The position numbers and the translations under genes are program-made. Shown one piece after another: positions 1-64,000 of a stretch of 64,000 bases of DNA (within the stretch, counting starts at the first letter, position 1; each line of letters starts with the position of its first letter). This DNA comes from an uncultured Methanoregulaceae archaeon (GTDB taxonomy: Archaea > Halobacteriota > Methanomicrobia > Methanomicrobiales > Methanospirillaceae). The notes below the pieces were generated by a model, which searched no databases, was not told the DNA's origin, and saw only the letters and a list, made by a program, of their open reading frames with translations. Where the stretch lies: positions 2,496,001 to 2,560,000 of the forward strand of contig OY970061.1 of the NCBI GenBank assembly GCA_963705255.1, in the 5' to 3' direction.

Positions 1-597
1 ATCGAGGCGTTCAGCGGGGGCAAATTTCGGGAGATATCTGTCAACATCCTCCTGCGAGAGCATGTCAACGGGTTCGTACGTGTGGGAGAGGATGAACCCG
101 TCGAAGCAGACAAAGGCCGGCAGGAGAATTGAGGGGTCTTCTGCCACCCGGTACGCGATGTAATGGAGGTCGGTTGCCTCCTGGTTGTCCTCGGCATAGA
201 ACTGAAGCCAGCCCGAATCCCGCAGGGAGATCGAGTCCTGCTGATCGTTCCAGATCGAGAGCGGGGCGCCAAGGGCACGGTTCGCGATGGACATGATAAT
301 GGGAAGGCGCATCCCCGCGGCATTGAAACAGACCTCGAACATGAGGGCAAGGCCCTGTGAGGTCGTTGCCGAATAAGCGCGGGAACCCGCGGCGCTGGCC
401 CCTACGCAGGCCGAAAGAGCGGACAGCTCATTCTCGACCGTGATGTATTCGGCATCCAGCTTGCCGTTTGCGACAAAGTCGGCCAGCGCTTCCACGATAT
501 GGGTCTGGGGGGTGATCGGGTAGGCTGAGATCACCTGCGGGCGACAGAGGCTGACCGCCTCTGCCACTGCATGCGATCCCTCGGTTATCTCCATCAT
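1..597 (-). CDS. porA: Pyruvate:ferredoxin oxidoreductase alpha subunit (3' end outside the window)
   Basis: Manual translation from the ATG at 597 gives [15 protein letters not shown]...[12 protein letters not shown]...[11 protein letters not shown]; follows porD directly. Confidence 0.93.
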
Positions 598-858
598 CTA
601 CTTCTCCTCCTGTTTCATCTCGATCGCTTCCTTCGGGCACTCTGTGGCGCAGATCCCGCACCCTTTGCAGTACGTATAGTCCGGAATGAAGAACTCATCC
701 TTGTCCTCGCTGATGCAGCCCTCGGGACAGAGGGTCCGGCACATCCCGCATTTCGAGCATTTTTCGTGATCGAAGATCGGTCTGAACACCCGCCACGACC
801 CGGTCTTGTTGTCCCTCGCCTTTCCCGGCCGTGCCCGGCAGCCGACAGCCAGTGCCAT
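598..858 (-). CDS. porD: Pyruvate:ferredoxin oxidoreductase delta subunit (2x[4Fe-4S])
   Basis: KTGSWR motif plus two CxxCxxCxxxCP motifs. Confidence 0.93.
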   Translation of the reverse strand: MALAVGCRARPGKARDNKTGSWRVFRPIFDHEKCSKCGMCRTLCPEGCISEDKDEFFIPDYTYCKGCGICATECPKEAIEMKQEEK

Positions 859-1400
859 TATGGGGCCCCCTTGACGGCGTTGTAAGCCTGCCGTGCCGCC
901 TCGATGTTCTTTACCGCCAGCTCTTTCGGGAACCGGTGGTTGAGCGCATGTTCGAGCGCCGAGAACTGGATCTCGCCCGTCGCTGCCGCAAATGCACCCA
1001 TGAGTGAGGTGTTGGTAATGGGCAGCCCGAGGGCTTTGAGCGCGATGGATGTCGCGTCGATGGTGATCAGTTTCACGCCATCCGGCACCTGGTAGTCCGG
1101 TGTCTTTTCCGTGTTGACGATCACGATGCCGCCGGGTTTCACACCCAAAAAGACGTTCACGTCCTTGATCAGCGTGCTGTCCTGCACGATGATATAATCA
1201 GGTTCGTACACCTGGCTGCGGAGCCGGATTTTTTTGTTGTCAAACCGGACGAATGCCTGGACCGGGGCCCCGCGCCGCTCGACCCCGAACGCCGGGAATG
1301 CCTGGGCATAGACGCCGCCTTCGAACGCGGCGACTGCGATCAGTTCGGCGGCGGTGACAGACCCCTGGCCACCCCTACCATGGATACGTAGTTCTCTCAA
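858..1400 (-). CDS. porC: Pyruvate:ferredoxin oxidoreductase gamma subunit
   Basis: RIHGRGGQG and FGVERRGAPV motifs. Confidence 0.93.
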   Translation of the reverse strand: MRELRIHGRGGQGSVTAAELIAVAAFEGGVYAQAFPAFGVERRGAPVQAFVRFDNKKIRLRSQVYEPDYIIVQDSTLIKDVNVFLGVKPGGIVIVNTEKTPDYQVPDGVKLITIDATSIALKALGLPITNTSLMGAFAAATGEIQFSALEHALNHRFPKELAVKNIEAARQAYNAVKGAP

Positions 1401-1441
1401 GAAAAATCCCTAATAATCTTACATGATAAATCAATATAAAT

Positions 1442-2314
1442 CTAGAGATCCACATCGAGCCCGAGGATCTCCCGCCTGCCGGAAAATACGTCGCGGGCGA
1501 TCTTGGCAAGCCCGCGGGAAGCGCACCATTCATCGTATACTGCGATATTTGAGCCCAGAAGCGATCCGACTTCCGGAGCGACAACCGGTGCAAGACTGCC
1601 GGCAAGCGCAATCCGGGCACCGGGGTTCAGGAGCCTCATGGCAGCACATTCCATGGCGGCGAAGAGGGCTATGGTCCGCAGGCGCTCCTCATCAGGAAGC
1701 GAGAAGTTCACCCCCGCGTGCTGGAATGCCTCATTTGCCGTACATTCCCCTGCATCGATCTTCCGGATCGCATCCACATCAAGAGCGCCATGCAGGGTGC
1801 CCGGCGCGAAGATGCAGGCATCGAATGCCCCGACCAGTCTCCCGCCTGAGACGAGCAGGGTGACTGTGTTCGAGCTGATATCGGAAACGATCACGTCGCT
1901 GCCGAGGTCCCTGCTGACCTCATACGCGATCCCGATCTTCTCCGGGCTTGACTGGTGCGAATAGGCCTTGAACCTCGGGTCGGTGGGGGATCCCCGGTGG
2001 AGGTCTGGGATGGCGATGGCCGGGATCCCGCTAGCGGCCACCTCGTCAAAGACCCGCGTGCCACCCCCGACATGCTTCCCTGCCCCCTCCCGGCTGACGA
2101 GCCCGCGGTCCCGGACCTTCCCGACACGGGTGATCCGGGAGAAGTTGTCGCCCATCGAGTAGCAGACCGCGATCCCCTCGATCTTGTTGAGCGGGCAGAT
2201 GCGGCCGAGATCGGCGATGACAAATTCCTTTGCTGCTTCACGCGAGAGCTTGAACTCACCCGAATCACCAGCGAACCGCATGGCGGTGGTGCCGTGATCG
2301 ATCCCGATGAACAT
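1442..2314 (-). CDS. Methanogenesis marker protein 12 (UPF0285, ASKHA-like)
   Basis: Probable start MFIGIDHGTTAMRF; contains YSMGD and SHQSSPEK. Confidence 0.85.
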   Translation of the reverse strand: MFIGIDHGTTAMRFAGDSGEFKLSREAAKEFVIADLGRICPLNKIEGIAVCYSMGDNFSRITRVGKVRDRGLVSREGAGKHVGGGTRVFDEVAASGIPAIAIPDLHRGSPTDPRFKAYSHQSSPEKIGIAYEVSRDLGSDVIVSDISSNTVTLLVSGGRLVGAFDACIFAPGTLHGALDVDAIRKIDAGECTANEAFQHAGVNFSLPDEERLRTIALFAAMECAAMRLLNPGARIALAGSLAPVVAPEVGSLLGSNIAVYDEWCASRGLAKIARDVFSGRREILGLDVDL

Positions 2315-2353
2315 AACAGTAATCCTATAGCATGGATGACATATTAGGTATTG

Positions 2354-3304
2354 ATGTTTGATGTGGTGACAGGCGGGGCCGGGTTTATCGGCTCGCATCT
2401 GGTTGACACGCTCGTTGCCCAGGGCAACGAAGTCCTCGTGATTGATTCGCTCTGTTCCGGGCGAAGGGAGACGATAGCCCGGCATATCGATTCCTGCAAG
2501 GGAAGGTTTGTGCAGAAAGATCTGCTTGGCGACGGCTGGCAGGATTCAATCAGGAGTGCTGACAGACTTTTTCATCTCGCGGCTGACCCCGATGTGCGCC
2601 AGAGTGCCGTAAACCCGGACCCGACGATGCAGAACAATATCATGGCCACGTACCGGGTCCTTGAAGCCATGCGTCAACACGGGGTTCCCGAACTGGTGTT
2701 CACCTCCACGTCAACGGTATATGGCGATGCCGCGGTAATCCCAACACCAGAAAACTATACCCCGCTCGAACCGATCTCGGTCTATGGCGCGAGCAAGCTC
2801 GCGTGCGAAGCACTGATCTCCGCGTACTGCCACTCGTTCGGGATGAAAGCGTGGACGTTCCGGTTTGCGAATATCATCGGTTCCCGGAGCGGGCACGGCG
2901 TTATTACCGATTTTATCCGGAAACTCGGGGAGGATCCCGCTGAGCTGGAGATCCTCGGCGACGGGAAGCAGACCAAGTCCTATCTTGAGGTGCACGAATG
3001 CGTTGCGGCGATGCTCTTCGCGGTCGGAAAGGCCCGGGGCACCGTCAATACCTTCAATATCGGGTCGGAAGACTGGATCGATGTCAAGAGTATCGCGGAG
3101 ATCGTTGCGGAAGAGATGCACCTGACCGGGACAAGGTTCAGGTTCACCGGAGGCGACCGTGGCTGGGTCGGGGATGTGCCGAAGATGCAGCTCTCCATCG
3201 ACAGACTCAAGGCGCTTCGCTGGAAGCCCCAGACCGGTTCACGGGAAAGCATCCGGATCGCCGTAAGGGACATGCTGGCAGAACAGCAGCACGGCGTATC
3301 ATGA
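2354..3304 (+). CDS. NAD-dependent epimerase/dehydratase (UDP-glucose 4-epimerase family)
   Basis: TGGAGFIGS and YGASK extended-SDR motifs. Confidence 0.9.
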   Translation: MFDVVTGGAGFIGSHLVDTLVAQGNEVLVIDSLCSGRRETIARHIDSCKGRFVQKDLLGDGWQDSIRSADRLFHLAADPDVRQSAVNPDPTMQNNIMATYRVLEAMRQHGVPELVFTSTSTVYGDAAVIPTPENYTPLEPISVYGASKLACEALISAYCHSFGMKAWTFRFANIIGSRSGHGVITDFIRKLGEDPAELEILGDGKQTKSYLEVHECVAAMLFAVGKARGTVNTFNIGSEDWIDVKSIAEIVAEEMHLTGTRFRFTGGDRGWVGDVPKMQLSIDRLKALRWKPQTGSRESIRIAVRDMLAEQQHGVS

Positions 3305-4452
3305 AATATATTGTTGTCTGCGGGGACGGTATGGCTGACGAGCCGATCGCGGAGCTCGGCGGGAAGACGCCACTCGAATATGCGAGGATTCCGAACATGG
3401 ACCGGATGGCAAAGGAAGGCGCCTGCGGGATGCTCAGCACAATCCCCGACAATTTTGAGGCGGGCAGCGATATCGCGAACATGTCAATCCTCGGGTACGC
3501 CCCTGAGAAGTATTACACGGGAAGGGGTCCGCTTGAAGCACTGAACATGGGAGTAGACCTGGCTCCGGGCGATGTTGCCTACCGCTGCAACCTCGTAACG
3601 GTCAATGACGGGATTATGAAGGATTTCTCTGCCGGGCATATTTCCAGCGCTGAGGGGACGGCACTACTGGCTTCCCTCCAGGGAGCGCTCCCCGGCGTTT
3701 TGCTGAAAGCCGGGATCAGCTATCGCAATCTCCTTGTTGTCCGTAACGGCAGGGGGGCAGAGACTGCGCCGGCTCATGATATTGTCGGGGAAAAAATTAC
3801 CGATCACCTGCCTTCCGGAGGTGACGCGGAGATCCTCCTTGGCTCCATGGAGAAAAGCCGCGAGGTATTCCACAATCATCCGGTGAATGCTGCAAGGATG
3901 CATGCAGGAAAAGCCCCGGCCACCCAGGTCTGGCCCTACAGCGGGGGTAAAAAGCCGGCATTCCCCCTGTTTAATGAAAAATATGGTAAAAAGGGAGGAA
4001 TAATATCGGCTGTCGACCTCCTCAATGGGATCGGCCGCTGTGCCGGCATGGAGATCATTACGGTACCGGGAGCGACCGGCTATCTGGATACAGACTACGC
4101 AGCGAAGGGACGGTATGCCCTCGACGCGATCAGGCACCTCGACTTCCTCTACCTCCACATCGAGGCCCCGGATGAGGCGGGGCATCTCGGGAGCATAGAA
4201 GAGAAGGTGAAGGCGATCGAGAATGTTGACGGGGTCGTCGGCATGATCCGGGAACAGTTCGATGGTGTCCTTGCGGTGCTCCCCGATCATCCCACCCCTA
4301 TACGAGTGAAGACCCACACCCGCGACCCGGTGCCGTTTGCGGTTGTCGGGAAAGGGAAAGACGGGACTTCAGAATTTTCGGAAAAATCTGCCCGATCGGG
4401 CGGGCTTGGAACGAAAAAAGCAACCGGTTTCCTTGAGTTCCTGTTCTCATGA
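3301..4452 (+). CDS. apgM: Cofactor-independent phosphoglycerate mutase (archaeal type)
   Basis: Start MKYIVVCGDGMAD; contains GSDIAN, EAPDEAGH and DHPTP. Confidence 0.9.
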   Translation: MKYIVVCGDGMADEPIAELGGKTPLEYARIPNMDRMAKEGACGMLSTIPDNFEAGSDIANMSILGYAPEKYYTGRGPLEALNMGVDLAPGDVAYRCNLVTVNDGIMKDFSAGHISSAEGTALLASLQGALPGVLLKAGISYRNLLVVRNGRGAETAPAHDIVGEKITDHLPSGGDAEILLGSMEKSREVFHNHPVNAARMHAGKAPATQVWPYSGGKKPAFPLFNEKYGKKGGIISAVDLLNGIGRCAGMEIITVPGATGYLDTDYAAKGRYALDAIRHLDFLYLHIEAPDEAGHLGSIEEKVKAIENVDGVVGMIREQFDGVLAVLPDHPTPIRVKTHTRDPVPFAVVGKGKDGTSEFSEKSARSGGLGTKKATGFLEFLFS

Positions 4453-4650
4453 GGAGTGCGGCATCAGTACCCTGCATCATCACAGATCAGTGGGGGTAAC
4501 TTTCATCATCTGCCGCACGCGGCTCGTTTTGTGTTTCATGTCCATGGGGATATAGATTTGGACAGGGAACTTCATCCTTCTGGAACCTTTATCGTATTTA
4601 ACCCGGAATATCCAATGCAGTTATTACCGATCGCGTAGAGGTGTAGTGAG

Positions 4651-5775
4651 ATGAAAAAGAACCTGCTGATGTGGGACGAAACTCTCTTCCGCGACCCTGA
4701 AGTTCTGGAGATCGATTATGTGCCCGATCAGTTCGAGTTCCGGGACGACCAGATGCGAGAGCTGGCATTCCAGATCCGGCCAGGCATGAGAGGCGGCAGG
4801 CCCCTGAACACGGTCTGCAAAGGCCTTCCCGGCACGGGGAAGACCACCAGTATCCGGAAACTCTTTTCCGAGATCGAGGAGACGACCAAGAAACTGGTAC
4901 CGGTCTACATCAACTGCCAGATCGATAACACCAAGTTTGCCATCATCTCCCAGATCTACAAAAAGCTCGTGGGGCACCTCCCCCCCGCAAGCGGCACCTC
5001 GTTCAAACAGGTCTTCGATGCCGTGGCACGACACCTGAAGAAGGAAGAGATTGTCCTCCTGGTGGCGCTGGATGATGCAAACTATCTCCTGTACGAAAAC
5101 GAGATCAACAAGGTGCTCTACACACTGCTTCGCTCGCACGAGACGTACGAAGGTACCCGAATCGGTGTCATCGTGATCATCAGCGACATGGATGTTGACC
5201 TCACCCGTGCTGTTGATGCCCGGGTCGCATCGGTCTTCCGCCCGACCGAGATCTACTTCCCGCCCTATGGGGACAAGGAAGTCCGCGAGATCATGAACGC
5301 CCGGGTGATGCAGGGGCTGTTTTCCGGCGTCCTTTCCGAGGAACTCCTCGACCTTGTTGTGGAACAGACCCTGAAAAGCGGGGACCTCAGGGTAGGTATT
5401 GACCTCCTGAAACGGGCGACCCTGAGTGCAGAGAGGGCCGCACGGCGCACTATCGAGCGTGAGGACATCTGCGGAGCTTACGAGATCTCAAAATATCTGC
5501 ACCTTGCGTATACCGTAAAAACCCTCAAGGACGACGAGCGTCACATCCTCAGATCATTTGCAGAGAGGAGTGCAAAGGCGCATGAGATGAACGCGGGTGA
5601 GGTGTTCAAGGCAATCAAGGAACCGCTTGCCATAGGATATACCCGGTTTTATGAGATTGTGAAGAAGATGGATGCTATGCGCCTGATCAACCTAGAGTAC
5701 CGGGAAGGGAAAGGACGGACGCGGGTCATCACGCTCCGCTATGACCCGGCAAAAGTGATCGAATATCTTTCCTGA
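4651..5775 (+). CDS. cdc6: Orc1/Cdc6 replication initiation protein
   Basis: Walker A GLPGTGKT, Walker B VALDDA, GDLR sensor, C-terminal wHTH with GRTR. Confidence 0.93.
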   Translation: MKKNLLMWDETLFRDPEVLEIDYVPDQFEFRDDQMRELAFQIRPGMRGGRPLNTVCKGLPGTGKTTSIRKLFSEIEETTKKLVPVYINCQIDNTKFAIISQIYKKLVGHLPPASGTSFKQVFDAVARHLKKEEIVLLVALDDANYLLYENEINKVLYTLLRSHETYEGTRIGVIVIISDMDVDLTRAVDARVASVFRPTEIYFPPYGDKEVREIMNARVMQGLFSGVLSEELLDLVVEQTLKSGDLRVGIDLLKRATLSAERAARRTIEREDICGAYEISKYLHLAYTVKTLKDDERHILRSFAERSAKAHEMNAGEVFKAIKEPLAIGYTRFYEIVKKMDAMRLINLEYREGKGRTRVITLRYDPAKVIEYLS

Positions 5776-5843
5776 GACAGGATCATTTTGAAAAATATTA
5801 ATTATCCCAAAGCCCTCTTTTTATGAGACAGGGGTTTTTTATC

Positions 5844-6791
5844 ATGCTGAGTGTTAACGAACTGGCACTGGAAATTTTTGATAACCTCGCCGACCTGGCC
5901 GAGGAATTCAACTGCGCTTATCATGAACTAGACAATGGCGCACGGATCGTAGATTGCGGGGTAAGCGTCCGGGGCGGCTACGCAGCCGGGAGGGCTTTCA
6001 CCGAGATCTGCATGGGCGGTCTCGGCGAAGTGAACTTCCGGATGGGACAGATCAAGGAATTCCCAATGCCCTTCATCGACGTGAACACGGACTTCCCGTC
6101 CATCTCGTGCCTCGGCGCGCAGAAGGCCGGATGGACAGTCAAGGTGGGCAACTACTTTGCCATGGGAAGCGGCCCGGCCCGGGCTCTCTCGCTCAAGCCA
6201 AAACACACCTTCGAGGTCATTGAGTATGAAGATGACTACGATTGCGCCGTGATCTGCCTTGAGAGCGACCACCTCCCGAATGCGGATGTGATGGAGAAAG
6301 TCGCGGAAGAATGTCACATCGATGTGGCGAATGTCTGCGCGGTTGTCGCCCCGACCGCTTCGATCGTGGGTTCCATCCAAGTCTCCGGGCGCTGTGTCGA
6401 GACGGCGATCTACAAGCTCAACGAACTCGGGTTTGATACAAAGAAGGTCGTCGCCGCCATGGGAACAGCTCCCGTCCCGCCGGTCAAGAAAGACGCGACG
6501 AAGGCGATGGGAACCACAAACGACGCGACGATTTACCATGGCCGCATCATGCTCACAATGAAGGCACCCGAGATCAAGGATTATCTCGAGAAGATCCCGA
6601 GCAATAAGTCCAAGGGCTACGGCAAGCCGTTCTACGAGATCTTCAAGGAAGCCAAGTTTGACTTCTATCAGATCGACACTTCGCTCTTCTCTCCGGCAGA
6701 GGTTATCATCAACGAGCTTACTGATGGTGTCGTATATCACGTCGGTGCGGTCAACCCCGAAGTCACACTGAAATCGTTCGGGCTCCAGTAA
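5844..6791 (+). CDS. mch: Methenyltetrahydromethanopterin cyclohydrolase
   Basis: MLSVN start; contains QKAGW, MGSGPARAL and MGTTNDA. Confidence 0.95.
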   Translation: MLSVNELALEIFDNLADLAEEFNCAYHELDNGARIVDCGVSVRGGYAAGRAFTEICMGGLGEVNFRMGQIKEFPMPFIDVNTDFPSISCLGAQKAGWTVKVGNYFAMGSGPARALSLKPKHTFEVIEYEDDYDCAVICLESDHLPNADVMEKVAEECHIDVANVCAVVAPTASIVGSIQVSGRCVETAIYKLNELGFDTKKVVAAMGTAPVPPVKKDATKAMGTTNDATIYHGRIMLTMKAPEIKDYLEKIPSNKSKGYGKPFYEIFKEAKFDFYQIDTSLFSPAEVIINELTDGVVYHVGAVNPEVTLKSFGLQ

Positions 6792-6808
6792 CAATACCCT
6801 ATTTTTTG

Positions 6809-7333
6809 GCTCCGAAGAGATCATAAGAAAATTCTCTTAACACTCTTTGGGGCTTCGGCATGTTGAATCTCGAAGAGATGAGACATGAGAAGAACCTGTA
6901 GGGTTCTTCGAACAAAGGCTCCGCAGTCCAAGATTTTCGAATGAAAATCTTCTCCACAGCCTTCGGCTGTCCCCGCCTCTGCGGCAGCTCGAAAATGTCG
7001 AAACATTTTCTCGAAGCATGCCATACCTTTGGCGATGGCTGCATCCCCTATATTGAGATAGTCCCTCAGAAGGTTAGTTAAAATCCCGCCGAAAATGGGG
7101 TCGAAGATTTACTTTATAAATCTTCTCCTCTTCGAGGTCTGAAAACCTCTCAGAGATTCAAGGGAATGCCCCCCTTGTGTTGCTCTCCCTCTGAGGGAGA
7201 CTGCTGTTCCCGAATGGAAGAGCAGGCTTGAGAAGAATTCGGAGAGTTCTTCGATTTGAGAGAGGGGGGTCACACTCATAATCGTTGAAGAATATAAATG
7301 CATCACATGATAAAATAGAATTTCTGCAGAGCC
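6809..7333. other. Hairpin-dense non-coding element, copy 1 (candidate structured ncRNA or ssDNA element)
   Basis: About 12 consecutive inverted repeats; 7195-7333 (minus strand) is homologous to 44686-44880 (plus strand). Confidence 0.7.
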
Positions 7334-7638
7334 TATTTTTCTGCGTTTTTTCAGCTTCTTGATCAAAAAAGAGAGACTGGCAAGGTTATCCCTTTTGAAG
7401 TGAGGGTATTTCCGGATCGCGTAAGGAGAGATTGCCTTTCCCGTAGCAGATCATTTCAGATCGTATCCGTCTCTCGACTTTACGTGTCCTATTCTGGACT
7501 CGCCATCATTGTATCTCGTATCTGAATTAATTTTATTCATGGAGTATCCCACTAATAATTCTCCAGACCAATGACAGACTCATTTGAGAATCCCAGAAAA
7601 TTGTGGATGATTATCAAATTTTCCAAAAAGTGTCTTCA

Positions 7639-8274
7639 TTAGTTCCCTTTCCTGTTTATCAGGAACGGCAGGAGCATAACGATGGCGATAATCACAAAGA
7701 CCTGCAGGAAAAAATACAGGAGTTCTTCATGACTCTGGTCATAGAACCTGAGGTCAAACGAAAGGATTTTATTCCATTGCACGGTTGTGGAATTATCCGG
7801 GTGCCGGGTGACGTTTGCCCCCGTGCTGATTCCTGCCAGCAGAGGGTTACGGATATCGAATTCCTGAGGTATCGTTACATTCACGTTGTATGGCACTTCA
7901 AAGGAAGCCTGGAGATCATTATTTTGCAGAGGTGCGATGTATGAAACGGTATAATTCCCCTGTTCAAAGGTGATGGATGCGGGACTCCCCCAAGGTCGGT
8001 TCCAAGCGTATGTACAGACTGAACAGTTCTCACCTGACAAATTCACGTTCCCTACATTGACAGGGACATTTTCACCCATGAGCCCAATACTTGCGAACTG
8101 GTAACTGGCGGTATCGTTAATCTCAATCGCCGCCTGGTAAGCGGTACCATTGGGCAAAACCACGTAGTCTGCTGACAACGCCCCTGCTGACGGGATTATA
8201 GCAAGTGCGATTACAACTGCAGTGCAGAGAGCAGCGAAGGTATGTCTGCATCGATCTCTGTCGGAGGCTCGCAT
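7639..8274 (-). CDS. Secreted protein with C-terminal membrane anchor (DUF5803-like); start uncertain, overlaps thrC
   Basis: Signal-like N-terminus, many NxS/T sequons, C-terminal TM helix followed by basic residues. Confidence 0.7.
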   Translation of the reverse strand: MRASDRDRCRHTFAALCTAVVIALAIIPSAGALSADYVVLPNGTAYQAAIEINDTASYQFASIGLMGENVPVNVGNVNLSGENCSVCTYAWNRPWGSPASITFEQGNYTVSYIAPLQNNDLQASFEVPYNVNVTIPQEFDIRNPLLAGISTGANVTRHPDNSTTVQWNKILSFDLRFYDQSHEELLYFFLQVFVIIAIVMLLPFLINRKGN

Positions 8275-9416
8275 TGTTTGATCACCGTTTCAGGATCTTT
8301 CAGGAGATGGCCGGTGACTACGCAGACTATCCGCTCGTCCCGATCAATCATGCCGGATTCAGCCAGTTTCCGTATACCCGCTACGGAGGCGGCAGATGCC
8401 GGTTCGACACCGATGCCCTCCTTGCGTGCAAGGTCCCGCTGCATTCGCAGGATCTCTTCATCGGTTACCGATTCTGCAAGCCCACCGGTATTCCTGATAG
8501 CCGTGAGGGCTTTTTCCGCATTCACCGGTGCTCCGATGCGTATTGCCGTTGCTACGGTCTCAGGATGCGGTTCAGGCACCACTACAGAAAGGTTTTCACG
8601 GATTGCACGGACGATGGGGCTTGAGCCCAGTGCCTGGATGCCGGTCATCATAGGCAACCGGTCAATGAAATCAAGTTCCTTCAGTTCCATCAGTCCCTTA
8701 TAGACTGCCGAGATATTGCCTGCATTCCCCACAGGAAGTACAAACCGGTCCGGCACATCCCCCAGCTGGTCGATGGCCTCGAAACCGATAGTCTTCTGCC
8801 CCTCGAGCCGGTACGGGTTGATGGAGTTCAGCAGGTAGAGGCCGTGTGATAGGCAGAGATCGTGCGCCATCTCGAGAGCACGATCAAAGTTGCCACGGAT
8901 TGAGATGACTTTTGCGCCGTGCATGAGTGCCTGCGCTACCTTACCCACAGCAACTTTCCCTGCAGGTAAAAGGACGACGGCAGGGATGCCGGCTTTTGCC
9001 GCGTATACCGCAAGGCTTGCCGATGTATTTCCGGTACTTGCACATGCGACACTCTTTTTCCCGAGCTGGAGTGCCATTGATACTCCCACCGTCATGCCCC
9101 TGTCCTTGAATGAACCGGACGGGTTCATCCCCTCATGTTTCGCGTACAAATGGGGAATTTCCATCTCCCTCCCAAGTCTTTCGAGATGGTAGAGTGGAGT
9201 GCCCCCCTCGTGCAGCGTAACCGGATTTATACGAACCGGCAGCAGTTCCCGGTATCTCCAGACGGAGAGTGGCCGCTTGTTCCATTCTTTTTTATTAATA
9301 TTGAGTTCATCGATCGGATATTTCACAGCAAGAAGGTGGCCACATTTTTTACAGTTATACAGGATCTCGTCAGCGGGATAGGTTACTCCACAATTGACGC
9401 ATGCGAGATGATACAT
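8211..9416 (-). CDS. thrC: Threonine synthase
   Basis: NPSGSFKDRG PLP lysine, CASTGNTSAS, PVGNAGN. Confidence 0.95.
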   Translation of the reverse strand: MYHLACVNCGVTYPADEILYNCKKCGHLLAVKYPIDELNINKKEWNKRPLSVWRYRELLPVRINPVTLHEGGTPLYHLERLGREMEIPHLYAKHEGMNPSGSFKDRGMTVGVSMALQLGKKSVACASTGNTSASLAVYAAKAGIPAVVLLPAGKVAVGKVAQALMHGAKVISIRGNFDRALEMAHDLCLSHGLYLLNSINPYRLEGQKTIGFEAIDQLGDVPDRFVLPVGNAGNISAVYKGLMELKELDFIDRLPMMTGIQALGSSPIVRAIRENLSVVVPEPHPETVATAIRIGAPVNAEKALTAIRNTGGLAESVTDEEILRMQRDLARKEGIGVEPASAASVAGIRKLAESGMIDRDERIVCVVTGHLLKDPETVIKQCEPPTEIDADIPSLLSALQL

Positions 9417-9519
9417 GCAGTAGTATTGGTCTTTTCATTACATATAGGAATGCAGCTTTCCGGCATGGTGCCAGACTCGTCAGAATTGTTTATTCCTTTA
9501 AACGACTGTATCGGATATT

Positions 9520-10323
9520 CTATATGGACAACCTGCGATAGATCTCATCTTTCCGGTCCTTTTGGGCGGGAAAAGATTGTCTGGCAGTCTCAACAGCAGA
9601 CACGTCAAGATCGCAAAAGAGCAGCTGTTCTGCATCGTTTGCACGGCCGATTATCGTCCCATCCGGGTCTGCAGTCATTGAAGATCCAGAGTATGAATCA
9701 ACCGGTGTTGTGCCGGTTGTATTTATACCAACAACATACATCTGGTTCTCGAGTGCCCGTGCTTTGATGAACAATTCCCAGTGATGAATGCGGTTTTCCG
9801 GCCATGCAGCAGGAACAAGAACCGCATGAACGCCTTTTTTTGCATAGAGTCTGAACAGGTCCGGGAACCGCAGGTCATAACAGATGGCAATCCCAAACGT
9901 GAGTGAGCCCAGCGTGAACATGCCCAACTCGGTACCTGGGGCAAACCTGGTATGTTCATTCCTGTGACTGAACAGGTGCATCTTTGCATATGATGCGATG
10001 ATCCTGCCGTCCCTGTCGATAGCGACTGCAGTATTTTTTGGAAACGGATCATGTTGCTCGCGAAGCGAACCCAGAACGCCGATCTCGTTCTCTTTGGCAT
10101 AATCCCTGAGAGAGGATATAATATTCCCGTTGAGCGCCTCTGAATTTTTATTCGATTCCGGGTCCCAGCCGGTTGCGAACTGTTCAGGAAAACAGATGAG
10201 TGCAGCGCCGGAAACTGAGGCATGCCTGATGAATACTTCAGCTTTTTTTAACGTTTTTTCCGGGTCTTCCCATATGCCCGCGATCTGTGCACTGCATATC
10301 CTGACAACAGGGTCTTTTTCCAT
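9520..10323 (-). CDS. Carbon-nitrogen hydrolase (nitrilase/omega-amidase family)
   Basis: FPE, YAKMHLF and ICYDLRFP give the Glu-Lys-Cys triad. Confidence 0.9.
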   Translation of the reverse strand: MEKDPVVRICSAQIAGIWEDPEKTLKKAEVFIRHASVSGAALICFPEQFATGWDPESNKNSEALNGNIISSLRDYAKENEIGVLGSLREQHDPFPKNTAVAIDRDGRIIASYAKMHLFSHRNEHTRFAPGTELGMFTLGSLTFGIAICYDLRFPDLFRLYAKKGVHAVLVPAAWPENRIHHWELFIKARALENQMYVVGINTTGTTPVDSYSGSSMTADPDGTIIGRANDAEQLLFCDLDVSAVETARQSFPAQKDRKDEIYRRLSI

Positions 10324-10335
10324 AAAGAGGCCTTT

Positions 10336-10536
10336 TCAGGTCGGCGGGGGGTTTTTGGGAGTGCTGACGACGATCATGATGGCACTCATCACGATCAGGA
10401 CGGCAGTTGTGAAAAGGAGAAAGGGAGCCATACGGATGGTAATCCCCAAGAGCAATGCCGCCATGATGGTGCCAGCAGCAGTAATACTGCTCCCGATAAG
10501 TACCAATCCGACCGATGTTAAGTCCCAGTCACTCAT
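10336..10536 (-). CDS. Small two-TM membrane protein
   Basis: 66 aa, two hydrophobic helices, sits in the operon between marC and the hydrolase. Confidence 0.6.
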   Translation of the reverse strand: MSDWDLTSVGLVLIGSSITAAGTIMAALLLGITIRMAPFLLFTTAVLIVMSAIMIVVSTPKNPPPT

Positions 10537-10538
10537 GT

Positions 10539-11189
10539 TTAGCCTCCGCTGATCAGGGGAAATGCCATTTTGATGCCGTTAATGACAAACTGCACGGCAA
10601 TGGCGATGAGCAACATACCCATCAGGCGGTTGATTGCCCGGTATTCCCTCTGGCCAATTCTTTTCATGATATAATCTGAATTCCTCATCATATAATAGGT
10701 GATCGCGATCGAGATCCCGATGGATAAGAACACAACGCCAATGGCAACTGGCGTGAAGACGATTGCCTCGTTCATCAGCACAATTGTCGTGGTTATCGCC
10801 CCCGGCCCCGCTATCATCGGGATAGCGAGAGGCATGATCGCGACATCATCGTTGTCTCTCGATTCATACCTCTCTGTTGCCGTAAGTTTGGTACGGGATG
10901 TTTTTGCATACACCATCTCCATCCCGATGCCAAAAAGCAGGATCCCCCCGGCAATCCGGAATGCCTCAAGGGTTATCCCGAAAAGCTGGAGAATCCAGGT
11001 GCCAAGGACTGCGACGAAAAGCAAGATCAGGAGTGCAAACCGGCATGATTCCTTTGCGATGACCTCCCGTGCGGGCTTGTCGAGATTTGATGTCAGAGAA
11101 ACATAGATGAGGGTCGAGCTGAGTGGATTAACGATAATAAGCATCGAAGAGAGCGACAACAGTATAAAACTGACAAAGTCCTCTGCCAT
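10539..11189 (-). CDS. MarC family membrane protein
   Basis: AFRIAGGILLF and PLAIPMIAGPG motifs. Confidence 0.9.
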   Translation of the reverse strand: MAEDFVSFILLSLSSMLIIVNPLSSTLIYVSLTSNLDKPAREVIAKESCRFALLILLFVAVLGTWILQLFGITLEAFRIAGGILLFGIGMEMVYAKTSRTKLTATERYESRDNDDVAIMPLAIPMIAGPGAITTTIVLMNEAIVFTPVAIGVVFLSIGISIAITYYMMRNSDYIMKRIGQREYRAINRLMGMLLIAIAVQFVINGIKMAFPLISGG

Positions 11190-11245
11190 TAAGGATAGTG
11201 CAGCGTTAAAGGATAATAGAGATTATGGTGGAAAAAGAATCCGGG

Positions 11246-11698
11246 TTAGTATTCATACAACACGGACTCATCAATCCGGGTGTAGGTGAATACTTCGTTG
11301 GTTTTGAAATGGATGCCGATCTCCCGGGCTGCGCTTTCAGGGGAATCGGACGCATGAATCACGTTCCTACCGATATCAATGCCGAAGTCGCCACGGATCG
11401 TGCCGGGTGCTGCTTCCTGGGGGTTCGTGGAACCGATCACCTTGCGGACGATCGCAACCACGTTCCTGCCTTCCCAGACCATGAGGAAGCAGGGACCTCC
11501 CATGATATACTGCTTCAGCGACGGGAAGAACGGTTTTGAAAGGTGCTCCCTGTACTGTTCGGTCACCCGCGGCTCCGGTAATCTTTCGAACCGTGCTGCG
11601 ATGAGCTTGAGCCCTTTTGCCTCGAGCCGGGAAACAATCTCGCCCACAAGACCGCGCTGGACCCCGTCTGGCTTGACCATTACAAAGGTGCGGTCCAT
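11246..11698 (-). CDS. ndk: Nucleoside diphosphate kinase
   Basis: [30 protein letters not shown]. Confidence 0.96.
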
Positions 11699-11705
11699 GG
11701 CAGGA

Positions 11706-11897
11706 TCACTCCTTGTTTGCCGCTTTCCTGCCGGCGTTCGTCCACTGGACACGGCGCGGTACACGGCCGAGCTTGTGATTGTTCTGGCACTTTGTGCTGC
11801 AGAAGTAGAAGATGGTACCGTCTTTCTTCACGAACATCTTGCCGGTGCCGGGCTCGAGCTGGCTTCCACAGAAACTGCAGACATGTTGTTCTACCAT
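11706..11897 (-). CDS. rpl24e: 50S ribosomal protein L24e
   Basis: CSFCG..EPGTG..FCSTKC. Confidence 0.95.
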
Positions 11898-11900
11898 CCT

Positions 11901-12110
11901 TTACCGCCTCGAAAGTTTCTTTGCCTCACGCTCGGTTTCAAGAAGCATGACGATATCTCCTTCACGGATCGGGCCTACCGTGTTGCGGGTAATGATCCGT
12001 CCTTTGTTGCTGCCGTCAAGGATGCGGCATTTTACCTGCATTGCCTCTCCATGCATACCGGTTGAGCCAACAACCTCGATTACTTCCGCTGGCGTTGCAT
12101 CATCTGCCAT
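11901..12110 (-). CDS. rps28e: 30S ribosomal protein S28e
   Basis: [15 protein letters not shown]. Confidence 0.95.
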
Positions 12111-12119
12111 GATGAAACC

Positions 12120-12488
12120 TCACGCCTTCAGCGCGACAAGCTGCTTGGCAAGATCATCGATCGATTCTTTTGCTTTGCCGGGCTTGACAATTGCAGCTGC
12201 GGCTGAGCCGACGTCAAGGCCGCTTGCGGCGCCGATGTCGTTCTGCTTGTTGATGAAGATATACGGGACCTTCTTCTCTTCGCAGAGCGGTCCAAGGTGC
12301 ATCACAATCTCTTCGGGTTCTACATCGGCACCGATCAGCACAAGCGCTGCAATACTGCGCTCAATGGCTTTTGTTGCTTCGTTGGAACCTTTCTTGATCT
12401 TGCCGGTATCTCTTGCAACTTCAAGGGCTTCGAGTGCCTTGTTCTGGAGCTCCTCTGGAGCCTGGATTTTTACGTAACCTTTTGCCAT
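12120..12488 (-). CDS. rpl7ae: 50S ribosomal protein L7Ae
   Basis: [24 protein letters not shown]. Confidence 0.96.
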
Positions 12489-12495
12489 AACTCAC

Positions 12496-12546
12496 CTCAT
12501 TCAGGAGTAGAATGCTCCTTCATTACTCATCAGTCAGCAATGATGT
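12496..12546 (-). promoter_or_regulatory. Putative K-turn/K-loop autoregulatory leader of rpl7ae
   Basis: Minus strand reads CATTGC-TGA-CTGA-TGA-GTAATG and ATGAA-GGAG...CTCC-TGA, which are C/D-box-like GA motifs on stems just before the RBS. Confidence 0.6.
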
Positions 12547-12645
12547 AGCCATATCAATTCGACAGGAACGGAAATAAATGTTTGTGAATGGGGGCGGTGA
12601 TCGTCAAGGGCCGTCAGGCCCTGCCCGGGAAATTCGAAGGGAAGT

Positions 12646-14682
12646 TCAGCCTGCAAGCCGGTAGATATCCGTGTTGTCTGCCGAATAAATATTCACAAGA
12701 CCAGTTTGGGGAAGACTGACATTGTATTGTTCGCGCTCCGGATCACCGACATAGAGCAGGGTGGCATTGTATTTTTTCATGAGCTGGACAGTCTCGTTAG
12801 ACTGTTCGTAGATTGCCTTCACGTCGTCTTCCCTGATACTCAGCCAGCTAGTATCAACACCTCTCCACATGAATTCATGGAACGGCTGCCCGATGATGGT
12901 GGGAATTCCCGTAAATGACGAGATCCGCGAGTAGTATGAATAATCTCCCTCTTCAGCTTCAACGATGCGTTCGTCCCCGGGCAGTGCCCTTAGGTACGCG
13001 ACTCCTCCTGCATCCCCGGGATGAGTGACTGAGAGATATGCAAGTCCGTCAAGGGTCCCGGTCCCATATCCTGCGTTATACTGGATCACAAATGGCAGTG
13101 CAAACAGGATCAAGATAACTGTGAAGGTCATAACGGCGGTTTTGCGGGAAGAAAAAACAGGAATCTTTTTCCAGTCCGCTGCTTTTTGCGCTACCAACTG
13201 GAAACTGGAGAGGCCCAGCATCAGCCACGCGGGAAGGTAACACTTGAAGACAGTATTCATCCGGAAATACGTGTCCCCCATATTGTCCTTAAGGTAGACC
13301 AGCTCGCAGAGGATGATAATTACAAGGCCTGCCATTGCGAGTATACCGGAGAAATCCTGCTCTTTACGGGCAAGTAAATAGACAAGGGGAATCACTGCAA
13401 CTGCTGCGGCAAGGTAACCCGTGATGACAAACGGGACAACCACGAGAAGGAAGATCGGGCGGTTGATGATATCACGGTGAAGGACTGCTACAAAGATGGC
13501 AATGAACAGGCCGTTGACCAGCAGAAATTCGGGGACACTGGATGATAATGAGGCAGGCACAATCCCGATCCCCCCGGTATTGGTCTGCAGCTCAAGGTAG
13601 AACGGTAGATAGCACAGGATGGCAAGGGGAGGGACCACGCAAAGATAGAGCCATGACGTGATGCTGCGAAGGGAGGACCTGTTCCTCCAGAGAATCAACA
13701 GACCGAAGAGCAGGGTTATGGGCGAGTAAATTAACACGTCCCATGTATTGATCAGCGGCATTGATCCGAGACTCAATGCAGACAAGATGCAGATGAGCCA
13801 TTTTCCCCGCGAATCGAGAGATTCCCACCGTTTGTATGCGAAAAGGAGCAGGAATATCAGGGAGACCTGGTTGAAGATGGAGACAACATGGGCGTGGACA
13901 TCCCCCCAGATGAATGAGAAGAACGGGTATTCGTTGATCGTATTTGCAATTGTCCGGGTACTGTCCCATAGGATGGAAGTCAGGGGCTCACCGAGTGCCA
14001 GGTTGTAAAAGAAAGAAGGATTCGGCAGGAAGAATATAAGCAGCGTAACCCACCGAAACCGCTCGAGCAGCAGGGTTCCTATCGCGTATGTGACTACTCC
14101 GGCAAGAGCAAAGACTGTCGGTAAAGCCAGGTTGAACGCAACATTCGACGGGACACCACTGGTAATCGCCAGGCACCCGAACATCCAGTACCCGAGATAA
14201 TAATATACATTAAGGGTACCTCCTGAAAACCAGGGATCGAGCGGAGGTACAACCGGGTTTCGTATCACGGATGCAAGAAACCCGTGGTCCATGAATTTCT
14301 CAGCGTACGAGATGGTTGGGTTTACAAACCTCACATCCAGCATGAGGAAGAAGAGGATAAGGAAGAGTGCCACCCAGTGCCATTCACCTTTCAGTTCCTT
14401 GATCCGGTAGTTGCGATGGAGGAGATGCCAGACAATGAGAGCAAGGAATGGCACAATTGCTACCTGAACGGGAATTCTGGCAAGGCCGCAGTACCATGAT
14501 ACAATGGTGAATGCGAGCACCGATACCGGAAACGCGATGGGAAATGAAAACGCGCCAAACGTCTTTTTCAATGAAGGGTACACGGAAAGCTGTAACAGGA
14601 AGAGGACAACCAGCCAGCTGGCAACGGAAAATATCTGCTGTTCAGGAGTCAGGTTCTTTCCCCCCTCCGAATTTTTCAGCAA
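12646..14682 (-). CDS. DUF2298 (Chlor_Arch_YYY) multi-pass membrane protein, probable GT-C-like; start uncertain
   Basis: EKFMD, PPLDPWFSGG, VYYYLGY, TINEYP and RMNTVFK motifs. Confidence 0.85.
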   Translation of the reverse strand: MLKNSEGGKNLTPEQQIFSVASWLVVLFLLQLSVYPSLKKTFGAFSFPIAFPVSVLAFTIVSWYCGLARIPVQVAIVPFLALIVWHLLHRNYRIKELKGEWHWVALFLILFFLMLDVRFVNPTISYAEKFMDHGFLASVIRNPVVPPLDPWFSGGTLNVYYYLGYWMFGCLAITSGVPSNVAFNLALPTVFALAGVVTYAIGTLLLERFRWVTLLIFFLPNPSFFYNLALGEPLTSILWDSTRTIANTINEYPFFSFIWGDVHAHVVSIFNQVSLIFLLLFAYKRWESLDSRGKWLICILSALSLGSMPLINTWDVLIYSPITLLFGLLILWRNRSSLRSITSWLYLCVVPPLAILCYLPFYLELQTNTGGIGIVPASLSSSVPEFLLVNGLFIAIFVAVLHRDIINRPIFLLVVVPFVITGYLAAAVAVIPLVYLLARKEQDFSGILAMAGLVIIILCELVYLKDNMGDTYFRMNTVFKCYLPAWLMLGLSSFQLVAQKAADWKKIPVFSSRKTAVMTFTVILILFALPFVIQYNAGYGTGTLDGLAYLSVTHPGDAGGVAYLRALPGDERIVEAEEGDYSYYSRISSFTGIPTIIGQPFHEFMWRGVDTSWLSIREDDVKAIYEQSNETVQLMKKYNATLLYVGDPEREQYNVSLPQTGLVNIYSADNTDIYRLAG

Positions 14683-15613
14683 GCGCCTCTTTTATGCTGG
14701 GAACCACCCAGTCCCCGAAATAGTAAATCGATATGACTCCTCCGACAAGGGTAACAAGGTTTTTGACAAGGTGATCAATCACTGCGATCAGGGTGGCAAT
14801 TGCCGGGGCAACACCGGCGAGCTCGAAGGTTATTGCTAGGAAGAGCTCATAGGTGCCGATGCCCCCCGGTGTAAATGGGACTGCCTTGAAGAGATTTCCG
14901 ATGACGACGGCAAGAACGATGACTGCAAACGGGATCTTCTGTTCAAACATCATCACGACAGCAACACATGCCAGGATGTCCAGCAGCCAGACCCCCGCAG
15001 ATGATATTCCCAACAGCGCGAGGGATCGCGGGCTGAGTGACGCACGCTTTATTTCGTGAAGCATGTTGAGAATAATGACGAGATATTTATTGCGGGATGA
15101 GAACTTTCCGATAACCAGGAGAACTCCCAAAAATATCACTCCCGCCGCCAGAGGTACGATAATAAGTGTTGTAAACCAGGACGGTGCGTTGAGGACAAAA
15201 AACAGTGAGATCGCACCAAGAAATGCTACGGTAACGACATCAAAGACCCGTTCAACGACAAGGGATGATACACCCTCCGAGTACGTAGTGTTGTATTCGT
15301 GCTTAAGGATGAAGACCCGTACGAAATCCCCCAGCCTGGCCGGGACAACGAGATTGACGGTCTGGCTGACGAAAATGCAGGCAGTTGAGACCTTCACACT
15401 CACTGAGTAATTGAGGCTTTTGAGGATCGTATGATAGCGCCAGCCGCGGAGCCACCAGGCACAGAGACAGATCCCAACTCCAACAACGAGGTATTCCGGG
15501 ATGATATTCTGGAGTGCGACGAGGAGCTGGTCCCTGACGCTATACAGCATATACCCTATTATACCGACGGCTATCAGTGTTGGGACAACAATTGCGCTAA
15601 TCTTTCGATACAT
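14642..15613 (-). CDS. Flippase-like / lysylphosphatidylglycerol synthase TM domain protein (UPF0104)
   Basis: PARLGD, VVERVFD and TPGGIGTYE motifs. Confidence 0.85.
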   Translation of the reverse strand: MYRKISAIVVPTLIAVGIIGYMLYSVRDQLLVALQNIIPEYLVVGVGICLCAWWLRGWRYHTILKSLNYSVSVKVSTACIFVSQTVNLVVPARLGDFVRVFILKHEYNTTYSEGVSSLVVERVFDVVTVAFLGAISLFFVLNAPSWFTTLIIVPLAAGVIFLGVLLVIGKFSSRNKYLVIILNMLHEIKRASLSPRSLALLGISSAGVWLLDILACVAVVMMFEQKIPFAVIVLAVVIGNLFKAVPFTPGGIGTYELFLAITFELAGVAPAIATLIAVIDHLVKNLVTLVGGVISIYYFGDWVVPSIKEALAEKFGGGKEPDS

Positions 15614-16313
15614 GGATCTGCCACCAGAGTCTCATGACTGCCGAACCCATTTCAAATACATCTCTTGGTCTGACCGTCGTTCCTTTTCCCGCACGCCATT
15701 GCACAGGAAATTCCCGGACACTGTAGCCTTTTTTCTGGGCCCGGACAAGAATCTCCGTATCCCAGAACCAATGGTTATCGCGTATAGCGGGGAGAATGGG
15801 GAGAATACGTTCACGGTTAAACGCCTTAAAGCCGCACTGGTGATCAAAAACCCTGCTCCCAAGCAGGCTACGTACTAGGAAATTATAGGACCTGCTGGCA
15901 ACTTCCCTTCCCCCGCTTCGGACAATATCGCTATCCGGCATGAGCCGAGACCCTGTGGAAATATCATATCCATGGCGGATAGCGTCGATCAGTTCCGGCA
16001 GGTGATGCATGTCAGTTGCGAGATCAACGTCATAATAACATATGATACTCCCCCGCGCATCGCGGATAGCCCTGTTCAATGCCCGTCCCCTTCCTTGTCT
16101 TTCATCACTATGAAGGAGATGTATCCTGGGATCCTGCCTTTTGTATTCAGTAACAAGTTCTGCACTGCCATCGGAGCTTCCATCTTCAGCAATAAGTATC
16201 TCGAACGACAGGGTGATTTCCGAAAGGGATTTTATTGAAGCCGGGATGGCAATTTCCAACGATTTCCGGTCATTAAAAACCGGAATAATCGCTGTTACCT
16301 CAGTTCCTGTCAT
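15597..16313 (-). CDS. GT2 glycosyltransferase (dolichyl-phosphate hexosyltransferase-like)
   Basis: IIPVFN, EDGSSDGS, DVD, DHQCGFKAF. Confidence 0.9.
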   Translation of the reverse strand: MTGTEVTAIIPVFNDRKSLEIAIPASIKSLSEITLSFEILIAEDGSSDGSAELVTEYKRQDPRIHLLHSDERQGRGRALNRAIRDARGSIICYYDVDLATDMHHLPELIDAIRHGYDISTGSRLMPDSDIVRSGGREVASRSYNFLVRSLLGSRVFDHQCGFKAFNRERILPILPAIRDNHWFWDTEILVRAQKKGYSVREFPVQWRAGKGTTVRPRDVFEMGSAVMRLWWQIHVSKD

Positions 16314-17538
16314 GGACGCTCCGCTGCCTGATCGTTTCAGCAACTTCCAACCCGGCCCTTACGGATCCCTCCATACTTCGCTCGGGATAATTCGTTGCTG
16401 AAAACATCCCCGCTGAATACATGCCCGCATTTTCGTAACCCTGGATGAGTGACCGGTACCCCGTGGTATAGACCGGACCAGCCCAAGGATCTACGGCCAT
16501 CCTGTGCCAGTGGATCTCGTGTCCGGCTACAGAAAAACGCCGGCAAAAGTCCAGAAGCATTCTCTCATCCAGCTGAGGGGGTACGAGTCCAGAGAAGTAT
16601 GATGCAAGATAGATAAGATGCTCACCGTATCGTTCCCTGGGAATGAAATTGGTATGAGTGACGACTGCACCATAGGGTGCAGGATCTTTCATATTCAGCC
16701 AGTAGATGCCATCGGTAACCTCTCTGTCCATGGCAAGAGTCATGCAGGCGGCACCTTGGTAGGGGATGTGAGGAGTTGCAGGTCCCCCGAGCCGCTCCAG
16801 TTCCTGCGGAGGAATTGTGGAAACCGCTGCATCATACCGGGTTCCGTTCATATGCCACGAATTTCCTGTATGGGTCAGATTACTGACAGGCTCCTGCTTG
16901 TGAATTCTTCCACCTTTGTCAGCAATCGCGGATTCCAGTGCTCCGATCACTTGGTGAAATCCCCCTTTGAGATATCCGAGCCGCTCCCCTGAAACACTTC
17001 GATTAGAACGGATAGCAATGCGGCTGAAAAGCCATGCAGCGGAGACTTCTTTCCTCTGTTCACCGAATTTACTTTTCAGGAGGGGTTCAAAAAAAGAGGA
17101 ATAAATATTCGTACCTAGGTTTTCAATGATGTACTGGTCTGCAGGGATATCGTCGAGAGTGCGGAGATCCTTTTTCTTTGCTCTGATAGTAAGCCAGGCA
17201 AGTTTTGCCTTATCGATGATAGTGAGTTCCGGATACTTGAGGATCTCCAGGGGTGTGTTCAGGGGAAAAATTCTGGATTGTGCGAAATATCCCGTCGTAC
17301 CCGTCCACCATTCCAGTTTATCGAAAAGGCCTATTTTTTCAAGGAGTGAAAAGAGTGCCGAATCTCCTGAAAAACAATGGTGATAGTATCGCTCGATCCA
17401 ATAATCCTTCATATTGTATGATGAGAGACAACCCCCGAGATGAGGCATTTTTTCAAAGAGATCAATCTCATGCTCTCCCGCAAGTGCATGCGCTGCGACA
17501 AGACCGGTCAATCCCCCTCCGATAATTCCTATCTTCAT
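16300..17538 (-). CDS. FAD-dependent oxidoreductase (amine/protoporphyrinogen oxidase-like)
   Basis: GIIGGGLTGL Rossmann motif, ERYYHH, YPERSMEG. Confidence 0.85.
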   Translation of the reverse strand: MKIGIIGGGLTGLVAAHALAGEHEIDLFEKMPHLGGCLSSYNMKDYWIERYYHHCFSGDSALFSLLEKIGLFDKLEWWTGTTGYFAQSRIFPLNTPLEILKYPELTIIDKAKLAWLTIRAKKKDLRTLDDIPADQYIIENLGTNIYSSFFEPLLKSKFGEQRKEVSAAWLFSRIAIRSNRSVSGERLGYLKGGFHQVIGALESAIADKGGRIHKQEPVSNLTHTGNSWHMNGTRYDAAVSTIPPQELERLGGPATPHIPYQGAACMTLAMDREVTDGIYWLNMKDPAPYGAVVTHTNFIPRERYGEHLIYLASYFSGLVPPQLDERMLLDFCRRFSVAGHEIHWHRMAVDPWAGPVYTTGYRSLIQGYENAGMYSAGMFSATNYPERSMEGSVRAGLEVAETIRQRSVHDRN

Positions 17539-17728
17539 AGTGATGATCTATAGTACTTTTCAGAGCGAAATGAAAAAGGCTCCGGAAAAAAAGCCGGAAT
17601 TATGTATGCCACCTCGGAGATATTATAAGAAAGTTTTTGTATTGCCGAGATAAAGGTTCATATCAGCAAAAGGACTTAAAAGAATTAAAATAAATAATTA
17701 TCTGTTACCCATTGGATGGTGTCACCGG

Positions 17729-18907
17729 ATGCGGGTATTTTTCATAGGTTTTGGTCAAGCGGGCGGCAAAATTGTCGATATGTTTATCGAGCAGGATAAA
17801 AAGCTCGGTACAAACAACTTCCGGGGAATTGCAGTCAACACTGCGCGAACGGATCTGATGGGTTTAAAGAATATCGAAATGAAGGACCGCATCCTCATCG
17901 GACAGACAATGGTAAAAGGTCACGGTGTGGGCACTGACAACGTGACCGGCGCCCGCGTCACAGCTGATGAAATCGACAGCATCATCAGTGCGATTGATAT
18001 GCGGGGAACACATGATGTGGATGCATTCGTCATTGTTGCCGGCCTTGGTGGAGGGACCGGGTCCGGGGGGTCACCGGTACTTGCCCGGCATCTTAAACGC
18101 ATCTACCGGGAACCTGTCTATGCCCTCGGTATTATTCCAGCGCCTGAAGAAGGGAGACTGTACTCATATAACGCCGCACGAAGCCTGACAACTCTGGTGA
18201 ATGAAGCTGATAACACCTTTATTTTTGATAACAGTGCTTGGAAAAACGAGGGTGAAAGTGTCAAGTCCGCGTTCCAGCGCCTGAATAATGAAGTTGTAAG
18301 GCGGTTTGGGGTACTCTTCCGTGCCGGCGAGGTGAGCCGGATGGGCGTTGGGGAGATGGTTGTTGACTCCAGTGAAATTATCAACACTCTCCGTGGCGGG
18401 GGGATTACATCCGTTGGATATGCCGTAAGTGAAGTCATGAGCAAACGCACAAAACAACAACGGGGAATTCTAGGTGGACTGAAGGATAAATTTGGTGGCA
18501 AGCGGGAAGCAAATGAGGAAGTACTGATGGGTGAAGACCGGTCTGCGAAGATAGTTGCCCTTGTACGCAGGGCAATGCTTGGCAGATTAACATTACCCTG
18601 CGATTACTCCACGGCAGAACGTGCGCTTGTCCTCCTTGCCGGGCCTCCGGATGAGATGGATCGGAAAGGTGTAGAGAAGGCGAAGAGCTGGGTAGAAGAG
18701 AATATTGCCGGTGTAGAAGTCCGTGGAGGAGATTATCCGGTGAACAGTGAATACGTCGCGGCTGTCGTAATGCTGGCAACTGTTGGCAACGCACCCAGAA
18801 TCAAGGAACTTCTCGATATCGCTAAAGAAACAAAGGAAGATGTTATTAAGTCAAAAGAGAAAAAATCGAGTATGTTTGAAGAAGGTATTGATCCTTTGTT
18901 CGAGTGA
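17729..18907 (+). CDS. cetZ: Tubulin/FtsZ family protein, CetZ type
   Basis: IGFGQAGGKI, GGGTGSGG tubulin signature, VVDSSEIINTL. Confidence 0.88.
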   Translation: MRVFFIGFGQAGGKIVDMFIEQDKKLGTNNFRGIAVNTARTDLMGLKNIEMKDRILIGQTMVKGHGVGTDNVTGARVTADEIDSIISAIDMRGTHDVDAFVIVAGLGGGTGSGGSPVLARHLKRIYREPVYALGIIPAPEEGRLYSYNAARSLTTLVNEADNTFIFDNSAWKNEGESVKSAFQRLNNEVVRRFGVLFRAGEVSRMGVGEMVVDSSEIINTLRGGGITSVGYAVSEVMSKRTKQQRGILGGLKDKFGGKREANEEVLMGEDRSAKIVALVRRAMLGRLTLPCDYSTAERALVLLAGPPDEMDRKGVEKAKSWVEENIAGVEVRGGDYPVNSEYVAAVVMLATVGNAPRIKELLDIAKETKEDVIKSKEKKSSMFEEGIDPLFE

Positions 18908-18912
18908 GGTTG

Positions 18913-20052
18913 ATGATGAAGGGATTAGTGAAATGGATTATACTTGCGATAATTCTCATTGTGTGCATTCCGATAGTATCTGCATTCACTGTTACAGGTG
19001 TCACCATAAATCCTTCGGGATCTTTGACACCAGGGACCCCGGTAACGGTCTCGTTACAGGTTGAATTTTCAGCGTCTTCAGGGGAAACGTTCCCTTCCGG
19101 CGATGATCTTCAATTCATTACTGATTTGACCAGCCCACAATGGACATATACGATTGTTCTCGATGGTGTTGATAATCCAAGGCCTCAGAGCACATCCCGT
19201 TCACTCGATTTAAGTGGTTTTGAACTTTCCTATCCATCAACGGTTGATGAATCTCTTCAGATCACTCTCCAAGGAACGGCCCCTTCCGTTGATCAAACTA
19301 CCAATAAAACAATAATCACGGTTCAGGAAAATGACCAGAACGGAAATCTTATCGCAAGCTCCGTATTCACCCAAACCACGATGGTAATAAATGTTAATGA
19401 TGTAGCGACAGCAATATCCGGGATAAAGAATAACCTCACAACATTCAGATCAAATATTGACGAAAAGGCTGCAATGGGGATTGATACCAGTGCCGCTGAA
19501 TCAAAATATAGTGAAGCATCCAGTGATATTAATGCAGCTGCAGCTCTCCCCTCCACGCAATATTCTGCTGCTTTGAATGATTTAACCGCTGCACAGACGG
19601 CAATCGATGCCGGGGGAAATGCACTCGACCTCGCGTGGGCAAACGAAGAAGTTGCAGCTGCTCAGACGCCGATAACAAATGCAGATGCGGTAATCGCATG
19701 GTTTAAAGGTAACCAGACCACCGCAGATGACCCCCAGCTCGGTGCCATTATTGCGATGCGAGAAGTTGCCGTTGGTTATATCTCGAGTGCCAACGATTTT
19801 ATCGCCAACGGACAATATGATCAGGCCCGGGCAAAAGCAGAAGCAGCATTTACGGAAGGCAACGAGTCTTACACGAATGCCCTCCAAAGGCAATATACAC
19901 TTATGCACAGTGGAGTTGATATCGGCGCAATGATCACTGGGATCTTTAAATCTGGGGTATTGGTGATTGTTGTCGGTATTATTGTAGTAGTCCTGATCGG
20001 AGTTGGAATTGTCGTCTACCGCAAACGTTCACGATGGGATGAACTGGGTTAA
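18913..20052 (+). CDS. Secreted protein: beta-rich N-terminal domain, helical stalk, C-terminal TM anchor
   Basis: Signal peptide; TM helix followed by YRKRSRWDELG. Confidence 0.75.
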   Translation: MMKGLVKWIILAIILIVCIPIVSAFTVTGVTINPSGSLTPGTPVTVSLQVEFSASSGETFPSGDDLQFITDLTSPQWTYTIVLDGVDNPRPQSTSRSLDLSGFELSYPSTVDESLQITLQGTAPSVDQTTNKTIITVQENDQNGNLIASSVFTQTTMVINVNDVATAISGIKNNLTTFRSNIDEKAAMGIDTSAAESKYSEASSDINAAAALPSTQYSAALNDLTAAQTAIDAGGNALDLAWANEEVAAAQTPITNADAVIAWFKGNQTTADDPQLGAIIAMREVAVGYISSANDFIANGQYDQARAKAEAAFTEGNESYTNALQRQYTLMHSGVDIGAMITGIFKSGVLVIVVGIIVVVLIGVGIVVYRKRSRWDELG

Positions 20053-20252
20053 TCCTTTTTTAAAGCTCTTTTTTATAACCAGAGAATTCAAGTCCGTAAT
20101 CAATACGTAAAAAGATGGAAGAGACCGGATCTTTTCCCTTTGCAAGCAGAATCGCACATGCATTCTCTATGATTTGGCAGTTGTTGATATCATAAAAACT
20201 TGAGATATTTTTCACCATATCGTATTCTCGATCACAACGAGACAGTTTTATG

Positions 20253-21911
20253 TTACTTTTTGAGAGTAAAAACATCAATATTGATGCTGCCCATCTTCCC
20301 ATCGCGGTGAATATAGTAATCGATTAGCCTGTTTTCGTTATCGTAAAAAGAGAACCAATAGTCCAATTTATATGTCTTTTTATCATAGCCTTCAATCGAT
20401 GGGTAACTTTCAGTATCGTGAAGGATAATTACTCCCGGATTATTTTGTGTTAAAATGGCAATTTCAGGAAGATCGCTGTACAATTGAATTTTATCCCAGC
20501 GATGACCACGATAATACCACGGAAGAGGCCAATAGTCTTCCGACGCGATGACGACATGACCTGAAGCGTCGATCAGCTGCATCACCTGACGGAGATCCTC
20601 CGAGTTCTGGACTTGCACGATCGGCTCGTTGATATCTGCCGGAATGAAAGCGACATGCCATGTCATTGCAATAAGGAAAATACATCCAATAAGTGCAATT
20701 GCAGTCTTTTGCCAGTTAATCTTATACACTGCAACAAAGCACATCGGGAGCAACTGATGAATCAGAAGCCAAGGTACTTTCTCACCAACGTAGGCATAGA
20801 ATGCCATGGTGAGGATCATCCAGTAAATACAGAATCCGAAAAAGAGATCGGATTTTGAATGTATCTCATCTCCCTTTTTTAACTGTTCCAAGCTGACCGT
20901 TGCAAGTTCTTTGGTTGAGAGAACAAACCCTCGGTGCAGTACCCAGTTTCTCGTCTTTTTTACTAGTATTGCAATGTCCTCTCCAGCCAGCAGGTACTGG
21001 AAGGTTCCGATGATTGCGAGGATAAATATCGGAAGCTCATAGAGCAGGTAAAGTGGGATATAAAAAAACCAGGGCCCGCCAAGACGCTGCTCGTTACTCA
21101 TTGAGATCCAGTGATCAACAGCCTGGTACCACCCGGTTGTATTTGCCTCGAACTGGACTCCGGTGACAGATACCTGAAAGTTTTGTCCTACGAGAGTCTC
21201 CGGATGGGTCCCGAATGCTGAGTAGAGGAGAGCCGTTAATGCTACAACAAGAATTAAAAAAATAATGCTGTGTTTTTTCCAGTGAGATGGGAGAACCAGA
21301 CGACCTCTCCAAACAGCATAGATGAAAAATGAAGCAAAAATAATCAGAATTACTGGAGTCTCCTCTTTGCAGCACAATCCCCCCGCGGTTGCAATAGCCG
21401 CAATTATCGCAAATCTGACCTGTCCACGGTCAAAATAATAAAGAAGGGATACAAGAAGCAGGAACGTGAAAAAGAGCATAAAGATGTCGTGCCTGAGAAA
21501 CCGGGAAAAATATACCATATCCGGGGATATGGCCAGAAATAAAGCCACGAGGAGTGTCTGATTCTTATTGATATACCCAAGACGATAGACATAATACACA
21601 AGCGGTATCAGGAGGGCTCCAAAGAGGGCGGGAAGAAGACGGGCGACGAGGTCTGAAGCTCCGAATAATGAGAACATCCCCGCTGTAACATAATAAAGGA
21701 AAGGTCCATGATAACTTGGATCATATACCCATGTTCCTTGGGTGAGTAACTGAAAAGAGAACCAGGAATGAATTGCTTCATCATGATGAAATAACTTGAG
21801 ATCGAGCTGCCAGAAACGCAGAAAAATTGCAATGAGGATAATTAATAAAAAAACTCTTTCAAAAGTGAATACCTGTTTGAGTTTACTGGAAAAATGAGCG
21901 GCCTGTTTCAC
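20253..21911 (-). CDS. Agl23-like / TIGR03663 GT-C membrane protein
   Basis: FHHDEAIH, YDPSYHGP, SRFLRHD, EKVPWL, WPLPWY. Confidence 0.82.
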   Translation of the reverse strand: MKQAAHFSSKLKQVFTFERVFLLIILIAIFLRFWQLDLKLFHHDEAIHSWFSFQLLTQGTWVYDPSYHGPFLYYVTAGMFSLFGASDLVARLLPALFGALLIPLVYYVYRLGYINKNQTLLVALFLAISPDMVYFSRFLRHDIFMLFFTFLLLVSLLYYFDRGQVRFAIIAAIATAGGLCCKEETPVILIIFASFFIYAVWRGRLVLPSHWKKHSIIFLILVVALTALLYSAFGTHPETLVGQNFQVSVTGVQFEANTTGWYQAVDHWISMSNEQRLGGPWFFYIPLYLLYELPIFILAIIGTFQYLLAGEDIAILVKKTRNWVLHRGFVLSTKELATVSLEQLKKGDEIHSKSDLFFGFCIYWMILTMAFYAYVGEKVPWLLIHQLLPMCFVAVYKINWQKTAIALIGCIFLIAMTWHVAFIPADINEPIVQVQNSEDLRQVMQLIDASGHVVIASEDYWPLPWYYRGHRWDKIQLYSDLPEIAILTQNNPGVIILHDTESYPSIEGYDKKTYKLDYWFSFYDNENRLIDYYIHRDGKMGSINIDVFTLKK

Positions 21912-21920
21912 GCCGCACCT

Positions 21921-22229
21921 TCAACTTTCTAAAACTATCTCAATGCCAATATCTTTTGGCACCTGGATGCGCATTAACTGGCGGAGCGCACGTTCATCAG
22001 CATCGATATCAATGAGGCGCTTATGTACACGCATCTGCCAGCGGTCCCATGTTGCGGTCCCCTCTCCATCCGGACTCTTCCGTATCGGCACAACCAATCT
22101 TTTGGTTGGGAGGGGTATCGGGCCGGCCAGATTCACACCTGTGCGTTCGGCAATCTCCCGGATCCTGTCACAGACCATCTCTACTTTCTTGAAGTCTGTC
22201 CCTGTCAGGCGAATTCTGGCTTTCTGCAT
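21921..22229 (-). CDS. rps10: 30S ribosomal protein S10
   Basis: [18 protein letters not shown]. Confidence 0.96.
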
Positions 22230-22249
22230 GTTGTTCACCAAAAATAATA

Positions 22250-23527
22250 TTATCTCATCTGTTTCGGCTGAATGGCAATGCACATTCCAGCAGCGATCGT
22301 TGAACCCATATCACGGACAGCAAACCTGCCAAGCTGCGGGAGTTCCTTGACATTCTCAATGACCATCGGTTTCGTTGGCTTGATGACGACAATGGCGGCG
22401 TCACCTGATTTAAGAAATGTCGGGTTTTCTTCCTTGGTCTGACCGGAGCGTGGGTCGAGCTTCTTCTTGAGCTCGATAAATGTACACGCAGTCTGGGAGG
22501 TGTGGCAGTGGAAGACCGGAGTATAACCTACCGTTAGTGCACTCGGGTGCTGGAGTACGACAATCTGTGCAGTAAACTCATCGGCAACCGTTGGCGGGGC
22601 ATCTGCGGGTCCACAGACATCACCACGGCGGATATCTCCTTTGCCGATACCACGGACATTGAAACCGACGTTGTCACCAGGTACTGCCTGGGGTATCTCT
22701 TCATGGTGCATTTCGATGGACTTGATCTCTCCATCCTTGTTGGCAGGCATGAAGGAAACTTTCATCCCCTTCTTCATGATACCGGTTTCAACGCGGCCGA
22801 CCGGAACTGTGCCGATACCGCTGATGCTGTACACATCTTGAATTGGGAGGCGGAATGGTTTGTCGGTTGGTTTTTCGGGCTCTTTGAAGGTGTCAAGTGC
22901 CGGAATAAGTGCCGGGCCTTTGTACCAGGGCATTTCAGAACCGACTGACTTGATGTTTGCCCCGCCAAGAGCGCTGATCGGGATAAAAAGAGTCTCATCG
23001 GGTTTATATCCGACCATCTTGATGAGATCGGAGAGGTCCTTCTTGACTTCGTTGAACCGCTTTTCATCGTATTTTACTGCGTCCATCTTGTTGATGGCGA
23101 TAATGATCTGGGTAATACCAAGGGTTCTTGCAAGGAATACATGCTCCTTGGTCTGCTCCATTACCCCATCTGCGGCGGCGACAACGAGGATTGCAGCGTC
23201 AGCCTGGGAGGCACCGGTAATCATGTTCTTGACAAAGTCTCTGTGTCCTGGGCAATCCACGACCGTGAAATAATACTTCGGCGTATCAAACCGCTTGTGG
23301 GCAATATCGATTGTGATGCCTCTTTCACGTTCTTCCTTGAGGTTGTCCATAACCCATGCAAACTCAAAGGTTGCCTTGCCCTTGGACTCGGCCTCCTTTC
23401 TGTAGCCTTCGATAATGTGTGCAGGTACTGCACCGGTCTCGAACATCATTCGTCCGACGGTGGTAGACTTTCCGTGGTCGATGTGGCCGATTACAGCCAG
23501 ATTCATATGGGGCTTGTCAGATGCCAT
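22250..23527 (-). CDS. tuf: Translation elongation factor EF-1alpha
   Basis: [30 protein letters not shown]. Confidence 0.98.
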
Positions 23528-23693
23528 TTAATTGATCCTCCAAATGTACGGGACTGTCCGCTTACAGTCAGTTTATGCGAGTATTACTTATATGAGACCC
23601 ATCTATATAAAGTATTTCGATTGGCGAGAGCATTTTTCCGATGTAAATCATACATCGGCATCATGATATCAGATGCTTGAATATCTTCATTAC

Positions 23694-23990
23694 ATGAAGA
23701 TTCTGCCACTTCAGCGGGATGAAAAAAAGAGCCGGGTTACGGTAACCTGTGCTGAGGGTAACGTTTCGGTCTACAACCACTGCGCGTATTGTAAGCACTG
23801 TAAGGGAGTTCAAACGACAAGCCGGATAGTACCCACACCTCAGATGCAGGCACTAAATGATATGAAACGTGGATCCGCAGCAGATGAAAACCTGATGAAT
23901 GCAGCAATGATGTTCAATTCACTCATCCGTGATGGGACCGCGATTCAATGCGAAGATGATGCAGGACATGGATATGAGAGATTATATTGA
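23694..23990 (+). CDS. Small Cys-rich hypothetical protein (CxxCxxC)
   Basis: ORF divergent from tuf; contains HCAYCKHCKG. Confidence 0.65.
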   Translation: MKILPLQRDEKKSRVTVTCAEGNVSVYNHCAYCKHCKGVQTTSRIVPTPQMQALNDMKRGSAADENLMNAAMMFNSLIRDGTAIQCEDDAGHGYERLY

Positions 23991-24208
23991 CTCTTTCCCA
24001 TGTGTGTTTTTGATATTGATATCATAGTTTTTACATCTGAATCTTTATTTAAAACTGTCAATTTGCTATTATACCATCTTTTATTGTCTGCCTTCGATAA
24101 CCTGATATGGAAAGATATTTTTGCGGTTAACACCTAGGTTGGATTTATCTACTTAGAATTAATTTTAATCTAAAAAATTTGGGAGGGTCCTGTTTTGATC
24201 GCCCGTCG

Positions 24209-24919
24209 CTAGATAAGTGCTATTGCAAGAATCACGCAGGCACGGGTGATCTCATTTGAAGCACCGACTACATCCCCGTTTACCCCTCCAAAGAGATGCT
24301 TGGAGATAACAACCAGCACTATCGGACAAAGGAACATCACGATGAGAGATCCGAAGATCTTTATCGGTTCTACGGGCAGGAAAAAAAGTGGGAGGCAAAG
24401 GAGTAAAGACAAGAGAGGGAAGGACTTCTGGGAGAATTTGTGAAGATAGCTGTGTATCCCCTCACGAAATGGAGTTCCGTACGTTGTTAAAAAAGACATG
24501 GAAAACTTTGCGCAGACCTCGCCGGTAATTATCGCAACAATTAAAGAAGGGGACTCCTGAAGCCCCGCAAATAAGAGGATTGTAATTGTTATCCCAAGTG
24601 CTAAAGCTCCGGCCCCGATATTCCGGTCGAGCAAGGCCTTCACCCTTTTCTCTCTGTTCCCATGAGCCATCAGGCCATCACCAAAATCAAGCAATCCGTC
24701 GAAGTGGTGAGCACCGGTGATTAACATCAACATTGCAATAGCGACTGCCGCAGCAACTGTCCGGTCAGCAATAAAGAACACCGGTAGTGCTACGATCAAT
24801 CCGATGATGTAACCTGCAAGAGGATAAATATAGGAATGCCTGCCGAAATTTTCAAGATCCTCTACCTTACCCAAAGGCAATACTGTCGTAAATTGCAGGA
24901 GGGAAATGACCGGTTTCAT
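24209..24919 (-). CDS. cobS: Adenosylcobinamide-GDP ribazoletransferase
   Basis: TGAHHFDGLLDFGDG, FGGVNGDVVGA. Confidence 0.92.
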   Translation of the reverse strand: MKPVISLLQFTTVLPLGKVEDLENFGRHSYIYPLAGYIIGLIVALPVFFIADRTVAAAVAIAMLMLITGAHHFDGLLDFGDGLMAHGNREKRVKALLDRNIGAGALALGITITILLFAGLQESPSLIVAIITGEVCAKFSMSFLTTYGTPFREGIHSYLHKFSQKSFPLLSLLLCLPLFFLPVEPIKIFGSLIVMFLCPIVLVVISKHLFGGVNGDVVGASNEITRACVILAIALI

Positions 24920-25350
24920 AAACATTCGCCATACAATCGCGAGGTGCAACCGGCGATCAGTCCAGCAATGGCATCATCAAGGAATGGCCCTAATCTTGCA
25001 AGGATGCCTGGTTTTTTTTGATCGTAACGGGTAAATTCGAACCGTGCATAGGTACCTCCAATGCACTCAGCGATGGCCATACCAATGATTTCATCACTTA
25101 GCAAAAAAATAGGATCATCAGCAATTTCAGAATTTTTTCTTTTTTTATAAAGTTCATCTTCAAGGAGAATTGCTCCGAGAATCAAGGAGGCGACGTTTGG
25201 ATCACCAAGATATTTTTTTATTTTATGCTTGATTTCAACTGCCGCCAGATCCTCTGGCATTCCATGAGAGACGTACAATCCCATGGCGGCAGTGACAATG
25301 TCATCAAGTGTGATTCCATTATCTCGTAATCGCTGTTCGATCTCAAACAT
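24916..25350 (-). CDS. cobZ: Alpha-ribazole phosphatase CobZ / PgpA-like protein
   Basis: DPNV, RYDQKKPGIL and GPFLDDAIAG; overlaps the cobS start. Confidence 0.78.
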   Translation of the reverse strand: MFEIEQRLRDNGITLDDIVTAAMGLYVSHGMPEDLAAVEIKHKIKKYLGDPNVASLILGAILLEDELYKKRKNSEIADDPIFLLSDEIIGMAIAECIGGTYARFEFTRYDQKKPGILARLGPFLDDAIAGLIAGCTSRLYGECL

Positions 25351-25447
25351 ATGAATAAGAGTTGGATTTTTTGGACTATTATATCGTTGTGGAATTTTTA
25401 ACCGATATCTCTAAACTGAAAGAACGGTGATGTATGAGTTGATAATT

Positions 25448-26459
25448 ATGGGGTTCTTTTCAGCCATTTCTCCTGTTACATTTGATAAACCACTATTCTG
25501 CAGCATTCTTGGCAATACTCTGCTTTCTACTGTTCCAGGAATCTCAGGTGCAGGTCCCACACCGGAAAAAACTCTTTTAACCCCAATACTTGATGCGGAA
25601 CTGATTACGTTCGGCACTATAAAAAGTCAGCCGATAAAACCGAATACTCCAACTGGTTGTCCGACTCCAGACCACCATAACCCGGGCAATGATGGAATTG
25701 ACCGGGTTGCATCCGGTTTTCATTAATTCGGGTCTCCAAAATCAGCCGACAGTCCCTTGTATCGATGCTTACGGGAATGTTGGGGAGGATCCGCGTTTCC
25801 GAGATGCCGTACCTCATGCACAGAACCTTTTCCGCCAAGGGGAATTGATAGGTACTTTTCTTTCTGCATATAGTGACCTTCTTGTGCTTGGTGAATGCGT
25901 GCCTGGGGGAACCACGACAGCATTGTGTGTGCTCCGTGCATTGAATTATGATGCCGCTGTTAGCAGCAGTTTTACAAACAATCCTGTTACGAAAAAAAAT
26001 GAGATTTGCCGCCTCGCTCTTAAACGAATCAGCGATGATGGAGTGTCACTGCCACTTGATATAATCAGATATACTGGTGATCCCATGATGCCGGTTGCTG
26101 CAGGTATCGCACGTACCTATGCAGGTAATATTATCCTAGCCGGTGGAACCCAGATGCTTGCGGTAAGTGCAGTGATAAAAGCTATTGGAGGGTCACTCCC
26201 TAACATAGTAACGACAACATATGTCAGAGATGACCCAACGGCTAATGTTGTTCATCTGGCAAAACAGATTGGAATAGGTATATCCTATGTGGATCCGGGC
26301 TTTGACGACATCGGGCATATCGGACTAGCACGATATTGCATTGGTGAGGTAAAAGAAGGGATGGGTGCCGGTGGAGCGATGTGTCTTGCTTATCTCCTTG
26401 GCTATAGTCCTGAAGCGATCAGAAGTAATATTCTTACAACCGTAAATACCTATAGTTGA
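25448..26459 (+). CDS. cobT: Archaeal CobT-like nicotinate-nucleotide-DMB phosphoribosyltransferase (TIGR00303); +1 frameshift near 25671
   Basis: GISGAG and PTP in the first frame; GECVPGGTTTA and VKEGMGAGG in the second. Removing one A restores PTPATITRAMM. Confidence 0.85.
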
Positions 26460-26496
26460 ACAGACTTAATAGGATCTCAAAACAAACCTCAGACTA

Positions 26497-27057
26497 ATGC
26501 TTCCTATCTATATTGTCAATAACTTCGGGCAATTTAATCATCTTATCCTTCGGACACTCCGGGATATGGAAATTGACGCTACAATGATTCCTAACTCAAC
26601 TCCCCCACAAAAAATAGCGGAGGACTGTAGGGGAATAATTCTGGGCGGGGGCCCATCTTTAGAGCGTTCCGGTAATTGTGATACCTACCTTGATCTTGGA
26701 CTGCCGGTTCTTGGAATCTGCCTCGGGCTCCATATAATCGCAGTAAAATTTGGTGGGGAAGTGCGTACCGGGCGAAAAGGAGGGTATGGACCGGTCGATG
26801 TAGATATTTGCGAACATAATGATATCCTGAAAGGTTACCCGGATAAGATAAGTGTTTGGGCATCGCATGCCGATGAGGTTACTAAGATGCCAGAAGGATT
26901 TACACTCCTTGCTCATTCATCCATCTGCAGTGCAGAAGCGGTTGCTTTTCAAAAAATGCATATCTATGGACTTCAATGGCACCCGGAAGTAAGTCATACG
27001 TTCGAGGGAAAACGCGTTTTTGAAAATTTTAACCAAATAATTCTTGATACTATGTAA
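26497..27057 (+). CDS. guaAA: GMP synthase glutamine amidotransferase subunit A
   Basis: GQFNHLI, LGICLG, SHADEV, QWHPEV. Confidence 0.92.
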   Translation: MLPIYIVNNFGQFNHLILRTLRDMEIDATMIPNSTPPQKIAEDCRGIILGGGPSLERSGNCDTYLDLGLPVLGICLGLHIIAVKFGGEVRTGRKGGYGPVDVDICEHNDILKGYPDKISVWASHADEVTKMPEGFTLLAHSSICSAEAVAFQKMHIYGLQWHPEVSHTFEGKRVFENFNQIILDTM

Positions 27058-27122
27058 TCCATACGTTTTATGTCTATCAATTTGCCGTGTTAAATATATA
27101 TTCGGAGACAATAAGGAAGATC

Positions 27123-28164
27123 ATGGAAACCAAAACGTTCATTCTATTTTCATTCATGATTACTGGTATTCTTTTTTTTGTAACTCCCGTTACTGCAGCG
27201 GCTCCAATCAGGTACTATCGCTCCCGGAAATACTGTTTTTATTGGCGAACAGGGACTTGATGTAACCTCGGTGATGAACGGGGATTCACAGATCGGATGG
27301 TGGGCATCAGGTGCTTCGATTGCAACAAGTTCACCGGACTATACCGTTTCGATATCTGACCTGAAAAATTTCTATGTCTCTCCAACCGATTTCGGATCCC
27401 ATCAAGGATCCTGGTACAGGTTCTCAGCATCAAGCAAGGCAAATGGTACTGCTTTTCTTGTTGCCGATCCTCACCTTGGCATCCGTGTTGAAGATTCAAC
27501 GGTTAATGTTGAGGTAACTGACAAATGGGTGCCATCAGGTGATGATATCAAGTTCAGTATTGAAACAAATCTGGTTCAGATGACGCAGAGAACCGGCGTC
27601 AATTCAGTTCCTGTAACAATCTATGTCCAATCTCCGACAGGTGGAACCTTCAACGCCCTTTTGAATTCATCGGGAACGCCCAATTCGATTGTTGACATTC
27701 CTGTTACAACCAACCCCTTTTCCCCTTCATTCAGCTGGAATACGGGCAAGCGCGATATCTATCCTCCGGGAATCTATTATATCTGGGCAGATTGTGATGT
27801 GAACTCCATGAAGGATAATTACGGCCAGATCGGGAAGGCTATCAGCCAGCAGGTTAGTCTTCTCAATCAGGATCAGAACCCCCTGATTGCAAACAGCGGG
27901 TATATAACAAATCCCACAACCCAAATCACAGTTTTACCTACTCAAATAACTACAGCAATCGCAACCCCTGCGGTTACTTCCTTCACCACTACTCAATATC
28001 CATCCAGTGTTCCAACGGTTATGACAACATCACCTCTTGCGGTAATAACTTCGACAACCCCGTCTACCAGCACTCCGGTTCAGACAAAATCCTCTGGATT
28101 TGAGGCCGTCCTTGTGGCAGCCTCTATCCTCTTTGCGATAGTCCTCTTTTTCAGGAAGCAATGA
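27123..28164 (+). CDS. DUF3821-like surface glycoprotein with Thr-rich linker and PGF-CTERM-like tail; +1 frameshift near 27211
   Basis: Signal peptide from the ATG at 27123; the shifted frame gives GNTVFIGEQGLDV; C-terminus is SGF + TM + RKQ. Confidence 0.75.
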
Positions 28165-28216
28165 AATCCTCTTTTAGTCGCAACAATTTTATTGCATGAG
28201 CCTCTCATTCCGGTGT

Positions 28217-28723
28217 ATGAATATTGTAACAACTATTATCAAATCCCGTCATAGTATCCGGAAATTTAAAACCGAAAAAGTCGATGAAATAGTAATCAGG
28301 GATGCAATAGAATGCGCTTCACTTGCACCTACTGCAAGGAACATCCAGCCATGGTTGTTTGGTGTAATCCGGAACCCGGAGAGGCTTGCGAATATTGCAG
28401 ATCTTACCGAGAATGGAAAATTTATTGCAGAGTCTTCAGTCTGTTTTGCAGTTTTTGGAGAACGGGATGAGATGTACTACCTTGAAGACTGTTGTGCGGC
28501 AACAGAAAACCTTATTCTGGCACTTCAGGCATACGGGGTTTCATCATGCTGGGTAGCAGGGGATAAAAAATCTTATGCCGAACCGGTTAGAAAATTACTC
28601 AATGTACCAGAAAAATATACCCTAGTATCATTGATTGCTGCAGGCAATCCTGCTGAAATAACGATTTCAGAGAAAAAAGACAAACGTCATATCTTCTTTT
28701 GCGAAGAATTCAAAATGGACTGA
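28217..28723 (+). CDS. Nitroreductase family protein
   Basis: SRHSIRKF, APTARNIQPW, GVSSCW. Confidence 0.88.
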   Translation: MNIVTTIIKSRHSIRKFKTEKVDEIVIRDAIECASLAPTARNIQPWLFGVIRNPERLANIADLTENGKFIAESSVCFAVFGERDEMYYLEDCCAATENLILALQAYGVSSCWVAGDKKSYAEPVRKLLNVPEKYTLVSLIAAGNPAEITISEKKDKRHIFFCEEFKMD

Positions 28724-28994
28724 CCCCCGAATCATAATCTCTCTTTTTCCTGAAACGCCCACTCCTGTCATAAAAATGGAATGACTAAATATGTCAGATA
28801 ATTATTGAGATTATCGCAATTTCAGATGAAGAAAGATCGCTATTATAGAATATTATGGCACTCATACTACCTGGGCAATAGAACTCATTTGGCGAAACTG
28901 CATTTTGTCTTCCAATCATAATTCCGTCATTTACTCGTAAATCCAGGTCCTTTTTCTCGTAATCATTAAGCATCAGGCAAGACACATCTTGATT

Positions 28995-30282
28995 ATGAAA
29001 AATGCGATTCTGCAAGTGGCACTTGATCTTCTTGACCTCAAAAGGGCATTGCAGATCGCCTCAGAATCATTGGATGGTGGTGCCGACTGGATTGAGGCCG
29101 GAACGCCCCTTATCAAAAGCGAGGGTATGCAGGCAATCCGATCCCTGAAAGAACAATTTCCGGAATCGATCCTTGTTGCAGATATGAAAATTGCTGATAC
29201 TGGTGCACTTGAAGTGGAGATGGCAGCAAAAGCGGGTGCGGATATAGTCTGTATTCTTGCCGATGCTGATGATTCTGTCATTTCTGAAGCCATAAGAGCT
29301 TCACGACTTTACGGTGTCCGGATTATGGCTGATCTGATCAATGTCAATGATCCGGTGACTCGCGCAAACCAGCTTGAAAAAATGGGAGTGGATATTATTT
29401 GCGCCCATACAGGTATTGATCAGCAGATGATTGGAAAGGATTCCATCGATCTCCTTACGAAATTATCAGGAGAGATTCATATCCCCCTTGCGGTTGCCGG
29501 TGGGATAAATGCTGATCGAGCCGGAGAAGCTATACAGCGTGGTGCTGAAATTGTGATTGTTGGTGGGAATATTATCCGTTCTTCGGATGTAGCCGGCTCT
29601 ACGAGAAAGATCCGTGAAAAAATGAATGCACCTTCTTTCGGACCACATAACCTAAGATCCTCTGATGAAGAGATCCGTATTCTTCTGACGCAGGTATCTG
29701 CACCAAACGTGACTGATGCCATGCACCGCAAAGGGGCAATGGTCGGAATAAATTCTATCTGTGGCAATGTAAAATTGGTCGGTAAAGCTGTAACCGTTCA
29801 GACGTTCGCAGGTGATTGGGCAAAGCCCGTTGAGGCAATTGACATTGCCAATAAAAATGAAGTCATTGTTATCAATAATGACAACGGGACCCACGTTGCT
29901 CCGTGGGGGGAACTTGCCACGCTGAGTTGTATAAAAAAAGAAATTGCCGGGGTTGTTATTGATGGCGCTGTGCGGGATGTTGATGATATACGGGGAATGA
30001 AGTTCCCCCTTTTTGCAAAAGCTATAGTCCCCAATGCAGGCGAACCCAAGGGGTCTGGGGGAGATCAACACTGAAATACAGTGTTGTGGACAATATGTCC
30101 GACCCGGTGACTGGATTATCGGCGATGAGAGCGGGGTGGTTGTAATTCCTTCGGAACGTGCCTATGAAATTGCACGCAGGGCGCTCGAAGTGAGAAAGAA
30201 TGAAGAGAGAATACGTGAAGAGATTCGCAGAGGAAGTACGCTGTCAGAAGTTGCGCAACTAATTAAATGGGAAAAGAAATGA
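28995..30282 (+). CDS. Fused 3-hexulose-6-phosphate synthase / RraA-like domain protein; +1 frameshift near 30054
   Basis: [17 protein letters not shown] and ADMKIADTG, then WGELA and DGAVRD; second frame continues [18 protein letters not shown]. Confidence 0.88.
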
Positions 30283-30289
30283 TTTTATT

Positions 30290-30724
30290 TTAATGGAAAA
30301 CGGATCTTTCCAGCAGTGTTGCACCGGAATTTTGTATTTTTCGTATTGCATCGTCGATTTGATCAACGCGGAGAATGAGTACCGCACCTTCTTTTCCCGA
30401 ATAAGCATAGGAATATTCAATATTAATCCCTGAATCTCCCAGAATTTTTGCAACCTCGTACAATCCTCCAGGCTGGTCTTTCATCTTTACTGCGATAACC
30501 TCGGTAAATGCGATATTAAAACCAAGCGATAACAGCTTATCATGAGCTTTTTCCGGATGATCTACAAGCGCTCTGACAACTCCAAATCCATTTGCCTCAG
30601 CGATACTAAAAGCAAGAATATTGATATTCTCTTCGCCAAGTGCATGGGCAATCGCTGCAAGTCTCCCCGGGCGGTTTTCAGAAAATATCGAGATCTGTTT
30701 TATCACAAATTTTTTTGTGTCCAT
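30290..30724 (-). CDS. ACT domain pair protein
   Basis: QISIFSENRPGRL, DQPGGL, NIEYSYA. Confidence 0.88.
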   Translation of the reverse strand: MDTKKFVIKQISIFSENRPGRLAAIAHALGEENINILAFSIAEANGFGVVRALVDHPEKAHDKLLSLGFNIAFTEVIAVKMKDQPGGLYEVAKILGDSGINIEYSYAYSGKEGAVLILRVDQIDDAIRKIQNSGATLLERSVFH

Positions 30725-32026
30725 TTATAACAACCTCTTGTCTATGACTTTTTTTGATTTTCCTTCAAATCTGGGCAATGAACCCGGTTCGACCAGTTCC
30801 ACATCAACGTTCACATTCAACGAGTTCCTGAGCCGGTGCTCCACTTTCTGTCGAATCTGCATCAAATCATTGATTTTGTCGCTGAATGATCCTTTGGTCA
30901 ATTCAACACGGACGAGCATATCATCAAGTGCCCCCTTTCGGTCGACAACAATCTGGAAATGCTGTCCCACTTCCGGAATTGCCATCAGCGCATACTCTAT
31001 CTGTGATGGGAATACATTGATTCCCCTTATTATCAGCATATCATCAACCCTGCCCTGGATCCGCTGGATGCGCGGATGTGTTCTGCCACAGGCACAGACG
31101 TCATCGTCAACCGATGAGATATCCCCAATACGATACCGGATCATGGGAAGGGCTTCTTTCTGGAGAACTGTGATGGTGAGTTCACCCTTCTCTCCCGCCT
31201 CAAGCGTTTCTTCGGTCTTAGGATCAATGATCTCAGCGAGTGCCAGATCTGACCAGAGATGAAATCCTTTCTGTTCTGAACATTCAGTGAACATCGGACC
31301 TGAAAGCTCACTTGTCCCATAGATATCATAAGCCTTGATACCCAGCCAGTCTTCGATTCGGTCACGCATGCCTTCAGTCCAAGGTTCGGCACCAAGAATT
31401 CCTGTGCGAAGTCTCGTGTCTTTTTTAATGTCAACCCCCATCTTTTCTGCTGCTTCCCCGATGTGCAGGAGATAAGATGGAGTACAGGCAATGGCTGTCG
31501 CACCAAGATCCTGCATCAGTTCGATCTGGCGTTCTGTGTTCCCGACACTTGTGGGAAGCACTGTTGCGCCGATACGTTCTGCACCATAATGCATACCAAG
31601 ACCTCCGGTGAACAGACCGTACCCGTAACTTACCTGAATCACATCTCCCCTGCCGAGTCCGAGCGAAGTCAGGCCGCGGGCAAGAGAGGTTGTCCAGGTA
31701 TTCAGATCGTTCTGGGTATATCCGACAACGGTAGGTTTTCCCGTGGTTCCGCTTGATACGTGGTATCTGACAAGTTCATCCTGTGAAGCCGTAAAAATTC
31801 TGTCAGGATAATTATCTCGTAAATCCCGTTTGAACATAAAAGGGAGTTTTTTTACATCGGCAAGTTCACGAATATCGTCCGGATGAACATGTTGATCTTT
31901 CATTCGATCATGATAAAATGGAGAGAAACTATAAAGACGATATACAAGGCTTTTAAGCAGTTTATATTGCATTCTCTGGAGATCCGCCTTTGGCATCTCC
32001 TCAATACGGGGGTCCCAGCACACCAT
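30725..32026 (-). CDS. paaK: Phenylacetate-CoA ligase family protein
   Basis: HVSSGTTGKPTVVGYT, YGTSE, GRVDDMLIIRGINVFPSQIE. Confidence 0.9.
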   Translation of the reverse strand: MVCWDPRIEEMPKADLQRMQYKLLKSLVYRLYSFSPFYHDRMKDQHVHPDDIRELADVKKLPFMFKRDLRDNYPDRIFTASQDELVRYHVSSGTTGKPTVVGYTQNDLNTWTTSLARGLTSLGLGRGDVIQVSYGYGLFTGGLGMHYGAERIGATVLPTSVGNTERQIELMQDLGATAIACTPSYLLHIGEAAEKMGVDIKKDTRLRTGILGAEPWTEGMRDRIEDWLGIKAYDIYGTSELSGPMFTECSEQKGFHLWSDLALAEIIDPKTEETLEAGEKGELTITVLQKEALPMIRYRIGDISSVDDDVCACGRTHPRIQRIQGRVDDMLIIRGINVFPSQIEYALMAIPEVGQHFQIVVDRKGALDDMLVRVELTKGSFSDKINDLMQIRQKVEHRLRNSLNVNVDVELVEPGSLPRFEGKSKKVIDKRLL

Positions 32027-33315
32027 TATATTGCCTCTCTTCGATCTATCACTCGTTTTGCTTTGCCCTCAAATCTAGGCAGCGATCCGGGTTCGACAAA
32101 CTTCACCGTAGTCCTGAGTTCCAGTGCATCCCGCAATTCCTTGACAACGTTTTTCTGGAGTTTTGCAAGGTCAGCAAGTTCTCCGCTGAAATAATCTCTG
32201 TTGATCTCCACTTCTACAGTCATCTCATCAAGATGATTAATTCTGTCAATATATACCATAAACTGATTTCCCACTTCGGGTATTTTCAGGAGTACATGTT
32301 CGATCTGGGAGGGAAAAACATTAATTCCTCGAATAACAAGCATGTCATCGCTTCTTCCTGTTATCCGGGCAATCTTTTTACCTCTCCTGCAAATGCACCC
32401 GTCTTCCATGAGCATACTCACATCTCCTGTGCGGTACCGCAGTAATGGCATCGCCTCTTTTACTAAGGGTGTTACTACAAGTTCACCCCGTTCTCCATCT
32501 GCCAGTTGATCTCCCGTTTGTGGATCGATAATCTCAACAAGATAACAGTCATGCCAGATATGGAGGTCGTCCCTTTCCTGACATTCGAATGCGACGCCCG
32601 GCCCGAAAAGTTCGCTTAACCCATAGGAATCATATGCAGTGACACCCAATCTTTTTTCAAGCGTTTTTCGTATGCTTTCTGACCAGGGTTCAGCACCAAA
32701 AAGACCCGTCTTCAGTGAGTCAAGGGAGGTGTTCATCTCTTCCGCGACTTCTGAAAGGTGCATAGCGTAACTGGGAGTGCAGTGGATTGTAGTCACGCCA
32801 AAATCATTAATCATCTCGATTTGGCGTTTTGAATTACCTGTTGCACTCGGGATAACCATCATACCGATTTTTTCCGCTCCGTAATGAAACCCAAGTCCAC
32901 CGGTGAACATCCCGTAATTCACCATGTTCTGGAAAACATCATTTTTGGTGATCCCTACCATGGTCATATTCCGTGCAATGAGATCAGACCAGATGTCTAG
33001 ATCGTTGCGAGTATAGCCGACAACAGTGGGTTTTCCCGTGGTTCCTGAAGTCGTATGAATCCGAATAATTTTTTTTAGAGGAACTGCAAAAAAACCAAAT
33101 GGATATCCGTCCCTGAGGTCTTGCTTTTTGGTAAATGGTATTTTTGTTATGTCTTCCAGCGTCCTGATCGAAGAACTTTTTATTCCCACTTCAGCAAGGC
33201 GTTTCCGGTAAAACTCAACATTTTGAACCTGATTCAACGTTTTTTTCAGACGTTTCAGCTGAAGCGCCTGCAAATCGCCAGGTTTCATGGTTTCAATTTT
33301 TTTATCCCAGAACAT
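32026..33315 (-). CDS. paaK: Phenylacetate-CoA ligase family protein (tandem paralog)
   Basis: HTTSGTTGKPT, YGLSE, GRSDDML. Confidence 0.9.
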   Translation of the reverse strand: MFWDKKIETMKPGDLQALQLKRLKKTLNQVQNVEFYRKRLAEVGIKSSSIRTLEDITKIPFTKKQDLRDGYPFGFFAVPLKKIIRIHTTSGTTGKPTVVGYTRNDLDIWSDLIARNMTMVGITKNDVFQNMVNYGMFTGGLGFHYGAEKIGMMVIPSATGNSKRQIEMINDFGVTTIHCTPSYAMHLSEVAEEMNTSLDSLKTGLFGAEPWSESIRKTLEKRLGVTAYDSYGLSELFGPGVAFECQERDDLHIWHDCYLVEIIDPQTGDQLADGERGELVVTPLVKEAMPLLRYRTGDVSMLMEDGCICRRGKKIARITGRSDDMLVIRGINVFPSQIEHVLLKIPEVGNQFMVYIDRINHLDEMTVEVEINRDYFSGELADLAKLQKNVVKELRDALELRTTVKFVEPGSLPRFEGKAKRVIDRREAI

Positions 33316-33507
33316 AAACGCTCCCCTGTTATGCTATCACACGCTAAATGTAAGTATACCGCTTTCTACGGTTTATATTCACCGAAATTGATGAAATACC
33401 CTCCTGGTAAACTCAGTAAGACTCTTAAGAAAATTGGCAGAGAACCGCGCAATACGCTAAAACGATGAATTAATCTGTGGAAATGTGATAGTATTTAGAT
33501 AACTATA

Positions 33508-34458
33508 TTGTATTTTCTGGAGTTGATTGGAACGGACTATCCTTGGTTGTCGGTAACTGGGTTTGGCGCTCATATCAAATCGACCCAGAAACTATTGATT
33601 GTCCAGAAAAAAAATAATTACGAACAATTTCCGATAGAAACTGTCAAGAATCTCCTCGTTATTGGCGGACATACTCTCAATACAATGACTGTAATCCAGC
33701 TCGTAAAAAATGGCGCATTTATCTCCTTCTTTGAAGCGGATGGCAGTCCTGTTGGAACAATCCAGCCATTTGGTGATCGGAGCATAGCAAAGATTCAGGA
33801 GATCCAGCAGTCTATTCCACGGCAGCGATATGCAATAAAAATTGCCCAAAGTTCAATAAAATCCAGGCTGATGGCCATTGAGCGAATCGAAGAAAATCAA
33901 AGAATCTCTCTTTTTTATGAGGGTGAATTAGAATTTCTCCTCAAGTCTCATGATGAACTGGCGTTTCTTATCAAGCTGGATGAGATTCGCCGGCTCCACA
34001 GGCTTACGTCAGATATGTATTATGAAATAATGTCGCGAAATACGCCACCGGAATTTGGGTTCAGAAGAAGGACGAGCCGCCCCCAGTTAGATCCCATCAA
34101 CGCCATGCTCTCAATTGGATATGCGATGTTATATGGGAATTGTTGCGTTCCCGTCGTGGGTTTACATCTCGATCCCGATATCGGCCTTATCCATGATAGC
34201 AGGGGGAGCCTGGTTCACGATCTTATTGAATCCTTAAAAGCAGAAATGATTGATCCCATTGTGTTTCAGGTTGCACGCGAGAAACTTAAATCCAATGATT
34301 ATGAACAAACAGCAACCCGTTGTATACTGTCAGATGATCTCATTAAACAGATGATCGGGATGCTATATAATACAATAAATAATAAAAAAATCAACGAGCA
34401 GGTGATCAATTTCTGCAATTCGATGCAGAATAACACGGAATTCAAAGTTCTGTACTGA
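33508..34458 (+). CDS. cas1: Solo Cas1-family protein (no cas2 or array in the window)
   Basis: N-terminal beta domain, FGFRRRTSRPQLDPINAMLSIGYAML, LDPDIGLIH, SLVHDLIE. Confidence 0.88.
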   Translation: MYFLELIGTDYPWLSVTGFGAHIKSTQKLLIVQKKNNYEQFPIETVKNLLVIGGHTLNTMTVIQLVKNGAFISFFEADGSPVGTIQPFGDRSIAKIQEIQQSIPRQRYAIKIAQSSIKSRLMAIERIEENQRISLFYEGELEFLLKSHDELAFLIKLDEIRRLHRLTSDMYYEIMSRNTPPEFGFRRRTSRPQLDPINAMLSIGYAMLYGNCCVPVVGLHLDPDIGLIHDSRGSLVHDLIESLKAEMIDPIVFQVAREKLKSNDYEQTATRCILSDDLIKQMIGMLYNTINNKKINEQVINFCNSMQNNTEFKVLY

Positions 34459-34735
34459 TGCGGCCGTCGCTTTTAATTATCGAAAAATCATTAAATTGTT
34501 TATGAGGAATTTCAGTGGTCCGCAGGTCTCTGATTATTGCACGGGGACAACCATAAACCATTGAAACAAACTTTTCAAGGATTATAGGTTCTCCAGTAGC
34601 GCAAATATGCACTCGCCCATCAGCAAGGTTGATCACGGTTCCGGTTACATTCAAATCAGTTGCAATCCGTCGCACGCAAGCCCGGAATCCTACTTTCTGA
34701 ACTCTGCCACTTATGAGAATCTCTATAGTGTTCAC
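34442..34735 (-). CDS. acyP: Acylphosphatase
   Basis: ISGRVQKVGFR and GTVINLADGRV. Confidence 0.85.
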   Translation of the reverse strand: MNTIEILISGRVQKVGFRACVRRIATDLNVTGTVINLADGRVHICATGEPIILEKFVSMVYGCPRAIIRDLRTTEIPHKQFNDFSIIKSDGRISTEL

Positions 34736-34736
34736 A

Positions 34737-37700
34737 TTATAACCCCTGCATGATTTTTATTGCAATTCCAAGTTCGTCGAACACTTCGTCCCGTATAGAT
34801 GATTGCCGGATATTTGTTGCAGCATCTATTGCAAAATCAAGAATTTCCTGTGCTGTGCGGTCGCACCCAGCGGAATAGATTTTCAAGGCGATATCGCACA
34901 TCACAAAGGATCTTCTTGAAAGCGGCCGAATTATACGGGCTTCTTTTATCGAATTCTGGATCATCCGGCGCGAAACCTTTTCTTCCCCTTTCTCTCTGAA
35001 AAAAACTGCAAGATTGCAGAAAAAAATTGCTTCTTTCCCCCGATCCGCAACTGATCGAACCAGTCGTTCAAGCGATGTAATCTGATTTGGATGAATACCG
35101 TCTGTCACCATCTTTTCTGACAGTGCCTTAATTTTTAAATAAAGCGGGGGAATATCGTATGCTTGAGTGTATCCCATTTTTTTAAGACGGTCAAACCGCA
35201 AATCATCATCCTCAATTGATTTTGTAATCTGGATAGCCAAAGAGAGGAACTTATTATCGTTATTTTTTTGGTAGAGCATGGAATAGATCCGGGCAATATT
35301 GTCGCGGAATTTATCGCCAATTGATTGAATGTTAATTTTCTTGGTTAATGTATCAGTTTTTTTAAGAAGAGCAAGGGATGTAGCATCGTCAGAGCTTTGT
35401 AATGGAAGAGGGATGATATTGAGGAGGGTGATAGCTTTCTCGTATGGTGAAGAGATCTTCTCTGCTGCGTTTTCCATAAAATGTAACAAATTACTGCATT
35501 GATCTTTGTCTTGCCGAACTATACCATAAACTGCAATAAGGGAATTAATGTACTCTACGGGATCGGAAATTTTTTGAACAACTTCCAAAGCGACATTAAT
35601 CCATTCAGAATCCGGCTCAACTGCATTCAGACTGACTATTGCGAATACAACCTGCCTGCGAGCCATTGCATCTTTGTCAAACTCGACCCGGTCCAGTTGC
35701 TGTATTCCTTTTTTTAGGCATTGTGAGGCAAATTTTGCATCGAATCTGCAATACAGTGTTGTCAGATCAGAGAGGATCAATACTTTCTGGTATTCTGCAG
35801 GCAAACTCACGAGATCTTTAAAAATATTGTCCAGAATCTGATATGCCTTGTTATAATCATGGATTATTATCAAGGAATCCGCCAGGTTGCATAATCCCTT
35901 TAGTTTTAGATATGGATCGTTGACTAACTGAAGAACCTGAAACCGCAATCTGAAAATGACCGGGTTTGATTTGGATGCATCATTTCTGTAGAGGAGTGAT
36001 GCCAGAATCTCATAAGGATCGGTAGAGTTAGGGCTGAGGATATCATCATCAAGACTTGAAATAATCCGGGACATCATTGCATCCCGTTCGTACGAATTTT
36101 CTATTTCAATGGCATACATTACCATGGGTATTATATAATCTCGGTTATTGCTGGCTCTTGAATATGATATGATTATATCAATTATACCGGCAATCTTGAG
36201 CGAGATTTGAGGGGATTTGATATTGTGTTTGATAATCTGAAGTCCCCGTTCGAATGGTTGAAGTGCTGATATGAAATAATCCTCTAATTCTGAAAATCTG
36301 GAGTCTTTGATAAGAATGCAACCGATTTTCACGAAACATTCAGTCTATCCGCTCAAACAATTGTGCTTTGAGCGATGGATCGTTAATATCCGAGGCAATA
36401 AGATGAGCATCTTCAAGAGCATCGGGAGACTTTTTATCGATTGCATATTTTATAACTCCATCGATTATATTTGCCATTGCATATGTCGCAAGATCCTTTT
36501 CGAGAAGAGAACTGCTCCAAACTTTCATCCTTAAAAGAAGATCCAGATCTCCCTGCTGTGCAGCGAGAATTGAAGCATCATCGATTATGCTACTCAATGT
36601 TGCGGATCTTGTGCTCTGCCCATCAATCTCGCACGTGAGGCCGACTGCTCTCTGGAGGAAATCTCGGTTTTTTGTTCGTACCCCTATTTTTGCTATTTTA
36701 ATGACGATATTCGAAATTGCTCTTTCTTTCAATGATTGTTCGTCAATCGATTCGGCAAGTTGAATGAGAATTTCGGGATCATATATTTCCAGAAATCCAC
36801 GATCAATAAGAATCGTTATGCTTTCAAGAATGAGATTGTCCTTTTTTGGATGCATACCGATAAGATTTTTAATCGACTGACTATGTTCTATAACATCTTT
36901 GAAAGAGTTCTCCTTACTAACTTCAATTATTGCCCTGTAGATTGCATTATTGGCAACGTCTTTTTTCAGACTTATAAGAATGGCATTTTTAATTAATGGA
37001 ATGCTATCATTTGCTATCCCTTTTTTCAGCAAATGTGACAGGCTGTCCGTAAATTGGGGGAGGTTTTCAATCTCATGAGAAATTTTTCCAAAAATTTCAA
37101 GAGCGGAATTAAAATCACCCGAAGAAAGCATAATCTGGGAAAAATGAAGGTAAATCCGTGACAAAATTAGACTATTACAGTTTTTTTCGATGAGAGGAAT
37201 CAGATCCGTCAAGACTTGCATTTCATTAGAATTGAGGGCAACTGATATTCCAGCACGAACGATCTCTCTGGTTGGACACGTCTCCGTCTCAGATTGGTGC
37301 TCGTGAAGTTTCAGTGCAGAGGAAAGGAACCATTTATCCCCCGATCGTTCAGCCTTTTTCAGGAGATCCAGGACAAGGGTAGCAGCTACCTCGGGTTTAT
37401 CATCGCACAATGTCTGTAGTATATTGATAATTTGTTTCTTTTCTTTGACACGTTCCAGTAGCTGTTCCGTCAGAGAACTTATTATTTCGAGATATGCATC
37501 GTGAGTGACGTCGTTAAAATTATTCATAAAGAGGGGAATATCCGTCATCTCTTTACTGAAACCGGATTTCGCCCCTTTACCTATGATGAATGAAATACAG
37601 TCATGACGTCGTATTTTCTGATGAATATCTGTTGCGCTGCTGATGCTCTTAAAAAATGACGATCGATCCTTTTTCAAAATGGAAATTGTTGCCAATGCTT

Positions 37701-38295
37701 TTGCAAGTTCTGCATGGAGTACTGCCCGTTTTGATATATCCCCAATATCTTCAATTAAATGGAGGGAGGTGTAGAGAAGTTGTTGATCGCGTGTGGTTAT
37801 TGCCCATACGATTAGCAAAGGAATAATATCAATCATTATATTAGATCGATATTTTCTGAAACTTATCCGATCAAGCATAATCATGCCAGTTCCTATAAGT
37901 TCAGGATCCGTTTTTGACACTCCTGCTTCAATGAGATCACGGGCAATCATTGCGAAAACTCGTGACTGATCGCTTTTTTTATTCAGTTTTTCAGAAAGAG
38001 AAGATACAGATTCTAGCCAGGCATCATCTTTTGTTAAAATATATTGTTTAATAATCTGAGAAAAAAGATTATCAATTTCATTATTTTGGGGATTGGGGAG
38101 AGATAATAATAATGTTGGTTTATTTTTTTTCAGTGCAATCTCAATAATTGCCTTATTAATATTGATAATTAGATTCTTACGGCCTTTGGATCCTTTCGTA
38201 TGTTGGATATTTTCAATAGCCGCTGCAATATCTTTCCAATCCTCTACAGGAAACGCACGTTGTATTTCGTCAAAAATTTCTTCGGATCGGACCAT
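34737..38295 (-). CDS. Large (about 1,185 aa) alpha-helical repeat protein, split by a +1 frameshift near 36344
   Basis: Two adjacent ORFs (651 and 531 aa); deleting one base reads LFERIAECFVKIGC. Repeated helical-hairpin units such as I.DP..K/R..L..IA. Confidence 0.75.
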
Positions 38296-38556
38296 TCATT
38301 ATCACAAGTTCAATATTGCTGAGTAAACTCAATTTGACTGAAATATTAAATAAATTTTTTGATATCATTTGCGTGCAAATTTTTTTTTTTGGTTATAATG
38401 GGCATTTATTATCGAATTTGACAAAACGTTCAATAATATTGATTAAATTTCAAAATACCGATTTTTTTGAATATTTTCAAATTTCATTTTGACGATAATA
38501 ATCAGGATTAAATCTGGAAAAATAGAATTTGATTTTTGCCCGATGATCGTTATTTC

Positions 38557-39921
38557 TTATTGAACGATCTTCTGTATCTCCTGTTTGAGCTCCTCGTGAA
38601 ATGCAATACCCGTTTCACGTTTTTCAGAATCTATAATAATCCGTAAAATTGGTTCGGTACCGGAAGAACGGATCAGTGCCCAAGAATCACCCTTAAAAAC
38701 TTTTAAGCCGTCGGTGCGATCAATCGGGTTTTGAGAATAGAATACGCTGAGGGCCTCTAATATTTTTTCACCCTGTGGAGTGGCAATCTTGTCTTTTATA
38801 ATATGACGTTTGGGTAACTGTTTTACGAGTCCTGATAGTTTTTTTCCGGTTGAAGCAAGAATAAAGACCATCATTGCAGCGCTCATCCCCCCGTCGCGAC
38901 AGAACTGGTGATCAGGGAAAATGAGCCCGCCGTTACCCTCACCCCCGAATATTACGTGCTCTCCCTGGGCAATGAGTGAGAGCATTGTACGGGCGACATA
39001 AATGCTACCGACCGGGGTAAAAGTAATAGAGCAATTTTCTTTTTTGGCTATCATCTCCACTATCTGTCCCGTACTCACAGGTGTAACAATTGTTCCTTTA
39101 CTCTGGCGGCAGATATGTTGGGCTACAACCGCGAACTCCTGATTTTCTTCAACAAATTGGCCTTTTTCATCGATGAATACAGCGCGGTCAGCGTCACCAT
39201 CATGGGCTATACCGAATACCGCCCCGCTACTGACTACCAGAGAAGACAAATTCCGAAGTCCTTCCTCAGAAGGCTCCGGTAAACGACCGGGAAACGTCCC
39301 GTCCAATATACAATTGATGGTAATCACGTTGCATCCCATCAGTGAAAGTATTCGTGGGGTAGTAATACATGCAGGACCGGAACCCGGATCTACAACTACT
39401 GTCATTCCTCTTCCAGGTTTACCAGTGAAGTGGTTCGCCACCGCTGTAATATATTTTTCAATAAGGCGGGGAGCGTTCAGATCGTGGCCAATGTGATCCC
39501 ATGTGTGTGTTGAAAAGGGTTCATCGAATATCAATTGTTCTAGTTTCAGGGTCTCCTCATCCCCCATTTCTGTTCCATCCGGTTCAATGATCTTGATGCC
39601 ATTATATTCCGGGGGGTTATGGGACGCTGTAATCATTGCACCCCCATCAAACTGTTCTTTGACAAGGTATTGGAGTGCCGGCGTGGGAAGAATGCCGCAG
39701 TCTACGACATCGCAACCTGCCGCAAGCAAGCCCGATTTGATGGCATTGATGTAGGTTCGACCAGACGTACGGGTGTCCCGCCCGACAGCAATTCGCCCTT
39801 TCCGCATTGTTCCAAGGGATGCCCCGATCTTCATTACAAGTTCCGGTGTAAGTTCTTTACCGGTAATACCCCGAACCCCGTTTGTCCCGAACAACCTTTT
39901 CTGGATCTTTTTCGTTATCAT
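38557..39921 (-). CDS. glmM: Phosphoglucosamine mutase / phosphohexomutase
   Basis: LFGTNGVRG, TASHNP, HDGDADR, GGEGNGG, RSSGTEP. Confidence 0.9.
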   Translation of the reverse strand: MITKKIQKRLFGTNGVRGITGKELTPELVMKIGASLGTMRKGRIAVGRDTRTSGRTYINAIKSGLLAAGCDVVDCGILPTPALQYLVKEQFDGGAMITASHNPPEYNGIKIIEPDGTEMGDEETLKLEQLIFDEPFSTHTWDHIGHDLNAPRLIEKYITAVANHFTGKPGRGMTVVVDPGSGPACITTPRILSLMGCNVITINCILDGTFPGRLPEPSEEGLRNLSSLVVSSGAVFGIAHDGDADRAVFIDEKGQFVEENQEFAVVAQHICRQSKGTIVTPVSTGQIVEMIAKKENCSITFTPVGSIYVARTMLSLIAQGEHVIFGGEGNGGLIFPDHQFCRDGGMSAAMMVFILASTGKKLSGLVKQLPKRHIIKDKIATPQGEKILEALSVFYSQNPIDRTDGLKVFKGDSWALIRSSGTEPILRIIIDSEKRETGIAFHEELKQEIQKIVQ

Positions 39922-39941
39922 TTTTATCCCCGCTATTTGTT

Positions 39942-40358
39942 TCAAGCCTGAAAATCTTCAAAATGATGAAGCGATTTAATTACTTCGTCTACCGTGGGAT
40001 TACGCAAAATATACTGATCGACCGTAAGATTACCGATTACAATTTTGGGGAACGACCGCTCCTTGTAACCTTCAATGATAGCGTAATCTATCCGGTGAAA
40101 AAATAGCATACGTAATGTATCATCAAGTTGGTTTTTCCGGAATGTAATAACGGTCTTGTTCGCATCTATCCCGACGGTGATATCTGCCCCGGCATCATAA
40201 AAGATCGTCGTGTCTTTTCCCTCTTCAAGGAAATAGTCATGATCCCCAAGATGCTTTATAACCGCAACCTTGCCATATTTTTTGAGCTCGGGAATAAGAT
40301 TTTTGATAAATGTGGTTTTGCCGGAGTTTGATCTTCCAACAACCTGAATCACTTTCAC
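39942..40358 (-). CDS. mobB: Molybdopterin-guanine dinucleotide biosynthesis protein B
   Basis: GRSNSGKTT, VAVIKH, GKDT, IIEGYK. Confidence 0.88.
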   Translation of the reverse strand: MKVIQVVGRSNSGKTTFIKNLIPELKKYGKVAVIKHLGDHDYFLEEGKDTTIFYDAGADITVGIDANKTVITFRKNQLDDTLRMLFFHRIDYAIIEGYKERSFPKIVIGNLTVDQYILRNPTVDEVIKSLHHFEDFQA

Positions 40359-40361
40359 GGG

Positions 40362-41234
40362 TTATTTCTCCTCGCTTACGTGCTTAGTTTTTTGAGAATT
40401 TGCATCATCTCTTTCTTTACATAATACCATTTTTTCTTCATTTTCGTGAACACTCGTACGTTCTTGATCTGTTCTTAAAAAAATACTATGTGCTGATAGT
40501 CGATGAGATTGTGCTTCGCCAATCATGTCCTTATCAATACCAACAGTAGACAATTCCGTCTTTTCAATCAGTACTTGGACCGCATCTGTATCAATTACTG
40601 TCTTATTTCCACCATTTTTTCCAAAACCAGAAGGATCTGCAGGATCAGTCTCAGTCCCTTCAATTGACGTTGTTCTGGTATCTGCCATGTCAGATTCAGG
40701 ATTCGGGAGGTGATCGCGGGTATCGGTCTCTTCACTCCGGGTTTTGAGGATGGTTTTTGCCGCTTCGCCGACACTCCTCATTACCTTGGTAATGCGATCT
40801 TCAATATCGATCTCTTCATCGATGTCCAGTGTTGTCCCCTCTACTTCAAGGAGGAATCGCGCCACTTCGCTCGCTTCAAAAAGCAGATCGTCAAGTTCAT
40901 CAGTGGTAAAAAATCCGCACATAGCACCATAGAAAAAGGTGGCGCTTGCTTTACGAACTTTCTTTTTAAAAGAATTCCGTGCCTGATTTACAGCCTGAGG
41001 TGTATAGGTCTCTTCCATGAATGGAACAAGTTCCGGAAGATTTTTCCCGATAAATGTCATTTCTGCACCTCCGGATGTGCGAAAATCCGTACATAACCGG
41101 GCTAATGCCCACTCCCTCGCCGTGATGTACGTGCGCTTACGTAAAAACTGGTTAACTTTCCGATATGTTGCACCATCCACTTTTTTAAATTTTTTATATT
41201 TGTTGAGCTCCTGCCGGATATTTGCTTCGTCCAT
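40362..41234 (-). CDS. Conserved archaeal protein (DUF5806-like) with acidic disordered C-terminal tail
   Basis: KYKKFKKVDGATY, TYITAREWALARLC, VNQARNSFKKKV. Confidence 0.72.
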   Translation of the reverse strand: MDEANIRQELNKYKKFKKVDGATYRKVNQFLRKRTYITAREWALARLCTDFRTSGGAEMTFIGKNLPELVPFMEETYTPQAVNQARNSFKKKVRKASATFFYGAMCGFFTTDELDDLLFEASEVARFLLEVEGTTLDIDEEIDIEDRITKVMRSVGEAAKTILKTRSEETDTRDHLPNPESDMADTRTTSIEGTETDPADPSGFGKNGGNKTVIDTDAVQVLIEKTELSTVGIDKDMIGEAQSHRLSAHSIFLRTDQERTSVHENEEKMVLCKERDDANSQKTKHVSEEK

Positions 41235-42566
41235 AAATGATACTCCAGGATATCCTATTTGAGGCTCGGTTTAGAGATCAGTGGATTATTTGACTGTTTT
41301 GTATATAGCAATATGTGGTTTATTTCTTAAATAAGATCAATTATCATCCTGGCAATACTTCGATTTTCACATAGTTTTCAAACATTTTATGATTCACTAT
41401 GATGATCTGCCAATGATCATCCGGATTTTATTCATTCCTGAAATCAGGAAGGCAAAACGCAGATGGGAAAAGTCAGGGTTACTGCTCGTTGTTCTTTATA
41501 GCAGTTTGAATTTCTCATCGTGTCAGAACTTTGATGTGGCTCGAGTGGATGTGTAAATGGGCTGATGATCCCAGGAAGTTGCCCCGGGGAAGATAGTCAG
41601 CGATCATCATGGTTTCAAACATTACACCAGGAAAGGACGGTCATGCAGCTGGGAGGGTCTCGTGCGCCTTCATCTCCTTCCGGTCAGTTTTGCGAACCTC
41701 ATGTTAAGTGCCTGTTGCCGGTTTCATGGTACTGAATGGAACAGGAGTATCCCAGAATCAAAAGAAGGCCTATTTGAGAGCTCTTTAGTGAGTGGGTCCG
41801 GTCGAGTCACGATCGCGGGATCTCCGGCAGAGTCCTGCAGTGGGATCCGGCAGTGTTTGTGTATAGCAGCCGGCAGTTTACTATGGTCTGATAAACAAAA
41901 ATATCTTGAAACGGGGCTCAATTTAGCCTCCGTTTTAATACGACGACCACATGTTTGATCGTTTCCACCTAGAGGAATTCTACAAAATGGTCCAGTCGTT
42001 CATTTGCAACAAGGAGCATCTATATGCACAATCTTGCAGGCTGAACGGCAGGGCCTATATGCAGGATTGGAAAATCTGGAAACAGGGAAAATCAACGACG
42101 TAGAAAATAAATTGATAAATTTGGAAAACGGGAAACACAACGACAAACGACAGATTTGAAAATTTTGAAAACTTCGAATTAAAGAAATTTATCATCTGAA
42201 AAAACGCCTATAATTTGTTGATGAATTTTCTTAAATCAAAAATTCGGATAAAGAATGGAATCTTTTTTTAAAGTAGGATCTCCATTGGGAACGTGATCAT
42301 TTTTTCAAAAATTGATCTTTTTGTAAGGCGTGAAGGAGGTCCTCGTTTGCCAGGATGCCAGGGCCCTGGCCCCCTGCAGCAGCGGGGACCCGATTTTTGC
42401 ATTTCATTTCCAGTGGGGCGATCGCCAGATTCACCCAATAGTGATAATAAAATCGCTCAGCAGAAGCGATATCCACAAAAAATTAACCTTACTGGGTAAA
42501 TAGAATTTCATCAAAAAATCCTTAATAGTATATATCATCTGAGGGATTTATGTTACTAAATTCAAT

Positions 42567-43331
42567 ATGGATAAAATTCGTTCTTTCGATATGGGTTTCT
42601 GGATCCTTTTATTGGGTATATTTTCTATCTTTTGGGGGTGGATTGGTTTATTATTGGGTTTGAAGGAATTTTCAAGTTCCGGATTATATGATAGCGGGAT
42701 TGGGTTAATCGGTGTTGGCGTGGGATTTGTGGCCGTAAGTCTTTCTTTAAAAACCGATAAATTGGTTAAATCAATAGCTGATTTAAATTTTGATGAAAAA
42801 ATAGCAGCGATAAAAGGATATAGTAAAGAATTCAACCGTCATAAAATTGAAGACAAAAATGAAATTAAAAAAGGTTTAGATCGATTATATTGGGATTTAA
42901 AGGCAGTTTCTCATCTTAAAAAGTATGCTTCGAAAGAACAAAAGACTGAGTTAAGTGATACAGTTGAAGCAGCTATTTATCCGCCGAGAATTGATCCTGA
43001 TGATGAAGACCTTTACGATATTGACGATGATATCGAAAACTTAATTGAAAATATTAAAAAATTTATTGATCCATATGACTATAAAGCTCCTGCCATAGAA
43101 TCAATTTCTATTATGGAAAAAAAAGGATCTTTAACAGATAATCAAAAAATGATTGAATTGCAGATTGCCCAATTTGCTGTTACAATGATGATAGCGGTCG
43201 CTGCATTTTTTTATATTACATTCCCTGATGAATGGCCCTATTGGTTACGAGGGGGAATATCAATTGGTTCAGGTATAGTATTTGCAATTATTATTGCATT
43301 TATGTTTGAAAAAAAGTATATAAAGTCCTGA
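42567..43331 (+). CDS. AT-rich hypothetical membrane protein (2 TM + soluble domain + 2 TM)
   Basis: 254-aa ORF with hydrophobic segments at both ends; A/T-ending codons dominate. Confidence 0.7.
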   Translation: MDKIRSFDMGFWILLLGIFSIFWGWIGLLLGLKEFSSSGLYDSGIGLIGVGVGFVAVSLSLKTDKLVKSIADLNFDEKIAAIKGYSKEFNRHKIEDKNEIKKGLDRLYWDLKAVSHLKKYASKEQKTELSDTVEAAIYPPRIDPDDEDLYDIDDDIENLIENIKKFIDPYDYKAPAIESISIMEKKGSLTDNQKMIELQIAQFAVTMMIAVAAFFYITFPDEWPYWLRGGISIGSGIVFAIIIAFMFEKKYIKS

Positions 43332-43627
43332 CAATGCGGAGAATCAGGGCCTAGTGAGGCTCATAGTTTGATTCTATTGGCTTTTCCTGGTCCAGATGAT
43401 GAAAAGAAGGACAGAACTGAAAAGAAGCCTCATTTTGAAGGGTCGATATAAAGACTATAATAAAAAAATTTTCTATTTCCTTCAAGCCAATCAGCAACCG
43501 GCACAGCGCCAGGTTGATCACCTGAGGGTATTCTTTTGCCACGACCGGGGTCAAGTAAGTTGCTGTACAGTAGTCGATTGTGAGATGCTAGGATCTCTAA
43601 AATCTGCGGAGCAATTGAAAATTCGAC

Positions 43628-43655
43628 TTTGCGCAGAATGTCTATTCTGCGCAAA
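43628..43655. other. Putative dif / XerA binding site
   Basis: TTTGCGCAGAA-TGTCTA-TTCTGCGCAAA, a perfect 11-6-11 palindrome 33 bp upstream of the xerA start. Confidence 0.75.
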
Positions 43656-43688
43656 CCTTTATTTATTTGAGATAAGATAGAATAGAGC

Positions 43689-44609
43689 ATGGAAAGCGGG
43701 TATTTTTCGGAGTGGCTCAAAAGCTACCGGAATTACCTCCGTATGCGAAACTACTCGACCCGCACACTTGACAGCTACGAGCAGGTTATCAAGCATTTCG
43801 CATATTACGTCTGGTTGCGTCGGCATACCGAAGTGTCAAAACTGGTGATATACTGGAAAGATTTTGAAAAAGCCAGGCTTGATACCGATGTGGATGTAAC
43901 TCCAGTTATGGTCAATGATTTTCTCTCGTTTGTATCCTCGATGCGGACCTATAAGCCAAAAACATTCCATCGCATCATCTCGACACTCAGTTCGTTCTAC
44001 CGGTTCCTTTATACCCAGGGCGCAGTTACATCAAACCCCCTGACAGGGATTGATCGGCCACGGATTAAACAGCAGGAGATCAAGTACCTGAAACATAACC
44101 AGGTATTACGCCTGATCGAATCAATCGAGGATCCCCGCGATAAACTCATTGTGAGGACCATTTATGCTACGGGAGTACGGGTATCGGAGCTCTGCAATAT
44201 GAATATCGAGGATATTGACTTCGATGAACATACCATCCGTATACGCGGAAAAGGAGACAAGATGCGGATCGTTTTTGTCGATGACGATACCCTGGCAGAG
44301 ATTCTCAAATTCATTGGAAACCGTCTTGCCGGGCCCCTCTTTATCGGGCAACAGGGAAAACATATCTCCTCCCGTGCCATCCAGCATATCTTCAAGCATT
44401 ATGCTCCTTCAGGGATCACTCCCCATAAAATCCGGCACAGCTATGCAAGTGAACTCTATAAACGTTCGAAGAATCTCAGGGTCGTCCAGGAAAACCTGGG
44501 GCATACCTCTATCAAGACTACGGAGATCTATCTGCATACTGATATCGATGAGAGAAGGCAGGTATATCAGCAATATTTCCCTTTGTTCGGTTCGAATGAA
44601 AAGGCATAA
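43689..44609 (+). CDS. xerA: XerA/XerC-type tyrosine recombinase
   Basis: SAM-like N-terminal domain; TGVRVSEL (R), GKGDK (K), HKIRH (HxxR), LGH, TTEIY (Y). Confidence 0.9.
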   Translation: MESGYFSEWLKSYRNYLRMRNYSTRTLDSYEQVIKHFAYYVWLRRHTEVSKLVIYWKDFEKARLDTDVDVTPVMVNDFLSFVSSMRTYKPKTFHRIISTLSSFYRFLYTQGAVTSNPLTGIDRPRIKQQEIKYLKHNQVLRLIESIEDPRDKLIVRTIYATGVRVSELCNMNIEDIDFDEHTIRIRGKGDKMRIVFVDDDTLAEILKFIGNRLAGPLFIGQQGKHISSRAIQHIFKHYAPSGITPHKIRHSYASELYKRSKNLRVVQENLGHTSIKTTEIYLHTDIDERRQVYQQYFPLFGSNEKA

Positions 44610-44685
44610 AAAAGGGTGATCGTGCCGTATTCTGGTGATTTTTCCGAACTGATAATCTGATAGAGATTTTAAGTGATCCTCTTTG

Positions 44686-44880
44686 GGCGCTGTAGAAATC
44701 CTATTATCTTGTGTGATTCGCTTACATTTTTCAACGGTTATGAGAGTGACCCCCTCTCTCACGTCGAAGAACTCTGACGAGTTCTTCTTATTCTCGAGGT
44801 ACTGATGAACCTCTTCGAAAATCGAAGAACCTGCCGGTTTTTCTCCAGCCTGCTCTTCCCTTCGGGAACAGCAGTCTCCC
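44686..44880 (+). other. Hairpin element, copy 2 (homologous to 7195-7333 minus)
   Basis: Shares TTCAACG.TTATGAG.GTGACCCCCTCTCTCA..TCGAAGAACTCT and AGCCTGCTCTTCC.TTCGGGAACAGCAGTCTCCC with copy 1; carries two extra hairpins. Confidence 0.7.
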
Positions 44881-46192
44881 CCACGAGCGTCTATAATGAA
44901 AGCCGATGATTTCGACAGAACCCCGCCCCACTTTGTATAAATTTTAAGCAATCCGCCCCATGGTTTTCTTACCTATAATTGCTCCAATAATATGATAGAT
45001 CCTGTTTTGATCATGTATTGAGAGATTTTGATATTTACGCTATTTCTCGTCGTAGTTTTCCAATTAATTGGTACCAATTATTTTACTATAAACCGTATGA
45101 TGCTATATCTTAAAATTACTTCGGAACTGATGAACCGCTCTTGTATAAGCAGAATGAAAATGCTGTCGATCTAAATTTTTAAAGAATTTTCACTCATTCT
45201 ATTTTACCAGAAAATCATAAGAATTTGATAAAAACATAAGAATTTGAAAAAATCCGGAAATAGCACGTCTCTGACAAGTCCAGAGTGCATTACATCAGTT
45301 TCCAATTAATAAGGAAAAATTCACCGGAGATTCTGTTTTATCAGGATCTCACCTCTATCAGAGAACATCCTTCTCTGATCAAACATAATTATCGATTGAT
45401 AAAATTCAAAATTCCGATATTCCCGTCATAAAAATGGATTTCCAAATATTTGTAATTTCGTTTGTTTCATCGATAGCAATCAAATCCGATTTATCTGAAT
45501 TTTTTCAGATTGCCGGATTGTGGATTATGCATTCCAATAATTCCATTTTTAAGAATTGCTTGAAAAATTGAATAAAATTTCAAATTTTTCTATTTATTCG
45601 AATAAAAATTCTATTATCAAATGTTCAGATTATCAAATTTTCGTCGATACATTTTCGACAATGAAATTATTCCAGATTTCACTAATCTGTAGTGACCAAT
45701 TGGATTTCCAATCTTTTGGAATTAATAATTGTCCACAATAAAAATTTTTATAGAATTAAAATATTCCATTTTTTCCAATCAAACAACGATAATATTACAA
45801 TAAAATTTTTTGGATATCTCAATGTCTCATCTGAAATTTGTATCAAATCCAATGATCCAAAATTATTCTAATTCATCGTCCGGATATAAGGAAATATAAT
45901 CTTTTTAAATTCAGCTTTCACTTTTCAAAACTAAAAAATTCGATTTTTTATTCGAATTTATTGGAGAATACAGATGAATTTTTTGTTAATTCAATTCATT
46001 ACTGTATATCAAGAAATTTCACGATCACTTCCGAAAAATACGTAGCTTTATTTTCATTTGACTACGAGGTAAACTATCAAACCGTCTGAAAATATCACTC
46101 CGGACCTCCTACCGGAACAGGGTCCCCAATTCCAAAATGGATTTGTATGCAACCGCAATACTTTTTTCTTGTTCTGCCGACATATTGGAGCG

Positions 46193-46654
46193 ATGCATAT
46201 GGCAAAGATCCAGAAACGAAAATACGAAAAAACGGATGATGAGGAAATCGGCCTTGTCCTCCAGTGCAATGACAGCCATGAATTTTACGAAAAGTACCGG
46301 GAGATGTTTCCAAACCGGAAAAAAGGCATAGACAGTATCAGCAAGATCTGGAAACGCCGCAGCGAATTTTTAAAAAAGCAGCAGGCAGAAACGCAGTCTT
46401 CCGAATCAATAGATAGATCGGCACATGAATTTGAAAATCTCGTATCAGCACAAAACAAAATACTGGCCGAATTGTCCACAGTGATGAAAGAACAGCTCAA
46501 GGTTAGCAGGGAAATCCTTGCGCGTCTGCCAAAACAGATTCAGAAACCAGAGGAGCATACCCAGAAACCTGTGGAGATACGACAGCCCGAACAAAAAGAA
46601 CACGCAAAGAAACCGGGTACGGAAAGACCCAGTGATATAATGATTGGGTCCTGA
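46193..46654 (+). CDS. Hypothetical protein (basic helical N-terminal domain + coiled coil)
   Basis: ATG preceded by GGAG; charged N-terminal helices, heptad-like LVSAQNKILAELSTVMKEQLKV, low-complexity tail. Confidence 0.7.
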   Translation: MHMAKIQKRKYEKTDDEEIGLVLQCNDSHEFYEKYREMFPNRKKGIDSISKIWKRRSEFLKKQQAETQSSESIDRSAHEFENLVSAQNKILAELSTVMKEQLKVSREILARLPKQIQKPEEHTQKPVEIRQPEQKEHAKKPGTERPSDIMIGS

Positions 46655-46868
46655 TCCCGTATGTGCAGCCGATGAGCGTACAAACCGGAATTAAACAGAA
46701 TACTGTCAAAATATTATTTATTATAAGATACTCTCCGCAAATTCCATTCGTGGACAAATTCGTCTTGAGTTATATGGTGGTGAAAGGTATTCTTATAGTT
46801 ACCAAATGCAAATAAATTATGGCTCCAGGTACAGGAAGAACGCTGGAGTGACAGACTTTTGAACCTGA

Positions 46869-46941
46869 ACCCCCGTAGTGTAGCGGTCAATCATGCAGGA
46901 CTTTGGATCCGGCGACACCAGTTCGAATCTGGTCGGGGGTA
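46869..46941 (+). tRNA. tRNA-Gln (TTG)
   Basis: Acceptor stem ACCCCCG/CGGGGGT, D-arm TAGCGGTCAATCA, anticodon loop CT-TTG-GA, T-loop GTTCGAATC, followed by a T-run. Confidence 0.93.
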
Positions 46942-47265
46942 TTTTTTGTTCCCGATTGTTATCATAGCCATATGTTACTATTCATGCCATCACCATCGGG
47001 AATTCATGACATCTGCTCTTATATTCTGTGAGCGGGGATCCCGGATTGATGACTCTCGAAAATTTTTCTCCTCATAGTGTCCTTTATTGGACCGATGCAA
47101 CTATTTCAACGGCTGGGTAGGGAGATATGAAATATCTGAAACAGAACTATCCTTACCTCTTCATTTTTCCAAGCGGAACACTCTATTCGACGGAAATGTA
47201 TCTCATCTTCTTCCCTGTTTGTAATTCCTGAAGATTCCGGGTAATCTGTATAAAAAAATGCGGGT

Positions 47266-48018
47266 TTATTCCAGGATAGCAAGGAGATTATCACAGCAGG
47301 AACTATCAATGATCCCGGGCGCAGAAAAAACCGGGTCGGTCTGAACCCTTGCCAGTCTCCGCATCTCTTTTTTCGAAAGGCGGAAGCCTTCTTTTTCCCT
47401 CATGGAAGTACGGTCCAGGATTGCATTTCGCAGGGATGTGGCAGCGATGTTGAATGCCGCGTTCACATCTGCATGTGCCACGAACCCGCAGTGCGGGCAT
47501 TCAAAACGCTTGCGCATCCTCCGCCCGAAACTCCCGCAGCGGCTGCAGCGTTTCGATGTATATTCCGGATTGATGTAGATTACCGGAATGCCTCTTTCTT
47601 TCGCCCGTTTCTCAACCTGGCGTTGGAGCGAGAAGAACGATCCATTTTCAAAAGAGAACATGAACGGATCGGAGATATTTTTTTGATTCGAGTAACGTGC
47701 CGAGAAGAGTCTCTCGAATTTTATACCGGAACCGAGCGATTCCGCAAAGGAAACGATCTGTCTGCAGATGGCATGAAGGGCTGACTTGAATCTTTTCCGT
47801 TCGCGACTTTTGAATTTTTTAAGTTTCCAGAGTTTGCCTTCCCTGTAGAATTTCGTACAGTTTTTCAAAGAATGGCTGTGGACATAGTGGATATTTTTCC
47901 CCAGTTTCATTACTTTCCCGCTGTATGGGTCGGCAGCGACGGCCACATGGCCGGTCGTGTTCAAATCAACACCGATCCAGCGGGTCATGAAGAGTGTGGC
48001 TTGATGAAATCTGATCAC
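47266..48018 (-). CDS. tnpB: N-terminally truncated TnpB/Cas12f-like protein (RuvC + Zn ribbon only)
   Basis: WIGVDLN (RuvC-I D), KFERL (RuvC-II E), PEYTSKRCSRCG..CPHCG, HADVNAAFNIA (RuvC-III D). Confidence 0.85.
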   Translation of the reverse strand: MIRFHQATLFMTRWIGVDLNTTGHVAVAADPYSGKVMKLGKNIHYVHSHSLKNCTKFYREGKLWKLKKFKSRERKRFKSALHAICRQIVSFAESLGSGIKFERLFSARYSNQKNISDPFMFSFENGSFFSLQRQVEKRAKERGIPVIYINPEYTSKRCSRCGSFGRRMRKRFECPHCGFVAHADVNAAFNIAATSLRNAILDRTSMREKEGFRLSKKEMRRLARVQTDPVFSAPGIIDSSCCDNLLAILE

Positions 48019-48202
48019 CTTTCCCCTCGTGATAATTCAACCGCTGTACGAAATGCCTGAACTGGTGAGCGCGTCCCGGTGTCTGATCATCCCCTGCTAC
48101 ATGAGAATACACTCCTGACTACGGATATATCTTCTGGTCAAAAAACCCGGATTAAAAAAGGGATGACGAATCGCGCAGATTCTTCTGGAAAACTGGCGGC
48201 AC

Positions 48203-50011
48203 CTATCCCATTACTGCATAGGCGACGAGGGAGAGGAGGAATGCCAGGAGCAGCATGGCGAGCGAAAGGGGGGCAACGAATACCAGCATTGCATTCACCG
48301 TGCTTGCCAGCTGGGAGATCCGGTTGGAACCGAAGACAACGATATGCTCGCAGTGTGCCGTGCTGGCAGCAGATTCCGCAGGTGCAAGATCATCAATCGC
48401 CGCCTGGACCGCCTGCATGACATAGGGAATAAGATCAGAAACAGGGATATGCATACCAACCGGGTTCTTTCCGGTGATGGTGTTCACGACATGGGAATCG
48501 GTGGTCATCACTTCAGCATGATCGACGAGCGTAAGGACTTGTCCAAGGAGGGCTTCCCGTACCCCGGCCGCCATATTGTTCCCGTCAATCAGGACGTATG
48601 CAGTGCACTGTCCTTCCACATCGATGACCATGACCTGGATCCCGAGATCCCCGAACCCCTGCTCCCTGCTGTAGGGCAGGGTCAGGTGGGAAACCCCTGC
48701 GCGGAATGGCAGGAGCGGAGTGGTCCGGCAGACCTCCATGGCATCGACAGATCCACGCTGGTATTCCGTCGCCGTCAGGGTCGCGAGAAGGACGGGGGAC
48801 GAGAGGTCAGTCATGCAGTTATGCGCATCAACCACCGCGACCTGGGGGAACCAGCGGTGTCCTTCCGCCATGATCGTGGACCCGATCGAGAAATCCAGAT
48901 CCTCGGTCTTCAGGGGCGACCGGGTAGTGACGAGAAGGACTGAGTCCCCGAACCTCTGGTAGAGAAGCTGTACCGATCCAATCGAGAGACGGCCCGACTT
49001 TCCTGCCCCGGCAGTATATACGAGATCCCGCCGGGATTTATTGAGTGCATCGATGACCTTGTTGCTCTCGGATTCGGAAACGAGGTTGAAATCATGGGTT
49101 GCGCACCCGTGCGCGACCAGGGTCTCGTCATCAAAACTGTCGTGCAGGATCTTGGGGAGGTTGCCGCCACCGATCTCCCCCATGGGCCCGGGATGCAGGT
49201 TCGGGACCGTGAAGATGAGCGGTTTTCCCTTATCCCTCCGGAAGAAAAAGCTCACCTGGGGCACAAAGATCTCTTCCCCTATTTCACGGAAGAAATCCTC
49301 CATCCCCTTCGAACCATCGGTCATGTGGGCGATGAACGCGTTGACGAATGCAAGCCCCCGGATCTTGAATGCCCTCCGGAGCGGGCGTTCTATCATCCAG
49401 ATCAGGATTGCAAAACCGAGCCCGAAGACGATATGGAGCACCAGGGCAAAGATGCCGAAGTACGGCGAGAAGAGGAGCATGCCGGCAAGAATGCCGACCC
49501 CGCTCTGGGTGAGTGCAGGCAGGATCATCCGTGGGATCCGGTAATCCGCAATAGCGACCAGCACAAACAACCTGAGCCCAAAGATAAAACCCAGGGAGAT
49601 CGCGTAAAAAAGAGGGATCAGTTTCACCGAGATTGCCAGCGCCGCGAGGGTGATAATGACCCCGAAGACCGTGCAGGAAAGCGCCAGAAGCCCGGAACGG
49701 TTCCAGGTCATGGTCTTCCCGCTGGACTCGATCATCGGTTTTGTCAGTGCGAGCGCGGCGATGGCAGGGATCGTGAAGGCGATGGTCCCGGAGAACAGGA
49801 ATTTTTCCGGTAGTGCCAGGTAACTGCTCAGGACCACCGGCAGGGTGAATGCGACATTACCCGAAACGGGGAGGCTCAGCCATGCCCGGGCGTTTGCCCC
49901 GTCGATGATCAGGCCGAGGAGAACGATGAGTACAAGGGACTGCTTCCAGTTCGGGGCAGTGAAAATGTACCGGGTGAGCTGCCCGAGTTTCACATCACTG
50001 CCCTGGGCCAT
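48203..50011 (-). CDS. DUF2070 membrane protein
   Basis: N-terminal TM bundle; HPGPMGEIGG, HGCATHDFN, DAHN, DGNNM, TTDSH. Confidence 0.85.
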   Translation of the reverse strand: MAQGSDVKLGQLTRYIFTAPNWKQSLVLIVLLGLIIDGANARAWLSLPVSGNVAFTLPVVLSSYLALPEKFLFSGTIAFTIPAIAALALTKPMIESSGKTMTWNRSGLLALSCTVFGVIITLAALAISVKLIPLFYAISLGFIFGLRLFVLVAIADYRIPRMILPALTQSGVGILAGMLLFSPYFGIFALVLHIVFGLGFAILIWMIERPLRRAFKIRGLAFVNAFIAHMTDGSKGMEDFFREIGEEIFVPQVSFFFRRDKGKPLIFTVPNLHPGPMGEIGGGNLPKILHDSFDDETLVAHGCATHDFNLVSESESNKVIDALNKSRRDLVYTAGAGKSGRLSIGSVQLLYQRFGDSVLLVTTRSPLKTEDLDFSIGSTIMAEGHRWFPQVAVVDAHNCMTDLSSPVLLATLTATEYQRGSVDAMEVCRTTPLLPFRAGVSHLTLPYSREQGFGDLGIQVMVIDVEGQCTAYVLIDGNNMAAGVREALLGQVLTLVDHAEVMTTDSHVVNTITGKNPVGMHIPVSDLIPYVMQAVQAAIDDLAPAESAASTAHCEHIVVFGSNRISQLASTVNAMLVFVAPLSLAMLLLAFLLSLVAYAVMG

Positions 50012-50669
50012 TATGTAAATCCTCCAAGGACCAGTTCATGGCGGTCGGGTGTCGAATGTATCGCTGCTGTAGAGTATGTTACCGGGCGCGAGTAAAACGG
50101 GGCGTCGAGCGTGATACTCTCATACTCGCCGCCCTCTCCTGCGAGGTTAATACGGCGGGTTGCGGCAACGCGCTTGAGCCGCTGGATCAGGTTCTCATCG
50201 ATGCGGGCTCCAAGATAACTCGCGTCGAGTCCCTCTGCCGCCGTGACGATTATCCTTGCATCCATCCTCACCGCCACTTCCCGCAGCAGGAGTTCAGTAT
50301 CCATGTGCCAGAGCGGGGTGAAGAGCTCCAGACCGAGGCGGTCCGTGATCGCCTTCACACGCTCCGCCTGGTATTCCGAAGCGACAGCACCTGCGATTAC
50401 GCCTTCAATGTCCAGTGAACCGAGCCCCTCTTCGAGGTCGGCAAGCTCTTCTTCCTTTCTGCCCTGCGTTTCTATCTCAACATACTCCATTCCTGAGACC
50501 CGGGCAATGACCGGAACGACATCGAGATTTGCGGAATGGAACATATAGGAATCCCGGTTCTTCGGGCGTGCGGTGACCAGGTACCGCACGTTTTTCCCGC
50601 TTTCAATTGCTTTCTGGCACGACAGGTACCCGAGTCCTTTCCCCCGGAAGTGAGTGCAGCCCAGGTCAT
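50011..50669 (-). CDS. dph6: Diphthine-ammonia ligase; frameshift near 50625-50631
   Basis: SGGKDS PP-loop in the first frame; SYMFH, SEYQ, PLW and GEGGEYES in the second. Confidence 0.88.
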
Positions 50670-51571
50670 GGGAACGGTCTCCTCTGTTCCGGGACGCTTA
50701 TGGTGCCAAAATGCTGCCGGTAGCGTGAAAGCATCGCATCCCAGTCAGGCAGGTGTGTCTGGCAGCCAACATGTTCCACGATATAGGATGCGGTTACCGT
50801 GCCGACCTTACAGCAGGTCAACGGGTCATGACCCTTTACGAATGCTGAAAGGAACCCGGCACGGTATGAGTCGCCGGCACCGGTCGGATCGGAAAGCGTG
50901 ACCGGAACAGCCGGAATGAACTGCTCGTTTCCGCCGGAATAGAGCGTACTTCCGTCCCCGCTCATGGTGAAGATCGCCATATCAACCTGGCCGATGAGTG
51001 CCTCCCTTGTAATCCCCAGCGTTGTGCACATCTGTTTTGCCTCATGCTGGTTGGCAAAGAGGATGTCGGTATATGCTATGATCGATCCGAGCTGCTCCTT
51101 TGTGTACCAGAAGACATCCTGCCCGGGATCGAACGATGTGAACTCGCTTCTCTCCGCAACCCTGCAGTTGAACTCCGGATCCGCCGTTGCCATGTGCACG
51201 AACGGGAGGGACGGGGCTTCCGAGGTTGCGAACGCCCTGGATGCTCCCCATTCAAAGAAGGTCATCTGGTCGCCGTGATCGTCCGTGAACATGAACGCCG
51301 TCGGCGTATGTGCATCGGGGACCGTGAAGAACTGCTGGTGGATCCCGAGCTTGTTCATCCAGTGGTCATAATCCCCACCGGCAAAATCCCCTCCGGTACA
51401 GGAATGCAGGGTCACCTGTTCGCCCAGCATCGCGATCCCTGCCGCAATGTTTGCAGCGCCGCCGCCAAAATAGATCTGCCTGTCGGTAATGTGGGTCGAA
51501 CAGTTCTTTTCCGGGAGGTGGGGCACCCGGGAGATATGATCGATGGCAGTATGCCCGACGATATGGATCAT
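50666..51571 (-). CDS. PfkB-family carbohydrate/nucleoside kinase
   Basis: [19 protein letters not shown]. Confidence 0.9.
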
Positions 51572-51906
51572 TGTTCCTGCACATCCACAAGTTTGAGGGG
51601 GACATCCCGCAGTGCTTTGCCGATAACCGATTTGGCAATCCGACCGGCATGCTCTTCAGATTCAGCCCGGAACACTTTCATCTCAAGGACAAGACCCACG
51701 AGCGCGGTATCTGCCACCACGATAGCGCTCGAGAGAGTCTCCTCGCAATAAGGACAGGTGAGGAACCCGGCATCGACTTCCACGTACTTTGCGGCCGGGT
51801 TGAGGCGTTTTCCGGCCTCGCTGACAGCAATCCCGATCGCGTCGTCAAGGGACTTGACATCGCGAACGATCCATGCAGACTCCAGGGTCACTACGTAATC
51901 CGGCAT
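51568..51906 (-). CDS. UPF0212/DUF555 protein
   Basis: [29 protein letters not shown]. Confidence 0.85.
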
Positions 51907-51916
51907 CTTCTCACCA

Positions 51917-52444
51917 TCACCATGTTTCCCGGTGGACATGCTCCCCGACTTCCATGCGCCCGGTCAGGTGTGCCGGGGGATTGCTCCTCCCTACCGCGAG
52001 CAGAGCGATGGGTCGGATATGCTGCGGGAGATCGAGGACTTCCCGTACTCCGTCATCATCAAAAGCACCCGTCCAGCAGGAGTGGATATCCATCGCATGG
52101 GCTGCAAGCATCATGTAGGTACAGGCAATTGTGGCGTCTTCCAGTGCATAGAGAATCCCCCGTTCGCCATATCTCGACATCGAGCGGACATAGTTGGAGC
52201 AGACCACAAAGATTACCGGGGCCTGCTCCAGGTGCTGCTGCCCGTATGCACCTTCTGCAAGCGCAAGACGTGTGTCCTCCCCGGTGACAACAATGACATC
52301 CCACGCCTCGAGATTGCCGGCACTTGGTGCAGTACTGGCACATTTCAGGATGTACGTGATCTCTTCGTCAGTCAGCGGTCTGCCGTCGTACTCGCGGACC
52401 GATGATCGCCTTGTCAGGAACCCGAGAAAATCAGAGGAGTCCAT
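51917..52444 (-). CDS. Nitroreductase family protein
   Basis: [23 protein letters not shown]. Confidence 0.88.
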
Positions 52445-52796
52445 GTTCCGAGAGTACCTGCCATGCTTCCTGTGCCGGGGTTGTGGACAAGCTGATCGCC
52501 GAAGCAATCTTCTGGGAAGCTTGTTCCGGCTGGTTGCTTTCTGCAAGGGAAATGGCTTCGTTCAGGGAATTGATCGCTTTCTGGAACTCAGGCCTGCCGG
52601 TGCTCTTTGCCGCAAACTGGATCTCATTCCGTATCGACTCCATCATCATGAGAAGCATGCGGCGTCCTCCGGCGCGCTCCTGCTCGGCAAATCCCGTAAG
52701 TGCGAGACAGAGCTGGGATGCAATGATCAGCTCCGACTTTGCCCGTTCTCCGAACTGGTAACTTTTTACTGCGGTTGGAAGATCCATACTCACCAT
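52431..52796 (-). CDS. Conserved helical hypothetical protein
   Basis: 121-aa ORF at the head of the operon, overlapping the nitroreductase start. Confidence 0.65.
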   Translation of the reverse strand: MVSMDLPTAVKSYQFGERAKSELIIASQLCLALTGFAEQERAGGRRMLLMMMESIRNEIQFAAKSTGRPEFQKAINSLNEAISLAESNQPEQASQKIASAISLSTTPAQEAWQVLSEHGLL

Positions 52797-52925
52797 AGTT
52801 GTTGGGATAAAAGATAGTTATCCCTGACGCATTATTTCTGAAAAACAAAACACACCGCAGTGTGAAAAACTAAAGAGGTTCATTGAACCTCTCAACCCAT
52901 CACGGGCCCGGACGCGTTTTGGTAC

Positions 52926-53252
52926 TTACCGCGATGACTTCGCTTTGGCGCCGAGCGCCGAGACTTTTGCGCGGCGCATGCGGCGGCGGATCATCGGGTT
53001 TGCTGTCGATTCGTTCATACCGGATCCTCCCGAGCGGTCTCCGCCACGCCTGCCCCCGCCACGACGCCCGCCGCGTCCACCGCGTCCGCCCATCGCTTCT
53101 GCGGCCTGGTCAATCTGCTTGACATTTGCACCGGCTTTGAACCGCTGGTTGGGACCGGGGGTCTTCGCCTCTCCTTCTTTTTTGGGGACGAGACGGATCT
53201 GTCCTTTGACACCTTTTACCTGCGCCCAGAGGGTTGTACCTGTTTTGCCCAT
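52926..53252 (-). CDS. Small basic protein (DUF5350-like) with RGG-rich insertion
   Basis: MGKTGT..WAQVKGVKGQIRLVP, GPNQRFK, then GGRGGRGGRRGGGRRGG. Confidence 0.75.
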   Translation of the reverse strand: MGKTGTTLWAQVKGVKGQIRLVPKKEGEAKTPGPNQRFKAGANVKQIDQAAEAMGGRGGRGGRRGGGRRGGDRSGGSGMNESTANPMIRRRMRRAKVSALGAKAKSSR

Positions 53253-53444
53253 AATGAAACTCCTTATCTAATTCTGCCGCCCCACTCATAAATGTTAGGG
53301 AGGGTTCCCACGGTATCTCTTGTGGAGTACGGGAAACAACACCTCGGTGAACAACACCAGCCTTGGGTTCTTTCATTTCGAGACATCGCAGGAGATGATG
53401 TCGATCAGGAGGCATGGAACCCCCCACTCAGTTTCCCGTTGGCT

Positions 53445-55295
53445 TTACCCCGGCTTCGCAGCAAGGGCCCGGTCGATCTCCCGTCTCAGGATCTCGCTCA
53501 CCACTTTTCCGTCAACGGATCCCCGTACTTCCGCCATGACCACACCCATGAGAGGGCCGAGTGCTGCTTTACCTTTTTCGGCGACAAAGTCCGGGCGATC
53601 GGCGATGATCTTTCGTACAATCGATTCGAGATCGTCACGCGATACGGCGGGGGCGAGCCTGGAAAGTGCAGCATCCACGGTGCTGCCCGAAGCTACGCCA
53701 CGGAGGAGATCTGGGATCGCTTCTTTTGCAGCCCGCCCCTGTTCGACAGCGTGCCAGATAGAGAGATATGCATCATCCGGTATGGTATGTATTGCCACTC
53801 CTCCCCGCCTGAGCTCTGTGGAGGTCGACAGGATAGTGAACACGGCGAGCTTGGGTTTTATCCCTTCCTGTATCGCGCGTTCGAACAAGGGGAGTTTGTC
53901 TGATGATACCAGCTGAACTGCATAATTCTTTTCGATCGCATACTTCTGTGCATAGCGCTCGGCCTTTGCAGTCAGCAGTTCGGGTACGGTGACCGAGGCC
54001 CACCGGGGATCATCGATGAATACCGGCAGCACGTCCGTCTCCGGGTACATGCGTTCGGCCCCCGGCAGCGGGCGCATATATGCCGTGCTCCCGCTCTCGA
54101 GCATCTTGCGCGTCTCCTCCGGTACGGGTTTGTCTGAAAACGCGATCCGGGCCCGCATGATGACCTGCGCGATCGCGCACATGGCTTGTTTCTCGTTTGC
54201 TCCTGAAACGAGAATTACACAGTCATGCTTCCCGGCGCCGATATGCGAACGCAGGCTGGCTACTTCTTCCGCGGTAACCCCGTACGCCGGGAGTTCGTCC
54301 GTATGGAAGATACCCCCAACCCCGCACTTCTTCGCATAATCTGACATCTCGCTACCCAGACGGCGCTCCGGCTGGATCTCCCGGCCTACGAGATCTGCAA
54401 ACCCCTTCAGGGTAAGCGCACGGATCTTCTTTGCTTTTTTCAGCACCGCCGATCTGGTATCCCTGAAGAGATCGGTGACGTCCTTATCGCGTGAAACGGA
54501 AGCCCCCCTGGAACGGAGCTCGTCGCGTATCTCCAGGAGGTTCTGCTGCCGCTGCACCTCGCGCCTGACAACTTCGGCTATGAGATCGAGCTCCTGCACA
54601 CCTTTGATCTCGACCCGTGCACCCCTGGCGATCGAGATGTTCACATCCTGCCGGATGGTACCCAGGCCGCGTTTCACGTTGCCGGTAGAACGGAGCACCA
54701 TGCCGATATACTCGGCGACCTTCTGTACCTCCTCCGGCGTGTGCATACATGGAGAGGTCGTTATCTCCACCAGAGGGATCCCGAGCCGGTCCAGCGAGAA
54801 GACCTCGTCTTTCACCCGCTGCGCCGCTTCCTCCTCGAGACAGATCGTCTCTATCCGCCCCCCGTCCGGGAGCACACCGTTGAATGCCACAAGTGCCGTG
54901 CGCTGGAACCCGCTGGTGTTCGACCCGTCGATCACGAGCTTGCGCATGGTATGCACCTGCGGGACCGGTGTCATCCCGAACATCTTGCCGATCGTCAGGC
55001 AGATAGTAAGCGCTTCGTCATTGATCGGCGCCGGGGGTTCCTCATCGTTCTCGACAAGGCAGGTCGTGTCGTAGGTGTAGTACTGGAATTTGCGGTGGTG
55101 TTTCATCTCTTCCAGCGCCGCGCGATCGATCCCTCCCATCTCGCTGACCGTTGCCCGGAGATACCGGGAAAATTCACCACTATGCTCAGAAATCTCACGG
55201 AGTGCGGTCGGGCAGTGGCAGAACAGTTTCTCCTTCGTGTCCAGCTGCTGGTGGATCTCGATACCGGCAACCAGTCCGAGGGCCTTATAATCCAT
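53445..55295 (-). CDS. gatE: Glu-tRNA(Gln) amidotransferase subunit E
   Basis: GIEIHQQL, RKLVIDGSNTSGFQRT, GLGTIRQD, RPLPGAERMYPETD. Confidence 0.96.
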   Translation of the reverse strand: MDYKALGLVAGIEIHQQLDTKEKLFCHCPTALREISEHSGEFSRYLRATVSEMGGIDRAALEEMKHHRKFQYYTYDTTCLVENDEEPPAPINDEALTICLTIGKMFGMTPVPQVHTMRKLVIDGSNTSGFQRTALVAFNGVLPDGGRIETICLEEEAAQRVKDEVFSLDRLGIPLVEITTSPCMHTPEEVQKVAEYIGMVLRSTGNVKRGLGTIRQDVNISIARGARVEIKGVQELDLIAEVVRREVQRQQNLLEIRDELRSRGASVSRDKDVTDLFRDTRSAVLKKAKKIRALTLKGFADLVGREIQPERRLGSEMSDYAKKCGVGGIFHTDELPAYGVTAEEVASLRSHIGAGKHDCVILVSGANEKQAMCAIAQVIMRARIAFSDKPVPEETRKMLESGSTAYMRPLPGAERMYPETDVLPVFIDDPRWASVTVPELLTAKAERYAQKYAIEKNYAVQLVSSDKLPLFERAIQEGIKPKLAVFTILSTSTELRRGGVAIHTIPDDAYLSIWHAVEQGRAAKEAIPDLLRGVASGSTVDAALSRLAPAVSRDDLESIVRKIIADRPDFVAEKGKAALGPLMGVVMAEVRGSVDGKVVSEILRREIDRALAAKPG

Positions 55296-56523
55296 AGGCG
55301 CTCCTCCGCATGCATTCCCCTTTGAGATCCCTCTGCATGAGGGCTGCAGATCTCTCCCGGTTCTTCTCGTTCCCAAGCACCCACATAAGCTTCACCAGCG
55401 CCGCTTCCGGCAGGGTATCCCCGGCTTCAATGACCCCTGCGGCCAGCAGATCGCGGCCGGTATCATAGACCCGGTCGCACACCCTGCCGTTCATGCACTG
55501 GGAGGTCATGACGACCATGGTCCCCTCGTGGATGAGTCGCGCGAGACCCGGGATGAGCGCTGTGCTGACATGACCCAGGCCGGTCCCGGAGATAACGAGG
55601 CCCCTGTACCCTTTATACGCCTTCAGGACATCCGGGAACATCCCCGGGTAGAACTGGACAAGGGCGCAGTGCGGCTCCATTTTGTCCCGGAGTGCGAGGG
55701 AATTCGTACCCCGTCGTACGGCAGCATGTCCCAGCGTCACTTTCCTTGAGGGGAATTCAATCCCCCCGATGGGTGAAATACCCAGGCTCCGGAAGGCGTC
55801 CCTTCTCGAGGTGTGCATCTTCCGGACCCGGGTGCCCCGGTGGATGGAGCAGACATCATCGCTGGTCGTCGCATGCATCACAACCGCGACTTCCCCAAGA
55901 TCGCTCGTTGCCGCCGCGGCAGCGCAGACCGCGTTCATCGCGTTGTCGCTGGACGGCCTGTCCGCGGAGCGCTGGGAACCAACAAATACGATCGGTACCG
56001 GGGTGTCGATCATGAAACTGAGCGCAGCGGCACTATATGCCATGGTGTCTGTCCCGTGGGTAACGATGATGCCCTGAGCGCCGCCACGGATCTCGTCATA
56101 CACTGTCCGGGCAAGGTCCTGCCATATCGCCGGGGTCATGTTCTCGGAAAGGATCGTTGCGAGAGGGATGGTCCGGTAATTTGCTATCTCCGCAAGTTCG
56201 GGGATGGCGAGCAGGATATCGCTCGCATTGAACTGGCTGGTGACCGATCCGGTCCGGTAATCGATCCTGCTTGCAATGGTCCCACCGGTAGAGACAATGG
56301 AAAGGTTGGGGAGCTTGCTGTCCTGGACCACGTCAAGATTCCTTCCTGGCGCAGGTTCCGGGTGCCCGATGACCGTACAGGAGCCCGGGATAACCCCGAT
56401 GTTGTAGCCTGAATCCAGCTTGACTACCGCCATGCCGTCGCGTTCGGTGATGTAAATGCCGTTCCTGCTCATCCCGCCATGATCGCACCGGACAAGGTCC
56501 CCGGAAACTAACCGTGCCGTTAT
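55285..56523 (-). CDS. gatD: Glu-tRNA(Gln) amidotransferase subunit D (start uncertain: ATA at 56523 or ATG at 56472)
   Basis: KLDSGYNIG, STGGTIASR, HGTDT, GSQRSADRPSSD, RKMHTSRRDAF. Confidence 0.95.
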   Translation of the reverse strand: MTARLVSGDLVRCDHGGMSRNGIYITERDGMAVVKLDSGYNIGVIPGSCTVIGHPEPAPGRNLDVVQDSKLPNLSIVSTGGTIASRIDYRTGSVTSQFNASDILLAIPELAEIANYRTIPLATILSENMTPAIWQDLARTVYDEIRGGAQGIIVTHGTDTMAYSAAALSFMIDTPVPIVFVGSQRSADRPSSDNAMNAVCAAAAATSDLGEVAVVMHATTSDDVCSIHRGTRVRKMHTSRRDAFRSLGISPIGGIEFPSRKVTLGHAAVRRGTNSLALRDKMEPHCALVQFYPGMFPDVLKAYKGYRGLVISGTGLGHVSTALIPGLARLIHEGTMVVMTSQCMNGRVCDRVYDTGRDLLAAGVIEAGDTLPEAALVKLMWVLGNEKNRERSAALMQRDLKGECMRRSAYGL

Positions 56524-58002
56524 GCTACCAGCCTCCGCGCTTCAGCTATGAGGTGCTCTTCTGCAGTTGCAAGTTTTACCTGTTTTTTGCTGACTGATTC
56601 TGCATCACGGTGATGCTGTTTCCTCCGATCAGCAAGTGCAGCGCTCACTGCTTCCGGTGCCGGCCCGCCAGGAGCCTTCCGGAGCTCAAGAGAATATTTT
56701 ACGTCGAGCATACTGTCAATATCCTGCTGTGTAAGGCCTTTTCCTGCAAGCGAGATTCCTCCGCCGACCTCTCCTGCGGCTTTTTCGAGCGTGGCAAGGG
56801 AGAGATCCCCTTTCCGGGCTGCCCTACCGACGATGTTGTGAGCCGTGCGGAAGGGAAGACCAAAGGACCTCACAAGGGAATCGGCAAGTTCGGTTGCCGT
56901 TGAGAACCCTTTCCCTGCCTCCTCTCTCATCCGTTCTGTATCGAACGATGCGCTGGCGAGCATATCGGCAAGGAGCCGCAGGCTCTCACCGGCATCCTCC
57001 ATCCCGCGCCAGAGGTTCGGCGTGAGTTCCTGGAGATCGCGATTGTAACTCATCGGCAGGCCCTTGACCGTTACCAGTGCCCCGCTGAATGCCCCGAAGA
57101 CCGATCCGGATTTTGCCCGCATGATCTCGGCAGTATCCGGGTTCTTCTTCTGGGGCATGATAGATGAAGTGGAGCAAAACGCGTCATCAAAGGTCACGAA
57201 CTTCACAAACGAGGTGCTCCAGAGGATCAGTTCTTCGCAGAGCCTGCTGGTATTGGCCATCAGGATGGTGAGGTCTGCGAGGGTTTCAAGCGCAAAGTCG
57301 CGGGCAGCTACGGCGTCCATAGTGTTGGTGACAAGGCCATCGAAGCCCAGAAGTGCAGCGGTGAATTCGCGGTCTATGGGATAGCCGGTGGATGCGAACG
57401 CGGCTGCGCCAAGGGGGGACTGGTTTACCCGTGCGTATGCCTCGTTCAACCGGTCAAAATCGCGGGAGAATGCCTGTTCGTACGCAAGGAGGTGGTGGGC
57501 AAGGGTGGTGGGCTGGGCATGCTGCAGGTGAGTGAACCCGGGCATTGCGCTCTCCGTATGGTTCTCCGCGAGAGTCAGGAGCACTTCCCGGACTTTCAGT
57601 ACCGCGGCCATCTGTGCGATCAGATCTTCGCGCAGCCGGATCCTGATGCAGGTCACGACTTCATCGTTCCGCGATCGTCCCATGTGCATCCGCCCTCCTG
57701 CCTCAACCCCCAGCGATTCGATCAGGAGCGACTCGATCCCCGCATGCACATCCTCGAACCGTTCATCGAACACCTCTTCCGGTATACCTGCGTCATGGAA
57801 TCTGAGTAATGCAGGAAGGAGCTGGCGTGTCGTGGCACGATCATTGATCTTCTGCCTGTCCAGCATCAGAACATGGGCAATATCCACGAGGATATCCGCT
57901 TTGGCTATATACCGGTCTGCACGCATCGATGAGAGGAACTGCATCATCTCTTCCGTCCTCTCACCGGAAAGGCGCCCCAGACCTCACAACGTCGCTTCGC
58001 AT
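56520..58002 (-). CDS. argH: Argininosuccinate lyase; +1 frameshift near 57981 in the N-terminus
   Basis: GRSRND, PGFTHLQHAQP, SSIMPQKKNPD; removing one base restores MRSDVVRLGRLSGERTEEMMQF. Confidence 0.94.
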
Positions 58003-58386
58003 CCGTTTCACCATCCGGGTTTATCTTTACCTATTGGCTGTCAGTTGATTAAAGCCACGCCTTGCGTGCGGCCGGTTCTATCGCCTGCTGGCTGGATGCG
58101 CTCAGGATAATCGTTGATGGCTGGGACAAATTCCTCATCTGAGATGAGAGCAGCGCGCATGAGTCGAAGGATCAGGTCAGATTGTGTCATATATCTGATA
58201 CACCCGTTTCAATCGAGAAATTTTTTCCCGATTGTCCGAAATAATGCCAGAAATTTACCATATTGTGAACAATTTTATTTCAGAGGCTGTTTTTTTGTCC
58301 ATTTTTTTACAATAAATTATGACAAAAGGAGAGGAAAAATATTCTTATTGGTCACTTTTTTATTATTGACAGAACAACTCTCCCCC

Positions 58387-59640
58387 ATGAAAGCAATGAG
58401 GATTACGGTAATAGCATTCATCGCCATTGGCCTCGTATTGTTCACGGCAGGCTGCACCCAGCCTGCGGCGACACCGGCAGGCACGACCCCGGGTCCGGCA
58501 TCAACAGCGGCACCTTCAGGAACGGTAGGGATTCTCTACACGCAGGGTGTCGGACCGATGCCGGGCCTCCTCGCCACCAGCCAGGTCGATGGCTACATCT
58601 CTTGGCAGCCGGTCGTTGAGGCCGGTGTGGAGAGCGGGATCGGACAGGTTGCCTCCTATTCAAAAGACCTCCCGCCTGCGGGAAAGTGGAGCGATCACCC
58701 CCAGAACGTCTTCGTCGTCCGCCAGGACTTCTATAACAGTAACCCTGATCTCGTGAATGCGTTCAGTGCCCTCAACCTCGCATCGAGCCAGTACATCACC
58801 GATCACCCCCGGGAATCGGCGGCGATCGTCGCCGACTGGCTGGCAGGCAAGCAGAATTTCACCTACGGCAACGTAAGTGTCTCGTCTGTCACCGCGGTCA
58901 ATAACTCCCTCCCGACCATCAGGTTCACCAACGAACCTTCGGATGCATGGAAGGGCAGCATGAATGACTTTATCCAGGCAGAGATCGACCTCGGCTCCAT
59001 CAACGGATACTTAAAGAACGGCACGGCCGGAGACAAGGAATCGCTGCTCTACAACTTCACTCCGTACCAGACTGCGCAGACCATCATCGCAACAAAGAGT
59101 GTTCCTACTCTGCCTGTCGTGAAAGCGCCGGTCACGGTCGGTTACCTGATGGCAGTGGATCACTCCGCTCTCTTTGTCGCGGTCAAGAACTACCAGTACT
59201 TCAACGACACCTATGGTATCGAACTCAAACCCCAGGATCTAACCAAATCCAAACCCGATGTGGCAGACTTCATCGTGAACGGCCAGAAAGTCGCCGAAGT
59301 GCACCTCGTGTCCGCTTCGGCCGGCCCTGCCCTGATGCAGCTCGCGGCTACCAATGGGATCCAGATGTCCTATGTCGGTGCGCCTCCGGCTATCGCCGCA
59401 ATCGACCAGGGTATACCGATCAGGATCACCTACCCGATCGATAACCTCGGTACCGGCCTCGTCGTGACCAAAGGGGCGCCTGTCCAGGACTGGCAGAGCT
59501 TCACCGCCTGGGCAAAGCAGCGATCGGAGGCCGGCAAACCGCTCGTCATCGCTGCTCCCGGCAAAGGCTCGATCCAGGACGTCATGCTCCGCTATGCCCT
59601 GCAGGACAGCGGATTTGCAACAACGGAAGTAAAAATTTAA
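58387..59640 (+). CDS. Nitrate/sulfonate/taurine-type ABC transporter substrate-binding lipoprotein (circularly permuted)
   Basis: Lipobox FTAGC; SsuA/NrtA-type motifs VDGYISWQP, HP, GYL..DHSALFVA and PGKGSIQDVMLR. Confidence 0.85.
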   Translation: MKAMRITVIAFIAIGLVLFTAGCTQPAATPAGTTPGPASTAAPSGTVGILYTQGVGPMPGLLATSQVDGYISWQPVVEAGVESGIGQVASYSKDLPPAGKWSDHPQNVFVVRQDFYNSNPDLVNAFSALNLASSQYITDHPRESAAIVADWLAGKQNFTYGNVSVSSVTAVNNSLPTIRFTNEPSDAWKGSMNDFIQAEIDLGSINGYLKNGTAGDKESLLYNFTPYQTAQTIIATKSVPTLPVVKAPVTVGYLMAVDHSALFVAVKNYQYFNDTYGIELKPQDLTKSKPDVADFIVNGQKVAEVHLVSASAGPALMQLAATNGIQMSYVGAPPAIAAIDQGIPIRITYPIDNLGTGLVVTKGAPVQDWQSFTAWAKQRSEAGKPLVIAAPGKGSIQDVMLRYALQDSGFATTEVKI

Positions 59641-59671
59641 TCAGGACAGCGGGTCATTATCATAGAGAACG

Positions 59672-60439
59672 ATGACGCGACGCCTCGGCCTTGTATTGCC
59701 CCTCCTCATCATCCTTGGATGGGAGGCTGTGGCAATCATCATCAACAACCCTTTTTACCTGCCGAGGATCGAGTCGGTCATCCCGGTACTGCTCAACCCC
59801 TTCAGCACGGATTATACGCTCGGGACGGGGAGCCTCGTTGACAATGCCCTCGTCAGTATCGAGCGGGTGATCATCGGGTTTGGCATCGCCGCTGCCGTGG
59901 CCATCCCTCTCGGGATTGGCATGGGCAGATCGTCACGGATCAACGATTTCTTCGATACGACCATCGAGATGCTCAGGCCCGTCCCCCCCCTTGCCTGGGT
60001 CCCCCTCGCGCTCGCCTGGTTCAAACTGGGCATCGCCTCGATCGTGTTCATCATCTTCATCGGCTCGGTCTTCCCCATCCTGCTCAACACGATTGACGGG
60101 GTCCGCGGCGTGAAGAAGACCTGGATCGAAGTAGGAACAACGCTGGGAGCGAGCGAACGGCAGGTGCTCTCCAAGATCGTCGTGCCCGGTGCCGCCCCGA
60201 CCATCTGGACGGGGCTTCGCGTCGGGTTCGGGGTCGCGTGGATGTGCGTGGTCGCAGCGGAGATCCTTCCCGGGCCGACGTCCGGCCTTGGATACCTGAT
60301 CATGTACGCCTACAACCAGGGACAGATGAACGTGATCATTGCCGGGATGATAACCATCGGTCTGATCGGGCTCGCGGCAGACCAGCTCTTCAAGATCGTA
60401 GAGAGGCGCCTTTTCAGCTGGAGGGGGCTTGACCGATGA
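59672..60439 (+). CDS. ABC transporter permease (SsuC/NrtB type)
   Basis: RPVPPLAWVPL, EAA-like loop, WMCVVAAE, GLGYLI. Confidence 0.9.
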   Translation: MTRRLGLVLPLLIILGWEAVAIIINNPFYLPRIESVIPVLLNPFSTDYTLGTGSLVDNALVSIERVIIGFGIAAAVAIPLGIGMGRSSRINDFFDTTIEMLRPVPPLAWVPLALAWFKLGIASIVFIIFIGSVFPILLNTIDGVRGVKKTWIEVGTTLGASERQVLSKIVVPGAAPTIWTGLRVGFGVAWMCVVAAEILPGPTSGLGYLIMYAYNQGQMNVIIAGMITIGLIGLAADQLFKIVERRLFSWRGLDR

Positions 60440-61206
60440 CACTCTCCCTGAGGGAAGTCTCCCGGATATTCACCACGGAAAAAGGTGAGACGATCGAGGC
60501 GCTCTCGCGCATCTCCCTTGAGATCAGGGACCAGGAATTCATCTGCATCCTCGGCCCGTCCGGGTGCGGGAAGACGACGATCCTCCGCATCATTGCCGGG
60601 CTCGAATCTGCGACCTCGGGGACCATCTCCCTCAATGGCATGGCAATAACAAAACCGAGCCCCCTGATGGCCATGATCTTCCAGGAATATTCGTTGTACC
60701 CCTGGCGGAACGTCCAGGACAACGTCACGCTCGGGCTTGAACTTAAGGGGATGAAAAAGGCAGAGCGGGAAGAGAACGCAGAAAAGTACATCGAGCTCGT
60801 GGGACTCAAAGGTTTCGAGCACAGTTTCCCCTACGAATTGTCCGGGGGGATGCGGCAGCGGGTAGCCGTTGCACGGGCGCTTGCCCTCGATCCCTCGATC
60901 CTCCTGATGGACGAGCCCTTCGGGGCGCTCGATGCCCAGACCCGGAACCGGATGCAGCACGAGTTGCTGCAGATCTGGCAGAAGACGAAGAAGACGATCC
61001 TGTTCGTCACGCACAGCGTCGACGAAGCGGTCTTTCTCGCTGACCGTATCGTTGTCCTGACCCGCCGCCCCGGGACCATCCGGGAGATCGTCACCGTTCC
61101 CGGGGAGAGACCCCGTGAGCGGACCGGCGAGGAGTTTGTCCATATCCGCCGCCACCTTCTCGACATGATCAGCGAGGAGTCGGGGACCGCGTCCAGTAAG
61201 GTTTAA
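60436..61206 (+). CDS. ABC transporter ATP-binding protein (SsuB/NrtD type)
   Basis: GPSGCGKT, LSGGMRQR, LLMDEPFGALD, FVTHSVDEA. Confidence 0.93.
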   Translation: MTLSLREVSRIFTTEKGETIEALSRISLEIRDQEFICILGPSGCGKTTILRIIAGLESATSGTISLNGMAITKPSPLMAMIFQEYSLYPWRNVQDNVTLGLELKGMKKAEREENAEKYIELVGLKGFEHSFPYELSGGMRQRVAVARALALDPSILLMDEPFGALDAQTRNRMQHELLQIWQKTKKTILFVTHSVDEAVFLADRIVVLTRRPGTIREIVTVPGERPRERTGEEFVHIRRHLLDMISEESGTASSKV

Positions 61207-61320
61207 TACGCCCCATCTCCATTTTATAAAAGCAGTTTGTGGAGCGTACCGGCATGGCTGTCCGTTCATTTCCGGACGATTATGCCCGCTTTTGACAACA
61301 TACCACAGGAGTAGGACGCG

Positions 61321-62082
61321 ATGGTAAGAAAACCGGCAAAGATGTACAGGAACATCTCGAAGAAAGCCTATACACGGCGCGAATACATGGGCGGTGTCCC
61401 GGGGAGCAAGATCGTACAGTTCGAGATGGGCAACCTCTCGCAGGAGTTCCCGACCGAAGTCGACCTGATCGTTGAAGAGGCGTGCCAGATCCGGCACAGT
61501 GCACTGGAAGCTGCCCGCATCACGGTCAACCGCCGCCTGCTCAAGGAAGTCGGCAGGTCGAACTTCCACTTCAAGGTCCGTATCTTCCCCCACCACGTCC
61601 TGCGCGAGAACAAGCAGGCGACCGGTGCCGGTGCCGACCGAGTCTCTGAAGGCATGCGCCTTGCGTTCGGCAAGGCGGTCGGTACTGCCGCACGGGTCGA
61701 ACCCGGCCAGAAGATCATGACGGTCTTCTCGACCCCGCAGTATCTCGAGAAGATCAAGGACGCCCTGCGCCATGGCGGCCACAAGCTCCCGACCCCCTCG
61801 CATCTCAAGCTCAGCACGATCAAGGTCAGCGGCAAGATTGTCGCGGCACCGAAGCTCGTCGGCGAGAAGGTCGTTGCAGCGCCGGTTGTCACCGAAGAGG
61901 CAGCAGCAACCGCAGCCGAGCCCGTGAAGGGAGCAGAGGCTGCAAAGGGCGGTGCGAAGGGCGGCAGGGAAGCGGCCAAGGGAGCGGCACCGGCAGCTGC
62001 AAAGGGTGGCAAGGAAGCAGCAGCACCCGCCAAGGCCGAAGAGAAGAAAGGCCCGGCCCACGCAAAGGGCGGGAAGAAGTAA
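61321..62082 (+). CDS. rpl10e: 50S ribosomal protein L10e (uL16) with Ala/Lys-rich C-terminal extension
   Basis: [41 protein letters not shown]. Confidence 0.95.
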
Positions 62083-62205
62083 TATTTTTTCTTTTTCTCT
62101 CACATTTTTTTACCCGTTTCCGGCAAATGGATATCGTATTTAATCCGGAAAACGGTTGTCTGAAATCTCAACGCAATTATATGATTAAGGAATATATTAT
62201 TGATC

Positions 62206-62506
62206 ATGCCATGTGAATTGACCGACATGGAAATACAGATTTTATATATCTTATATCGTAACAAAAATTTCAAAATCAGCGCCGGATACCATAGTGAGAA
62301 ACTCAAAAGAATTCTTCGGAAGAAATATGAGCAGGACTTCGATGAAGACATCGCGAACCTGAAGAACAGGGCATATATTGCGACCGTCAAAAAAGACGAT
62401 CCCAAATATTACATCGCTGACCTCGGGAAAGTGTACATCCGTCCTGAAAAACCACGGCCTGAATGTCACTCCTCTTGGGCGAGACAGGGTCCGCCATCTC
62501 GATTGA
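62206..62506 (+). CDS. Small winged-helix-like protein; probable +1 frameshift near 62437 (as read, the ORF runs to 62571)
   Basis: LTDMEIQILYIL..LKNRAYIATVKKDDPKYYI wHTH-like pattern; the shifted frame gives a plausible VLKNHGLNVTPLGR tail. Confidence 0.6.
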
Positions 62507-62647
62507 TGGTACTGATTCTGTTAATTTTTTTTAACAATTCTTTTATACCTTGCTTACCAACAGGATGGTGACAAGAATCCTCCGGGTGGTACCCGGTGCC
62601 GACCCGGATGAATACGGCATGCCCCGGATAAGGAAGATGCGATTATC

Positions 62648-63157
62648 ATGAGACAACCATTCGAGGGTTTATTCGGCGACACCTGCGAGACCCGGCTCAT
62701 GCAGTTCCTGCTGCCGATGTACGGCATCGAATTTGACATGGCCGATCTGACTGACGAAGTCAGGCTCACCCGGCAGTCCATTTCAAAAGCGATGAAGAAA
62801 TTTTCGGACAGGGGCATGGTGAAGATCCGGAAAGAGGGACGCACCTGGCTTTATTCCATCAACGAAGAATCTCCGCTGGTAAAACGCCTCGAGGACTTCG
62901 ACAACTCCCTGATCGAAGCGATGGTCGGACCCGGCAAGTTCGCCGGAATACAAAAAAATAACGACAATCCGGTCCAGGCTTCACCCCGCAAGGAACGAGG
63001 GCGGCGTACAGAAAATGCATCCCTGCGCTACCATGCCACCCGGGAGGAGGTCCCGTGCATTGCAAGCAGTCCCGGTACTTACCCGGATAAAAGGACCCGG
63101 GTCGGGATTCACGAGTCGGTGAAGGGAGCAGCCCCGGCAAAGGGCGGCAAGAAGTAA
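62648..63157 (+). CDS. ArsR/MarR-like winged-HTH protein whose C-terminus is a copy of the rpl10e tail
   Basis: DLTDEVRLTRQSISKAMKKFSDRGMVKIRKEGRTWLYSIN; ends VKGAAPAKGGKK. Confidence 0.75.
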   Translation: MRQPFEGLFGDTCETRLMQFLLPMYGIEFDMADLTDEVRLTRQSISKAMKKFSDRGMVKIRKEGRTWLYSINEESPLVKRLEDFDNSLIEAMVGPGKFAGIQKNNDNPVQASPRKERGRRTENASLRYHATREEVPCIASSPGTYPDKRTRVGIHESVKGAAPAKGGKK

Positions 63158-63253
63158 TATTTCTCAAAACTTTTTTGCAGATTTTTTTCTATCCGGCCCG
63201 GGTTTTTTGGCTACGTGCATCAATGTCATGGTGACTTTGTGCACGGTTTTCTG

Positions 63254-63578
63254 AATTGCCAGATCAGGACCTGAGGATTTTTCTAAATTGCCACCAACTG
63301 ATCCGGTAATTTTTCTAAATCGTCACATCCGGACCTGACAATTATTTTTAATTGCCACCTCCGGATCCGGGAATTTTAAAAAATTGTCACCAACCGATCT
63401 GGCAATTATTCTAAATTGTCACCTCCGGACCCGGTAATTATTTTTTATTGGCAGTACTGCGGGAGGGGCACTCCGCCGGAGACAGCGCGGATTTCCCGGA
63501 TTTTCCCGGCAACATTGCCGCAAACCGATCCGGCAATTTTTCTTAATCGTCACCTTCCGGATCCGGAAATTTTTCAAA
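63254..63578. repeat. Degenerate tandem array of 32-bp imperfect palindromes
   Basis: Unit starts at 63254, 63286, 63318, 63350, 63382, 63414 and 63446 (partial), then 63513 and 63545; consensus about AATTGYCACCTCCGGATCCGGYAATTWTTCTA. Confidence 0.85.
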
Positions 63579-64000
63579 AAGATTCTTGTCCGCGAGCTTG
63601 CGGTTGGCGAACCCGGGTGGTGAGAACCGAACGGTTACACGAACCTGCATGCTTGGTGAGGTGCCCCCGAAACAGGATCGCCCCTTCTTTATCACGGGGG
63701 CAACCTGCCGGACGGTAAGTCTCCCATGTTCCATTCTCCGACGGAGACTTCTCAGGCAGGATCCGGCTTTGGAAATTTCCAGTGGAAGTGGTGCCAACGC
63801 CCGGCGAAATCCCTCTTTTAAATCAGTATTTTGGCAAAATCTTCATTTTAAGCGGGAAAAAACCGTGCAATTTAGCGGCCTTATACGGACCGCGAAAAAC
63901 CGGCAGTCTGCAGGCTGTCCGGGAACCCGGCACGGCCCCGGAGGGCCATTATGGCCGAAATTAAAAGGGGGTCCTGTAAGGGGTTGGAAAAAACAGGTTT

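Follow-up and report, generated by a model that had tools for sequence, protein, structure and literature searches.

MITE-type elements with a hairpin-mosaic interior, very probably moved by an IS5-family transposase, in an uncultured Methanoregulaceae archaeon

The MITEHsal elements of Halobacterium have been assigned to their IS class by the homology of their ends (PMC7002104), and homology to transposon ends is the criterion for haloarchaeal MITEs in the accessible part of that article. The archaeal MITEs treated in the accessible part of a review (PMC10969869) come from Sulfolobus, Halobacterium, Haloquadratum and Desulfurococcus, with no methanogen of the group considered here among them. 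In bacteria, two further kinds of repeat are built from small folding units: the pneumococcal BOX elements, in which a boxA is followed by a variable number of boxB and then by boxC (PMC3049150), and the REP/BIME mosaics, which include GTAG- and CGTC-tagged REPs (PMC3733652, PMC2817692). A literature search, which missed most subscription journals, found no published description of the family reported below or of REP-like repeats in Methanoregula.

The window analyzed here is a stretch of 64,000 nucleotides from a genome of 2,600,650 bases in one contig with 54.6% G+C; window coordinates are genome coordinates minus 2,496,000. Two inverted copies of a hairpin-bearing sequence in this window, one near cdc6 and one directly after a xerA-like gene, had been put forward as the best candidate for an undescribed system. 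Our analysis makes it very probable that both are MITEs moved by an IS5-family transposase, with an interior that is a mosaic of hairpins, and thus selfish DNA.

The original prediction aligned 44686-44880 (+) with 7333-7195 (-), and this correspondence is real: BLAST matches 44686-44788 to 7333-7231 (-) with 80.8% identity and 44819-44883 to 7257-7192 (-) with 86.4% identity, and the region 44640-44940 gives 114 alignments at about 85 loci in the genome, far above chance. The limits first given to both copies were nevertheless too short, as repeat coverage and terminal inverted repeats reveal. In the coverage profile of 44640-44940 a sharp rise at 44683-44686 is followed by a drop at 44914-44923 and, together with the inverted repeats and the orthologue in the sister species G041, this defines copy 2 as a 242-bp element at 44686-44927 (+). 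Copy 1 is repeated DNA from approximately 7338 down to approximately 6805 (coverage profile of 6780-7620), well past the earlier limit at 7195; it is a complete 526-bp element of the same family at 6808-7333 (-), with its leader end at 7333 and its tail end at 6808. The insertion of roughly 55 bp and two modules that had been noticed in copy 2 corresponds to an extra block of 56 bp (44785-44840) with two hairpins inside, and hairpin types similar to both are indeed found farther along copy 1. Both copies are thus below about 600 bp and devoid of a transposase gene; the ORFs that overlap them (7109-7366 and 44409-44951) have no Pfam match. The parts of the two copies are as follows.

44678..44685, + strand: left target-site duplication of copy 2, CCTCTTTG, differing from CCACTTTG at one of 8 positions; the G041 orthologue makes the pairing clear
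44686..44700, + strand: left terminal inverted repeat of copy 2, GGCGCTGTAGAAATC; family consensus GGCTCTGTAGAAATC
44686..44762, + strand: conserved leader, comprising the inverted repeat, a TTATAT-like motif (TTACAT here) and a GAGAG..CTCTC hairpin; 30 BLAST hits
44764..44788, + strand: hairpin module A, stem GAAGAACTC / GAGTTCTTC, loop TGAC, from folding; 63-67 matching places in the genome
44789..44821, + strand: hairpin module B, GAGGT..ACCTC, loop with CTGATGA; lacking at this point in copy 1; about 43-45 matching places
44822..44845, + strand: hairpin module C, GAAGAACC / GGTTTTTC, loop TGCC; lacking at this point in copy 1; 35-51 matching places
44846..44882, + strand: hairpin module D, CTGCTCTTCC..GGGAACAGCAG, TTCG loop, from folding; about 39-43 matching places
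44883..44927, + strand: tail and right terminal inverted repeat (44908-44927) of copy 2; 13-18 matching places
44928..44935, + strand: right target-site duplication of copy 2, CCACTTTG, from the G041 comparison
7319-7333 and 6808-6822, element on the - strand: inverted repeats of copy 1, from a 15-mer scan
6800..6807, + strand: target-site duplication of copy 1, TATTTTTT, differing from TATTTTTC at one of 8 positions
7334..7341, + strand: target-site duplication of copy 1, TATTTTTC, partner of TATTTTTT

The proposal of a conserved leader followed by a variable array of hairpin modules agrees with what we find, namely a leader of about 77 bp and a variable set of hairpins, to which a conserved end has to be added. 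Used as a query, the leader gives 30 BLAST hits in its own genome, of which 23 start sharply at the end of the element; coverage by own-genome BLAST puts the number of places matching it at 25-40, and it is present at about 75% identity in many congeners. Alignment of the left borders of the 23 leader copies yields the sharp common start GGCTCTGTAGAAATCC. The tails of many copies, once aligned, all end in ..GATTTCTCCAGAGCC, and their common end ..GATGATTTCTCCAGAGCC is the reverse complement of the leader start. This terminal inverted repeat of approximately 15 bp (consensus GGCTCTGTAGAAATC) occurs at 60 sites of the genome with at most two mismatches, against 2 in a reversed-genome control. 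Its two occurrences in copy 2 are GGCGCTGTAGAAATC and GATTTCGACAGA..GCC, and those in copy 1 are GGCTCTGCAGAAATT and GATCTCTTCGGAGCC.

Inward-facing inverted repeats lying 100-800 bp apart form 51 pairs in the genome. The 8-mers that flank them are identical at 8/8 positions in 8 pairs, at 7/8 in 9 and at 6/8 in 8, so that 25/51 reach at least 6/8; in the controls, where either 8-mer was shifted by 8 bp, only 0/51 and 2/51 do so. The target-site duplication is hence 8 bp long, with 7/8 bases identical at both copies in the window. For copy 2 the pairing was initially obscured: an initial scan placed the element end at 44922, the flanks then agreeing in 3/8 bases, and the 7/8 agreement appeared after recognition of a 5-bp insertion at 44920-44924 in the right end. 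The G041 orthologue is without these 5 bases and shows the left flank CCTCTTTG and the end GATTTCGACAGAGCC directly before CCACTTTG, from which the limits 44686-44927 and the duplications 44678-44685 and 44928-44935 follow. The duplicated 8-mers contain 76% A+T compared with 45% genome-wide, and elements of the family measure 135-580 bp. Of 181 linked repeat islands in the genome, 123 have no recognisable end at up to four mismatches, and many hairpin-bearing islands are among them; a part of the repeat network is therefore not explained by MITE transposition alone.

Transposable elements with matching ends are present in the congeners. ISL3 and IS1595 elements have GGCTCT-type ends and 8-bp duplications, yet both were rejected as partners: PF01610 and PF12762 have no match in the genome, and six near-full-length ISL3 transposase loci of congeners, of ten ISL3 loci scanned, lack such ends. 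One scanned ISL3 locus of G043 also contains an element of 996 bp that has TGCTCTGTAGAAAAC at its ends and is flanked by a perfect duplication of 8 bp; the product of its 306-aa ORF matches Pfam DDE_Tnp_1 (PF01609, E=2.9e-18) and the NCBIfam entry NF033579 for the IS5 family (190.5 bits, cut-off 140). G043 carries 21 copies of this element encoding identical proteins, so that the element is probably active there. A search of the genus with the G043 protein recovered relatives in 67/108 genomes at E<=1e-20. This lineage of about 996 bp, a sister of the GGC-end lineage described next, has TGCTCTGTAGAAA ends; among 30 loci fetched, 23 have paired ends 941-1293 bp apart, and perfect 8-bp duplications are found at 10 of these. 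Proteins of a second lineage, with GGC ends, are 47-50% identical to those of the first. Eight of its loci were fetched, of which six (in G021, G019, G062, G056, G048 and G067) contain elements of 1007-1008 bp with GGCTCTGTAGAA.. ends, the first bases of which agree with those of the elements in the window, and two gave no end pair; the duplications are perfect in G021, G019, G062 and G056. This partner IS is about 1 kb long with a single ORF reading into its right end. The G056 copy encodes an intact protein of 301 aa that scores 207 bits (cut-off 140) on NF033579, "IS5 family transposase"; among annotated sequences it is nearest to IS5-family genes of Methanomethylovorans (57% identity) and haloarchaea (about 32%). 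This lineage may belong to the "ISH1 group" of ISfinder; the ISH1 group of the IS5 family makes 8-bp duplications. Two long inverted-repeat pairs in the genome under study (1334 and 1085 bp) are chance pairs around ordinary genes.

Since the ends are homologous, which is the criterion used for haloarchaeal MITEs in the portion of PMC7002104 available to us, the element can be placed as a MITE of the GGC-end IS5-family lineage; the same ends with the same 8-bp duplication flank the approximately 1-kb IS in congeners, only remnants of which persist here. Several hallmarks of a MITE are present: small size, no gene, inverted repeats, a duplication of fixed length, dispersed copies, and ends homologous to those of an IS with the same duplication. 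The copies are accordingly complete elements of a known kind, with matching IS in congeners, and not the undescribed system that had been suggested. Same-family MITEs with perfect duplications also occur in congeners, e.g., at locus L039 of G008. In mechanistic terms, a DDE transposase supplied in trans by the IS would have inserted the non-coding element into A/T-rich intergenic DNA, mostly downstream of genes; this role of the IS5-family enzyme is deduced from the congeners. Genome-wide searches found no intact partner transposase in the genome itself and, as it holds only decayed IS remnants, the copies here are probably now immobile.

One of these remnants (genome positions 1987570-1988096) is an IS5-family transposase interrupted by a frameshift and several stops; its identity to the G056 protein is 54%, and it ends exactly in a GGC-type inverted repeat and directly follows a membrane-protein gene. 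A transposase fragment of 58 aa lies at 1149232-1149405. The existence of decayed IS5-type remnants with the same kind of end could suggest that the two copies are themselves internal-deletion remnants of a full IS, or else fragments of a decayed gene duplication. This is very hard to reconcile with the data and we consider it highly improbable, because the element and the IS have only the terminal 13-15 bp in common, the interior being without similarity to the IS, because neither a consistent reading frame nor a Pfam match is left, and because both ends and the target duplications are intact.

The interior of the copies does not stem from the IS and consists of a mosaic of short G+C-rich hairpins with a constant stem base GAAGA...TCTTC. 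That whole modules differ between copies, as the original prediction held, is borne out by the leader and tail alignments and by an alignment of 7 copies, in which a nested series can be followed: leader, A-type hairpin and tail (159 bp); the same with D (183 bp); with B and C added (239-242 bp, the form of copy 2); with a further block E (298 bp); and with A-B duplicated (349 bp). The breakpoints of the modules in this alignment fall inside the shared arms GAAGAAC/GTTCTTC. Neighbouring hairpins carry the same 7-9-bp arms as direct repeats, so that replication slippage, unequal recombination and gene conversion could delete, duplicate or swap whole hairpins and thereby make copy 1 and copy 2 differ in their modules. 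The breakpoint positions suggest gain and loss by slippage or unequal recombination between the repeated arms, in addition to conversion between copies. An example of the latter may be hairpin C of copy 2, which in G041 reads GAAGAACCC-TTCG-GGGTTCTTC: the changes relative to the genome under study are clustered and turn the wobble-containing stem of copy 2 into a perfect stem, a variant frequent at other places in the genome; the pattern resembles gene conversion.

G041 is approximately 95% identical in DNA and has both copies at the same sites with the same modules, which indicates that the turnover of modules is not fast. No precise empty site was found; in distant congeners mch is separated from the DUF5803 gene by a short spacer of 212-252 bp that does not align. 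Contigs of four metagenome DNA runs on 44000-46200 stop inside the repeat, with extra depth from other copies, and none of them bridges an empty site at copy 2; a joint that skips 56 bases comes from copies without modules B and C and is not assignable to the copy 2 locus. Repeats of this kind explain the assembly breaks at such sites in genomes of the genus. At 63255-63579 of the window, a 325-bp A+T-rich block of periodic units of about 33-37 bp (..TTGCCACC..CCGGATCCGG..AATT..) belongs to a separate 10-island repeat family and is missing at the orthologous G041 site (16-bp gap). Outside the window, genome positions 2427000-2472000 form a repeat-dense region of 17 islands, the flanks of which have no counterpart on the syntenic G041 contig; this region may be variable or horizontally acquired.

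The hairpins themselves are not confined to the MITEs. Counting every constant GAAGA/TCTTC base followed by at least 3 further complementary pairs, 179 hairpins are found genome-wide, compared with 2/269 in a direct-repeat control, and their 44 distal stems (both strands counted) are different but all still complementary. Only 39 of the 179 belong to complete elements, while 87 are in other islands of the linked network, 4 in islands not belonging to it and 49 away from any repeat island. Crude ORFs contain only 22 of the hairpins. They occur in clusters and in both orientations, as do the high-copy imperfect palindromes of 20-40 bp that make up REPs and BIMEs. In 139/179 the flanks are asymmetric, with NGTC at the 5' side and TCCA or TCCT at the 3' side, which recalls the tagged REP design outlined in the accessible part of PMC3733652. 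The exact hairpin pattern has 87 occurrences in the genome under study. Four sampled congeners have 0-2 each, one genome from a different genus of the family has 13, and the 68 searched genomes of other families in the order have none. In four copies, moreover, a two-hairpin block interrupts hairpin D. From these observations one could argue that it is the short hairpin that proliferates, as the equivalent in archaea of bacterial REPs, with arrays as in BIMEs and with the inverted-repeat elements as just one vehicle. We regard this as unlikely. No RAYT/Y1 transposase (PF01797) was matched at E<=0.01 in the 2.6-Mb single-contig genome, matches being obtained in control genomes. The commonest 5' tetranucleotides of the 139 oriented hairpins are AGTC (46), GGTC (22) and ATTC (15), not the defining GTAG or CGTC, the latter being absent from the ten commonest. 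The 172 kb that align with G041 contain 21 indels measuring 12 bp or more, none of them a hairpin unit, and the inverted-repeat ends with their 8-bp duplications would be left unaccounted for. Only tentatively, then, might the approximately 180 GAAGA-stem hairpins with NGTC/TCCW flanks be seen as an archaeal REP equivalent spreading without RAYT, the arrays of which might act on transcripts between convergent genes. Such an effect, e.g., the definition or protection of transcript 3' ends, might then be the reason why the arrays are kept there. A lineage-specific burst of REP-like hairpins in a RAYT-less archaeon is of modest wider interest for the origin of selfish palindromes outside bacteria.

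Besides the hairpin-bearing repeats there is a second large G+C-rich mosaic repeat family (..GATGAACGCCGCCGCC..GAGAGGCCCTGAGGCGGGG..), forming a component of 78 islands, for example at genome positions 174328-174486, 393118-393299 and 569078-569230; it sometimes has GAAGA hairpins inserted inside, as at 533181-533419.

Returning to the MITE as the mobile unit, its distribution relative to genes was analyzed with a crude map of 2448 ORFs of at least 100 aa that cover 82% of the genome. Of the 181 linked islands, 118 are mostly intergenic. The 26 complete oriented copies lie in 12 convergent, 12 tandem and 2 divergent gaps, compared with 20%, 60% and 20% of gaps genome-wide, an excess of convergent gaps with p=0.0026, and in 18/26 the leader points towards a gene 3' end. 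Such a placement is the usual picture of insertions tolerated downstream of genes. The leader had also been read as a possible promoter: its conservation stands, and what is left of the promoter is a conserved TTATAT-like motif. This motif, GCTTATAYTCT, is shared by the two leader subfamilies, where it precedes the first hairpin by about 25 nt, and, from its sequence, could be a TATA box, which raises the question of whether the family consists of small structured RNA genes, transcribed from an archaeal promoter in the leader and having the hairpin array as transcript. The copies do fold far more stably than shuffled sequences (z -4.0 for copy 2 and -5.8 for copy 1), and G.T outnumber A.C mismatches 8:2 in stems on the leader strand. 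On the other hand, the opposite strand of copy 2 reaches a similar stability (z -3.4), as is to be expected of DNA palindromes, and the 8:2 asymmetry is not significant (p=0.11), the copies not being independent. No Rfam family reaches its gathering score in either copy, permissive scans giving one weak match at chance level for each (E 0.61 and 0.42), and in the whole window only a tRNA at 46869-46941 does so. With most leaders directed at a gene 3' end, not at a gene start, and the box degraded to TTACAT in copy 2, RNA genes appear quite improbable.

Both copies neighbour genes of chromosome maintenance, cdc6 (4651-5775) and the xerA-like recombinase gene (43689-44609), and a functional link had been envisaged. 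None is apparent: about 85 matching loci and 181 linked islands are spread over 2.6 Mb, so that two copies in a window of 64 kb are to be expected, and the genes beside copies across the family are unrelated. The xerA-like recombinase is a conserved chromosomal gene, being present in 59/60 searched congeners, among which the element lies beside it only in G041. The adjacency to cdc6 and xerA is thus coincidental. On the other side of copy 2, a very A+T-rich stretch of 1.2 kb (44936-46168) without convincing ORF separates it from a conserved ORF (46169-46654), beyond which lies the above tRNA; the stretch contains scattered TTCCAAT/ATTGGAA motifs and is conserved in G041 except for an 85-88-bp indel. 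Farther on, at 47266-48018 (-), a 250-aa ORF retains only the C-terminal Cas12f1-like/TnpB TNB domain (PF07282), by which it is probably a truncated TnpB; no sequence link was found between this ORF and the hairpin elements.

Recognition of the copies as MITEs removes a false lead, the element not being a new system tied to replication or chromosome resolution, and documents a MITE family with its IS5-family partner in a genus of peat and sediment methanogens. Compared with the systems mentioned at the outset, the hairpins resemble REPs in being short, with 8-9-bp stems and 4-nt loops, in having an unpaired tag at one flank and a short tail at the opposite one, and in forming high-copy intergenic mosaics in both orientations. 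They differ from REPs and BIMEs in their AGTC or GGTC tag, in the lack of a detectable RAYT or Y1 transposase and in that the mosaics lie between inverted repeats and have 8-bp duplications, both absent from REPs and BIMEs. With the BOX elements the family shares conserved end modules around a variable number of self-folding internal modules, a wide variation in size and MITE-like features; there is no sequence relation, the host is an archaeon, and several distinct hairpin types in both orientations take the place of a tandem array of one unit. An IS5-family IS with 8-bp duplications encodes its transposase, whereas the copies in the window encode nothing and share with it the terminal bases only. 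There is also a likeness to the prokaryotic MITEs mobilised in trans, such as MITEHsal, from which the family is set apart by a matching IS that survives intact only in congeners and by an interior of G+C-rich hairpins instead of A+T-rich filler or an IS deletion product. Like those MITEs, it consists of small, non-coding, multi-copy intergenic elements whose inverted repeats match an autonomous IS and whose target duplication has the same length as that of the IS (8 bp).
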